Origin: Felis catus
Taxonomy: Eukaryota
Direction: 5' to 3'
Assembly (NCBI RefSeq): GCF_018350175.1
Contig: NC_058368.1
Span: 56,422,001-56,486,000, forward strand
Length of the DNA: 64,000 nucleotides
The notes beneath the pieces are model-generated. The model was not told where the DNA came from and ran no database searches. It worked only from the letters and a program-made list of their open reading frames with translations. Positions 1 through 64,000 of the stretch are shown here, one piece after another. The position numbers were made by a program, and so were the translations under genes. Position 1 is the first letter of the stretch, and the number at the start of each line of letters is the position of its first letter.

Positions 1-1099
1 TATACAATCTAGATATAGAGTTCATAATTCAAAATATCCAACTACAACACATTAGTGAATAATGGATCTGATTGCAGTATTATGAATAATCTACTACCAG
101 GGTACAGGATCATATTCAAACTACCCAGAAGCAATGGAGTTCATCCAATTTATATTTTGCAGCATATTTTTCTATGCATTCTTCTAATACACTGTGTTTC
201 AGATTTCTGGTTATCCAATACATGGCTCCATACATTTAGCTTTGCATACTATTTTATTTATTGACTCATGTAGTAATTATTTCATGTGGAAGACCCTATG
301 AGTCTTATTTTTTATTATTTATTAGAGAATAACAATTGATACCACCACAAAGCTCAACTATCTGGTGGCAAGAAGCACAGTGATTACTTATAGATAAATT
401 AATTTTAAACAAATAAGAAGGAATAAAAGAGAATAACAAAGTGGGCCTTGCTTTACATAAAGTAGGAGAAGTCATCAGCCAGGTAAGAAGAGAACATTGC
501 ATGCAGAGAAATATACAAGCAAATATGCCAGTTTGGAAAGCACTGGGTTTGTGGTCATTGAACTTAATACATCAATGTGTTCAAATGGTGGTAGGTAAAG
601 AGTAGATGGCCATATAATGGAGTAGCTGAGCTGGTCAGGAGCAAAGGACAGCAACTAAAGACATTCAGTGGAGGCTTCTGTCTGATAACTTTATTCTGGG
701 CCATATTCATTCACATAATCTTTTTAAACTAGATTACCCACCATAAATCTGCTTAATGAAAGATTCTACGAGTTCCATTGGTTTAGGCAAATTCTAATGT
801 ATGTATGTAGTTACATTAATTCAGTTGAACTGTAATCCTAGAGAATTTGGAGGTACCTAATATAACACACAGAAAAGTTATACAGTAGCAATCATTTAGA
901 ATTTGTGTTGCGCCTCAGATTTCTTTGAGTCCAACATCTATGCTCTTTTCACTCTATTTAATTTATGAAAGTAAAATCAAGTAAAATGGTGTGGATGGAA
1001 TAAAAAATGCATGGTTATCCCTAAGAAGGGACACAAAAGGGGAAGGAGAGAATACACATAAACTTGGAAGTAGAAAGGTATGTTTGGAGAAGTTAAATA

Positions 1100-1285
1100 G
1101 AGCATAGTAAGTGCTTGAAAGCTCAAGATTAAGTCAGGCAGATTCAGAATGAACAAGATTCTCTAGTTGTGTGATCTAGAGAAAGTTGCTTAACTTCTTT
1201 AAACAGGATTATTAACTTCTTTCAGCCATATTTATTTAAAGTGAGAATAATAGTAACTACTTAATAGGATCATTGCAAGAACTTT
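1100..1285 (+). mobile_element. MIR (ancient SINE) remnant
   Basis: MIR core-like sequence 'ctagttgtgtgatctagagaaagttgcttaacttc...aaagtgagaataatagtaactac..ataggat'. Confidence 0.6.
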
Positions 1286-1547
1286 ATCATCACTTACTAA
1301 CTTTCACATTGCTGTACACAGAGAACCCTACTCTGGTTTCCACAGGTTCCTACCAGTCACTTCTAAGACTGAAAATAACAGTAACACAGAATTCCTAGAA
1401 TTTTTGTGACATCTTAATTGGGAAGGCATTCTGTAGGTAAAGAATGCATAAGGCACATTGCTTTATCACAGTTGGTTATCAGTAAATACTAGTTATTGTT
1501 ATAGAAGATTTTTCTCTATGATTAAATGAGTCAAATTTTTGGGTTGT

Positions 1548-1791
1548 TTTAATTTTTTAAATGTTTTATTTATTTTTGAGAGAGAGAGGCAGAGAGACAG
1601 AGAGAGACAGAGACAGAGACAAAGTATGAGTGGGGGAGGGACAGAGAGAGAGAGGGAGACAGAATCTGAAGCAGGCTCCAGCCTCTGATCTGTCAGCACA
1701 GAGCGCAATGCGGGGCTCAAACTCATGAACTCTGAGATCATGACCTGAGCCAAAGTCAGACGCTTAAATGACTGAGCCACTCAGGGGCCCC
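1548..1791 (-). mobile_element. Can-SINE (tRNA-derived carnivore SINE)
   Basis: Reverse complement of GGGG..CTGAGTGGCTCAGTC head, (CT)n tract and AATAAA/A-rich tail. Confidence 0.95.
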
Positions 1792-4267
1792 AAAATTTTC
1801 TATTTCATGTTCATGTTTGGGATGCCATAAAATATGTACAGTAAAATGAAGAATTCTTCTCTCTAGAAGATCACATCAACTCCATATTTACTGAGTTTAA
1901 GTTAGGACACACATGTTCTTCAGGTACATTCGATTTTCATTTACAGTCTAAGATCCAATAATTCAGGCATTGGCATGATACCTGGATTCATCTTTGGGAT
2001 ATGTGATCCTAAAACAAAATATTATTTTCTATAAAAAATTTCTTATTTGCTCATTTTGCATCCTGTAATGATTTTTGATGATGAAACAAAAAGAGTGGCA
2101 ATATGTTTTTTCTTTTTTTCAACATTTTCAATGTTTTTTTCTTTATGTTCTTTTTTTTTCTGCACAATTTCAGGATTTCTTCCTATTTTTAAGGTTCCCA
2201 TTTGCAGTAGAATTCTGACACTCCCCATGCATCTGACTGAAGCTGTGTGTGTGTGTCTGTATGTGTGTGTGTTCTCTTCAGTTTCCTTTTTCTTTATAAA
2301 ATGCTGAGTGTATTAAGCCAACACCATAGCAACACAGTTGAAACTTCTTGTTCTGCCAATTTAAGGAATTATAATATTTCTCTTAATAAATCCTATCATC
2401 TTTTCTATGTTTGCCATTTATTCTACAATAATGTTAAATATGATCGTGTGATTCTCACATATTCTACATGAGATACTTATGGTAGATAAAATTGACATAG
2501 CAGATAAGGGTACTGAAGGTTATGTAAGTAACATGCTTTTCCTTAGATCACTAAGTGTTGATTAATACATATAGGATTAATCCTTGGATTAATTAGCTCT
2601 GAATTTACACACACTACCCCAAATTGAATGTTCTTCCTAATTCAAATTTGTCTTGATGTCATATTGAGATGAATACAATTATTCTCATGTAGATTGCATA
2701 ACTACTTTATATGGTTTGGATTTATCTCAAATGTTACTTATCTATGTATCTGGCAACATGAATTTAATATTCTCTTTCCTCCAAAAAAAGACACTTACAT
2801 AATGCCAGTCTAAAATAGCATCACTCAATTTATTTTACCCCTTATAAGAAGTCACATATATTTTATCTTTGACTACAATGACAAATGAATTCATGAAACT
2901 TTTCTTTCCTCAATAAGAAATTCTTAATTTCTGAGATTACTATTTCTTCCTTTTCCCAATTTCCCAAGTGACAGGCTACCTCTTGAGCATTTGAATAAAA
3001 TGCTTTCATAACATTCAAAAACCTTCATGTCATGAAAAAAATGTATAGATATTTTATATAATCAGGATTTTAAAAGCAAATCTACAATAACCAGGAGCTA
3101 CTTCTTAAAAAAAAGTAAATGGAATTGAAATACAGTAAATTAAAATATTGATTGCAAGGTAAATTCCCATTTTGGAGTAAATAGTAGAACGGATACTTAT
3201 ATTATTTGCTTTAAAAAGGAAAGAAAAGGAAGATAAGGAAATTAAATGTTAGCATGTGAGTATAGACTTTTACAAGGAGAAATATCATTTTTTTCTTATG
3301 TAATTTGTGTACCTTGACAACATCAGAAAACAGAAAACTCTATAGGTTTGAGTTACTAATTAAATAACCCTTATATCTCTCTTTCCTTGAAAATACTAAA
3401 GACAGACATGTTTTACTCTGAGAAGTGCTGTGATATGTGAATAATTTCTATAAGGAAATCTCTCTACAAAATGATTGTCTGAGTTCTTAAAATTTTCTTT
3501 CTTAACTAGAATGTTTACATATTTTATTCACAAAAGTATACTTGCCTTAGTAAAATCAACCAATTTGAAGCTTGTAAAAATCCTAAAGCACTGAATTTCT
3601 CCTCATGACTGCAATTCAGTCCTAAATAAAAATATCAAATCCTTTTCATTAATCAGGCTTTGTAGACTTTGGCTGTTGAGAAGGCTGGGGAGAATGGGCC
3701 TTATCCAGGGAACATCTGAGAAAAGCTCTCTTTGCAGTTGATGTGCACATTTGGTTTAGCAGATGTTCTTTGTTGATTGAGCCACGAGTGACTATATCCT
3801 AGAACTGTCTAACCTCTTTCTTTCCTTCAGTCAATCTTTTCACAGCCTGGGTTAATCTACTAACAGATGCTTCAGAAGAAGTCAATAAATGGAGGAAAAC
3901 TGATTAATGTTTAAACACAGGAATGCTTAGTAACCTTATTATTAATGTATAAACTAAAAATATTAGCAAATTGTTTAAAATAAAGTATAGAGCAAACCAG
4001 TTTAAGATTAAAAATTCACAGTAAATTAATTCAAATCATTTTTTGGCATTTAGACCTAAGGAACTTTAGTTGTATATATTTTTTTATGACATGAACTCAT
4101 AAGATGGTGTTAATCCATCTCTAAGGGACACAGTTACAAATATTTTAAATTTTCAAAATAAAGAATGTAAAAAATAGTAACAATAAATGTAGACTATGTA
4201 TAGAATGAAAATTTTCAGTAAGGGTCAGTACATTGCTATTTCAGTAGTTAACTACTCAATAATGACT

Positions 4268-4500
4268 ACTATGCACTGAATTTTGTCCTCTGAAATTTGT
4301 ATATTAAAGACCTAACCCCCAATGTAACTGTTTCTGGAGATAAGGTTTTTAGAAGGTAATTAAAGTTAAAAGAGGTCTTAAGGATGGAGCCCTAACCTGA
4401 TAAGATTGTGACCTTATAAAAAGAGAACGTAAGAGATCTCTCTCTCCTTGTCTCTGCCGTGGGAGACATAGTGACAAGTTAGCCATTTGCAAACTGGTTG
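4268..4500 (+). mobile_element. MaLR LTR fragment (MLT1A/B-like, 5' part)
   Basis: 'ctgaattttgtcctc...cctaacccccaatgtaactgtttctggagataagg...ccttataaaaagag' is typical MLT1 sequence. Confidence 0.8.
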
Positions 4501-4681
4501 CTAATTAAAATATCAATTATTTTGTCATGAAATGTGGGAAAGGAGGAAAGGAAGTTGAATTACTGTACATACTGAGAGGAGAATATTTGAACCCCGTGGA
4601 AGGAAATTAAGTAAGGATTCGCCATGGAACTAACTTGTGAAGCCAAGAGAGACCAAGGTGTTATTAACAAGATGAATGGTA

Positions 4682-4900
4682 GTGGCGCCTGGGTGGCTCA
4701 GTCAGTTAAGCATCCGACTTCAGCTTAGGTCATGATCTTGTGGTTCGTGGGTTTGAGCTTTGTGTCGAGCTCTGTGCTGACAGCTCGAAACCTGGAGCCT
4801 GCTTCGGATTCTGTGACTCCTCTCTCTGCCCCTCCCCCACTCATGCTGTGTCTCTCCATCTCTCAAAAATGAATAAAGGTTAAAAAATTAAAAAAAAAAA
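4682..4900 (+). mobile_element. Can-SINE
   Basis: GGCGCCTGGGTGGCTCAGTC head, CT tract, A tail; TSD aagatgaatggtag on both sides. Confidence 0.97.
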
Positions 4901-5800
4901 GATGAATGGTAGATGTCTGTGTGCTCTATACCGTGGTCAAATTAGTAACTAAACTTTTTGTTGGATTTTAAAGAGAGTGAGGATGGTAATGGTAGGTAAA
5001 GAAGAAATATCATATAACTCATCAATAAAAGGTGCATCGGGAAACAGGAGAAATGGAGTTCCTGGGAATATTGTTTTAAATGTTAGACATTCTTCATGTC
5101 CATAATCCTTGGGATTTGGGGTTTGAAACAAAATTATATTTATCTCCAAAAGTAAGAAAGACCAAATTCTGTCTAGGGTACATGTAGGTTGTCCATTAAA
5201 TATTCAAAATATATTTAGTTTTTGCAGCCCATAGAAAATTCTGTCTTTGTTACTGAGTATATAAAGCATGTGTACAGACATATGTGAATAGAATCCTAAG
5301 GTTTTGACTATCAACAGAGCCTATATTGTCTCAACAGTGTGTCTTGAATAATTGACACAACCTAAGAAGATCAGAGAAATCACCTAGATAAGTAAATGAT
5401 ATGGTCTTTTCTATTTTCGTGAAATGGTTGGAACAAGATTAATGCAGTGGCTGTGGTAGCTCATGCCTGTCAGTAAGCAGAAAATTCTCATTTTAATACC
5501 ACCTCAATTACCTCTCAATTACTAAAGATCCAGAAACAAACACTAGAAAAAAAAATCACAGGAATATGCACTGGGAGCTTAGGAGTCTATTGAAAAGTAT
5601 TAAATACAACAACTAAATCATGAACATGTTTGTTAAGTCCTAAATTAATCAGTCAAACTGATAATCATAGTGCTTTAAGCCTAACATAATGAATTAACAA
5701 AAAGCTTACCCAGGTACTCATTTCAAAATATAATCAATACTAAAAATATAGACTTAGAAATATATATAAGGAGAATCCCATTTTAAAATGCATTGAATTA

Positions 5801-6010
5801 GGGGTGCCTAGGTGGCTCAGTCGGTTAAGCATCTGACTTCGTCTGAGGTCTGATCTTGTGGTTCGTGGGCTCAAGCCCTGCATCACGCTCTGTGCTGACA
5901 GCTTGGAGCCTGGAGTCTGCTTCGGATTCTGTGTCTTCCTGTCTCTTTCTGCCCCTCCCTTGCTCTCACTCTGTCTCTCTAAAATAAATAAACATTAAAA
6001 AATTTTTTAA
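5801..6010 (+). mobile_element. Can-SINE
   Basis: GGGGTGCCTAGGTGGCTCAGTCGGTTAAGC head; TSD aaatgcattgaatt. Confidence 0.97.
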
Positions 6011-6908
6011 ATGCATTGAATTGAGGAAACATCTATCAAGAACTAACAACAATTGCCTTTGATCTAAAAACTTAACACTTATTAAAACAATAGACATCAT
6101 ACCCGTAATGTCCAAAAAAGCAATGAGGTTGAATAAACCTTCCCTTATTACAGATAGCAATTATAAAAACTAATACAATATCAACAAATTATCTAAATAT
6201 ACTGTAGCATCTAAATAAGACAGAGAACTCTGGTAAGAATATCCACAAAATTATGCTGACAAAAATTCTAAATAGATTTTAACAGTTATCACATCCCTCA
6301 TATTAATTTATAGTCATTAGATGACAAAAAAGAAAGATATAAAAAATATAAATGACCATGTCAGCCATCAAATCTAATTGATATTTGTAGAACACTATAC
6401 TTAACACCTGCTGGATAAACATTATTTCAAACACATATGGAGTGTTCACAAAGATAGACCACTTATTGATCTGTAAAATAAATCTCAATAAAGGTCACAA
6501 ATGGATCTCTTTCAAGCTATGTTCCTTGATCATAACATAATTAAACTACAAATAAAGAAATTAACACATATAGAAGGCCCCAGATATATGATATTAACTC
6601 ATTTCTAAACAGCACATATGTCACCGTATAAAAATAGAAAGGAGCTCTATAATATTTTGAGTCAAATTATAATTTAAAACTAGCATATCAAAATTTATGT
6701 GAAGCCGCTAAAGAAATATTTAAGGGAAGTTTTTAATGTTAATTGCAAATACTAAAAAAGAAATGTCTGAAATCAATGCTGTAAACCTACAACCACAGGA
6801 AAATAGTACAAGAACAGCAAGCAAAAAATATGGTAAGCAGTAGGAAAGACATAATAAAGATTAAGAGAAGAAATCAACAAAATAGAAAACATGCAAAAAT
6901 GGAGAACA

Positions 6909-7086
6909 TAGAGCTGCCTCATATAGTTCAGAACAATCAGTTAAATTCATATTTCAGATAAAGTACATTTTTAGTATGCCATGTATATTATATGGAACAT
7001 GATTATGCATGCAAAAATATCTATTGTCAATCTGAATTCAAATTTAATTGGGTTCTTGTATTTTTTTATTAAACCTGACAACTCTA
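6909..7086. mobile_element. MER53-like palindromic hAT MITE
   Basis: Ends tagagctgcc.../...tgacaactcta; internal inverted 'cagttaaattcatatttcagata' / 'tctgaattcaaatttaattg'. Confidence 0.75.
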
Positions 7087-7336
7087 AGATAAAAATCAAT
7101 AGCATCAAAAGTTTGTTCTTTGAAAAGACAAAATTGTAAATCTCACACTCTATTGATGAAGAAAGAAAGGAGACATGTGACAAATTATCATTATTTCCAG
7201 GGATACCACTCAAGATCATTCACATACTAAAATAATACAAAGGGGACATTATAAATGACTTAATGCTAGTTATGTGAAATGAAGAAATTATTTGGAAGTC
7301 ACAAATTACGAAAACTGACAAAAGAAAAGAGATAAT

Positions 7337-7535
7337 CTTATAAGAGGCTAGAGAACCTCCTAACTCCTTCTACCATGTGAGGACACAGCAAGAAGATGGC
7401 CATCTATAAACCAAGAAGAGGACCCTCCCCCCAAACCTGACCTGTCTGGCACCCGGTGCTTGGGCTTTACAAATATTTCTTGTTTAAGATACCCAGTCTG
7501 TGGTAGTTTGTTAGCAGCCTGAGCCGAATAAAATA
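7337..7535 (+). mobile_element. MaLR LTR fragment (MLT1A-like, 3' part)
   Basis: 'ccatgtgaggacacagcaagaagatggccatctataaaccaagaagagg...cccagtctgtggtagtttgttagcagcc'. Confidence 0.85.
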
Positions 7536-8544
7536 CTTTTTCCTTTACCATCATGATTGTCTAAACTTGTGGCTTCAGGGGCTTGGGAATGTGGAGAGTA
7601 AGATACTCCATTCCTTTATGCCCCGTCCTTCCTTTCTGCCTAAAACTAAATCTGACTTATGGGGGTGTAGGAGTGAGTCCTTCAGAGTCTCTTCGAGGTT
7701 TTTCTGCTGCCAGGGTCTAGGAAGTGAGAATTCACATCTGGCTCAAATGTTTCCATAGCTGCTAAGCTTTCCTTCAAATGTAGAAGGTAGGGTAACTCCC
7801 AAATGTTAGGTCTTGCTAGCATGTTCTTCTTGACCCAAAATAAACTCATAGAAAATCTGACACAGGCCTGAAAATAGAAGTATAGGCTGCGCTATTTGTA
7901 TCTCTCAAATCTTCTTTTTTTCTCCATATATATCTGTTCATTCATTCATTCATTCATTCATTTGCTGTTGAAGTGGCCAGAGGATAAACCTAGATATTCA
8001 CTTATGCCATCATCCTGCTATTAGAGCCCTGACTGGTCTTTTCCCATATTGCAGACACTTTCAAGCTCGCTGAGATTTCTGTGGACCATTTCCATTTACT
8101 TGGCTATGAGACGGGTTGGGGACAAAATTCTGGATATACCATCCCCTTCTCTATGGCAGAGGGAGGAAATGGCTTCATGCCTTGGCTGCTGAACTTCCAC
8201 CAGGTAGACAATTTTGATATTTCTGTGTCCTGCTTCCTGGGTTATAAGTAGGCTCAATGTGTATCAATTCATCCTGTTATACCAATTCAGTGTTATCCTC
8301 AAATTTATACATATACGGACATACTTGTGCCTTTTTATCTGATTATGGTTAACAAAATATGTATCAAGTAGTGGATTCTTAAGTATTTGAACACATGAAT
8401 GGTGCATTATGGTGGGGTTTTTTTGGATTTTTTGCATTTTATTTTATGTTCTGAATTTTATAAATTATCTGTAATTATGTCTAAAATCAGAATAGCGATA
8501 GGGAAAATTAAGCACAATTTATCCATTGTTAAATAAATAAATTC

Positions 8545-8740
8545 TTTTTAAAAAAATATTTATTTTGAAAGAGACAGAGAGTGTGAGCAGCGGAGGGGCA
8601 TAAAGAGAGGGAAAGAGAGAATCCCAAGCAGGCCCCACACTGTCAGTGGAGAGCCCTACACCAGCTCCATCTCACAACTGTGAATTATGACCTGAACAAA
8701 ATCAAGAGACACCTAACGGACTGATCCACCCAGGTGCCCC
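8545..8740 (-). mobile_element. Can-SINE
   Basis: Reverse SINE ending caggtgcccc; TSD aaataaataa(a/g)ttctt. Confidence 0.93.
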
Positions 8741-8974
8741 AAATAAATAAGTTCTTAATATATTGCTTCCTAATTATAATTATAAAATTATATAGTAAAA
8801 TTATATAATTATATATAATTAATTCTAATAATATTTTATTTATTTTTATACTCCAATAGGATGCAAATAATATACGGTACTTTCAAATCTAACACTAATT
8901 TTACCAGAAAAAGTTTCATACTCTGAGTGGCTTAATACTTAAGGTACAATTTACTATATAGATGAAAATTTTAT

Positions 8975-9008
8975 TTTTTATTTTTATTTGTTAAGTTTAT
9001 TTATTTAT

Positions 9009-9059
<51 letters not shown>

Positions 9060-9233
9060 CACCATGAGTGGGGCAGGGGCAGAGAGAGAGGGAGAGAGAG
9101 ACAGAATCCCAAGTAGGCTGAGTACTGTCAGCACTGAGCCTAATGTGGGGGCTCCAACTCACGAACCATGAGGTCATGACCTGAGCCCAAACCAAGAGTG
9201 TGATGCTTCGTGACTGAGCCACCCAGGCACCCC
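8975..9233 (-). mobile_element. Can-SINE with long (GA)n tract
   Basis: Reverse SINE ending ccaggcacccc; TSD tgaaa(a/g)tttta. Confidence 0.95.
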
Positions 9234-10355
9234 TGAAAGTTTTAGTTTTAAAAACTAAAGTTCATGATTAAATGATAGATTAAAACTTGGCAAAATATCT
9301 TGTATCCATGTCATGTTAAACTATTTTCTACTCCATGACTAAAAAGTAGAAGTGTGTTTGTTAATAAGCAGTAATAATGAATAATGCTAGTTGTTCAAGG
9401 GTTAAAAGTTTTCCAGAAAATTTATAATCAGTTTTATCAAATGAAAGAGTAATAAAATGATGGAAATTTTAGTCTCAGTGACATGATAAAGTAATATTCT
9501 CTTGGCCTAATTTCAGAATATGTGTCAAAATTATATATAACTTTATATAATTATAACTTTACTATTTTTAAAATTTCATCTACAATTAAAATTACCGAAA
9601 AGTAGAATCTAGGCAATAAAAGCAATTGAATGCCCAAGAACACTGAAAAGAGAGAAAAATCTAAAAATCTGGTAGAATACATCCTGTTTAGTTTATGGTC
9701 ATTAGTTTTCCTTTAGTTTCCTTAATAATATAGATCTATGTGGAACTTACACATATTGTTGGCTTTTTGAAAATAATTTCAACTTTGTCTTACTGGTAAC
9801 ATCAATATCAATAAATGCTTTAAATAAAATGGTAAATTATTTACATGTACAAAGTTTCCATTTATTTATAATTGTGATTGTGTTTTCTATTGGACAATAT
9901 AATGTCCATAAAAATCTGCAAGAAAATTAATAATGAATGTTAACAAATAATAAAATATATGGCTAGGTATTTATAAGAAAATATTAAGGAAAATAGTAAC
10001 ATAAAATATGAAAAGTGGTGCCAAGATGTTCTTTAATACAAAACTCTAAATGATTTCTCAATTTTCCAAAGTTGTATGATTGTATCCAAGCATATAATTA
10101 ATTTGATTATTTAGGGAAGTATATTTTGATACCTCTTTTTGATAAAGCCAAGAAAATGCTTGATAAGCCAGAGTGTCATGAGTAACTAAATAGAGGTGAA
10201 TTTCTCTACGTATCAATATCATGTATTAAATGAAATGTGACTCACTGGGGCACCTGTGAATTCAGAAAGAAAATGATGTACCTTCAAATATATGTAAGGA
10301 AAGAAAATTAAGTGGTAATCTGAGACCAAAGAGGTATGGCCACAAACAAATTCTT

Positions 10356-10392
<37 letters not shown>

Positions 10393-10851
10393 GAGTCTTG
10401 TATCCTATCTCTCTTCTCCCTACTCAAAAGCTTTAAACACATATAATATATATGATTTCTGTTGATGGCTATTTAAGCAAACAAGGAAATTGAAGAACTT
10501 TATGGTTCTGGAAGATGAAAGCAGTTATAAAAGACTTCAAGTTTAGATAAGTAATTTAACAAAAAGAGAAAATTAGAGCTAAAGGTGACAAATCAAATGT
10601 AAACCTTCTCAAAAATTTTCTCTTCAGGACATATATATCTCCCAACAAAAGTGAGATTTAGGATGAAGTCAAGACACTAAAATATAAAAAGAAATGTTGA
10701 GATTATCTGTGTTGCGGACTCAAATATTCAAAGGACATGAAATTAGTAAGATATCATAGAGGCAGTACAATGAAATAATAATGATACTAGAATTTAAATG
10801 CACACATTTAGAGTGAACAATTTCAGGACACGCAAAAAGAAAACAAACAAT

Positions 10852-10879
10852 ACACACACACACACACACACACACACAC
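10852..10879. repeat. (CA)n microsatellite
   Basis: Pure CA run. Confidence 0.95.
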
Positions 10880-12229
10880 GCCTTTTTCATTCTCTTAGTA
10901 CAATACAGTATGACAAAAATATTAGCTTGATAATGGTCTGTTTCTTCTATGAAATTTAACTTGGCCATTATCCAGATTGCTCTTCTCAAGGACAACTGGT
11001 CTAGGTGCCTTTAATTTGAAAGAGCACCATTTAGATTCATGACCAAAACTGTTCTTTCTGAAAGACCATTAAGTGTATTTTCAATATTTCTAATCAACAT
11101 TAGCCAAGAGAGATCTGGACACTATTCATCACTTAGCAAATCAGACAGAACAGTTTGGATTGTCCTTTAAAAATTTGTTGTCCAGGTTATACAGCCAACA
11201 ATGTTACTAAACTGAGAAATAATGCTTTTATTTGGTTCAGAATTGGTTGTATTTCAAATTTGCTTAAGTATCAAATTGAAGGGAGTTACATTAAAATACT
11301 GTCCTATTTGGGACCATTTGTTGCTTTTTCATTTTCCAGAAGTGCAAAAGTTGATGTCATATTGAGCTTAACTAGTATCTAAGAAGGTTCTCTTCTAGAG
11401 GCAGCCTTCAACAATTTCTCTGCTTATAGTTTGAATGCTTAGTATTACTTACTAGGTTTTAGAAAACTTTTCCCACTTACAAGTATCCTGTTCTTTCTTT
11501 TGTGGATAATACTTTAAATGCTTTTCCCTCACCTCAATCAGATAACTGTGAAACGAAAAAAAACTGAATGATTAATTTCATCAGAAATTAAAGTAAGCTT
11601 CAACATTACGTCGTACATATAAACTGAAAAATATCTCCAGTGAGTTCTAACAGTAATCAAGCCCTATACCCACAACCTGCCTTAGATGATTTGTTTTCCG
11701 AAGTAGCTCTGGAAATTTTATTTGTGTGTCTAAGCTTTTCTGGTTCTATTGTAAATTGTCTTTTCTCCTTTATTATTTATGTTGGAAATACTTTTGATTT
11801 AGTTCATAATCTTCCTGCAAAAGATACATTGTACATTTGTGCTTCTTCATACATTATACATAACAATAAGCAAAATTTACAGCAGTGTAAGCAAAAGAAT
11901 AGTTAGCTTTACTGCAATATACAAAATTCAGCCAATTCAGCAAAAGCCTTGAAACTCTAGAAGAAACATTTTCACAAGCTGCATATGTGTTATAATAAGC
12001 CCTTCAAATATGTGCGCATACACATTTTTTTTTTTTTACTTCAGAGAAAATTGAATGGTTTAGCAAATTGAACGTGGCAAGTGGAAACACAGCGCTCTCC
12101 GTTTTGCAGCAACGGTGTTTAGTGTGGCAGCTCCCAGTCTAAGATCTTCCACAGAATCTGTGAAAGGAAAATACTACTAATTTCAAATCTCCATGTAAGT
12201 ACTGAAGCTATTTTGGTGGAGAGTATAGC

Positions 12230-12791
12230 TGTCATACAGAGAAAGTATTGAACAACAGAAGAGTCTGACTGGGAGACCCTTACATTCCCCTCAGCTTGTG
12301 GAAACTTTAGATAGGTTTCTTCCTGACTACAGGCCTCTGACCTTCCTTTCCTTCTTTTTACTTTAGAAACTACAATTGTGAATTCTTTTTCTACTTTTTT
12401 GAGATGTAAATCTTCTTCCAGCGTCTTTCCAGTTTTACAAACCCAGGATTATTTTTCACAAGGATCTGGAAGCCATCCCTTTGAAATGTAATCCCCAGGA
12501 AAGACAGAGTTTCTATGTCTCAGTCTCTGAGAGTGGGTAGGAGCCAAATTTAGATTAGTACCAGTTAGCGAACAGAGATGGCCTAAGCATTTTGATCAAC
12601 CTGCCTCTCCCCTAACATCCTCCAGAGTTTTTCTAGTGGCTCATCCAGCATTTAAAAACCCTCCTGTCTTTTGCATCAGTGGAGTTGAGTTCAATCTCTC
12701 TGTCTCATGGCAATACTCTTGACCTCTACTGTGATATTCTTGAACAAAGTCCTCATTGCCAGTTTAATTCCATCCAATGAATTTTTTAACA
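12230..12791 (+). mobile_element. ERV1 solo LTR (MER31-like)
   Basis: 'gagatgtaaatcttc..ccagttttacaaacccagga..aaggatctggaagccatccctttgaaatgtaat..gtggagttgagttcaatctctc'; TG...ACA ends. Confidence 0.7.
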
Positions 12792-14583
12792 AGTCTTTGT
12801 CTAAAATCACTATGTGCAATAATCTCTGGGGAATCCATTCCTATAAAGCTTCAGGAATGGTCTAGTCAGACTATATTTGAGTGTGAGAATTTGGTGCTTT
12901 CCTAATTGCCTACACAATCACTAATGATTAGAAAAAGGCTTACTTTTTCCTCATTTAAATATTTTATTTTCAATAGCTATAGGCAGTCATTCCTTGGTTT
13001 TTATTTTCTGACCTTTACTTACAACAAAAAAAGGTATCTCCAGGAGAAATTCAGATCTTGTATTCTGAAACATCATCCCATGTGTTAACGGTTTTCCTGG
13101 GCTTATTCTTCAGCAAATGTGCAACAAGGGCTAGACTTTTGTCAGTCCTCAGCACATAAGCTTCATTCAGATATTATGGATCCTCTTTGCTCTTAAAGGT
13201 ATAAGGATTCTTTTAAAAATATGTAATTTAGTTGAACAGAGTTTTAGATTTTACAATTTTGGCGGTTCATATATCCCAATGAGAATTCTATATAAGGTAT
13301 AAAAAATTATTCTCTGCAAACTGCATCTTTACATAGGCAATTGAAATTCTGTTTACATTTCAAAGTGCTGAAGGAACTCTTCACCTGGGAGATATGTATT
13401 ACCTAACCAACTCTGCTTCCAGCCACAAGTCCTCTCCAACCTGAATTAATGGAGTAGTATAGCTGTTCTCTGCCTCAACATTGGCTCTGTTCCCTCTGTT
13501 GTTAGTGCTTCATATTCCCCAACTCCTTAAGTAACTGAAGATATTTTCATGTTAATCTAGTTCTACTACTTAAAAACCCTCCCATAAATTCAGAGATACT
13601 TTACCTACAATATTGTATTTCCTAAGTCAATGAGATTTTCAACTAAAAGTGAGTTAAATTACACTTGCAATTTAACTTGCTCACTATTGTTGGTCATTTC
13701 TATTAGATTTCTTGTTGTAACTAATGCTCTAGAAAATCTTTAGCAGATTTTTATCTGTGCTTTAGCTGAGTTCATTTTTAAATGGCTTATAAATATTTTC
13801 TAGTATCTTTTCTATGATTGCTCTTGTATAATTTTTGTTCATACTCACTATTACAGAATCTGCCTAGAGTTGCTTTATTCATACATCTAGAATACTATTA
13901 TCCCATCAATAATTGCTAGTTTGTCCTTGCCTTCTGTTTTTGGTAAATTACTATTGATATTCCCAAAGGTCCCCACCAAAGTTCCACAAATTGAATGGCC
14001 CATGACAAAGTTTATTTTCCCTTATCATTAAATCTGCTAGGGAGTTTGCTAGGTTCTTGCCTACCTGTTAGATTTCAGCCTGGTTAATCTTGGGCCAAGT
14101 GATCACCTTTTAACTATGTTCCTTTTTTATGGATTTGAGACAGATTGCTAGAGAATTGACTGACAGAACTGATTATCAGCATTGTGACAATGATTTATCT
14201 TATCCTTGGATTTGGGAAGAGAACATATGGTCAGTGACTCCATTGGTTGCAGAAATGACATTTATCTTTGCTTCCTTGCTCTTGTTTTATGCTAATGCAT
14301 AGCTTTGCAGTTTAAAAATATCTCTCATCATGTTTCCTGAGGATTATTTTTTAAACTTCATAGTCCAATTGATCTAAATGGGCAAATATATTCCTCTCCT
14401 TGCCTGGATCATACTAAAAAAAAATCAACTTAGGTTATTCCAAAGTAGAGAAATTGTCATTAAGCCATTTTCTTTTATATCCCAGAAACTCAATAAAAAC
14501 TCTGAACAGTTATCAACATGCTATTTAAATGTAATATTTGTAGTCTTAAATAACCACAAATCATAATACATTTTCTACTACCT

Positions 14584-16225
14584 TATTTTTTTAATGAAAC
14601 ACGGCCAATTTTATTCAAATTTCCCCAAATTTATGCTCAATATGTTGTTTCTACAATGTATGCCACCCTTTATATAATGGTTTTATTATTTTGTCTTTAT
14701 TTTATAGGTTTTTTTCATCTTATCTTTATACAGTTCTTCAGTAGAAGTCAGAGTCCTCAGTTGCCCAGTTAGAAGCCTCTGACCTACTTTTCTTTTTTTC
14801 TTTTTTTTTTTTTAACGTTTATTTATTTTTGGGACAGAGAGAGACAGAGCATGAACAGGGGAGGGGCAGAGAGAGAGGGAGACACAGAATCGGAAACAGG
14901 CTCCCGGCTCCGAGCCATCAGCCCAGAGCCCGACGCGGGGCTCGAACTCACGGACCGCGAGATCGTGACCTGGCTGAAGTCGGATGCTTAACCGACTGCG
15001 CCACCCAGGCGCCCCGGTTTTTGGTCTTTTTAATCACTTGCTGATAGCGTGAAGCTGCATGCTTACCTATAACCACGTGACCTAATTTAGACTCAGTCTT
15101 GGCAGCCAGTCTTGCATTTCTCATCACATTGACAATCCACCTTTCATGTTCAGTTTGTCTGCCAACATGTGAGTGCAGATACACAGGTGAATGCAACAAA
15201 AAGTCTCAAATATGAAGAGTCAATGATTTTCAGCGAAATCCTTAAGCTACCTAGAAGTCATTCACAAGTACTGATTCACATTCCCTCAGTATGTGGAATT
15301 TTCTGAGCTCCATCAAAGTCCAAGTTAACATAAAAGCATTCAAGAAATTCTGTAACTGGGTCTTTATATGTGTAAGACTGTGTTCAATAACTTTAACCAG
15401 ATCTTTTAGCAGCTGCTGGCATTTTTGAACATCTTTGTTCGTTATGATGGCTGTAGCCTAATAGCGAGGAATATGTGGGCATATCATCTAAATTGCATTA
15501 AGATATGATGGCTGGCAAAAGAAGAGATCAATAATGTTATCATGCCCCTTGATTAGTTGAAGAAAACAGAGGACAGTGGATGAACCTTGTTTGCTGCTGA
15601 AGATACCGAAGTGGAAAACTCAGAATTATTACCTATGGTCTCTTTTAACCATGTAAGGTCTTCCATTGCTGCATCCCTGCTCTGAATTAAGATTTCAGAG
15701 GCCGGTTTTCCCCTGAGTGAACTCAAAACATTTCTGGCTGTTGCTGGAACCAACATTCTAAAGAAGTAAAGATATTCTGGTGCTCCAGAGTAATTCCCAT
15801 ATTCATATTGGATTTTACATAACTCTAGAGTATATCTAAATATTCCTACCTAAAACCATGCCTGCCCACCAGGTACTTAAACAGCATCTGCCCATCTCTG
15901 GTTGACTGCATCTGCCTTGTAGTTTCTGGATCTTCAAATGTCTTCACAATTGGTTCCATTTCTGCCTGAAGCTATTTCAGTCATGCAACAACTGTGGTTC
16001 TTTTTTCTCTCGAAGCATGCAGAATATCACCAGAATAAAGGTTTTTGTACATATTGGTAGCAAAGTGTATCATGTTGATATCACTAAAAAGATACAAATT
16101 CCCTTGTAATTTTTTTTTCATTATACATCTCTTATGGAGAGAAACTCAACAGAAAAATTAGATGTCAATCCAAAAATGTGTGTGATGTGAATAGTCAAGA
16201 TGTACTCCACCATCTTGCCAAGGAA
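14584..16225 (-). pseudogene. EIF3E: EIF3E (eIF3 subunit e / INT6) processed pseudogene
   Basis: Intronless minus-strand match across the whole protein: ATG at 16213 (MVEY..), [96 protein letters not shown] (stop 14738-14740). Has 3'UTR, AATAAA (~14609-14614) and an A tail. Disabled by many stops and frameshifts and a SINE insertion. Confidence 0.95.
14788..15015 (-). mobile_element. Young feline-type Can-SINE inserted in the EIF3E pseudogene
   Basis: GGGGCGCCTGGGTGGCGCAGTCGGTTAAGC head, CpGs largely intact, near-identical to the copy at 17790-18021. Confidence 0.97.
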
Positions 16226-16305
16226 AACTGTTTCAACTATGTTATTGACGTAGACACAGGAAAGAATCACAAATTCAACAAATGTAAAATAACTTTTATT
16301 TACTT

Positions 16306-16851
16306 TACGGTGGAGGAGAGACTTTAAGGTGACCTCCATGATTTTTGTATCCTGGTATTCACACTCCTGTATAATCCTTCCCCTTCAGAGCAGGAAGACA
16401 TGTGACTTGCTCTAAACAATGAAATATTGCAAAGGTGGTAAGGTGCTTACAATTATATTTACATGATTTCAAAATATTGCTGTGATTGTGGTTCTCATCC
16501 GATTAGCATCTCTCTGTCCGGCTCTTGCTCTCTCACTTGCTTCCCATCTCCTTCTCCCTGTCTCTTCCCATTACTTGTCTTGCAGTAGCAAGCTGCCATA
16601 TGTGTTATAGCAATGAGAAAATAAATTCTTCAAACAACTTGAGAAAGGTTAGAGGGGGATTTTTCATCAGTGAAGCCTCTAAATAAGAAGGCAATCTGTC
16701 TGATGCCTCAATGGCAGCCTTGTGAGCCCTGAAGGAGACAACCAGTGGTCTTGCCTGGACTCCTGAATTACAGAAACTGTGAAATAATAAATGTGTGTTT
16801 TAAACTACTACAATTATGTGTAATTTATTACACAACCATAGAAAATTCATA
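16306..16851 (+). mobile_element. MaLR LTR (MLT1E/G-like)
   Basis: 'ctttaaggtgacctccatga...tgtgacttgctctaaacaatg...cagaaactgtgaaataataaatgtgtgttttaaac'. Confidence 0.75.
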
Positions 16852-16999
16852 TATCTATAAATGCTACTTTTCTATTGTTGTTTTTCTATTTCACTTACTA
16901 CCATCATCATACATTCATTTATCTAGGCTTAAAATATGTCACCATATTTTTTTTCTTTTCCACCATTACCAACAATACCCAGTCATTCAATAAACCCTG

Positions 17000-17620
17000 T
17001 CTGTTGCATCTTAGATTACTCTGTGACCATCTAATCAAGTAATGGAATATTTCCATAACCCAGAAAATTTCCTTATGCATACTTCTATTCACTTATTCTC
17101 ACCCCAGATTCTGGAAAAACAACGATATGGTTTCAACCATCATAGATTAGCTTTATTGCTAGAACCGAAAAAAAAATGGAATTCTCTATTAAGTACTCTT
17201 TTGCATTTGCCTTTTTTCACTCAGTATGTTTTTGAGATTCACCCATATTTGTATATGCAGGTCATTGTCTTTACTCATTCACTCATTGAAAGATTTTGTG
17301 TCATTTTAGATTAGTCATTTAGACTAATCTAATTCAATCTTCCTTGAACATTAATGTATTTGTCTTTTTGTCAGCATATGTTTTCATTACTCTTGGCACT
17401 ATATCTAGGAGTAAAATGGATGAATCATAGTCTGAGTGTATGGTTAATATTATAAAAAATGGTAAAGCATTTTCCAAAAATAATGTAATATTTTATACAA
17501 CAGAAATAAAAGTTTCGGTTACAACCAATAATCATCATAAGTTGATATTATTTAATTTTAGCTATTCTGGTTGTGTAGCCTGTTTTATTACACACAGATT
17601 TTATTTATCTAGTCATATAT
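17000..17620 (-). mobile_element. Old L1 3' region fragment
   Basis: 'gaatatttccataacccagaaa', 'ttttttcactcagtatgtttttgagattcaccca', 'atatctaggagtaaaatggatgaatcatag'. Confidence 0.7.
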
Positions 17621-17789
17621 AAATGTTCAGTAAATCTACGTTGCATATCTCTCCTTACTAGTAGTCAAATACATCTGTTCATAGTCTAACCACTCGTCTA
17701 CACATAATCCAATATTCTATCTTATTTATGGCTTTAATTTATTTCCTTTCCATATAATTATTTATGTTTTCATCCTCCTATCAAATTTA

Positions 17790-18021
17790 TTTTTATTTTT
17801 TTTTAAATTTTTTTCAACGTTTTTTATTTTATTTTTGGGACAGAGAGAGACAGAGCATGAACGGGGGAGGGGCAGAGAGAGAGGGAGACACAGAATCGGA
17901 AACAGGCTCCAGGCTCGGAGCCATCAGCCCAGAGCCCGACGCGGGGCTCGAACTCACGGACCGCGAGATCGTGACCTGGCTGAAGTCGGACGCTTAACCG
18001 ACTGCGCCACCCAGGCGCCCC
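17790..18021 (-). mobile_element. Young feline-type Can-SINE
   Basis: Consensus-like and CpG-rich; TSD atcaaattta. Confidence 0.97.
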
Positions 18022-18130
18022 ATCAAATTTAAATTAATTATCAAACAGCAAGTTCATGTCTCCTGAGAATTCTTCCTTTGTTGAACAACTAAAAGTAAAA
18101 ATAAATATTTCGGTCTGTCATAGTCTTAAA

Positions 18131-18318
18131 GCAGTGATTTTAGAAGTATCATTCCAAGATCAGCAACATAAGTATAATTTGGGACAATGTTAGAAATTGA
18201 AATTATCCAGGCCTTATACTACACCTACTAAATCAGAATTTCTGAGAGCGAGACCAATCAGTCTATGTTTTGACAATACCTCCAGATAATTCTGACACCT
18301 GCTAAAGTTTGAGAGCCT
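18131..18318. mobile_element. MER5-like hAT-Charlie DNA transposon remnant
   Basis: 'gatcagcaacat..tgttagaaat..cacctactaaatcagaatttctg..tgttttgacaatacctccagataattctgac..ctaaagtttgagag'. Confidence 0.8.
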
Positions 18319-18383
18319 TATTCCATTTTTATAAAATTACTACTTGATATTTTGTATGGCAGTTTATGAATCTGTTTTATTCA

Positions 18384-18500
18384 ATAGACTATGAGCTCAT
18401 TGAAGCTAGGGACTACATGTTATTCATTTTTGTACCTCTGGTAACACCAAGGATCCAGATTTGTACAGCATAGAAAAATCAATGCTTGCTGAATTAAATA
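18384..18500 (+). mobile_element. L2 3' end remnant
   Basis: 'tagactatgagctcattgaagctagggac..ttattcatttttgtacctc..tgcttgctgaat'. Confidence 0.6.
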
Positions 18501-19470
18501 ATATTGAAAGGTGAAACAAATTAGTTTTTTCTTTATCAGTTGAGTACTGAATAATGATGTTTATTTTAAAATACATGCCCTTTGCTTCAATTTTACTTTT
18601 AGTACCTCAAAATAGACAAAATCAAAAATATCAAAAGACATGTGTTGACTTGCAGTATTTAACTGAGCCGTTTTATTTCATTTTATTTTTAACTGAGCCA
18701 TTTTAAAAACAGAGAAACTAGAAATATTCTTTCTCTCCTTCACTTATTAAGTCTGACTCTCCTGAAAGGGGAAACATCTCTAGATGTTATTAAGAAATAA
18801 TTTCCTTTCTTTCTGAAAAAGAATTTTATATGCTTTTCTTTTGGAGGCAATACTTACTGCTTTCCTCCTTGGAATTAATTCTTATGGTTAATGACTGTTT
18901 TACAGTAGTTACAGTCATCCTCTCCATTGTTGTTGATTAGTTGGTTGGTTTGCATAAGGAATCTCAATTTAACTGATTATTTTACATAGGAGGAATTATT
19001 GTTATACCTGAACTGAACTGAATGCTCAGGTGTACACTCTTTAATAATTCTTTTTCCAATTGCTGTTTGAAGACCCTCTTTAAAGGAACATGATCTTACC
19101 AGAGTTCTAAATTATTATAGTCATAATTCTATGGACACCTTCCACTACCGGAAAATGTCATGCATAGAATAACTGAAAGGTCTTCTTTTTCAAGTTTATC
19201 TGTAGACAAGTCGTAGTCAAAACAGCTTTTAAATTACTTGTGTTTTTTTTTTTCATCAACCCTGTTTTAGTTCAGATCTTCTAGTGCAACATTAGTAAGG
19301 ATGCAGTTCTTTTTGGATTTAAGTTTGTATTCAAACTCATATAATGTAAATTTATTGACTCTTTGGATTCTTCCAGATAAGGATTTTTTTACCTAAACAA
19401 AAATTATATGAGTGTTTAGTAACAAACCATTTCTGAATACTGGTGTCATGTGAAAATCTAACTTACTCCT

Positions 19471-19690
19471 TTAAAAAAATTTTTTTTAATGTCTATTCAT
19501 TTTTGAGAGACAGAGAGAGGCAGAATGCAAGCAGAGAAGGGGAAGAAAGAGAGAGGGAGACTGAGAATTTGAAGCAGGCTCCAGGCTCTGATCTGTCAGC
19601 ATAGAGCCCTATGTGAGGCTTGAACCCACGAACCATGAGATCCTGACCTGAGCAGAAGTTGACGCTTAACCTGAGCCACCCAGGCGCCCC
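19471..19690 (-). mobile_element. Can-SINE
   Basis: Reverse SINE; TSD aatctaacttactcct. Confidence 0.97.
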
Positions 19691-19960
19691 ATAATCTAAC
19701 TTACTCCTAAGGAATTGTTTCTCTTCAGTGGTATCATATGTGACTCATTTTTTTTCAAGTTCTTACTTTGGGCAGAGAAAAAAGAGAAATCTGAGTCTAA
19801 ATGTATCTCACTGGAGGTGGAAATAAACCATGCATAGGTAATGACGTTATAATTGAGTGGCACTAAAATTTGACGTGCATCAGAGGCACAGGTCTACAGA
19901 TCATCAGAGACTCACTGACTTGATACCTACCCAGATAATTCTGCTACAAACAAAATTTTA

Positions 19961-20060
19961 TTTATTTATTTTTATTTTTTTAAGTTTATTTATTCTGAGA
20001 GAGACAGAGAGAGCATGATTGGGGAGAGTGAGAAGGGAGAGAAAGAGGGAGAGGGAGGGA

Positions 20061-20112
<52 letters not shown>

Positions 20113-20230
20113 CCCAATCAAGCTCCATGCAGAGTCCAAAGCAGGGCTTGAACTCATGAAACCGTGATATCATGACCTGAGCTGAAATCAAGAATTTAAT
20201 GCTTAACTGACTGAACAACCCGGGGGCCCC
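19961..20230 (-). mobile_element. Can-SINE with expanded (GA)n
   Basis: Reverse SINE; TSD caaac(a/c)aaatttta. Confidence 0.95.
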
Positions 20231-20409
20231 CAAACCAAATTTTAATAATGAAATCAATATGTTCTTTATTTAACAAAAAATACTTTGACCCACTTCAGTC
20301 AATCAATCAGCAAAGTGTTTGCATTGCACTTGGCACTGTTGCAATCAGAGTATTTATAATATACCAGACTTACTGTGATGGGCTTTTTAAGGTTTGACAT
20401 TGTCTACAT

Positions 20410-20493
20410 TTCCTCTTTCTTTCTTCTTTCTTCCTTCCTTCCTTCCTTCCTTCCTTCCTTCCTTCCTTCCTTCCTTCCTTCCTTCCTTCCTTC

Positions 20494-20546
<53 letters not shown>
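20410..20546. repeat. Compound (TTCC)n/(TTTC)n microsatellite
   Basis: Direct read. Confidence 0.97.
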
Positions 20547-20547
<1 letters not shown>

Positions 20548-21216
20548 CTATCACCTATCAAGAGATATACACTCTGACTTAATCCTAATGTTAATAACCC
20601 ACAGATTAAATAAATCTGAAATAAGTTTCTTTGTAACTAGTACCCATCAAATATGATAAACAGTGTTTTAATAATAGTTCACAAGTTAGTCATTCAATAG
20701 CTTGTAAATCAATCAGAATATTTGGATATTTTATTATTCTATTTTTAAAGTACTACTCCATAACCACCTGTTATGGGTGCTCTGGGTGGTTCTAGGGAAA
20801 CATTATTTGTTGTCCTAGACTTCAAGTCAATACCTTGACTTGGAGGTCCCAACTAACAGAAACTAAGTGACAAAAGTGAATTATTTTCAATTGCTAAACA
20901 ATTGAGTCAGAACTGAAAATGTTATGAGAATAGATATGTTAGATTTAGTTTCTGGTCCTCAATAAAACTTTAAATGTTTTAAATATTTTAATAAAATATG
21001 CATCTTATTTTGGAAAATTTTCTCTATAATAAATTTAATGTTAAACATGCAAGCTTCTGTGTTTTAGAAAGAACTTGGAAGTTCTGATTTTTTAAGAAGA
21101 CTATTTTTTAAGTTTCTGTTTGTTTCAAGCCACCTCTTTGGCAATAAAGCATGTAATGAGGTGGGTGGGCTTTTTGGATGCCCCCAGTTAATACTGTTTA
21201 GTGTTGTGTTTAGAAT

Positions 21217-21225
21217 ACACACACA

Positions 21226-21260
<35 letters not shown>
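21217..21260. repeat. (CA)n microsatellite
   Basis: Direct read. Confidence 0.95.
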
Positions 21261-21264
<4 letters not shown>

Positions 21265-22217
21265 GGCAATAATTGTTGACACTTACATAGTTTCCTATTT
21301 ATATTGACTTGATCAAAGCTAGTAAGAGTGGCAATAGCTCTAAACTTGTGAGCTTCTCATAATTTAGTTATCAAATAAGTAAATTCATACATACATAAAT
21401 AAAAAAATTACTTTCATTCATTTACACCCTTGGCTTTACCCAGGTTAATATGCAATGGTCCCTCAAGGCTTGTGCTTTGGACATCTCCAATATCAGACCA
21501 TTCAAATGTGGTGACCCATGATCTTTTTTATTGTATTTTAGTGAAAAAAGGTGCTGTTTAGCATTGCTTCCTCTTTTTACTATCCACAAAACCTTGGTTG
21601 GTTCGATTGTTTTTATTTTTTGTTGTTGAAGTTTATTTTTAACAGGGCCCCCTAGAAAATGTAATTATTTCAAAAAACTATCTAGTCCAGTTTTTATATT
21701 ATGCTTTTTTTTTCTGTCTAATATGCAATTATCAAAGATTCAAGGAAGTGTCAGTATCCTAGGAAAGATAGATGTCTGAATCTATGCTACAAAGTCGTTA
21801 AAATTTAAAAAAGAGACTACTTAAATCTAGCTAAAAACCTAGATAAATCAATATTTTCTACGAAAGAAAGTATTTTTAAGTAACTGACGTGTGCAAGTTT
21901 GTGCGTATGTCAGTATGTGTTAAGGTGGCCAATGTTGGGCTTGTTAAACAGTTACTGATGTTGTGATTTGAAGAAATCATTTTAATCCCATTCTAAAATA
22001 TATTATCCTCTGCATCTAAAAGAATTTGCCTGTATTGTTTACATAATGTAGGTATGTTATTTGTGAATGTGAATATTTTTATAATATTTTGTTCAGTATA
22101 TTATAAATATCCAGAGTTTTGAAACATATAAAATGTATAACATTTTAAGAAACTATTATGAAATATTTTAGAGTTTTCATGTTATTCTTCCATGTATAAG
22201 TTGTGCTCATTTTTGAA

Positions 22218-22690
22218 CCCATATTTATTGAGCAGCAAATTTGTGTCAAGCACAATGCTACTTGTCTCGTGGACTTTAAATTTGGGTACTGGGGTTTTCT
22301 AAAAGAGATGCAGATAGTGACTTTATGAAAGTACTTTCATTTATGATAATCATAACTATTTAAAAGAAAATAAAACTGTAGGGAGTGATAATAGTGGATG
22401 GAATGTGTGTTTATTCTAACTTTGATACTGAGACATTGACAACAGGAAGTAGTTGAGGAGAGAATTTGGGATTATGCAAATTTAGTCAGGGGGCAGCTTG
22501 CTGTGTTCAAGAAATTGAATATGGACCATATTAGTAAGGAATACAGAGATAGGTAGTGGTACAAAATGAGGCTTAACAGAGCCGTTTTAAGCAATGGAAA
22601 ACTAATTTTTTACATTTTCTTCTAAGTGCAGTGAAACAACTTTGAGGGCTCAAGGAATGGGATTATTTTATTTGTATTTTAAAATAACTT
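22218..22690 (-). mobile_element. L2 remnant
   Basis: 'catatttattgagcagcaaatttgtgtcaagcacaatgcta' (L2 3' end, reversed) plus downstream L2-like sequence. Confidence 0.55.
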
Positions 22691-22894
22691 GTGGGTCCAT
22701 ATTAATAAATTCAGCCTGATAAAACTTTATGTTCCTCCTGACATTATATCATTCTTAATGTCCATTCTTATATATGTTCCACAGCTACATGTTATTATAA
22801 TTTAGAAAAGCCATGCAGTTATTTTGAATTATGTGCACCTCTTCAAAAGTCAATCTTGGTAGTTTACTTTCTAGGATCTTCTTAGACTTGAGTC

Positions 22895-23390
22895 TATTAA
22901 TATTTAGGTCTAGAAGCAAAGAAGAGTGGTGAGGGTAGGTCCTGAAGGAAATCTGCAGGCACCTACCTTAGGGGAGGCCATTACGAGTTCTTCAGGTAGA
23001 AGAGGGTTAACGGATTCATACTGGGCTGGAGGAGCAGCTTCTACCAGCAAAGGAGACTCAGCAGAATTTAGAAGTTCAGAGTCCCCAGGTTCATCAGGAT
23101 CTGCCAATGTCCTTATTCCAGCTTTCAGAATCTCATTCTTTCCTAATCAATGCCCTTGATCTAACAGATGATACCCTGCATGGTTGGGGTTTCAAATTAG
23201 GTTGTAATTCAGTCACTTGTATGATGAGACTTTGGATTTGGTTTTCAGAAACCTCAGCTCTGGGGCTCCAGGGGATAAAGGCTTCCTTCAGATATAAAAA
23301 ATTTTAGGTCATATTTGCTGAGCTTGAACTGAGAATTTAAAACCCTGAGTTCATTTTTTTCTTTTCTAATGTATTCCAGCCCAATTATCA
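22895..23390 (-). mobile_element. ERVL internal fragment (gag region)
   Basis: Minus-strand translation resembles HERVL/ERVL gag: LKEAFI..RAEVSENQIQSLIIQVTELQ..VRSRALI..DPDEPGDSELLNS..VNPLLPEELVMASP; frameshifted. Confidence 0.85.
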
Positions 23391-23509
23391 GCCAACCTCA
23401 TTATACTAGTTTGATAAAATTGTTCTAAAGTATCAAATACATGGTCAACCAGAACCTTACTTTTGTAAGTATTCACTTAAGACTATACAATTATGACACA
23501 AAAGAAAAT

Positions 23510-23554
23510 ACACACACACACACACACACACACACACCACACACACACACACAC
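23510..23554. repeat. (CA)n microsatellite
   Basis: Direct read. Confidence 0.95.
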
Positions 23555-23574
23555 AAGTTCACACACCTTCTTTT

Positions 23575-25035
23575 AAATGCATGGTGCTGAATCAATTGAA
23601 TATCAATATTGGGAACAAAAAAGAAAAGAAAGAAGAAAAACTGAAATGGAAGGTTGATCACTACCGTAAATCATATGCATAGTAACGCTATCAACCTGGA
23701 TGTGAAAGCAAAAACAATAGAGCTACTAGATGATAGCATAGCTGAATATCTCTGTGACTTTGAGGGATGTAAAGATTTCTTAAATATGACACAAAAGTCA
23801 CTACCCATAAGAGGAAAGATAGTTAAATCAGATTATAATAAATTTAAGAATTTCTGTTCATTTAAAGATGTTAAAATAGGGGCGCCTGGGTGGCTCAGTC
23901 GGTTGAGCGTCCGACTTCGGTTCAGGTCATGATCTCGTGGTTCGTGAGTTCGAGTCCCGCGTTGGACTCTGTGCTGACAGCTCAGAGCCTGGATCCTGTT
24001 TCGGATTCTGTGTCTCCCTCTCTCTCTGCCCCTCCCCCGTTCATGCTCTGTCTCCCTCTGTCTCAAAAATAAATAAATGTTAAAAAAAATTTTTTTAAAA
24101 AGATAAAGATGTTAAAATAGTGGAAAGAGGAACCACAGAATGGGAGAATCTATTTTTTAGTAAACTAGAATCCAGGATATATAGAGGAGTATAAAACAAT
24201 AAGAAAAAGAGGGACAAAATAAATATCTAAATGACTAACAAATCTGTGAAATGGTTTCTACCTCATTAGTCACAGGGGCATTGCAAATTAAAACCACAAT
24301 GTGAGAGTTCTGCACACTAACCAGAATGGCTAAAATTGAGGGAAACATTTAAAAGCTAAAACAAAAGAAAACTGACAGTACCAAGTGTTGTCAAGAATGT
24401 GAAGCAAATGGAATTTTCATCTACTTCTCCCAAGAATGTAATTAGTATAATCTTCATAGTCTTTTACATATTATACTAAACATATACGTACTTATTTTAT
24501 GAGTGAGCAATTTCACTCTGATAATACATCTGACAAAAAAATCAATCACTGTGTTCTAAAAGACATGCACAAGAATGTTCTTGAGCTATCTTTCAGAATA
24601 CTCCCCCCCAAATAACTCACATGTCCATTTGTAGAATGCATAAATAAATGGGGATATATTTGTGTAAAGAAATTTTGGAATGAAATGAAAATCTGTTGTA
24701 CCTATGCATAACAACATGGATATGCCCTACAATCATATCGTTAACCCAAGAAGCCCCTTGTAAAAAAAGAATAATTGTATAATTCCTTTTGTATATGATT
24801 CAAACAGGCATTAGAAGTCATGATAGTGATTACTTTGGGAGAAGAGGGAGATAGTAGTAATCAGGAACGTCATGAAAGGAGGTGTTTGAGATACTGTCAT
24901 AGTCTTAGCCTAAGTAATATTTACATAGGTGGGTCTATTTTTTTCATTAAAATATATATATATATATATATACATATATATATACACCTCATTTTTTTCT
25001 GAATGTATGTTGTACTTCAGTATAAAAAATTAAAT
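23575..25035 (+). mobile_element. Old L1, ORF2 3' end and 3'UTR, interrupted by a SINE
   Basis: LDVKAKTIELL...KDFLNMTQKS...KFKNFCS; 'tgcaaattaaaaccacaat', 'accaagtgttgtcaagaatgtgaagcaa'. Confidence 0.85.
23879..24103 (+). mobile_element. Can-SINE
   Basis: Consensus-like; TSD taaagatgttaaaatag. Confidence 0.97.
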
Positions 25036-25077
25036 GAAAATACTCATGTTAACTATGGAAAAGAAATAGGTCTTTAA

Positions 25078-25321
25078 CTTTTTATTTTTTTGTTTTAAAT
25101 GTTTTTAATGTTTATTTAATTTTGAGAGAGAGAGAGAGCGGGGGAGGGGCAGAGAGAGAGGCAGACGCAGAATCCGAAGCAGCTGCAGGCTCTGAGCTGT
25201 CTGCACAGGGCCTGACTGGGCTCAAACCCATTAACCGAGAGATCATTACCTGAGCCGAACTCATGACCTGAGCCCTGAGCCGAAGTCGGTCCCTTAACCG
25301 ACTGAGCCACCCAGGTGCCCC
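25078..25321 (-). mobile_element. Can-SINE with internal duplication
   Basis: Reverse SINE; reiterated 'acctgagccg' segment; TSD ctttaac. Confidence 0.95.
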
Positions 25322-25657
25322 AACCTTTAACACTTTAAAAGATAATTCAATGAAGACAGTCAAGATTTAAATGTGCATGTATTTATCCAAAAGCAAAAAA
25401 AAAAAAAAAAAAAAATCTTGAAAATGCTTCATTAAAATAGTATTTTAAAAAAAGAATATGCAGTGATGATATTTTGCCTATCTCTACTGCTACATCACAC
25501 CATGGACTTTCAGTGCCTTCTTTACCACTGAAACTCAGGTGATAAACATCTTTAAATCTAATCAGAGTTGAGAACCAATTCCAAAAACCTTGGACTCAAT
25601 TCAGAAAACTCATCCTTAAGACTGTGTTCTCCAGAACTACCTTAAGTTTCAAAATAC

Positions 25658-25810
25658 CTGTCATGCAGTGTTCTCCAAGGAGAGAATCAGAACTGGTAGG
25701 ATGTGTGTACATACATCTAATATAGATGGACTTAATTATATATATCTTTCATGTTGTATGCATTTAATGTATATTTTAATATATATTATGTATATTTTTA
25801 AGAAATATCT
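25658..25810. mobile_element. Possible MLT2 (ERVL) LTR end with AT/TA-rich expansion
   Basis: 'cagtgttctccaaggagagaatcagaactggtaggatgtgtgtacata' resembles the MLT2 terminal motif followed by its usual TA-rich tract. Confidence 0.5.
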
Positions 25811-26250
25811 TAACGGATGACCGGCACAAGCGGGTGGACAAGCCAGAAGGTAGGGACCGCGCAGCTGAAACTGCGCTCAGTCAGCTGGAACCACCACGAA
25901 ACCTACGCAAGCCACGCAAGCTACGCCACCTATGGAGGTCGTTGGTAGGTGGGCCCTGCGCTGGCGCATGTGCGTCGTGAACAGCCTGAACCACGCCGGC
26001 AGCCGCAGTGGGGATGTCAAGGACGCCTGGCCTGCTAGTCACCACGGTCGTTCCCAGAGCCACTCTGGACCCGCTCGCCTGTGCCTGTGCCAGATTCTGA
26101 GAGTGAGGAGAGCCAGGAGCCCAGGTGCGTTGACCTGACCCAGGCGGCAGGCTGGACGGGTGTAACATTCAGAAGGGGAGGGTGGGAAGTGACCCAGCAT
26201 TGGGAGTCACCGTGCTTTGTAGCCAGTTCACCCCGTTCTGTAACCGCTTT
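25811..26250. promoter_or_regulatory. Isolated CpG island (candidate promoter)
   Basis: 29 CpGs counted by hand in ~440 bp of GC-rich sequence within AT-rich flanks; GCGCATGTGCG NRF1-like motif. Confidence 0.55.
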
Positions 26251-26518
26251 CTAAGCATTTTTTTTTTTTTAATTCATAATTGGAGACACAAGTGTAAACA
26301 AGAATAAAAAATATTTGGGGGGGGAGGAAAGAATATATATACATACAGACACAAATATATGTGTTTGTATGTTTATATATGAATGCCTGCTTATAATTTC
26401 CTTTTTGATAAAATATATAATATTCAGCCTTTTTGTTATAGACAGTGTGCACCAGGCACAGAGAAAAAGGCAAGGACTCTGTCGTTTAAATGTCTGTTTA
26501 AGAGTTGAAAAAAAAAAC

Positions 26519-26586
26519 CATTAATATTACACTGTATGTTAACTAGCTGGAATTTAAATAAAAACTTTAAAACAAACAAAAAAAAA
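26519..26586 (+). mobile_element. Extremely 5'-truncated carnivore L1 (3' tip only)
   Basis: 'taatattacactgtatgttaactagctggaatttaaataaaaac' plus A tail; flanking TSD gagttgaaaaa. Confidence 0.8.
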
Positions 26587-26779
26587 TGAGTTGAAAAACA
26601 GTCACCAAGCAGATGATTACATAAAGTGTATCAGTTTATGTGATAGAGGGACAGTGTGCTGTAAAAGCTCAGAGGAGAGTCGTATAAATCAGACCAAAAA
26701 TGTCAGGATAGTGAGACATAATAAACTGATCTATGCTTTTCCTAGACTACTACAACCTACTTTTACCTGAGGGCATCCT

Positions 26780-27100
26780 TACTCTGGCTGTTCGATCATC
26801 TTGGAAACTGCTCCCCCTAAATAATTGTATAGTTCACTCCCTTAGTTCAAGCAGGTTTCTGCTTGGATATATATCTCATCAGAGTGGTTTCCCCGGCCAC
26901 TCTATCTCCCCGTGATGTTTTAGTCACCTTACCCTAATTTATTTTCCTCCATAACACCTGATGTCACTTACTTCTTCCTAAGCTTTTGTTTGAGAACCAG
27001 TAGAGCATAAATTCCATCTTTATTATTCAGTGATGTATTTATTCTTAGTGTCTGCAATAAATCTTGACACCGAGTTGACACTTGAAACAGTTTTGTTGAA
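26780..27100 (+). mobile_element. L2 remnant
   Basis: 'ctcatcagagtggtttccccggccactctatct..ttattttcctccataacac..ttattcagtgatgtatt..ttttgttgaa'. Confidence 0.55.
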
Positions 27101-27355
27101 GATGAATATATATAATGAATATATATAAAAAATAAATATATATATATAATAAATATATGTAATTTAGAATTTGAAATATGAAAATAAATTAGCCTGAGAT
27201 GGAGAAATGGAGAAGTGTGGAGAAATGAATTTTAGGCAGCCAAAAATCTTGAGACAAAAATCCAGACTGGCAATGATAGCTTAAACTCAGCGAGATGTGG
27301 TAAGGTGGGAATTATGCATGGAGCAGTGTTTAGAAAATAGAATTACATACCTTTA

Positions 27356-27375
27356 TTATTTTTTTAGTGTTTATT

Positions 27376-27417
<42 letters not shown>

Positions 27418-27581
27418 TGGGGGGAGGGGCAGAGAGATAGAGGGTGACACAGAATCTGAAGCAGGTTCCACGCTCTGCGCTGTCAGCACAGAGCCCCACG
27501 TGGGGCTCAAACCCACGAGCTGTGAGATCATGACCTAAGCCAAAGTCAGACGCTTAAATAACTGAGCCACCCAGACACCCC
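27356..27581 (-). mobile_element. Can-SINE
   Basis: Reverse SINE; TSD tagaattacata(c/ta)..cttta. Confidence 0.95.
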
Positions 27582-27599
27582 TAGAATTACATAGCTTTA

Positions 27600-27910
27600 A
27601 ATTAGTTGGAGATGGAGGTAAAGAAGAGAATCATACCAATAATACCATTTAAGTTTCTTGCTTGGAAAACTTGATGTTATGCACAGGAGAAGAAACAGGG
27701 CCCATGGTGTGAATTGTAATGATTGGAGTATTGGACATTTTGAATTTGAGGTGCTTATGGAATATCTGATTGGACACGTCTGGTTTTTAGGAATTTGCTA
27801 TATGGATCTGAATATTGGGCAAGATCTAGGGACTGGAGATAGACATCTGAAAGCCTGTAAGTGATAACTGATGGCATAGAAATAAATCAGAGAGAATGTG
27901 TAGAATAAAG
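27600..27910 (-). mobile_element. L2 remnant
   Basis: 'ttggacattttgaatttgaggtgcttatggaatatc..gatctagggactggagatagacatctg'. Confidence 0.65.
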
Positions 27911-28199
27911 TGGACCTGGAGGCTCTAGAGATGAGAACAGAAAATAGGCTCTGTAGCATGAGTGAAGATTGAACTTACACAGAGTGAGGAATGCCACCTT
28001 GTTCATAGGAATGGAACATATTTTTATCTGATGGCTTCTGCTGTTTATATCAGTGTTATTCTATATAGTTATGACATGCACTAGTCCCACTCATCAAACT
28101 TGGCCTTTTGTCAAAATATATTCATATACAACCCAGAGCTGCTTAATATAGATTCTTCATTATTGAAAGTTGTATGATTGAGTACAATCATACTTATGT

Positions 28200-28640
28200 T
28201 ATTTGTATGTAGATGTGGCTTCTCCCAGAATCAGGCCCAGAGCAAAGAAACTGAGTGAAAGTAGTTATTTGGGAGGTGCAGGGAACATCAGTGTGGGAGT
28301 GGAGAACTTAATAAGGAGAGGATATACTCTCCATCTTGTTACTAGCTTTAGTGTCTGGAACTTCATTTTGAGAGAGAAATTCTGGAAAATGATGTAAAAA
28401 CACATGCCTCAAAATTTTCTTAAGGGAGCTGGTATATGTACATAAAAACTCCTATCAGACATAAATTGAGAGATGCTCTTGAAGGTGTGATTTTTTCAAC
28501 ACTACTACCTATGTGCAGTGCATGTGGGCAGAGGACTTAAGGCTTTGGAGAATGCTTCTAGGCAAAGAGCTGTTGATGTTGCCAAGCACAACTAAGGCAC
28601 AGGACTTGAGGTATCTGGGTGGGTCACTGAAGGGTTTCAA
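28200..28640. mobile_element. ERVL LTR remnant (LTR16/LTR33-like)
   Basis: 'ttctcccagaatcaggcccagagcaaagaaactgagtgaaagtagttatttgggaggtg'. Confidence 0.55.
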
Positions 28641-29027
28641 ACTGTTCTAGTATTTTTTTTAGTCATAGGTAAAACCATTCTATTAATCTGTCACAAATAT
28701 TTTTGCATATAATTGACTCCATTCTTTTAAAATTTGATTTTAGATCCAGTGTTTATTAAGGGCTTATTTAATGTTTTCTTAATGTTTTCAAGCATCCAAG
28801 AGTGACTACATATTACATAACCAAAATGATCTTCATAATGTATATTGCCCTTAAAATATAGTTCAAATAATAGTAAAATAATTTGAATACCAAATCTGAG
28901 ATGGATTATTCTATAGAATAATCATTTTATAGCAGCAACTATACTGAATGACTTTTCTTTGAGTTATTTCATATATGACTTCCTTTATACTTGAAGTTAT
29001 TTTGATTATTTTAAAATAACTAAAATG

Positions 29028-29244
29028 AGGGGTGCCTGGGTGGCTCAGTTGGTTAAGTGTCTGATTTCAGTTCAGGTCACGATCTCACAGTTAGTGAGTT
29101 TGAGCCCCATGTTGGGCTCTGCGCTGACAGCTGAGAGCCTGGAACCTGCTTCAGATTCTGTGCCCATCCCCCTCCGGCCCACCCCTGCTTGTGCTCTGTC
29201 TCTCTCTGTGTTTCAAAAATGAATAAACATTAAAAAAATTTTTA
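29028..29244 (+). mobile_element. Can-SINE
   Basis: GGGGGTGCCTGGGTGGCTCAG head; TSD taac(t/c)aaaatga. Confidence 0.95.
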
Positions 29245-29547
29245 AGTAACCAAAATGAAATAGAACATAGTATAAATTTACTATCTCCCAAGAGCTGCTT
29301 TATTGAGAGTGTGCTCCATTAGCCTATTTTTCTGTCCTTTTCATATTTTCTACGAATTTGACTAATCACCAATATAGTTATCGAATACATTTTTAATGGA
29401 TTACATAAAAGAGATTTCATATAGTGTCTTTATATTTTTAAAGTTTGAACTATGCTACTGAATTATTGGTTTTTTTTAGCATACATTTTTATTATTTTTC
29501 ATCATATTTAGTTTGTATTTCTCATGAAAGCCCTCTTGCCACATGGT

Positions 29548-29728
29548 ATTTATTTATTATATCTTATTTGATAAGAGAGAGAGGGAGAGACACAGAATCT
29601 GAAGCAGACTCCAGGCAGGCTCTGAGCTGTCAGCACAGAGCTCAGTATGGGGTTCGAACTTACAAATCATGAGGTCATGACCAGAGCCGAAGTTGGACAC
29701 TTAACTGACTGAGCCACACAGGCGCCCT
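29548..29728 (-). mobile_element. Can-SINE
   Basis: Reverse SINE ending cacacaggcgccc. Confidence 0.9.
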
Positions 29729-29924
29729 GCATATAAGATTTTTAAAAAATGCTTATTTACATGACAGGAATTTTAAACTCATTTAGGTACCAAATATGTA
29801 ATGATAATCTTTAAATTGTTCTTGAAATCTTTACAGCTACATGACTTTAGAATAATATTTTAATTGATAAATTTTTCTGTATACTGTCAAAAATTTGCTA
29901 AGATATCATTACTTAAAAAAAGTT

Positions 29925-32250
29925 CTGTTGTGGTATAGTTGATATACCAAAAACTATACATATTTAATGTATCTAGCTTAATGAGCTTGTTACATGCATA
30001 CATCCTTGAGACAATCGTTATAATAAAGGTAATAAATATATCCATTGCCTCTCAATGTTTTCTTATGCCCTTTGTGTATCTGTGTGTACTACAAACACTT
30101 ACTGTGAGATCTATCCTCTTAACAGAATTTTTCAGTGCACGATGCAATATTGTTAGCTATATATAGCCACTGAGTTTTACATAGATTTTCAGAACTTATC
30201 CATTTGTATAACTAAAACTTTATATCCATTGAGCAGCAGCTCCATTGCCCTCTGCCCCCACCCCCTGGAAGCCACTATTCTACTCTCTATGAGTTTGACT
30301 ACTTTAGATAACTCATTTAAGTGGAATTATGTAGCATTTTCTCCTCTTTTTGTGACTAGCTTACTTCACTTAGCATAATGTCCTCTAGATTCATCTATGT
30401 TGCCAAAAATGGCAGGATTTCCTTCTTTTTTCAAGGCTGAATACTATTCCATTGTTTATACCACATTTTCTTTATCCATGCATTTATCAGTGGATGCTAA
30501 GATTGTTTCCTAATTTTGATATTGTGAATAATACTGTAGTTAACATGACAGTGCAGATATCTTCAAAATCCTGATTTTATTTCATTTAGATACATACTCA
30601 GAAGTGGGAGTGCTGGATCATTTGGTAGTTCTATTTTTAATTTTTGGAGGAACCCCCATACTGTTTTTCATAGCAGCTGCACCCATTTACATTCCTGACA
30701 ACAGTGAATAAGAGTTCCAGTTTCTCCACATCCTAGTCAACATTGTTTATCTTTTGTCTTTTGGATAATAGCGCGACTGACAGATGTGAGGTGATATCTC
30801 ATTGTGGTTCTGATTTACATTTCCCTGTTGACTGATGCTGAGCATCTTTTCGTACTCCTGTCAGCTATTTGGCCACTTGTTTGCCTTTGGTGAAATATCT
30901 GTTCAGGTCTTTGCCCATTTTTCTATTTGTTTTTTATTTTGTTATTTGTCTTTGATATTGAGTTGTCTAAGTTGCTTATATATTTTAGATATTAATACCC
31001 TGTCAGATGTATGGTTTGCAGATACTGTCTTCAATTCCATAGGATGCCTTTTTATTTTGTTGTCTCCTTTGTGGTACAGAGCTTTTTATTTTGCTGTAGT
31101 TTTACTTGTCTGTTTTTGCTTTCATTGCCTATGCTTTTTTCAGGAACTGGGGAGTGTCTGTGTTGTGAATGGATGTCTTGGTCTTTGGATTCCCCACGAG
31201 AAGATTCAGGTGGGGTATCTGTGCTCAGAATAAAGACAGCCAGAAGGAAAGTAGTAAGCACGAAACACTTTATTAAAGCAAAAGTACAATCTCAAGGTGG
31301 GAGAGCAGGCAGGTTCCCCACGGTGGAACCAGACCCAAGGTTGTCTTGGGATTGGATATTATTGGTTCTCTCTGGGCTGGTAGGAGCTATGCTGGGCTTC
31401 TAGTGTGTAGCTTTTTTTTTTTTTTCTTCCATCACTGTCCTTGCCTCCACCTTCTGTCTCATTCCCATTCAAGGACTTGAGACTCTGCCTGCAGTGTTCC
31501 TTCCACTGTTCACATCCAGCTTCTACCTAACACTTTGGTGTCAGATCTAAGAAATGATTGCCAAGACTAATGTCAAGATTTTCTCTTATGTTTCCTTTTA
31601 AGAGTTTTATAGTTTCAGATCTTACATGGTAGTCTTTATATTGATTGATTTCTGTTTATGGTGTAAATAAGGGTCTGATTTCATTTTTGTGTGTGTGAAT
31701 GTCCAGTTTTCCCAAGAATATTGGTTGAAGAAACTGTGTTTTTAACCACTGTGTATTTTTGGCAGCCTTGTCAAAGGTCAGGTGACTGCATATGTATTGG
31801 TTATTGCTGGACTCTCTATTCTGTTCCATTGATGTACATATTTATCTATGCCAGTACCACACTTTTTAAAATTACTGTAGTTTTGTAATATATTTTGAAA
31901 TCAGGGAATATGATGCCTCCAGCTTTGTTTTTGTCAAGATTTCATTGGCTACTTGGGGTCTTTTGTGATTCCATATCAATTTTAGGACTGTCTTTGAAAA
32001 ATGCCATTGAGATTTTGATAGGCATTTGATAGCATTGACTCTAATAGATTGCCTTGGGTAATATGGACATTATAATAATATTAAGTCTGCCAATCCAAAA
32101 ATACAGGATGTCTTTCCATTTATTATGTCTCTTTAAGTTTTTTGTTTGTTTTTGTTTGTTTGTTTATTGGTGCTTTGTACTTCCAAGTTTAGAGGTTTTT
32201 TCAACTCCTTGGTTACTCCTTGGTTAAGGTTACCCAAGTATCTTATTCTT
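29925..32250 (-). mobile_element. L1 (L1MA/MB-like), ORF2 3' portion plus 3'UTR; sense arm of an inverted L1
   Basis: Starts at the ORF2 (K)RIRYLG motif (~32250) and runs to a 3' end at ~29925; typical L1 3'UTR; interrupted by a solo LTR. Confidence 0.9.
31138..31532 (-). mobile_element. Solo ERV LTR (ERV1-like) inserted in L1
   Basis: ~395 bp non-L1 insert starting TGTTAGG on the minus strand, internal AATAAA, 4-bp TSD cttt (31134-37 / 31533-36); L1 resumes seamlessly. Confidence 0.75.
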
Positions 32251-33040
32251 TTTTATTTTTCCTGACAACCAGTGCTTTATTAGTGAGGAGCCTTGGTTTG
32301 AGGAGTGGGGAGCTAGGATGGACAAGAAGCGCCCATCTTAAGGAATTTTCCTGGACATCAGGCATTCCTCCATGCATATTTCAAGTAAACACATTCATGG
32401 ATGAAATCCTCAGAGGGGAGAGCGCTGTGACTGAAAGCAGCAGGGATGGAGGGGCTCCCTAAGCACAGCTGAGTCTGTGGGACAGCAGAACTTCTCCAAG
32501 TTCTAGGTGACATCATTACATCACACTGGAAACCAGGTGATGAACTTGGGGCTGGTCATGAGCGGTGGCATCATTACTGGGGGCCGGAAGAGCCTCCTGC
32601 AGGAAGTTGAAGAGGGGGTGCCCTTGTGCACCACTCCCCTTGCACTTCTCAGAAAGCATGAATTTGGGCTCGAACCTGTTCTGAGGTCTGAGGAACTTGA
32701 AGGAATTCTGGATCTCTTCCTTCCTGGCATTTCCTGATGCCAGCACCGCTTGCATGGGAAGCAAATATTGACCAGGCCCCTGGCAGAGGTGCTGCTGATG
32801 CTTGTTCTGGGCATAGTCCTGGATAGTTGTACCTTGGAGCGACACCGCATTTTTGGTCAGCAGCATGTTGGCCCCCAGGAACCCAGGCTCACAGGCTCCT
32901 CCCTGGCCAGCAGGCCCTTGGGAAAGGCATTCCTGGAGCGCTGGGGGCTGCAACTGCCGGTTGGTGGCAGGGAGTGCAGCTGCACACATGGCCCGGCTGT
33001 GGGACCAGAGTGCACAGCTCTTTTGGTGCTCTTTTAAACG
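32250..33040 (-). pseudogene. GPX1: GPX1 (glutathione peroxidase 1) processed pseudogene
   Basis: ATG at 32989 (MCAA..), LLTKNAVSLQGTTIQDY, NARKEEIQNSFKFLRP..FEPKFMLSEKC..HPLFNFLQEALPAPSNDATA, MTSPKFITWFPV, ..SCA* (32459-61). No intron; 3'UTR with SECIS core, AATAAA (32276-81) and A-rich tail; frameshifted. Confidence 0.93.
32345..32408 (-). other. Degenerate SECIS element of the GPX1 retrocopy 3'UTR
   Basis: Minus strand ttcatccATGAatgtgtttacttgAAAtatgcatggaggaatgccTGATgtccaggaaaa gives the ATGA...AAA...TGAN arrangement at the expected 3'UTR position. Confidence 0.75.
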
Positions 33041-33041
33041 G

Positions 33042-33950
33042 GATCCTGAACAGACCAATAGTGAGTAAGGAGATTGGATTTGGAATCAAATACCTGCAAC
33101 AAAGGAAATCCCAACACCAAAAGGCAATCCCAACACCAAAAGGCTTCACTGGTGATTTCTACCAATCTTTAAAGAAATAATAACAATACTGGTCAAACTA
33201 TTCCAAAAATCTGAAGAGGAAGGGCTACTGTCAAACTGATTTTATGATGCCAGCATTACCTTGAAACCTAAGCTTGAAAAAGACACTACAAGAAAAGAAA
33301 ACTATAGGCCAGTGCCCAAAATGAACAGACACGTAAAAATCCTTAGTAAAATATTGACAAACCATATTCCGCAGTACATTAGAAAGATCATATACCATGA
33401 CCAAGTGGACTTATTCCTGGGAGGCAGGGATGGTTCAATATGTGCAAATAAATTAATATGATACACCACATTAACAGAAGTAATAAAATCATATGATCAT
33501 TTCAGTAGATGCTGAAAAACACATTTGAGAAAATTCATCCTTTCATGATAAAAAAAAAAACTGTTAACAAATTACGTGAAGGAATTTACCTCCACATATG
33601 ACAATCTCCTAGCTAACAGCATATTCAGCCGTGAAAACTGAAGTCTTTTCCTTTGAGATCCAGAGTTACATGGATGCACACTTTTACCACTTCTATTCAA
33701 CATAGTAATGGAGGTACTAGCTAGAACAGTAAGCAAGAAAAAGAAAGAAATGCACCGAAATTGGAAAGGAAGAAATAAATTTATCTCTGTTTGCATAGGG
33801 CATGGTTTTATACGTAGAAAACCCAAAAGACTCTACAGAACAGCTGTTAGTACTAATAACTGAAGCCACTAAAGTTGCAGGATACTAAAACCAACATGCC
33901 AAAATCTATTGTGTTTCCATAACGATAGGGTAACTGAAAAGGAAATTAAG
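33042..33950 (+). mobile_element. L1 ORF2 (RT region); inverted arm of the same L1
   Basis: [60 protein letters not shown]. Confidence 0.92.
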
Positions 33951-34895
33951 AGATCATTTAAAAATATCACATTAATACTGAGAAATCAATTGCCCATTAA
34001 ACTGAATTGTTATAAAGGTACTTAAGAATACATTGTTAATAGTTGCTAATCAGTGTTGTGCTAGGCAATTTTTGCTATGATTGCCTGACACTGTAGCAGA
34101 ATGGTACTGCTTTCAGGCCACAGAATCATGAACAAGAAATAAATCGTACAACTGAGTGAATCACACTAATCATCGTATATAATTAGACATACTTCTTATA
34201 GTTAAGTGTTATTTTTTCCAGTTCAATCTGTGTCCTTAGCCTGTGGTTCCCTGGTAGGTTTCTTATACATGGTGTCAGTCATCCGGCAGTGCTTTGTGAT
34301 TTATATGTCATTGGATTTAATTCATCAATATTAGCTATATAAGTTTGAAATAAAACTGTAATAGAATAAAGAAATAAAACTGTAAATAATGTTGAAATAA
34401 AACTATAATAGACTAAGGAAAGAGCCTTTAGAAACTTATATTTACAACTCTGTATTCTAATAAGTCAAAAAATTTAAATATCAAATTATATTCAAAATAT
34501 TCAACTGGAGAAGAGATAAGAAACGAGTGGTTTAATAGTCACCAGAAATATAACTTTTTGTTATTAATTGTAGAGTGGTATTTCCTGTTCTGGATATAAA
34601 TTGAATCAACATAAATTGTAGCATTTTTCATAAATATGTTAATAAACAGATATTTGCTGAACATGAATCAGTAAAATGAGGTCTGAGTAAAGGGATATGG
34701 AATTTCCATATATTTGGGATAACTTAAATTAAGAAATATGAAGTTAAAAAATAAAAGTTAAAGTTAAATATTGCTGAGATATCCTTCAGATGTTACTTTA
34801 GCTTTGTACCAGTTAGTTTTAAAATTATAACATTAAATATGTTTCTCAAGTCTGCTATGAGTCTCCTACTCTTTCTCCTTCCTACTCCTTGGGGC

Positions 34896-35476
34896 TGTGG
34901 CAGACAGCGTGGGACATCACTCCCAATAATAATTCCTCTTAGTATTCATGCCATTGCATAAGCTCCTCCTATTATATGTGAGCTGGGCCTAGTGACTTGG
35001 TTCTAATGAATAGAATATAGAAATTAATGGGTTATCTCTTCTAGTAGGAATTTAGAAGTAACAGTGACTCCTATCTTGCTTGTACACTTTCTTTCTCTCT
35101 TGCTGGTATTCTCTCTTGCCATCTCATTTGACCACTCTGATGAAGCAAACTGCCATGTTGTGATATAATGGCATATAGAGGAAAATGTGTCAGGAAACTG
35201 AGAGACACTTACAGTCAACATCTCACGAAGAACTGAGGATTTGGTTCAACAGCGTATGAGTAGCTGGATCCTGCCAACACCCACGTGAATGAGTTAGGAA
35301 GTCAATCCTTCCCAGTGGAGACTTGAGAAAAATGTATGCTTGTGAGACATCCAGAACCATATGCATCAGCTAAGCCATTTCACATTCCTAATCCACAAAA
35401 ATTGTGAAATAATAAATGTTTTAAGCCACTAAACTTTGAGGTAATTTGTTATACAGTAATCAATACCTCATATACA
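34896..35476 (+). mobile_element. MaLR LTR (MLT1F-like)
   Basis: TGTGG start; 'tgggcctagtgacttggttctaatgaatagaat', 'tcctgccaacacccacgtgaatgag', 'ttttaagccactaaactttgaggtaatttgttatacag'; ACA end. Confidence 0.85.
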
Positions 35477-35579
35477 GGTTGTGGGCTAGCTTATTCATCC
35501 CTGTGGATTCATTTCTCATCAATTTACTGATAAACTAAAATACAAATTACACACCTATGATGCCTACTGAAATTTATAT

Positions 35580-36220
35580 CCATATTTCAAAATTCCCATT
35601 TTATATCCACATATGACACTTCTTAGGAACTATAATAACCAATATAAAAAATAAACTCATTATCTCCCCCACCCCCGCAAATTCATTCTGTCTCTTAAAC
35701 CTTAATTCATGAGATGACACTTTTTCAAACCAGTTTCCCATGATACTGTTTCAGATTAAGTCATTCTTAGCATCTCCCACTCTCGTGAATCTACCATCTG
35801 ATTTTTAAAAGTTAAATTTATTTATTCTACTTTTAAACATGTCTGGAATCTGTTTTATAACTAGTGTTTATACCTCAGTTTAAAATGCTGTCAATTTTCA
35901 AATAAATTGCTATACCAGCTACATGAAGAATATCCATTTTTGACATAGCAGTGGAAGTGTTTTAAAAATAAACATCTGCTTACATTTTTTTTTTTTTACA
36001 CTCTAATTGCTCTCAGGTGAAAGTCAGACTTTTAACATGGATTTAAAGGATTTGATAGAAATGCCTTGTTTAACTCTCACATATCACATTTTTATTTGTC
36101 TTAGACTTAAGATCATGAAAGCAGTCACATTTTTCTGTATTATGTATTTCTTCATCCTCAGGCCCAGTTCAGTTTCTTTTCAATTAAATTCATGATAGAA
36201 TGAGCAAGTGAATGATTGAC
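35580..36220 (+). mobile_element. L2 remnant
   Basis: 'aaactcattatctcccc..gtcattcttagcatctccc..ttattctacttttaaacatgtctggaatctg'. Confidence 0.5.
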
Positions 36221-37524
36221 CATAGTCTTTCAGATTTCAAATTATTGTCTTTTTAATATTAGGATTATGTTAACAGACTCTAATCTGTTAAACATATGGA
36301 TTTGTAAAGACAGAAATGTGTGGATTTTAGGCCCAACTTTGCCATTAATTTCTTGTCTTTGACTTTTAGCAAGATATTCCACAGAAAATTACACTAGTTC
36401 ACTAAAATTATAGTATAATTGAACCTGACGAGCAAGAAGAGTCAGCATTCAGAGCATTAGCAAAACACAGGAATGCAAGAGGGTAGAAAGCACATAAATG
36501 AAAATAACAAAAGGAAGTTAGAAACATAGTTTAACATATGTTCACATTGAGGCTGTAGCAGTATCTGACCATCTGTTTCAGGCTACTGGCCACAGAGTCA
36601 GGCTGGATTTTCTAATAGGTAACAGTCTCTCCAAGTAACCGTTGTATCAGAGATAAACATTTGTTTTTACCCGTTGAATGCCATGTGTCCACCACTGATA
36701 AGAGTAGATCCTGTGGCACCAATATTCATTAGTGATTGCAAATGCTTTGCCTTGATAGAAGAAAAAAAAATCAGCAACTCATTCACTGGATTAGCTTTCT
36801 TCTACTTTTATGACAAATTCAGGAGTGGAATGGAGTTTTGTCACAGTCTCCTGTTACTTTTATGACACATTGCACAGTCAAAGAGTGCCATGGAGATGGG
36901 TCTTTAGGTTCTGCTTCAGTATTTTCCTGTATGAATCCAACTGGAAGAAACTTTGAAGGCTTTTGTAATTTAAATAGGAACAAATTATTTCTACCCCCAG
37001 TGTATCTTCCATTTTAGTGGAAATAATGGTAAATGGTATATAAGTGGAGAATAACTTGTTCCCTGTAGTCTGCTTAGATTTTCACTTTGAAAACTTGCAC
37101 CTGTAAGTATTATAACTATACTGTAATGTAGACTTGTAATACTATACCTGTAAGTATTACCAAGGTACTTTGGCAAATATAGAAGATAATTTGAAAGTCA
37201 TTACTATAGATTAAGATAATTTATTTGAAAAAGTCTTACATTCAAAATATAAAAAGGAATGCATCAATTGTGTAATATCAACTTCTCAGTTTAAATTTGG
37301 CAAGGTTTTCTTTAATTGTATGAGTTAATTTCATTAATCTTCCACCCTTGCTAATTAAATTTCTTTATAATGTAACAGTCATAAGAAATAGCTAACTTTT
37401 CATTCTAATTGGAGTGTTACTTATACAGAAAACTGAAGTAAAGGAAGCACACAGATGGAAGCTGCAGGTGTAGCCATCCTCTAGGCTTTGTCATAATCAT
37501 GGGATTGATTACTAAACAGAATGA

Positions 37525-37970
37525 TGTCAAGAATGATGAAGGATCTGAGATTTACCCTAATTGCAGACTTGCAAGTTAGCCTACCACAGTTTTATGTCTG
37601 CTGACAGAAAACATGAGACATCTGTATCAGAGAGAATAGACTTTGTTATTCAGATATAGCAATAATAATAATAATCATATCAGTTCCTTTCCATATCTCC
37701 CAATCTACCTTCCCAGCTCATGATGCAGTACACACATAGCAGGTTTGTGTCCCAGATGGGAAAGTTCAAGATTATGAAACTTTAATCTTTCATAATGAAC
37801 TGCAAGCAAACCTGTCCAATATATTCCATAAAGGGAAACCTTATCTTTATTAAACTCAGCAGCAGACAATTCTGCCTTCTTCTCTGGAAGGAGACACTGT
37901 CTCTGTCTTCCAGGGCTATTCACTATTCAACACCCTTGAAAAGTAATCCAGGAAAAAAGAAATTTAAAAG
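37525..37970. mobile_element. ERV1-type LTR remnant (family uncertain)
   Basis: 'gatctgagatttaccctaattgcag..caagttagcctaccacagtttt..catgagacatctgtatcagagag' resembles MER89/MER90-class LTRs. Confidence 0.55.
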
Positions 37971-39675
37971 TTGTCACTGTTTCTACCTGTCATTGTCTCT
38001 ACTTGCAGGTGTTCCTGAAATGTGAGAGACATCATGAACAGGAACAACAAAAAAGGCAGTTGATTGTATTCTGTGAATTAATAGAGATGGCAGTGGAGGT
38101 AGGGCTTGGTCAAAAATCCATCTGGGGTTGCCAGTGCCAGTCCTTGGAATTCTCTCATAAATGAATCAATTATTAAAAATATATTGACTACACCCTTAAA
38201 ATTGCTTTAAATTATTAATCCTTTAAAGATGGAATATTTTGTTAAAAATTAATATAATTCAGCAAACTCGTGCCTAATATTAGCATACTAATGTTCATTA
38301 GTATCATTTTATCTTTTATGTGGTTCTGAACTGAGAACATGTTTTAAAGATGGGAGTAGTGAAAACAGTTTAGTAGAGGAAATTTTTCATGGAGTCCAGT
38401 TATGTACAGAGAGTGGTAAATAGTGAGGGAAAAAGTAACCAAACAATTATGACACTTGGGAGATTGTGTTTTATGAAGTCAGGGGAAGAGCACTGGGATG
38501 AAGGTAGGAAAATGTTCCAGTCAAGGCTTCTTCATTTGTAATTGCCCTTTGGTCTGCTCTCATCACTTAAGATGGTTGCTTTCTTAAGAAGGTCACTTCC
38601 CTAAGGCTAATAAGTCACTTTAATTGTAGTTTTGTTATACACACATTACTGAAACTTCATAAGTGTAATTGGCTACATGATCTAAGAGTATTCTCACTAT
38701 AAAAATTATAAGAACAATTTCTCTAAGTAGCAGTGATAATGTACTCATGTCATCATAATTAATATCCCAATCACTGAAATTATATTCCATTGGATTTAAC
38801 CCACTACTCTTTACTAGCTCTGTATTCTTAGACAATTTTCCTAATTTTTCTGAGTGTCATGTTGTCCCTTTGTAAAACAGGGTTTGCACTTAATAAAGAC
38901 TTTCTTGTGATAATCGAGTTTATGTATAGTAAAAACATAGAGTTATTCTGGAGAGATTCTATCCACTTCTTAAATAGGAGGTACTACCATAATTAGCATT
39001 GTTATTATTTTAAAGAACAAAGGAATAACCTTGGGTAAACAACTCTGAGAAAAAATAAAACAAACAAATATCATAAAATGTAAATAATACTTACAGAAGC
39101 TAGAGAAAAACTTGAAAGGATGAGAAATATACTGTACTGATATTTCTATATATTTGGAGAAGAGGATAGTAAAATTTCTGAGACTAGAAAAGAACACATC
39201 TTGTTTCAACTGCCTAATCAAAATTAGTTTCATCAAAAATCACCCATGAAAGAGTGTAACAGGGAACTAGAAATGAATTATTCAGGGCAAGAAAACTTCT
39301 GGAACATGTGTCTTGCTTAGAATTCAAAAGAAGTGAAATATAAAATATAAAAGAATGGAGTTGTGTCTCCCAAAATAAATAAAAATGTAGTTTCCCTTAC
39401 TGTTTGATCTTCACACAGTTCCAGTGTCTACAGTGTTTCAAGACTAATGAAAATCCATGGGATTTGGGGTAGAAGAGGACAGTACATAATGCTCTATTCT
39501 CCTTCTGTCAGCTTAGGCACAATATTAGGGACAAGGTAGTTAGGATTGAATAGCCAGAGATTCTTACATGGCTTAAATGTAACAACAGCATGAAAAAAAC
39601 TTTGGATTATGTTGCTAAGTGTGACCTTAAAGATAAGTAGTAGTCTTCATTGTGTACATTAAGAAAATTCAATTC

Positions 39676-39886
39676 AGGGGGGCGTCTGGGTGGCTAAGTC
39701 AGTTGAGCCTCCAGCTCTTGATTTTGGCTCAGATAATGATCTCACAGTCATGGGATCGAGCCCCACATTGGGTTCCATGCTGGGTGTGGAGCCTGCTTAT
39801 TATTCCCTCTCTCCCTCACTCTCCCTCTACCCCTGCCCCGCTCACATGTATGCTTTTGCTCTCTCAAAAATAAATAAATAAAAATT
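39676..39886 (+). mobile_element. Can-SINE (older subfamily)
   Basis: GGGGCGTCTGGGTGGCTAAGTCAG head; TSD aaaattcaatt. Confidence 0.93.
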
Positions 39887-40599
39887 TAAAAATTCAATTT
39901 AGAAATCATAAGCCTTGTGTGTAAGAGCCCTAGGACTAAATGGACTCTGCTATACTGTAGTCCCTCCATCACTCCGTACTGACTTCTCATAGGGATATTT
40001 AAAATGATATAGTCAAGTATACCAATGATGGAGGAAGTTCTAAGAGAATCAACATATAGCAAAAAAGAGCCACAATGAGAAGCACTGTTGATTGAATCAG
40101 AGAACCCCATTAGAGCTGCCTTGACAATCAGCCATAGGCGTGCTTGATTCACCTTTCTGCTTTCACACATACGATCACAGGACTTTGCTTATCCAGGTGT
40201 TCAATAAAATGCTCCCTGAATTGATTTGCTCTGTTTGAAATTCCAATTAAGTTGTCAACACTGCTTATACTTCTTTACCCCAGAACCTCTAGAGGTTCTT
40301 CAGAATGAAATATCAATGAGGTTGATAGTGGTGGGATGGAGGTTATTTACCTCGCTTTAAGTTGTTTGTCCTAATATCGGTTCATCTGTTTCTCATGAAA
40401 TCTAACAAAAGAGCTTTGTATTCCCTGTTACTTGTATTCAACATTAGTGCTCTCAGCAAAGTAGATTAATGAAAACAATTTTTAAATAACAGTAATTTTG
40501 ATGGATGGGCATTGGAAGAACTCTATATATATTTCCATTCTGTAAAATTTTTATTTCATTTCTAATACCACTTGTATCCCCCACTAATCTGCTATTAAT

Positions 40600-41130
40600 T
40601 GATTGATTGACTTATTTATTCTACAAACTATTGAATTTTATTCATTGTCAGGTAGTTAGCTAGGTTGCTGGGGATTAAATGATTAACAGGAGAGACTTAA
40701 TCCTGGCTTTAAGAAGTTGGGAGTCTTTTAGAACAGCAAACAAGGATTTATTTTAGAAGTGGTGTCATTAGATTTTAGCTTTGACAAGGTGACTTTCCTT
40801 AATGTGGGGTTAATGAAAGACTTTCTGGGAAAGTGATTTTAAGGAGTGAAGAGGAGGAGAAATTAATCCATGAAAAGAGGAGCAGAAAGCATGCTTTGGC
40901 AGAGATGTTGTAATCCTGGGGACATGAAAAAGCCTATATTTTTGAGGAAATGAAAGTAGCTGGCTATGGAAACAGAGTGAAATAAGTTTGTGTATGAAGT
41001 CCATAAGCCAGTTCATGCAAGGTTTTATAGTCCAAGGGAAAAGCCATTGTAAAGTTTTAAATAGGAAATTGTCATTATCCAAATAACATTTTAAAAAATA
41101 AATCTGATATTTAGTGATCAATAAAATGAA
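40600..41130 (-). mobile_element. L2 remnant (probably continues at ~41990-42240)
   Basis: 'ctaggttgctgggattaaa..gacttaatcctggctttaagaag..agccattgtaaagttttaaatagg'. Confidence 0.6.
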
Positions 41131-41179
41131 AGTTTTCAAGAGAGGGCAGAGCAGGTGACAACAGGGTATTACAGAAGTG

Positions 41180-41705
41180 TTTTTTTTAAAAAAATATATA
41201 TATTTGACATCTTACAGGGTTAAAGCGTGTTGATCTGATACATTTATATATTGCAGTATGATTGCTATTATAGTGTTGGCACCTCTATCAGGTCACATAA
41301 TTATTCTGTTTTGTGATGGGAATAATTAAGATCAAGTCTCTTAGCAAGTTTATAATGTTTATAATGCAATATTGTTACCTATAATCACTCTACTGTGTGT
41401 TAGATCTGCAGGACTTACTTATCTACAAGTAGCAAGTAATATACCCTTGGCATCTCTCCTATTCTTCCACCTCCCAGCCTCTGGTAACCACTATTGTATT
41501 CTCTATTTTTATGAGTTTTTTTGTTTGTTTGATTTTAGTTTTTAGTTTAGTTCATTTCTTTTTTCACATATAAGTGATACCATGCGGTATTTGACTTTCT
41601 GTGTCTGAATTATCTCATTTAATCTAATACCCTCAAGGTCCAACTATGTTGTCACAAATGGCATAATGTCATTTCTCATGGCTGAAAAATATTGTACGTG
41701 TGTGT

Positions 41706-41744
<39 letters not shown>

Positions 41745-41985
41745 TATACACACACACACATACATATATGCATAATCTTTTTTATCCTTTCTTCCATTGA
41801 TGGGCACTTAGGTAGTTTCCACATCTTCGCTACTCTGAATAATGCTGAAAAACATGTGAGTGAAAATATCTCTTAGATAACTTGCTTTTGTTTCCTTTGG
41901 GTATATTCTTACAAGTGGAATGGCTGGATCTTATGGTAGTTCTAATTTTTTTAGAACACTCCGTATTGTTTTCCATAGTGGCTGA
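41180..41985 (-). mobile_element. L1 3' end fragment with internal (TG)n(CA)n
   Basis: 'cctctggtaaccactatt', 'cacatataagtgatacc', 'ccattgatgggcacttaggtagtttccacatc'. Confidence 0.88.
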
Positions 41986-43789
41986 GGTTTAGTGTGAGAA
42001 AATATTGGCTTACTAGTGTCATGGCCCTCTAGATGAATAATAGGTAGATTTGAAAAATATTTCAGGTGTGTAATCAAGCAATTGGTGATTGATTGGAGGA
42101 GAAGAGGGAAAGGGAGAGGGAGAGAAAGTCACTCTTAAATTTTTGGTATGAGTGCCTGTGTGGAGAGTACTCTTGCTGAGATTTGGACTGTTTCCCACAT
42201 GTATGTGTGTGCAGCAGGGGATGGGCAGGAGAAAATCAAACATGTCTCATGAAGTAGTTGAAGCCTTTGTATTTCTATTGATAACCAACTGACTTGAGAA
42301 AAGGATTTGGTAGAGCAGGCATGATAAAAGATCTAAAATTGAGCATTGTTGGAAATAAGTCAGTGCTAGTTCCAGATCATCTGAAAATTTAAAGCGGTTT
42401 TCTTTATTCTTCAATTATTAGTTTTGGTCCTAAGTAGTAAGCATGTTAAATTGCTAAAATTTCCAAGTTTCCTTTGACAAATTAATTAGCATTTAAGCCA
42501 CATGATAAATATTATGTATAAAAAGAACCAGAGAGTAGTAAGAGTCCAAGATATAAAGTATTATCTCTGGTTTCCCAGATTTGGCACCACTCTCCTGTGT
42601 ATATATGTATGTGTGTGTTGGTGTGTGATATCTGTATCTATATTTATAAAGATATTGATGAATTACCAGTGTATAGAAAATATGATAAACTCAAACCTTT
42701 TATATTTAATGTGTGGAGTTCATGTGGAAGAAAATTAAATGGGCTGATTCAGCTGCAAAGCCTTAATGTGTTCTGTGATGTGGCTTATTGCTGTGGAATT
42801 GGTTGTATGAAAAAGTAAAAGTGCTCAAGTTGTTTTTTTAAAAACCATTTCTACTTTGTATGCTCTTTTGACAAAATAAAAATGAAAAGAGAGCAATTTA
42901 AAACCCTTTAAATGATGCATCTACGGCAATATAATATGTGGCATCGTACTGTTAAGAGTAGCATCAAATCCCATATCAGGTCAGCTATTACCTTTTCATT
43001 TAATTCAAAATGACCTTATGGAATGACTCTCATACTGGGCAAAATCTCATACAGTAATCTAGCTTTTAAAATGCTGTTTATATATTTTATTTTATTTTTC
43101 TTTAGTGCAATGTAAATCGCATACCATTGAGTTGACAAATGTGATTACTAACAAAAATACTCATCAGGATGTTATCTTCACATGTTAATGAGAAAAAGAA
43201 CATATTATAATTAGTGTTTGGGAGAAATAAACTTCACATTATCATGCAATATATTTCTCATGTCCTCATCATTTACCTTATACACCATGCATTTGTAAAT
43301 ATCATGCCATTTTTGGTTTGTAAAAATGACTTAAGAAAACATTTAAAATTTCTTCAAATCTTGCAACCTTAGGGGCACTACAACGTTCAACCATGTACCT
43401 TCTCAGGGAAGAAATACAGTACAATGTCAGAGGGGAAAACTGTTCTATATAAGTATCCTTCACTATAATGATTTTCCTTTTATTTTGAGTATAATATATT
43501 TGGTTATCTTAGACAAAGTTCCAGGTCTGATTCTTTTGTGTATGTGCTTTAATATCAGTAACTATGGCAACAAGATTTTAAATGCTGTATGTAGTATAAG
43601 TAAAGGGAAAATGGAGAGGATAGAACCCTAAAAGAAGAAGCTGTCAGTCCTCTTACTGTCATTGTGAGTCACAAAAACAATTTTCAGAATTATCGTGTAG
43701 GTCACAAAAAGATTCAGTTTATTTGCTTATTTTGTAATGAGTTTGCCTAGAATTATCTACATTTTTTATTGGCCTTTGTTTCATGTTAT

Positions 43790-45838
43790 GCTTTTCTGTG
43801 ATGGCTAGAATTAGTTATATACAAATCACATTCCATTTCCTGAATGGTGCGGTGAGGAGGTCTGTGGAATCACTTCTCAGTAGAATAAACTCAACTGAAG
43901 AAACTAATATGAAAAAATTAAAATCTCTGGAAATTATTCTAAGCACATAAAGCAAATAAACAAACACTTATTCAGGAAAATCTAACTGTCATGGAGAAAA
44001 AGGAAATACCACAGGACCTGAGCTGTGGTCTGGTCTTTGCCTTCATGCTGAACCCCTGTTAAAGGCTGTAAAATCTCCCCAGAAGTAGGGAGCATTTCCC
44101 ATCCCCACCTGCTCCTTGTTGCTTCAGCCAAATCCCAGGAAAAGTGAAGAGGGCTCCTTCTTCAACTTGCCCCAATGCAAAAGCCTGCCACTGTACACCA
44201 GGGGAGGAAAAATGACAAGACTTCTTTAATTGCCCTCACTCCAGCTCATTCGTAGGATGGGTGTACCACAACAGGGGGTGTCAAGCTGAGAACAGAAGAG
44301 GCTATTAACACAGAGGACATTGGGTATGTTCAGTCCTGTGTCCACTGAGAAGCAACATCAGAGGATTTCCAAGACAGAGGAAACAGATAACACAGAAATA
44401 GTCCAGCCAATTCAGTAAACAAATGAACAGGCAAACAAGAGCAAAACTGTGAGCCCCAGAGGTGCCTTAAAGGAAGTATTAAAAGGAACTTTTCCCATCC
44501 CAGGTATGCTATTATAAGAGAAGCAGTCATGTATCCCTAACTCCGTCGCTAGAGCAGTGGCTCAAAAATTTTCCCCAGTGAAAGATTTAAGCCATTAGAA
44601 CAGAGAACACCAAAGTTCTCCCCTCCAAAAAACTGACTTTATTTTGAACAGAGTATGGGGTTTCAGCCTAGAATCTCTTAAAAACAAGAGAAATGTTAAT
44701 GGTGAGCAATTAAGGAAGGTTGATATCTTCATGAGAATATTCTTTAGATCAGTTTAATTTACCAAAAATATCAAAGTAAAGAGAGCTAAGACGATCCTTC
44801 CTGGCGTGAGGAAAAAAAACTGTCAAAGAAAGCTTCAAAAACAGTTTCTGCAAAGAAGCCCAAGTGGAGTTGGATCAAACTGTGTAATAATTTATGCTCT
44901 AAATTATTATCAAAAACAATAGAACAGTCAGCCAGCAGTTAGTGGAGCCTAACAGCAGAGTGTGATGCCAACACAGGCAGACAGCCTAACAGAGATTAGG
45001 GAATGAGACTTTCAAATAAAGCTCAGTTAAAACCATTATCAACACAGAGGACATTGGGTATGTTCAGGCGTGTGTCCACTGAGAAGCAACATCAGAAGCT
45101 TTGCAAGACAGAGGAAACAGATGCAACAAAAATAGTCCAGCCAATTCACCAAACAAATGAACAAGCAAACAATAGCAAACTTAGTGAGCTCCAGAGGTCC
45201 CTTAAAGTGCATATTAAAAGAAACTTTTCAGGCTGAAGAAATAAACACAGAGGGAAATTCAAATCCATACCAAACAGTGAACACCAGCAAAAGTAATTAT
45301 GTAATTTAAAATAAAATGTAATATGCATAATGTTTCTTTTTCCCTCTTCTACCTTATTTAAAAAGCAATTATGTGCAGCATTGTGTATATGATTATATTT
45401 TGGGATGTACAATATGTAGAAATATATTTGTCAACAGTAGCACGAAGGACATAGGTGGGTGCAAAACTGTATTGGAATGAGGAAGTGATACCAGATGGTA
45501 ACTCAAATCCACAGAAACAAAGGAAAAGAATAAAAAGTGATACATAAGCAGGTTAATATAATAAACTATAAATAAGACCCAGTTCTCAATTTTTATGTAT
45601 GTTTTTGTAAACAACCTACAATTATATAAAATAATAGCTGTTACGGTATATGGCACACATATACAACTATCTGAATAGAAATTACACTTTGAATGAATAA
45701 AACAATCTAATTAAAGGCAGATATTCAGACTGAATACATCCAACTACAAGATCCAACTACAGGCTCTCCACAGGACATGCACTTTAAATTCAAATGTACA
45801 ATTAGGTTTAAAGTGACAATATATAAATACATATCATG
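43790..45838 (+). mobile_element. Old L1 5'/inter-ORF region leading into the ORF2 start (continues at 52273-52330)
   Basis: 'aacaatctaattaaaggcagatattcagactgaat..cacaggacatgcactttaaattcaaa..aggtttaaagtg..atatcatg' then 'caaac..aagaaagccggagtggctatactaatatcagataa' after the nested inserts. Confidence 0.6.
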
Positions 45839-46276
45839 TGTGAAAATAAAGGGAAACCTCATTTAGAATGGAGTTAAGAGGCCAGCAAGAAAGTTCTCAC
45901 ATTCTACTACTCATTGTCAATTGCAGATCCAACAGGAAGAAATGCACCTTGCAAGTCCATACTACTTAGCTACTTTACCATCTCACCAGTAGGAAGAAAG
46001 GTTTCCTCCACCCCAGCAATGCCCAGCCAATGAGAGAATGTCATAATTCAGCCAATGAAAAGCCACTATACTTTAAACTCCCAATTTACGCCAACAAACT
46101 TTTTGTTTATAACTCCCTTTCCAATGTCTCCTTTTTCTCTATAAGAGTGTTTGTCTTCTTTGTTTTCCAGACCTGCCTATAGTTTTGTTGTAGCTTACTT
46201 GTCCAAAATTGCAAATCTCTGCTATTCCCAAATAAGCCCATTTTTTTCTGGTAAAATAACTGGCAGTTTATATTTT
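45839..46276 (+). mobile_element. ERV1-type solo LTR; its last ~27 bp are displaced to 52246-52272 by an L1
   Basis: TG start, two CCAAT boxes (gccaatga), TATA-like 'ctataag', degenerate polyA signal, end 'aggttaaca'; TSD catg/tatg. Confidence 0.7.
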
Positions 46277-47653
46277 TCTTCCAATATTTTATCTAAAGTT
46301 AGGTAACATAGTAGTGTAGTATTGGTTTCAGGAGCAGAATTTAGTGTTTCATCAATTATATACGATACTCAGTGCTCAACACAAGTGCCTTCTTTAATAC
46401 CCATCACCCATTTAGCCCATCCCCTGCCCAGCTCCCCACCAACAACCTTAGTTTATTTTCTCTAGCTAAAAGTCACTTATGGTTTGCCTCCCTGTTTTTA
46501 TCTTATTTTATTTTTACCTCCCTTTGCTTCCCTATGTTCATATATTTTGTTTCTTAAATTCCACCTATGAGTGAAATCATATGGTTTTTGTCTTTCTCTG
46601 ACTTATTTCACTTAGCATAATACACTCTAGTTCCATTCACATCATTGCAAATGGCAAGATTTCATTCTTTTTGATTGCCAAGCAGTATAATATATACCAA
46701 TTCTACTCTACCCATTCATCAGTCAATGGAAATTTGTGCTCTTTCCATATCTTTGGCTATTGTGGACAGTGCTGCTATAAATATCGGGTTTCATGTACCC
46801 CTTCTAATCAGTATTTTTGTATCCTTTGGGTGAATAGCTAGTAGTGCAATTTCTGGGTCATAGGGTAGCTTTATATTTAACTTTCTGAGTGATTTCCACA
46901 CTATTTTCCAGAGTGGCTGCATCAGTTTGCGTTACCACTGACAGTGTAAGAGGGTTCTCCTTTCTTCGCATCCTTGCCAACATTTGTGGTTTCCTGAGAT
47001 GTCAGGTGGTACTCATTGTGGTTTTGATTTGTATTTTCCTGAAGATGAATGATGTTGAGCATTTATTCATGTGTCGGTTGGCCATCTGGATGTCTTCTTT
47101 GGAGAAGTGTCTATTCATGTCTTCTGCCCATTTCTTCACTGGATTATATATTTTTGGGGTGTTGAGTTTGTAAGTTCTTTATAGATTTTGGATACTAGCC
47201 CTTTATCCTATATGTCATTTGCAAATATCCTCTCCCATCCTGTTGATTGTCTTTTAGTTTTGTTTCCTTCACTGTGCAGAATCTTTTTATCTTGATGAAG
47301 TCCCAGTCGTTCATGTTTGCTTTTGTTTCCTTTGCCTCCAGAGACGTGTCTTGTAAAAAGTTGCTACATCTGAGGTCAAAGAGGTTGCTGTCTGTATTTT
47401 TCTCTAGGATTTTGATGGTTTCCTGTCTCACATTTAGGTCTTTCATCCATTTTGAATTTATTTTTGTGGTGTAAGAAAGTGGTCCAGTTTCATTCTTGTA
47501 TGCATGCTGTCCAGTTTTCCCAACACCATTTGTTGAAGAGACTGTCTTTTTTTCCATTGGATATTCTCTCCTTCTTTGTCAAAGATTAGTTGGCCATATG
47601 TTTGTGGGTCCATTTCTGGGTTCTCTATTCTGTTCCATTGATCTGAGTACCTG

Positions 47654-47752
47654 GTGTTTTTTTTTGTTTTTGTTTTTGTTTTTGTTTTTTTTGTTTTTGT
47701 TTTGTTTTGTTTTGTTTTGTTTTGTTTTTGTTTTTTTGTTTTTTTGTTTTTT
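47654..47752. repeat. (TTTTTG)/(TTTTG)n simple repeat inside L1
   Basis: Direct read. Confidence 0.9.
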
Positions 47753-48707
47753 GCCAGTACCACACTGTCTTAATGATTATAGCTTTGTAATACAGCTTGA
47801 AGTGTGGAATTGTGATGCGTCCTGCTTTGTTTTTCTTTTCCAACATTACTTTAGCTATTCAGGGTCTTTTCTGGTTCTATCGCTGTGAAAAATGATGGAG
47901 GTATTTTGATAGGAATTGCATTGAATGTGTAGGTTGCTTTGGGTAGTATAGAATGTTTAACAGTATTTGTTCTTCCAATCTATGAGTATAGAATGTTTTT
48001 TTTCCCATTTCTTTGTGTATTATTCAATTTATTTTATAAGTTTTCTATAATTTGCAGAGTATAGATCTATTACCACTTTGGCTAGGTTTTTTCCCTAGTG
48101 TCTTAGGTTTTTGATGCAATTATAAATGGGACCGGTTTCTTAATTTTTCTTCCTGCTGCTTCATTATTGGTGTATAGAAATGCAACATATTTCTGTACAT
48201 TGATTTTATATCCCGCAACTTTGCTGAACTCAGGTATTAGTTCTAGCAATTTTTTGGTGGAGTCTTTTGGGTTTTCCACATAGACTATCATGTTGCCTGC
48301 AAAGAGTGAAAGTTTTACTTCTTCCTTGACAATTGGATGCCTTTTATTTATTTTTGTTGTCTACTCAGGCTAGGACTTCTAGTACTAAGTTGAACAACAG
48401 TGGTGAAAGTGGACACTCCTGTTGTGTTCTTTACCTTTTCTCCCTAGCTTTCTCCATTGAGGATGATAATAGCTGTGGTTCTTTCCTATATAGTCTTTAT
48501 GATGTTGAGTATGTTCCTTCTATCTCTACTTTCTTGAGGGTTTTTATCAAGAATGGATTCTGTATTTTGTCAGATGTTTTTTCTGAATATATTGAGAGGG
48601 TCATATTGTTCTTTTATTAATGTGGTGTATCATGTTTATTGATTTGTGGATCTTAAACCACCCTGCAGCCAAGGAATAAATCCCACTTGATAATGGTGAA
48701 TAATTCT

Positions 48708-48921
48708 TCGAAAAATTTTATGTTTTTTTTTGTTTTGTTTTTGTTTTTGTTTTTGAGAGCTAGAGCATGAGTGGGGTAGGAGAAGAGAGAGAGGGAGACA
48801 GAGAATTCCAAGCAGGCTCTGCATGGACAGCAGAGAGCCCAGTGTGGGGCTTGAACTCACAAACTGGAAGATCATGACCTGAGCTGAAGTCAGATGCTTA
48901 AGTGAGCCACCCACATGCCCC
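48708..48921 (-). mobile_element. Can-SINE nested in L1
   Basis: TSD gtgaataattctt. Confidence 0.95.
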
Positions 48922-50339
48922 AGTGAATAATTCTTTTAATGTACTGTTGGATTTGATTTGCTAGTATTTTGTTGAGAATTTTTGAATCTGTGTTCATCAC
49001 GAATAGTTTTAGTGGAGTCTGGTTTTGGAATCAAGGTAATGCTGGGCTCATAGGATGAGTTTGGAAATCTTCCTTCCATTTTTTTTTAACTGTTTCGAAA
49101 TAACAGGTATTAATTCTTCTTTATATGTTTACCTGATTTACCCTGAGAACCCATTCAGCCCTGGGCTCTTGTTTGTTGGGAGATTTTTTTTTTTATTGCT
49201 AATCCACTTTCTTTACTGGTTATGGGCCTGTTCAAATTTTCTGTTTCTTCCTGTTTCAGTTTTGGTAGTTTATATGTTTCTAGGAATTTATCCATTTCTT
49301 CCTGATTGCCAAATTTGTTGGCATATAATTGCTCACAGTATTCTCTTAAAATTGTTTGTATTTCTTTGGTGTTGGTTGAGATGTCTCCTTTTTGATTTGT
49401 GATTTTATTCATTTGGGTACTTTCCTTTCCTTTTTCTCTGAGGTAAGTTTGGCTAGGGGGTTATCCATTTTGTTAATTCTTTCAAAGAACTTGCTCCATT
49501 TCATTGAACTCCTAGTTTTTTTAAATTTCAATATCATTGAATTCTGCTCTCATCTTTATTATTTCCCTCCTTCTTCTGGTTTTGGATTGCAATTGTTCTT
49601 TTTCCAGCTCCTCTTGGTGTAAGTTTAGGTTGTATATTTGAGACTTTTCTTCCTTCTTGAAGAAGTCCTGTATTGCTCTATACTTCCTTCTTATGACCAC
49701 CTTTGCTGTATCCTAAAGGTTTTGAACTGTCATGTTTTCATTTTCATTGGCTTCCATGTACTTTTTTTTTATTTCTTCTTTAATTTCCTGGTTAACCCAT
49801 TAATTATTTAGTAGGATGTTCTTCAAACTCCAAGTATTTGTGATCTTTTCATATTTTTTCTTGTGGTTGATTTCAAGTTTCATAGTGTTGTGTTCTGAAA
49901 ATATTCATGATATGATCTCAGTCTTTTTGTATTGATTGAGGACTGATTTGTGACCCAGTATGTGATCTATTCTCTAGAATGTTCCATGTACACTTGAAAA
50001 TAATGTGTATTCTGCTGCTTTAGGGTAAAGTGTGGTGAATATATCTGTTAAGTCCATCTGGTTCAGTGTATCATTCAAAGCCATCATTTTCTTGTTGACC
50101 TTCTGCTTAGGTGATCTGTCTGTTGTTGTAAGTGGGCTGTTAAAATCCCCTGCTATTATTGTATTATGATCAATGAGTTTCTTTAGGTTTGCTGTTAAAT
50201 GATTTATATACTTGGCTGTTCTCAAGTTGGAGGCATAATTATTTACAATTATTAGGTTTTCTTGTTGGATAGACCCCTTTATTATGATATAATGCCCTTC
50301 TTCATCTCTCATCTCTTTGGTTTAAATCTAGTTTTTCTT

Positions 50340-50603
50340 GGGGCGCCTGAGTGGCTCAGTCGGTTAAGCATTCGGCTTTGGCTCAGGTCATGATCTCATG
50401 GTTCATGAGTTCAAGCCCTGCATTGGGTGAGCTTGAGCCCCACTTTGGGTGAGCTCAAGCCCTTCTTCAGGTAAACCCTGCTTCTCTCTCTTACCTTCTC
50501 TCTCTCATTCTCTCTCTGCACCCCCCCCACCATGGGATTCTCTCTCTGTCTCTGCCCATTGCTCACTTGTGCCCTCTCTCTCTCCCTCAAAAAAAAAAAA
50601 AAA
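50340..50603 (+). mobile_element. Can-SINE variant with triplicated internal module, nested in L1
   Basis: SINE head, three ~22-bp tgag.t..agccc.. modules, CT tract, A tail. Confidence 0.9.
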
Positions 50604-52694
50604 ATCCGGTTTGTCTGATATAAGAATGGCTACTTCCACTTTCTTTTGACATCCATTAGCATGATAAATGGTTTTCCTCCCCCTCCATTTCAATCTGGAG
50701 GTGTCTTTGGGTCTCAAATGAATCTCTTATAAGTAGCATGTCAATGAATTTTGGTGTTTGTTTGTTGGTTTGTTTGTATCCATTCCTATACCTTGTGTCT
50801 TTTGATGGCAGAATTTAGTCCATTTACATTCAGAATAATTATTGAAGGATATGAATTTAGTGCCATTGTATTACCTATAAAGTCAGTGTTCCTAAAGATT
50901 GTCTCTGTTCCTTTCTAGTCTTTGTTACTTTTGGTCTCTCTTTCCCATTCAAAGGCTCCCCTTTAATAATTCTTGCAGAAGAATTGTTCATGAACTTCTT
51001 TAGTTTTTGCTTGTCTTGAAAACTCTTTATCTTTCCTTCTATTCTGAATGACAGCCTTGCTGGATAAAGTATTTTTGGTTGCATATTTTTTCCATTTAGC
51101 ATGTTGAATATATCATGCCACTTCGGGCCTGCCAATTTTTTGTGGACAGGTCTGCTACTAACCTTATGTGTCTACCCTTGTAGGTTAAGGACATTTTGTC
51201 CCTAGCTGCTTTCAGAAGTCTCTCTTTATGTTTGTATTTTGCAAGTTTTATTATGATATATCTTGGTTTTGACTTGTTTTTGTTGATTTTTAGGAGAGTC
51301 TCTGTGCCTTCTGGACTGGAATGAATGCCTGTTTCCTTCCCTAGATTAGGGAAGTTCTCAGCTATAATTTGTTCAAATAAACCTTCTATCCCTTTTTCCC
51401 ATTCTTCTTCTGAGACGCCCATGGTATGGATATTATTGAACTTTATAGAATTGCTGAGGTCCTAAGTCTATATTCACGATCTAATAGTTTTCTTTCCCTA
51501 TCATTTTCAGCTTCATTATTTTCCATAATTTTATTTTTTTATGCCACCTATTCAGTCCTCTGATTCTTCCATCCTCATTGTGATTATAACCCTGTAGGTT
51601 TTGTGTCTCAGTTATAATATTTTTTATTTTGGTCTGACTAGTTTTTAGGTCTCATATCTCTACAGCAATGCTTTCTCTGATGTTTTCTATACTTTTTTCA
51701 GGTCCAGATAGTATTCTTATGACTGTTGTTCTAAATTCTTGTTCAGATATATTACTTATATCTGTTTTGAACAAATCTTTGAGTGTAGTTTCTTCTTGAT
51801 CTTTCTTTGGGGGAGAATTTCTCCATCTTGTTATCTTGTCTAGGTTTCTGTCTTTTGTGTGTTATGAAAGCTTGTTATGTTTTCTGCTCCTGAGAGTAAT
51901 GCTATATTAAGAAGGGGTTGTACACTCTCCACAGCCTGGTGCTTCAGGAAGTATATCTGGTGTATGCTGTATGCACTCTGCTGTTGTGATTTGGCTGCTC
52001 TTTCCCCTAGGTCAGTCCTCTGCAGAGTTTCTCTCTGCTTGCTGTGGGGAGTGCTTGGACCTTTAACTAGGTGTTCTTTGATTTGTTTGTTAAAAATAAG
52101 CCTGACAGTTATTTTCCTCAAATTATACAGGTTGTTCTCTTAATCCTCAGACTGATTTCCTAGGTGTTCAGAATGATTTGATGTTGATCTAGCTGTGTTT
52201 GAGGGATGAAACGAGGCCAGGGTCCTCCCTGCCATCTTAACTCCCTGGAAATTTTATTTTTTAAGGTTAACATATGCAAACAGAAACCATAAGAAAGCCG
52301 GAGTGGCTATACTAATATCAGATAATATTGACAATCTCTTTACAAAGCGTTTGCTTTTAAAAATTAAGTATGAGACAATATATTGCATTGGAACAAATAT
52401 TATAGCAAAAGTCTCTGTGGAACAATTTAAAATTTAACCCTTAAACTACAGAGGCATTAAGTATTTTTAATTCACCATAGATCATAATTTAGTCTCCTTC
52501 TTTCTTCTTTCTCCCTTCTGCCTTAAACTTTCATGCTTACACTATACATGTATTTTTCATATATCTGAAAGTCAAAATTCCAAATATCAGTTTTATAGAA
52601 TATACGTATTTTATTATAGTACATAAAGACTTTTTAACATCTTCATGTCTTCATGAATTCTATACATTTGGATACCAAATATATATTTAAATAC

Positions 52695-53030
52695 ATCTCA
52701 AATAAGTGAAATAAGTTAGTGAGAAAAAGAAATATACCATATAATTTCACTCATGTATGGAATTTAAGAAACAAAACAAATGAGCAAAGGAAAAAAAAAA
52801 AGAGAGAGAGGGAGAGACCAACCAAGAAACAGACTCTTAACTATAGAGAACAAACTAAGGGTTGCCCAATTGGATGGAGGTGGGCAGGATATAGGTAAAG
52901 TAGGTGATGGGTATTAAGGGCTGTACTCATGATGAGCACTGGGTGTTGCATGAAATTGTTGAATCACTGTATTATACATCTGCAACTAATATAGCACTGT
53001 ATGTTAACTAACTGAAATTAAAATAAAAAC
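52695..53030 (+). mobile_element. L1 3' end (carnivore type)
   Basis: 'aagtgaaataagt..taccatataatttcactc..cactgtatgttaactaactgaaattaaaataaaaac'. Confidence 0.9.
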
Positions 53031-53139
53031 CTAGTACTATCTAGCATTTTACACAGATGAATAGAAGATCAATTAATTAATTTGAAAAAATGGTATGCAT
53101 ATATGTTAATTTGAAAAAAAAATACTCCTAATAGTATGT

Positions 53140-53330
53140 TTTAAGCATAGTCACAGTGATTTAACATTAATGTCCTTCATCTTTACAACAGTCTTATGTG
53201 TTAGTTTACTTTTGTTTTACAAATGAGGAACCTGAGTTATAATGAGGTTAAGTCACACACCCATGATCACAAATTAGCAGTTGGTAGAAGTAAAATTAGA
53301 ACTCAGAAGGTCTAGTTTCAAAATCTTGGA
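53140..53330 (-). mobile_element. MIR remnant
   Basis: 'ttttacaaatgaggaacctgag..gaggttaagtcac..ccatgatcacaaattagcag'. Confidence 0.7.
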
Positions 53331-55502
53331 ACTAATTAAAAAGTCCTAATTTTTGCAATAAGTAGTCACATTATTTTAAGGTAGTCATTACATTTCTCTA
53401 GCCCTTCTTGTTCTATTAGAGGAAAGGTTGTGTCATATGTAGTTTTGAATCCAGATGGCTTCTTTTTCACTACGTCAAACTAATCAATCTAAGTTATTTC
53501 TCTTTTACAAGCATTAAATGCATCTTTTCATTTAATTCTGCAATATAATTTTTACTTTAACCAGACATACTGTCATAAAGGATTAGTTAAAGAATTAACA
53601 ACAGTAAATGTGTCTTGAATACCTACTATCCCCAAGGCACCAATATGTACTTGAGCCAAAAGACACTAGATTTTACTATGAAGTTGAACTCATTGTATTC
53701 TCATGTCCCTTATGTGCATTTAGAAATAAAAGAAGTATTGCATGTCTATATCAAGAAGGTAATTGTAGAATTAGTTATCAAAGAAAATATGAATTTAAAT
53801 TGTCATTTTTTACAGATGGAAACAAATACCTAATTCCACAAAATCAGTGTTCCATGCTCCACAAAAAGACTAATGAGAAAGGAATGAGTTATCATTTTTG
53901 TACGAGACTGAGGTATACACTGACTATTGCACAGAAGCACTCAGTCATGAAATAGAATTGTTTCTTCTTATTGTAGCATTAAACAACTTCTTTTGATGGA
54001 TGCTAGAATCAAGTTAAAAAAATATTAGACTTCTTTTAGAAGATGGGATAGAATTAAACAAAATCAACTTAATGATTTTACAGTATCTAATTTCTTCTTA
54101 ATGTTCATTATAATTATATACATGCAAGAAATATAAAATATTTAAAATAAGGTATTGAATTTCAGACTAGTAAAAAATAATAATTTTTAAATTTGCCAAC
54201 TTCATATTAGAATTTTAAATGAAATTTTCCAAAACTGTGTGTTTGACTAATTCATCAGAGCACTTACTTTAAAAGTGATGTCTTAACTTTTGGATTATTC
54301 TGTTGAATAATTTTATAGGATAGATTTTACTTTCCTAGGGCACATAATTTTGCCAATACATTGCATGTTTAATTTTCTTTGCTAATTAGAATTTTCTAAG
54401 TATTCCTTTTCAAAGATTCAAAAATTAACTGTAGCCATACTGTTTTTACAGTGTTTACTTTTCATTGAGCTGTATTATTTAGAGTTCTCACAATTACGTC
54501 AACCTCTTGTCTATCTGTTCACTTTGTTTATTTTTATATGCAAATAAAAATTATAACATTGCAGGGTAAGTATAGGGAGTTTGCCATCAGCAGATTAGAA
54601 TACTTAGGAATTTCTGAAGGATGTAAGGCAAATGGTGGCACATATCATTGACTACGATTCTGCAAAGCCAACTAACCCATAGCCTAAAATGGAAAAAATA
54701 AAGAACCGAGAAAATATGAATTTTCCCAGAAAAACTGGAGGGGAACCCAAGATCTGGAAGCAGGGAAAGTAAAGTTTAACTGAATGAAGAACCCTGAAAG
54801 CACTATACTGTTCAAAAGTCTGATGCAGCATTTTCCCCCTTGAGTAAAACTGAAAGAATGGCTCCCTGAATAGGGTGAATGATCTATGAGGGGCACCACA
54901 GTGGGCATTGGGATTCCAAAAAGATGCCGCACTATGCTCACAAGTAACTTAGGTTATCATGGTGAGCCACTAACAGGTAAATCCCCACACCTCCTTAAGA
55001 AAAATCTTCCCAATTACTAGTCCCCACCCCCCACTAGTCCCCACCCCCTGAATGGTGCTGGGGCTTTTGTCATCAGAATCTGTACCCAAGTTAGAAACAG
55101 GGATTTTTGAATGTGATTAGAATGCCAAACTCAAGATACCAATTCTGTTCATCTAGGTCCTGATTTAGAAATATGAATATGGAACCTAATTACTAATATT
55201 GAATGAAAATTAGTAGTCTGAAAGTAATTCATAGGATAAATAAACAGACAAATTCCCTGGGAAATGAGTTAATGCAGAAAATAGGAAAAAAATTAAAGCA
55301 AGTAAAATTAGTATCTTCAGAAATAATTGTGTTTCCTTGCAGTTATAAAAAAAAAGATGATTCAGAGTTGAAAATTAAAAATATCTTTGTATAAATAAAA
55401 TGTATGTATATTTCTGAGATCTGAGAAAGTAAGATAATGAATTCTGCCAGAAAACAAAGTAAACAGCTGAAGAGATGAAGTTCATGTGGCAAGTAAAGAG
55501 AC

Positions 55503-55623
55503 TGCTGTGGTAGGCAGAATACTGGCCCTTTTAAAGATGCCCATCTCTAACCCCTAAAAACCATGGATATGTTACCTTACATGGCAGCAAGGATTTTGCA
55601 AATATGATCCCCCCCAGATTATC
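55503..55623 (+). mobile_element. MaLR LTR 5' fragment (MLT1D-like)
   Basis: 'tgtggtaggcagaatactggccc..aaagatgccc..atatgttaccttacatggca..gattttgca'. Confidence 0.8.
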
Positions 55624-56374
55624 TTTTTTTTTCAAATTGAAGTATAGCTTAAACACAATGTTATATTAGTTTCCTGTGTACAATACAGTGATATAGCAAT
55701 TCTATATGTTATGCTGTGTTCACCACAAGTGCTGCTACCGTCTGTGATCATACAACAATACTGCAGTATCATTGATTGCTTTCCCTATGTTGTACCTTTC
55801 ATTCCTGTGACTTAGTAACTGGAAGCCTGTACTTCCCATACCCCTTCACTTATTTTACTCGTCCCCTTACCCCCTCCCCTCTGGAAACTACTAGTATTTA
55901 TGGGTCTGTATTTATGGGTCTCTGTATTTATGGGTCTGTTTCTGATTTATTTTTTTAACTTCTCTTTGAGTTTATTAGCAGCACTTTCACAGAAAATCCC
56001 TAATGTGAATTTGACTTAGAAAAAAATGTATTTTTGTTTTCGACCCCTTAAAGAATACTTATTTTACTGATTTAGGTTGCATCAACTGTGTGATTCTCAA
56101 TGAAGACATGTTATCCATGAAAATAAGAGGAAGAATAATGAAAAAGTAATCATTTTTCTAAACTGCATAGTATGTTGATAATATTTAAGCTATTTTGTGT
56201 TTCTGTGTTTTTTGTTTGGTCTTTTCCTTTTTAGATTCCACGTATAAGTGAAATCATATGATACTTCTTTTTCTTGGACTTAACTTCTTTCACTTAGCAT
56301 AATACCACCTAGGTCCATCAGTGTTGTCACAAATGGCTAGATCTCATATTTTCTTATGGCTGAGTAATATCCCA

Positions 56375-56375
<1 letters not shown>

Positions 56376-56416
<41 letters not shown>
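56376..56416. repeat. (TG)n microsatellite
   Basis: Direct read. Confidence 0.95.
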
Positions 56417-56417
<1 letters not shown>

Positions 56418-56788
56418 ACATCTTCTTTGTCCTTTAATCTATCAATGGACACTTGGACGGCTCCATATCTTGGCTATTTGTAAATAATGCTGCAGTAAAT
56501 ATTGGTGTCTATGTGTCATTTCAAATTAGTGTTTTTGTTTTCTTTGGGTAAATGCCTAGTAGTGGAATTACTGTATTATACAGTATTTCTATTTTTAATT
56601 TTTTAGAAACTTCCGTACTATTTTCCACAGTGGGTGTACCAATTTACATTTCCACCAACAGAATATGAAGGTTTCTTTTTCTCTACATCCTTGCCAACAG
56701 TTGTAATTCTTATCTTTTTGATTCTAGCCATTCTGACAGGTGTGAAGTGGTTTTGATATGAATTTCCCTGATGATTAATGATGTTGAG

Positions 56789-56998
56789 CAGGCATCTGAG
56801 TGGCTCAATGAGTTAAGTGGCTGACTCTTGATTTAGGCTCATGTCATGACCTCACAGTTGGTGAGATTTAGTCTGGTGTTGGCCCCATGCTGACAGCACT
56901 GAGCCTGCTTAGGACTCTCTTTCTCCCTCTTGTTCTGCCCCTCCCCTGCTCACACATGTGAGCTCTCTCTCTAAATAAATAAATAAACAAACAAAGAA
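56789..56998 (+). mobile_element. Can-SINE nested in L1
   Basis: TSD aatgatgtt(g/a)agc. Confidence 0.92.
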
Positions 56999-57441
56999 AA
57001 TGATGTTAAGCGTCTTTTCATGTATCTGTTGGCCATCTATATGTTTTCTTTGAAGAAATGTCAATTCAGTTCCTCTGTCCATTTTTAAATAGATTGTTTT
57101 TTTTATATTGAGTTGTATGTTTTTAAATATATTTTAGATATTAACTTATTAGTCCTATCATTTGCAAATATCTTCTCCTATTCAGTATGTTGCCTTTTTA
57201 TTTTTTTGATGGTTTCCTTTGATGTGCAAAAGCTTTTTATTTTGATATAGATCAGTAGTTTATTTTTGCTTTTGTTTCCCTTGCCTGAGGAGAAATATCT
57301 AGAAATAGGTTGCTAAGGCTTCGTCAGAGATTGCTGCCTGTGTTTTCTTCTAGGAGTTTTATGGTTTCAGTCCCACATTTAGGTATTTGATCTTTTCTGA
57401 GCTTATTTTTGTGGATGGTGTGAGTGAATAATCCAGTTTCG

Positions 57442-57569
57442 TTTCTTTTCTTTTCTTTTCTTTTCTTTTCTTTTCTTTTCTTTTCTTTTCTTTTCTTTTC
57501 CTTTCCTTTCCTTTCCTTTCCTTTCCTTTCCTTTCCTTTCCTTTCTTTTCTTTTCTTTTCTTTTCTTTT
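57442..57569. repeat. Compound (TTTTC)n/(TTTCC)n pentanucleotide repeat
   Basis: Direct read. Confidence 0.97.
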
Positions 57570-58529
57570 TGTATATAGGTATCCAGTTTTCCCAGCACCA
57601 TTTATTGAAGAAACTGTCTTTTTGTTTATTTGACTTGTAATAGAATTTTACTAAGTTTACATACTTACTTTATAAGTATACTATGACCAAGTTCTTATAA
57701 TCATTAATTGATGCAGAATATATTTGTCTTATGTATAACCAATCATTTGTGTTATTGGAGAAAAAGAATATATCATAAATCATTTTACTTTTCATTTTGA
57801 ATTAACATCATTTGCATACCACTTCTGTGTTTTTCTATATGTTGCTATTTTTGTTTAAGTAAATGTTTAGAAACAATTTTAGGACCATCTCGTAGAAATG
57901 TTTTGGAAAAGAATTTCATCTACAATGCAGTAAATTCTTCTAAAATATAATTTTGATGTCTTCAGAAATACATATTACATGCAAATTTAAAACATGGTAG
58001 AATGTTGAACAAACTAATGTAGACAAGCAGAGGGAGTCAAAGCCTTAAAGGTGAGAAACTTATTTACATCCTGATATGATAATGCAATTACTCAATTGAG
58101 ATTTATAAAATAGTATATATTTACTAGTTGACATTCAAGATTATTTATTAATTACCTTGTCACTTAGTATTGACTGTAAGGACTTAGAGAAGAGAACTCA
58201 AATATACTTCTGCCATACTGTCCACATTCTTTACCTTGTAACAATTTAGGGGGAAATAATGCCATATAAGATCAAAAAATCAAGAGAAAAAGATCTGTGT
58301 ATGTTAGATTTCTTTGATGACTTTTTTTTTTTAGCTGATGTGAATTAATTTTTGAATAACTGCATTTGCCAGTTCCTGAGTGAGACTGATAAATGTTTGG
58401 ACATGGGGGAAAATTAAATTTTACTGATAACAACAATATAAACTAAAACAAAGGATACAAAAGATGACAAAACTATATTTTTTAATGGGTGAGGAAATGT
58501 AATCAATATTATATTAACCCCTATAACAT

Positions 58530-58756
58530 TTTTTTTATTTAAAAAAATTTTTTTAACGTTTATTTATTTTTGAGACGGAGAGAGACAGAGCATGAACAAG
58601 GGAGGGGCAGAGAGAGAGGGAGACACAGAATCTGAAATGGGCTCCAGGCTCTGAGCTGTCAGCACAGAGCCTGACGCGGGGCTCGAACTCACAGACCGTG
58701 AGATCATGACCTGAGCTGAAGTCGGACGCTTAACCGACCGAGCCACCCAGGCGCCC
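58530..58756 (-). mobile_element. Can-SINE
   Basis: Consensus-like; TSD aacatttttttt. Confidence 0.97.
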
Positions 58757-59904
58757 CAAACATTTTTTTTTTAATATTGAAGAAATGAAATTCTATAAAG
58801 CATGTTCTGTGACCACATTTGAAATTAATTCAATAAAACCCTATTAAATATCTCCAGATTAAAAAAAAAACAACAACAACAAAATGGGAAATTTACAAAA
58901 TTTAAATAAAACATATCCTTTTGTCTTAGACCTCATCTTGGTAAAGGGCTCTTAAACAGCAGCCCCTTTTAGCATTGCTACCAAAAGATGCCTTTTCACA
59001 ACAAAACATGCCGTGCTTTGGCAGGAAATTAAATAAATAAGTAAATAAATGTAAACAAATGAATGAGTGAATAAGCCATATCTCATCCAAATTTGGGGGA
59101 TGTAGCTAAAACAATACTTTGAGTTTAGTGTATAGTTTTAAATATTTATATTAAAAAATGTCTAAACTGTTTTACCTAAATTTTCATCAAAAAGTGCCAG
59201 CAAAGAAGTGCAAATTAAACCCAAAACATGTAGGGAGACAGATACAATGAAGATGAAAATAACAAACAATCAGATAGAAAATAGGCAAACAAAAGAGAAA
59301 ATCAATGAATCAAAAGTATGGTTTTATGAAAAGTTTCATAAGTTGATGAACACCTACCTAGGTTGATTATGCAATTAAAAAAAAAAGATTATTCAAATGG
59401 CCCATATCTTGGATAAAGGTGGGCACATTACTACAGAGCTAAAGCCATTTTAGGAAAGAAAGAAAATATGAACAATTTTATGTGTTACATTCAATTTGGA
59501 GGTGAAATATGGTTTCTTTAAAGATTACAAATTACTGAAACTGACTTAAAAAGAAATAAAATATCTGAATAGGCTATATCTATTAAAGAAAATAAATTTG
59601 TATTTAAAACCTTCCCAACCAGAAAACCCATGATTCAAATGGCTTCTCTGTCAAATCCTTTCAAACTTTTAGGGAAAAGAGTAATATCAATTCTACACAG
59701 ACTTTTTTTTTTAAATTTTTTAAATTAAAAAACTTTTTTCACTGTAACTTATTTTTTATTAGGTCATAATATAAGTCAATAATTCTTTAATGAGAGCAAT
59801 GACAGTAGCCTGCATCTACTGACTCCTTAGCATGTTCTAAGTGTTTGCTTGCTTGCTTGCTTGCTTTCTGTTATTCAGTCATTAAGTGGTTCATTCATTC
59901 ATTC

Positions 59905-60612
59905 AGTTTTTTTTATTTTGATTCCAGTATAGTTAACATCCAGTGTTATATTAGTTTCAGGTGTGCAATATAATCATTCAACAACTGTGTACAATGCTCA
60001 GTGCTTATCATGAGTGTACTCTTTCATCCCCATCGGACCTACTTCACCCGTTCCCCTGCCCACCTCCCCTCTGGTAGCCATTAGATTGTTCTCTATAGTT
60101 GTCTGTTCCTTGGTTTCTCTGTCTCTCTTTCTTTTTCCTTTGTTCATTTGTTTTATTTCTTAAATTCCATGTATGAGTGAAATCATATGGTATGTGTCTT
60201 TCTCTGATTAACTGATTTTACTTAGCATTGTATCTCTAGCTCTATCCATGTTGTTGCAAATGGCAGCATTTCATTCTTTTTTTACAGCTGAATAATGTCT
60301 TTATCCATTCATCTATTGATGGACACTTGGGCTGCTTCCATAATTTGGCCATTGTAAATATTTCTGTGACAAACATAGGGGTGTATATATCATTTCAAAT
60401 TAGTGGTTTTGTATTTTTAAGGTAAATACACGGTAGTGTAATTACTGGATTATAGGGTAGTTCTATTTTTAATTTTTTGAGGAACTTCCACAGTCTTCCA
60501 CAGTGACAATACCAGGTTGCATTCACACCAACAGTGTGGGAGTGTTCCTTTTCTCCACATCCCCACCAACACGTGTTTTTTGTGTTTTTATTTTTAGCCA
60601 CTTTGACAGGTG
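59905..60612 (-). mobile_element. 5'-truncated carnivore L1 3' end
   Basis: KFLKKLKIELPYNP.. motif, L1 3'UTR and terminus 'gttaactatactggaatcaaaataaaa'. Confidence 0.92.
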
Positions 60613-61107
60613 TTACACAAATGTTTTTATAAATAAAGGATTTAAAATGGCATTACCACTCATTTTCTGAGGTTGACATTATCCTGATAACAAGATCAGA
60701 TAAGGGCATTGTGGAAAAAATAAAACAAAACTGTATACCACTATGCATTTTAGCATTGCTACCAAAAGATGCCTTTCCACAACAAAACATGACTCTCTTT
60801 CTCTCTTTGTACATATGTGTGTATATGAAGAAAAAGAATCTGAAAACACATTTAGAAAATAATTTAAATAAAACATATTTAGAATATATTCAAAAACATC
60901 ATAAACATATGGAATTTACTCCAATAATGGATCACTGTTTCAGCATTCAAAACTCTATCAATATAACTCACCAATAAATAGAACAAAAGAGAAAATAAGA
61001 TTACCAGAGATAAAAATAAGTTTGAGTAAATTTATCACCTAATCCTGATGGAAACTGTCATACAACCAGCAATAAAGGGAAGTTTTCAATCTAACAATGA
61101 ATATCAC

Positions 61108-61276
61108 AGGGAAGGAGAAAGAGAGAGAAATATAGGGGAGTGGCAAAAGGGAGAAAGAAAAAGGAAGGAGAAGAAGGGAGGAATGAGGAAAGGAAAGAAG
61201 GGTAGAAGAAAACAAGAGGTATGGAAGGAAGGAAGGAAGGAAGGAAGGAAGGAAGGAAGGAAGGAAGGAAGGAAGG
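61108..61276. repeat. Purine-rich tract ending in (GGAA)n
   Basis: Direct read. Confidence 0.9.
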
Positions 61277-63665
61277 GTGAGAAAACTGAAAAAACTGGCT
61301 ACAAGGCAAGAATGCACTCTCTCACCACTCCAATTCAACATGATCCTAGAGATTCTCCCTAGAGCAACAAGGCAATGAAATAAATAAAATACACACTGGA
61401 CAAAAAATAAGAAATAAACATTTCTTTATCTGCATGTGGTATTATTGTATATAAGCCAAATCCTGAGTAACCTAAAACTATTAATAGAACTAATAAGTGA
61501 GACTAGAAAAGTCATTTATAAATTATTTGTATTTTTATATACTAGAAAATAATGATTGGAAACAATTAGGAAATGGAATCAAAATAAAAAAATACCATTC
61601 AAACTAGCATCCCCAAAATTAAATGCTTAGGGATGAATTTTAACAAAATGAGTGTATGACCTTGGCACTGATAACTACAAAACATGGCTATGAGACATTT
61701 AAAAGTCCCCAGATTAATATTTGGAAAGATATGAGTTATTCATGGGTTGGCCAACTTGATATTGTTAAGATGTTAATTCATCCTGAATTGCTGAATGAAT
61801 TCAGCATTGTTTTAATTACAACCCCAACAGACTATCTTTTTGTAGAAGTATGCAAGCTGATTCTAAAATATATATGGAATTGTAAAGGACTTGGAATATC
61901 CAAAACAATGTGGAAAAGAACACAGCTGGAAGATTTACACTATGTGATTAAAACTTATAATAGAGCTATACCAATTAAGACACTGTGATATAGCTTGAGG
62001 ATATACATGTAGATCAATAGGATGGATTAAAGAGTCCACAGATGGACTCATCATGTATGAATAATATGTTGCCATGGTAATGCAATGGAGGGAATAGCTA
62101 ATTTTTTCAACCATGTTGATGAGCAACTTGATATCCATATGGGAGAAAAAAAAACTTTGTTACTTCACATTATGAACAAAAATTGAATTGAAATGGCTTA
62201 TAAACCTGGAAAATTAAAGCTAAATCTATGATATTTCTAGATTAATACATAGAAAGTCTGTGATAATACAAGAAAGTCTGTGATCCGGAGATAGGCAAAA
62301 CATATGACCAGTTGGGGAAAAAATGATAAGTTGGGCTTTCACAAAATTAAAAACTTTTTTTAATAAATGCCATTAAAAATGAAAAGAAAAGCATAGACTG
62401 GGAAAGAATATTTTCAATACTGATTTCTGACAAATGACTTATATCTGAAATATGTAAGGAACTCTTATAACTCTATAATAAGAAGACAAACTACCCAATT
62501 TAAAATGGGCAAAGAATTTGTACACCAAAGAGCATATGCTAATGGCAAATAAGTACTGGAATGCTGCCTACCATAATTAGTCCTTAGGGAAATGCAAATT
62601 AAAACCACAATTAGATACTGCTCTACACTGGTAGAATAGCTAAAATTTAAAAAGGCAGAAAACCAAGTGTTGGTAAGCATGTACATTAACTAAAACTCTC
62701 ATACATTGCTTTTGGAAATCTAAAACAGGATAGACGCTTTGAAAAATGTTTTGGAATTTCCTTATAAAATTAAACATATACTTACAACAAGTCTAGTAAT
62801 TCTACTCTTGAATATTTACCTAAGATAAATGGAAATATATATTCTTTCAAATAACTGTACAAACATTTTATTGCAGTTTTTTTTCATAATAGCTGAAAAT
62901 TATAAACAGCAAAAATGTCTATCAACATGTAAATGGTCAAATTTTGGTCTATATGTAATATAATGCCAATAAAAAGAATGATCTATCAATAGGTGAAATT
63001 ACAAAATGACTCTCAAAATCATGAGGCAGAGTGACAAACACCAAATACAAAAGTATCTACTGTATCTTTTCCATATACACTTAAAAAGGCAAGTCTCATT
63101 TATAGTAACACAAAGCTAGTTAGCCATGGGTGGGCCCAAGAGAATCACCACCAGTAACAGATGGCTACATTGTGTATCTTTATTGTGGTGATAGTTACCT
63201 GGATGTAAATATACATTAAAATTTATTGAGGTGTACTCTTCCAATGGATGAGTTTGCTTTTGTTGTAATTTATTGTTACACTTATTTCAGTAGAAAAACT
63301 GCTTAGACAAATGAGAAAGAAAAACTAGTAAAGTATCTACATCTCCTTTTTTTTTTCCTACTGCTAGTAGTGGTTCTCCCACATAATTGCTGGCGTCTTT
63401 TTAGACCTTGTTAAGGTTGCAGCCAAAGTAGGCAAATGCACTGCAAGTTGCCTTACTTTTCTTCCATAGCTGTCTCTTAGTCCAGCTTCCTTATTCTCTG
63501 CAGGAACCAGAAGACAAGCAAATAAAACAAAATTAAAAAAAAATAATTTTTAAGAGAAAAGAAAGAACTTAAGGCACCATGGCTTAGTATAAATGTAACA
63601 AAGTCATTAAAAGGACTCTATTGACACATGAAAAATTTAACTTTGCTTTTAAAGTTACTCTCTGA

Positions 63666-63883
63666 GGGGCGCCTGGGTGGCTCAGTCGGTTAAGCATCTG
63701 ATTTCGGCTCAGGTCATGATCTCACGGTCCGAGAGTTCGAGCCCCATGTCGGTCTCTGTGCTGACAGCTCAGAACCTGGAGCCTGTTTCGGATTCTGTGT
63801 CTGCTTGTCTCTCTGACCCTCCCCCATTAATGCTGTCTCTCCCTGTCTCAAAAATAATAAATAAACGTTAAAAAAAAAAAAAA
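63666..63883 (+). mobile_element. Can-SINE
   Basis: TSD aaagttactctctgag. Confidence 0.97.
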
Positions 63884-64000
63884 AGTTACTCTCTGAGCCA
63901 GTTTTTTCCTTGCCACTAGATGGAGTTATGTAATCTTTTCCACTGTCTCTCTTAAGTTATAGAATAACTTCCAGGCATTTGAGTTCCAATTGCATGCTCA

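Follow-up and report, generated by a model that had tools for sequence, protein, structure and literature searches.

The window analysed here, a 64,000-nt stretch of the Felis catus genome (NC_058368.1, positions 56,422,001 to 56,486,000), contains an L1 element with an inverted 5' part, an intronless copy of GPX1 and an LTR-like insert. Of these, the L1, with its inversion read as twin priming, and the GPX1 copy had been recognised in a preliminary description of this DNA, and both are real. That description derived them from one event, in which the L1 reverse transcriptase (RT) switched at the internal primer onto a GPX1 mRNA and copied it whole.

Structure of the inverted L1

The inverted arm of the L1 lies on the plus strand at 33045–33951 and covers the RT region of ORF2 (residues 70 to about 376 of P0050). 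The sense arm, on the minus strand, starts with 26 nt encoding IPFKRAPK (33044–33019), the last bases of which form the 5' copy of the duplication AAAAGA that flanks GPX1 (33024–33019). Beyond GPX1, it continues with ORF2 from (K)RIRYLG on (32252–31533, P0043 residues 121–357), the C-terminal part of ORF2 (31137–30330; P0043 residues 384–622 by tblastn, E 1e-45, and residues 357–625 in a further alignment) and the 3' UTR and 3' end (30329–29915). The latter region resembles other old L1 3' ends within the window (similarity of 30107–30448 to 41329–41693) as well as, we assume, the L1MA9/10 group; a clear poly(A) is no longer present in it.

The true inversion junction is located at 33045|33044, and GPX1 therefore lies inside the sense arm. 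The layout initially proposed, an inverted ORF2 arm together with sense L1 from 32252 to about 29915, stands, but the sense arm begins at 33044 and not at (K)RIRYLG. The two arms nearly abut in ORF2, as had been suggested: residues 70–376 of P0050 are inverted and residues 378–385 are in sense orientation, and the corresponding positions in the local L1 are 48138 and 48131. Using the 6.4-kb neighbouring L1 of the window as DNA reference, we found identities of 72.6% and 74.4% for the two arms. Their decay is similar (28/229 versus 50/356 fixed sites, Fisher p 0.62). A plasmid search yielded only distant matches to group II intron-type RTs among the 20 of 60 matches listed.

An insert of about 395 nt that resembles a solo LTR (31138–31532, minus strand) also lies in the sense arm; it starts with TG, ends with a decayed CA and is flanked by a 4-nt duplication, AAAG (31536–31533 and 31137–31134). 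The L1 ORF2 resumes across it at P0043 residue 357 on either side; the insert is later than the L1. It does not appear in the preliminary description of the locus.

A degenerate repeat, 29899–29919 versus 33947–33964, brackets the whole unit, as described before. We interpret it as the target-site duplication of the L1 (minus strand), with a 16-nt 3' copy at 29899–29914 and a 5' copy at 33947–33959; 11 of 12 core bases agree and a 3-nt indel lies beside the core. The 5' copy is preceded by a T run (TT/AAAT) and overlaps the L1 sequence by at least 5 nt, as expected for internal-priming microhomology, with TAAGA common to both repeat copies and to the local L1 at the corresponding place. The alignment score of the repeat was matched by 62 of 20,000 random pair draws and, with one side fixed, by 36/2,111 and 8/2,111 draws, so that the support is modest. 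As an alternative, the outer 5' repeat might be merely more L1; alignments through it were weak and had several gaps, and we judged this less likely than a duplication. At the inner junction, no clear microhomology was found. Twin priming of the L1, as originally suggested, is supported: where the inverted arm ends on its outer side, the outer repeat and the L1 overlap, and in ORF2 the sense arm starts at most about two codons from the point where the inverted arm stops.

The GPX1 retrocopy and its insertion site

Next, we examined the GPX1 copy (minus strand). The coding part (32459–32989) has human GPX1 as its best PDB match (E 4e-26) and is intronless, with GHQ-EN contiguous where the GPX1 proteins P0211 and P0219, and also P0127, keep intron sequence. 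It carries seven indels, has a CpG o/e of 0.19 and reads CAA at the position of the Sec codon (32836–32834). It aligns to felid GPX1 residues 1–171 and then to the last residues only (LSHRLSCA* versus LLSQGPSCA*); about 29 codons near the C-terminus are therefore missing, and the copy does not represent the whole mRNA that had been assumed. Upstream lies a GC-rich 29-nt leader (32990–33018), from its position presumably the GPX1 5' UTR; the papers listed by a literature search included none on the carnivoran GPX1 5' end. Downstream follow the 3' UTR (32261–32458) with AATAAA at 32281–32276 and a short, decayed poly(A) tail (32253–32260). The 3' UTR contains a hairpin near 32415–32340 (z -2.0; 9/200 shuffles fold equally well), which we call a decayed SECIS-like element from its position, since the Rfam search gave no SECIS match and only a sub-threshold mir-6130 match, located in the L1. 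The GPX1 frame is also present in Lynx and Panthera, which shows only that it originated before the felid radiation. Parental GPX1 DNA was not found among the best 80 of 471 metagenome loci (at most 64% protein identity), and the 19 blastn matches of the copy were 57–70% identical and restricted to the coding part.

GPX1 had been placed exactly at the inversion junction, but the 26 nt at 33044–33019 that separate it from the inverted arm are sense L1 ORF2. They encode IPFKRAPK, corresponding to human ORF2p 757–764, the very codons previously taken for deleted. In a profile built from 98 ORF2p sequences, the first 24 bases of this spacer rank first among the 127,952 24-mers of the window. The best local match in the 6.4-kb neighbouring L1 is 48131–48109, inside the gap between the arms, with a score reached by 5 of 20,000 shuffles, and tblastn places the spacer at P0050 residues 378–387, immediately following the inverted arm. 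At the key spot, two further L1 DNAs, L081 and L083, have TPFSIVTNNIKYLG; in both, the best match of the spacer fell elsewhere. When the two flanks were concatenated, the alignment went to an A-rich microsatellite and was uninformative. As profile, local match and tblastn position identify the spacer as L1, the element is colinear across GPX1 with 6–7 nt repeated. Colinear L1 on both sides together with a short repeat is the usual signature of a nested target-primed insertion.

GPX1 was also thought to have no target-site duplication of its own. Instead, AAAAGA occurs on both sides, at 33024–33019 and at 32252–32247 (minus strand), giving 6 nt, or 7 nt if 32253 is counted, with no further extension. 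Such a GPX1-specific duplication had been named beforehand as an observation that would refute a single event. A longer, decayed inner duplication of 21 nt was considered, as six further bases match in register, and rejected because seven consecutive mismatches intervene. At the insertion site, the strand carrying the GPX1 tail has a pyrimidine and then an A run; the original target was probably TTTT/GA or TTTT/GG rather than the ideal TTTT/AA. The 2,873-nt L1 has 53 YAAAA sites, of which only 2 are found within 30 nt of the inversion junction, so that the closeness of GPX1 to this junction would amount to a coincidence of about 4%.

To compare the ages of both elements, we counted decayed fixed sites, leaving out possible CpG sites and sites within three columns of a gap. 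GPX1 showed 20/150 and the L1 78/585 such sites (ratio 1.0, 95% 0.59–1.63); stricter columns gave 22/148 and 15/123. The decay of GPX1 and L1 is hence indistinguishable, as the one-event model had predicted. This ratio is compatible with one event and also with two events near in time.

Origin of the composite locus

Since GPX1 stands 26 bases away from the flip point and has a short flanking repeat of its own, it was most likely inserted separately; an L1-driven insertion of the retrocopy into a then young L1 is the best reading of the locus, and we consider it probable. Twin priming is an established mechanism, and its geometry is seen at the locus. In the first event, the L1 would have inserted with one nick priming at its 3' end, while the other target end would have annealed inside ORF2 via at least five matching bases and been extended for about 0.9 kb toward the 5' end. 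The inverted arm would thereby have been joined to the sense arm, the first bases of which are ATC-CCG. In a second event, not much later in evolutionary terms and independent of the first, ORF2p would have nicked the A-rich site C|AAAAGA, 20 nt into the sense arm, where a spliced, polyadenylated GPX1 mRNA would have been reverse-transcribed, leaving the 6–7-nt duplication. Insertion of the LTR and a neutral decay of about 13% would have followed. In favour of nesting, the same sense arm holds a second nested insertion, the LTR; against it stand the short duplication, the coincidence of about 4%, the probably non-ideal original target and the lack of a measurable age difference that would make GPX1 the younger element. 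According to the parts of PMC2912911 considered here, mRNA retrocopies seldom have a duplication of 9 bp or less.

The single switch proposed originally would join GPX1 directly to the inverted arm. It fits the equal ages of GPX1 and L1. In this model, the 26-nt spacer would be upstream GPX1 DNA resembling L1 by chance; mammalian GPX1 has a TATA-like element upstream. Yet the spacer matches exactly those L1 codons that are otherwise missing, with their order kept and a decay as expected (1/127,952 24-mers; 5/20,000 shuffles). The RT reached the internal primer on L1 RNA, 26 nt past the GPX1 5' end, and a flanking duplication is present; we regard this model as very improbable. With the L1 spacer and the duplication on one side and the equal decay on the other, a one-event origin would now require a double switch from L1 to GPX1 and back. 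The RT would stall about 26 nt short of the internal primer, its T-ended cDNA would anneal to the GPX1 poly(A), and after copying nearly the full mRNA it would return to the L1 RNA, recopy 6–7 nt, which would now mimic a target-site duplication, and end at the internal primer. In a variant, a second particle bearing GPX1 would attack the unfinished L1 intermediate. Such an episode explains together why GPX1 is so near the junction, why its duplication is short and why it is as old as the L1; a cDNA ending in T would also be expected from the A run at the switch point. The sections of PMC2104539 and PMC11702581 consulted document double switches as well as additional cDNA pieces at inversion junctions; the tripartite cases in these sections, however, combine three different RNAs or else pieces of a single mRNA, and none returns to the same L1 RNA at its departure point. 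Moreover, the GPX1 5' end has no homology to L1 that could guide the return, a nick-defined duplication gives the same repeat without extra steps, and the prior rate is presumably far below that of nested retrocopies. Altogether, we consider this origin rather unlikely.

Alternatively, GPX1 might first have entered ORF2 of a full-length source L1 elsewhere, and twin priming would have re-inserted the composite transcript in trans, the internal primer lying just upstream of GPX1. This scenario fits the way the parts are ordered, the inner duplication and a decay that is equal in GPX1 and L1. However, it requires the same two coincidences as a nested insertion and, in addition, read-through of the sense AATAAA (32281–32276) and mobilisation of an L1 with disrupted ORF2, which makes it improbable. 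Finally, the geometry could have arisen not by twin priming but afterwards, when a chromosomal micro-inversion flipped the 5' part of a truncated L1 in which GPX1 was already present. The degenerate outer duplication with its modest significance and the inner junction devoid of clear microhomology would agree with this, but one breakpoint must coincide with the L1 insertion boundary, and the outer repeat is direct and overlaps the L1 at the outer end of the arm, as twin priming predicts. A micro-inversion is, in our view, very improbable. In summary of the preferred reading, a dead GPX1 copy most likely sits as a separate insertion within an old, partly flipped L1, representing ordinary genome debris, and the whole L1-GPX1-LTR unit is most likely inert.

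Relation to known retrotransposition products

5'-inverted (twin-primed) L1 insertions were reportedly described by Ostertag and Kazazian in 2001. The locus shares with such elements, as far as covered in the excerpts of PMC2912911 and PMC11702581, the inverted 5' and sense 3' arms, near-abutting coordinates, a probable outer duplication of 13–16 nt and microhomology at the 5' junction, which the former source gives for 577/605 inverted L1s; here, in contrast, the sense arm is broken by a GPX1 retrocopy 20–26 nt from the junction and by an LTR. The GPX1 copy likewise resembles processed pseudogenes that L1 has mobilised in trans and that are nested within older repeats, as treated in the excerpt of PMC2912911: the intron is lost, and there are a poly(A) signal and tail, an A-rich insertion site, a flanking duplication and CpG decay. 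The present duplication of 6–7 nt, however, is below the 14–16-nt peak, and the L1 that hosts the copy is about as old as the copy itself. Template-switch chimeras comprise U6/L1, mRNA/L1 and tripartite forms (PMC4476161, PMC13174262, PMC2104539) as well as two-RNA and tripartite de novo cases (PMC11702581). In the portions of these sources used here, they likewise show a sense copy of a cellular RNA 5' of an L1 3' part within one outer duplication, but the RNA captured in them makes up the 5' end or is found at the internal junction, without its own duplication. At the locus studied here, L1 resumes colinearly on both sides of GPX1 with 6–7 nt repeated. One criterion for a single-event chimera, given in the excerpt of PMC13174262, is that both parts arrive together across species.

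If GPX1 is nested, the locus is of little importance, being another old retrocopy in an old L1. It nevertheless advises caution, as decayed L1 sequence only a few tens of bases long can pass for a 5' UTR, and a nested insertion then looks like a one-event chimera. An out-and-back switch, if true, would mean that, in the germ line, ORF2p is able to abandon its own RNA and take it up again, and that some short-duplication retrocopies nested near inversion junctions are products of such switches. It predicts a genome-wide surplus of short-duplication retrocopies 20–30 nt downstream of inversion junctions, which is testable in existing primate and somatic long-read data.

The inversion junction and the L1 arms

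The GPX1 retrocopy, read on the minus strand, is enclosed by an inverted L1 ORF2 arm (33045–33951, plus strand) and a sense L1 extending from 32252 to ~29915 (minus strand), which confirms the two arms of the preliminary description. The element resembles the L1MA9/10 type. A 26-nt spacer 5' of GPX1 (33044–33019) carries, in sense orientation, the ORF2 codons that lead from EKEIK to RIRYLG and had previously been considered deleted. Here, 33044–33021 translates as IPFKRAPK, the counterpart of residues 757–764 of human ORF2p; 98 ORF2p contexts have I-P-F-T-I-A-(T/P/S)-K as column majorities here, P occurring in 23/98. The best match of the spacer in the whole 6.4-kb neighbouring L1 (48131–48109) falls within the gap between the arms, and its score was equalled by 5/20,000 shuffles and by 14/18,278 28-mers of the window, eight of which are the neighbouring L1 itself and one the spacer. 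A tblastn comparison placed the spacer at residues 378–387 of the ORF2p reference protein P0050, straight after the 70–376 of the inverted arm, at an E value of 4.2 that is not significant alone. Using a nucleotide profile of the 98 contexts, it ranked first among 127,952 24-mers of the window. Because these three tests of the spacer agree, we place the inversion junction, on sequence grounds, at 33045|33044, with the arms abutting within ~2 codons and GPX1 within the sense arm. Sense L1 sequence thus intervenes between the junction and GPX1, which had been described as sitting exactly at it.

Two L1 DNAs used for comparison (L081 and L083) differ at the spacer position and support neither side. 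Their mammalian ORF2 sequence (L081 1–1178, L083 1131–3521), presumably rodent-type, comes from a bacterial genome assembly and a viral contig collection and is probably host contamination. Small tandem duplications are present within the arms at 33100–33145 (~21 nt) and 32206–32228 (~11 nt), as is an A/C microsatellite near 32140–32165.

The GPX1 copy, its repeats and its age

The best PDB match of the copy was human GPX1 (E 4e-26), with GPX2 reaching only 2.8e-13. It is intronless in comparison with intron-retaining GPX1 proteins and retains AATAAA and a short A tail; its SECIS element is putative, assigned by position. Alignment to felid GPX1 covers residues 1–171 and then the last residues only, so the copy is not whole, contrary to the preliminary description. 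From the GPX1 ATG, a 157-codon frame (32519–32989, minus strand) is kept open by compensating frameshifts; it is a patchwork of GPX1 in and out of frame, and its Sec position reads Gln or Arg. Frames as long were open in 266/20,000 simulated sequences. Lynx pardinus and Panthera pardus keep the same frame open (94–96% identity; annotated GPX or GPX1-like), in a look-up that can show intact frames only. These counterparts, which differ by 9 and 6 of 157 residues, indicate that the genome is felid and that the locus is older than the felid radiation; judged by felid divergence, the differences are presumably neutral.

The motif AAAAGA flanks GPX1 on both sides (33024–33019 and 32252–32247) without extension beyond, giving the copy an apparent duplication of its own, which it had been thought to lack. 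An outer degenerate repeat (29899–29919 and 33947–33964) brackets the whole unit. Its score was equalled in 62/20,000 random pair draws and, with one side fixed, in 36/2,111 and 8/2,111 draws, which is modest support. Its first five plus-strand bases also match the L1 sequence at the outer end of the inverted arm, and PMC2912911 gives such microhomology for 577/605 inverted L1s.

Relative age was gauged at codon positions that conserved residues of the reference proteins hold fixed; mismatches were counted there after dropping possible CpG sites and any site within 3 columns of a gap. GPX1 showed 20/150 mismatches and the pooled L1 78/585 (inverted arm 28/229; sense arm 18/156 and 32/200), the L1 values including some lineage difference. 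The GPX1/L1 decay ratio was 1.0 (95% 0.59–1.63); GPX1 and its host L1 are thus of roughly the same age, a result in favour of the preliminary description. A stricter first pass gave 22/148 for GPX1 against 15/123 for the L1; a third count was 7/133. The method separates ages, since a younger L1 in the window scored 11/146 and 35/363. Equal age fits one event as well as two events separated by some millions of years and cannot tell these cases apart.

Origin of the arrangement

The observed order of the parts, repeats (inner and outer), equal decay and an L1 that stays colinear on both sides of GPX1 are probably explained by two insertions: the L1 would have inserted by twin priming, and ORF2p would later have inserted a GPX1 mRNA at an A run 20 nt into the sense arm. 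The L1 behaves as a twin-primed insertion and, by its testable features, is one, in agreement with the preliminary description, and the GPX1 copy belongs to the processed pseudogenes. Two points count against a separate GPX1 insertion: mRNA retrocopies rarely carry duplications of ≤9 bp, according to PMC2912911, and of the 53 YAAAA sites in the element only 2 are no more than 30 nt from the junction. This 4% coincidence, at a locus picked by a scan for GPX1–junction closeness, appears unremarkable because the genome has many inverted L1s and many retrocopies; PMC2912911 reports 30.9% of recent insertions as inverted.

The main rival is a single episode with an out-and-back template switch, from L1 to GPX1 and back to the same L1 RNA. 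It covers the short duplication, the junction closeness and the equal age, but requires rejoining the same RNA without homology, and we consider it unlikely. A source L1 elsewhere that already bore GPX1 appears improbable, and a micro-inversion after insertion more so. The single template switch at the internal primer originally proposed is the least credible, as GPX1 is neither joined directly to the inverted arm nor free of a duplication. These likelihoods are our judgement, not computed values. Junction chimeras are joined directly to the inverted arm and have no duplication of their own, whereas the GPX1 copy shows neither feature. Related one-event products are on record: PMC2104539 describes tripartite chimeras, PMC11702581 insertions of two RNAs as well as extra cDNA at inversion junctions, and PMC4476161 and PMC13174262 describe snRNA/L1 and mRNA/L1 chimeras. 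A search by title, weak since subscription literature is thinly covered, returned no title dealing with this locus or with the rejoining of the same L1 RNA; a similar case may be among the individual chimeras catalogued in the supplements of PMC2104539 and PMC13174262. Altogether, the locus is a real but ordinary pile-up: a twin-primed L1 in which a GPX1 retrocopy is nested and to which an LTR was added later.

Setting of the locus in the window

The window is AT-rich, dense in repeats and mammalian. In a run search, the stretch was present at 0.98–1.00 of sampled words in 20/24 sequencing runs from 7 studies, all 24 sharing one organism label and 14 of the 20 bearing a possible-source mark; an assembly artefact is therefore unlikely. 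A solo LTR-like insert of ~395 nt (31138–31532, minus strand) with a 4-nt duplication lies within the sense L1 arm. A decayed coding-like stretch at ~22900–23300 (minus strand) is possibly, by eye, a retroviral gag-type remnant; two plus-strand frames searched there gave no Pfam match. Likewise, two frames of a short GC-rich island (~25810–26180), which keeps many CpGs amid AT-rich DNA, had no Pfam match. The younger long L1 (~46285–52000, minus strand), which served as local reference, retains ORF1 (PF02994) and endonuclease remnants and is interrupted by SINEs near 48.7–48.95 kb and 50.3–50.6 kb. A direct repeat of ~190 nt (44303–44494 and 45037–45229; 87.6% identity, 734 nt apart) may belong to the 5' region of an L1 or be a local duplication. 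Finally, a decayed EIF3E copy at ~15200–16000 (minus strand), with no apparent introns and a PDB match of E 9e-27 for 15556–15849, is a probable second processed pseudogene in the window.
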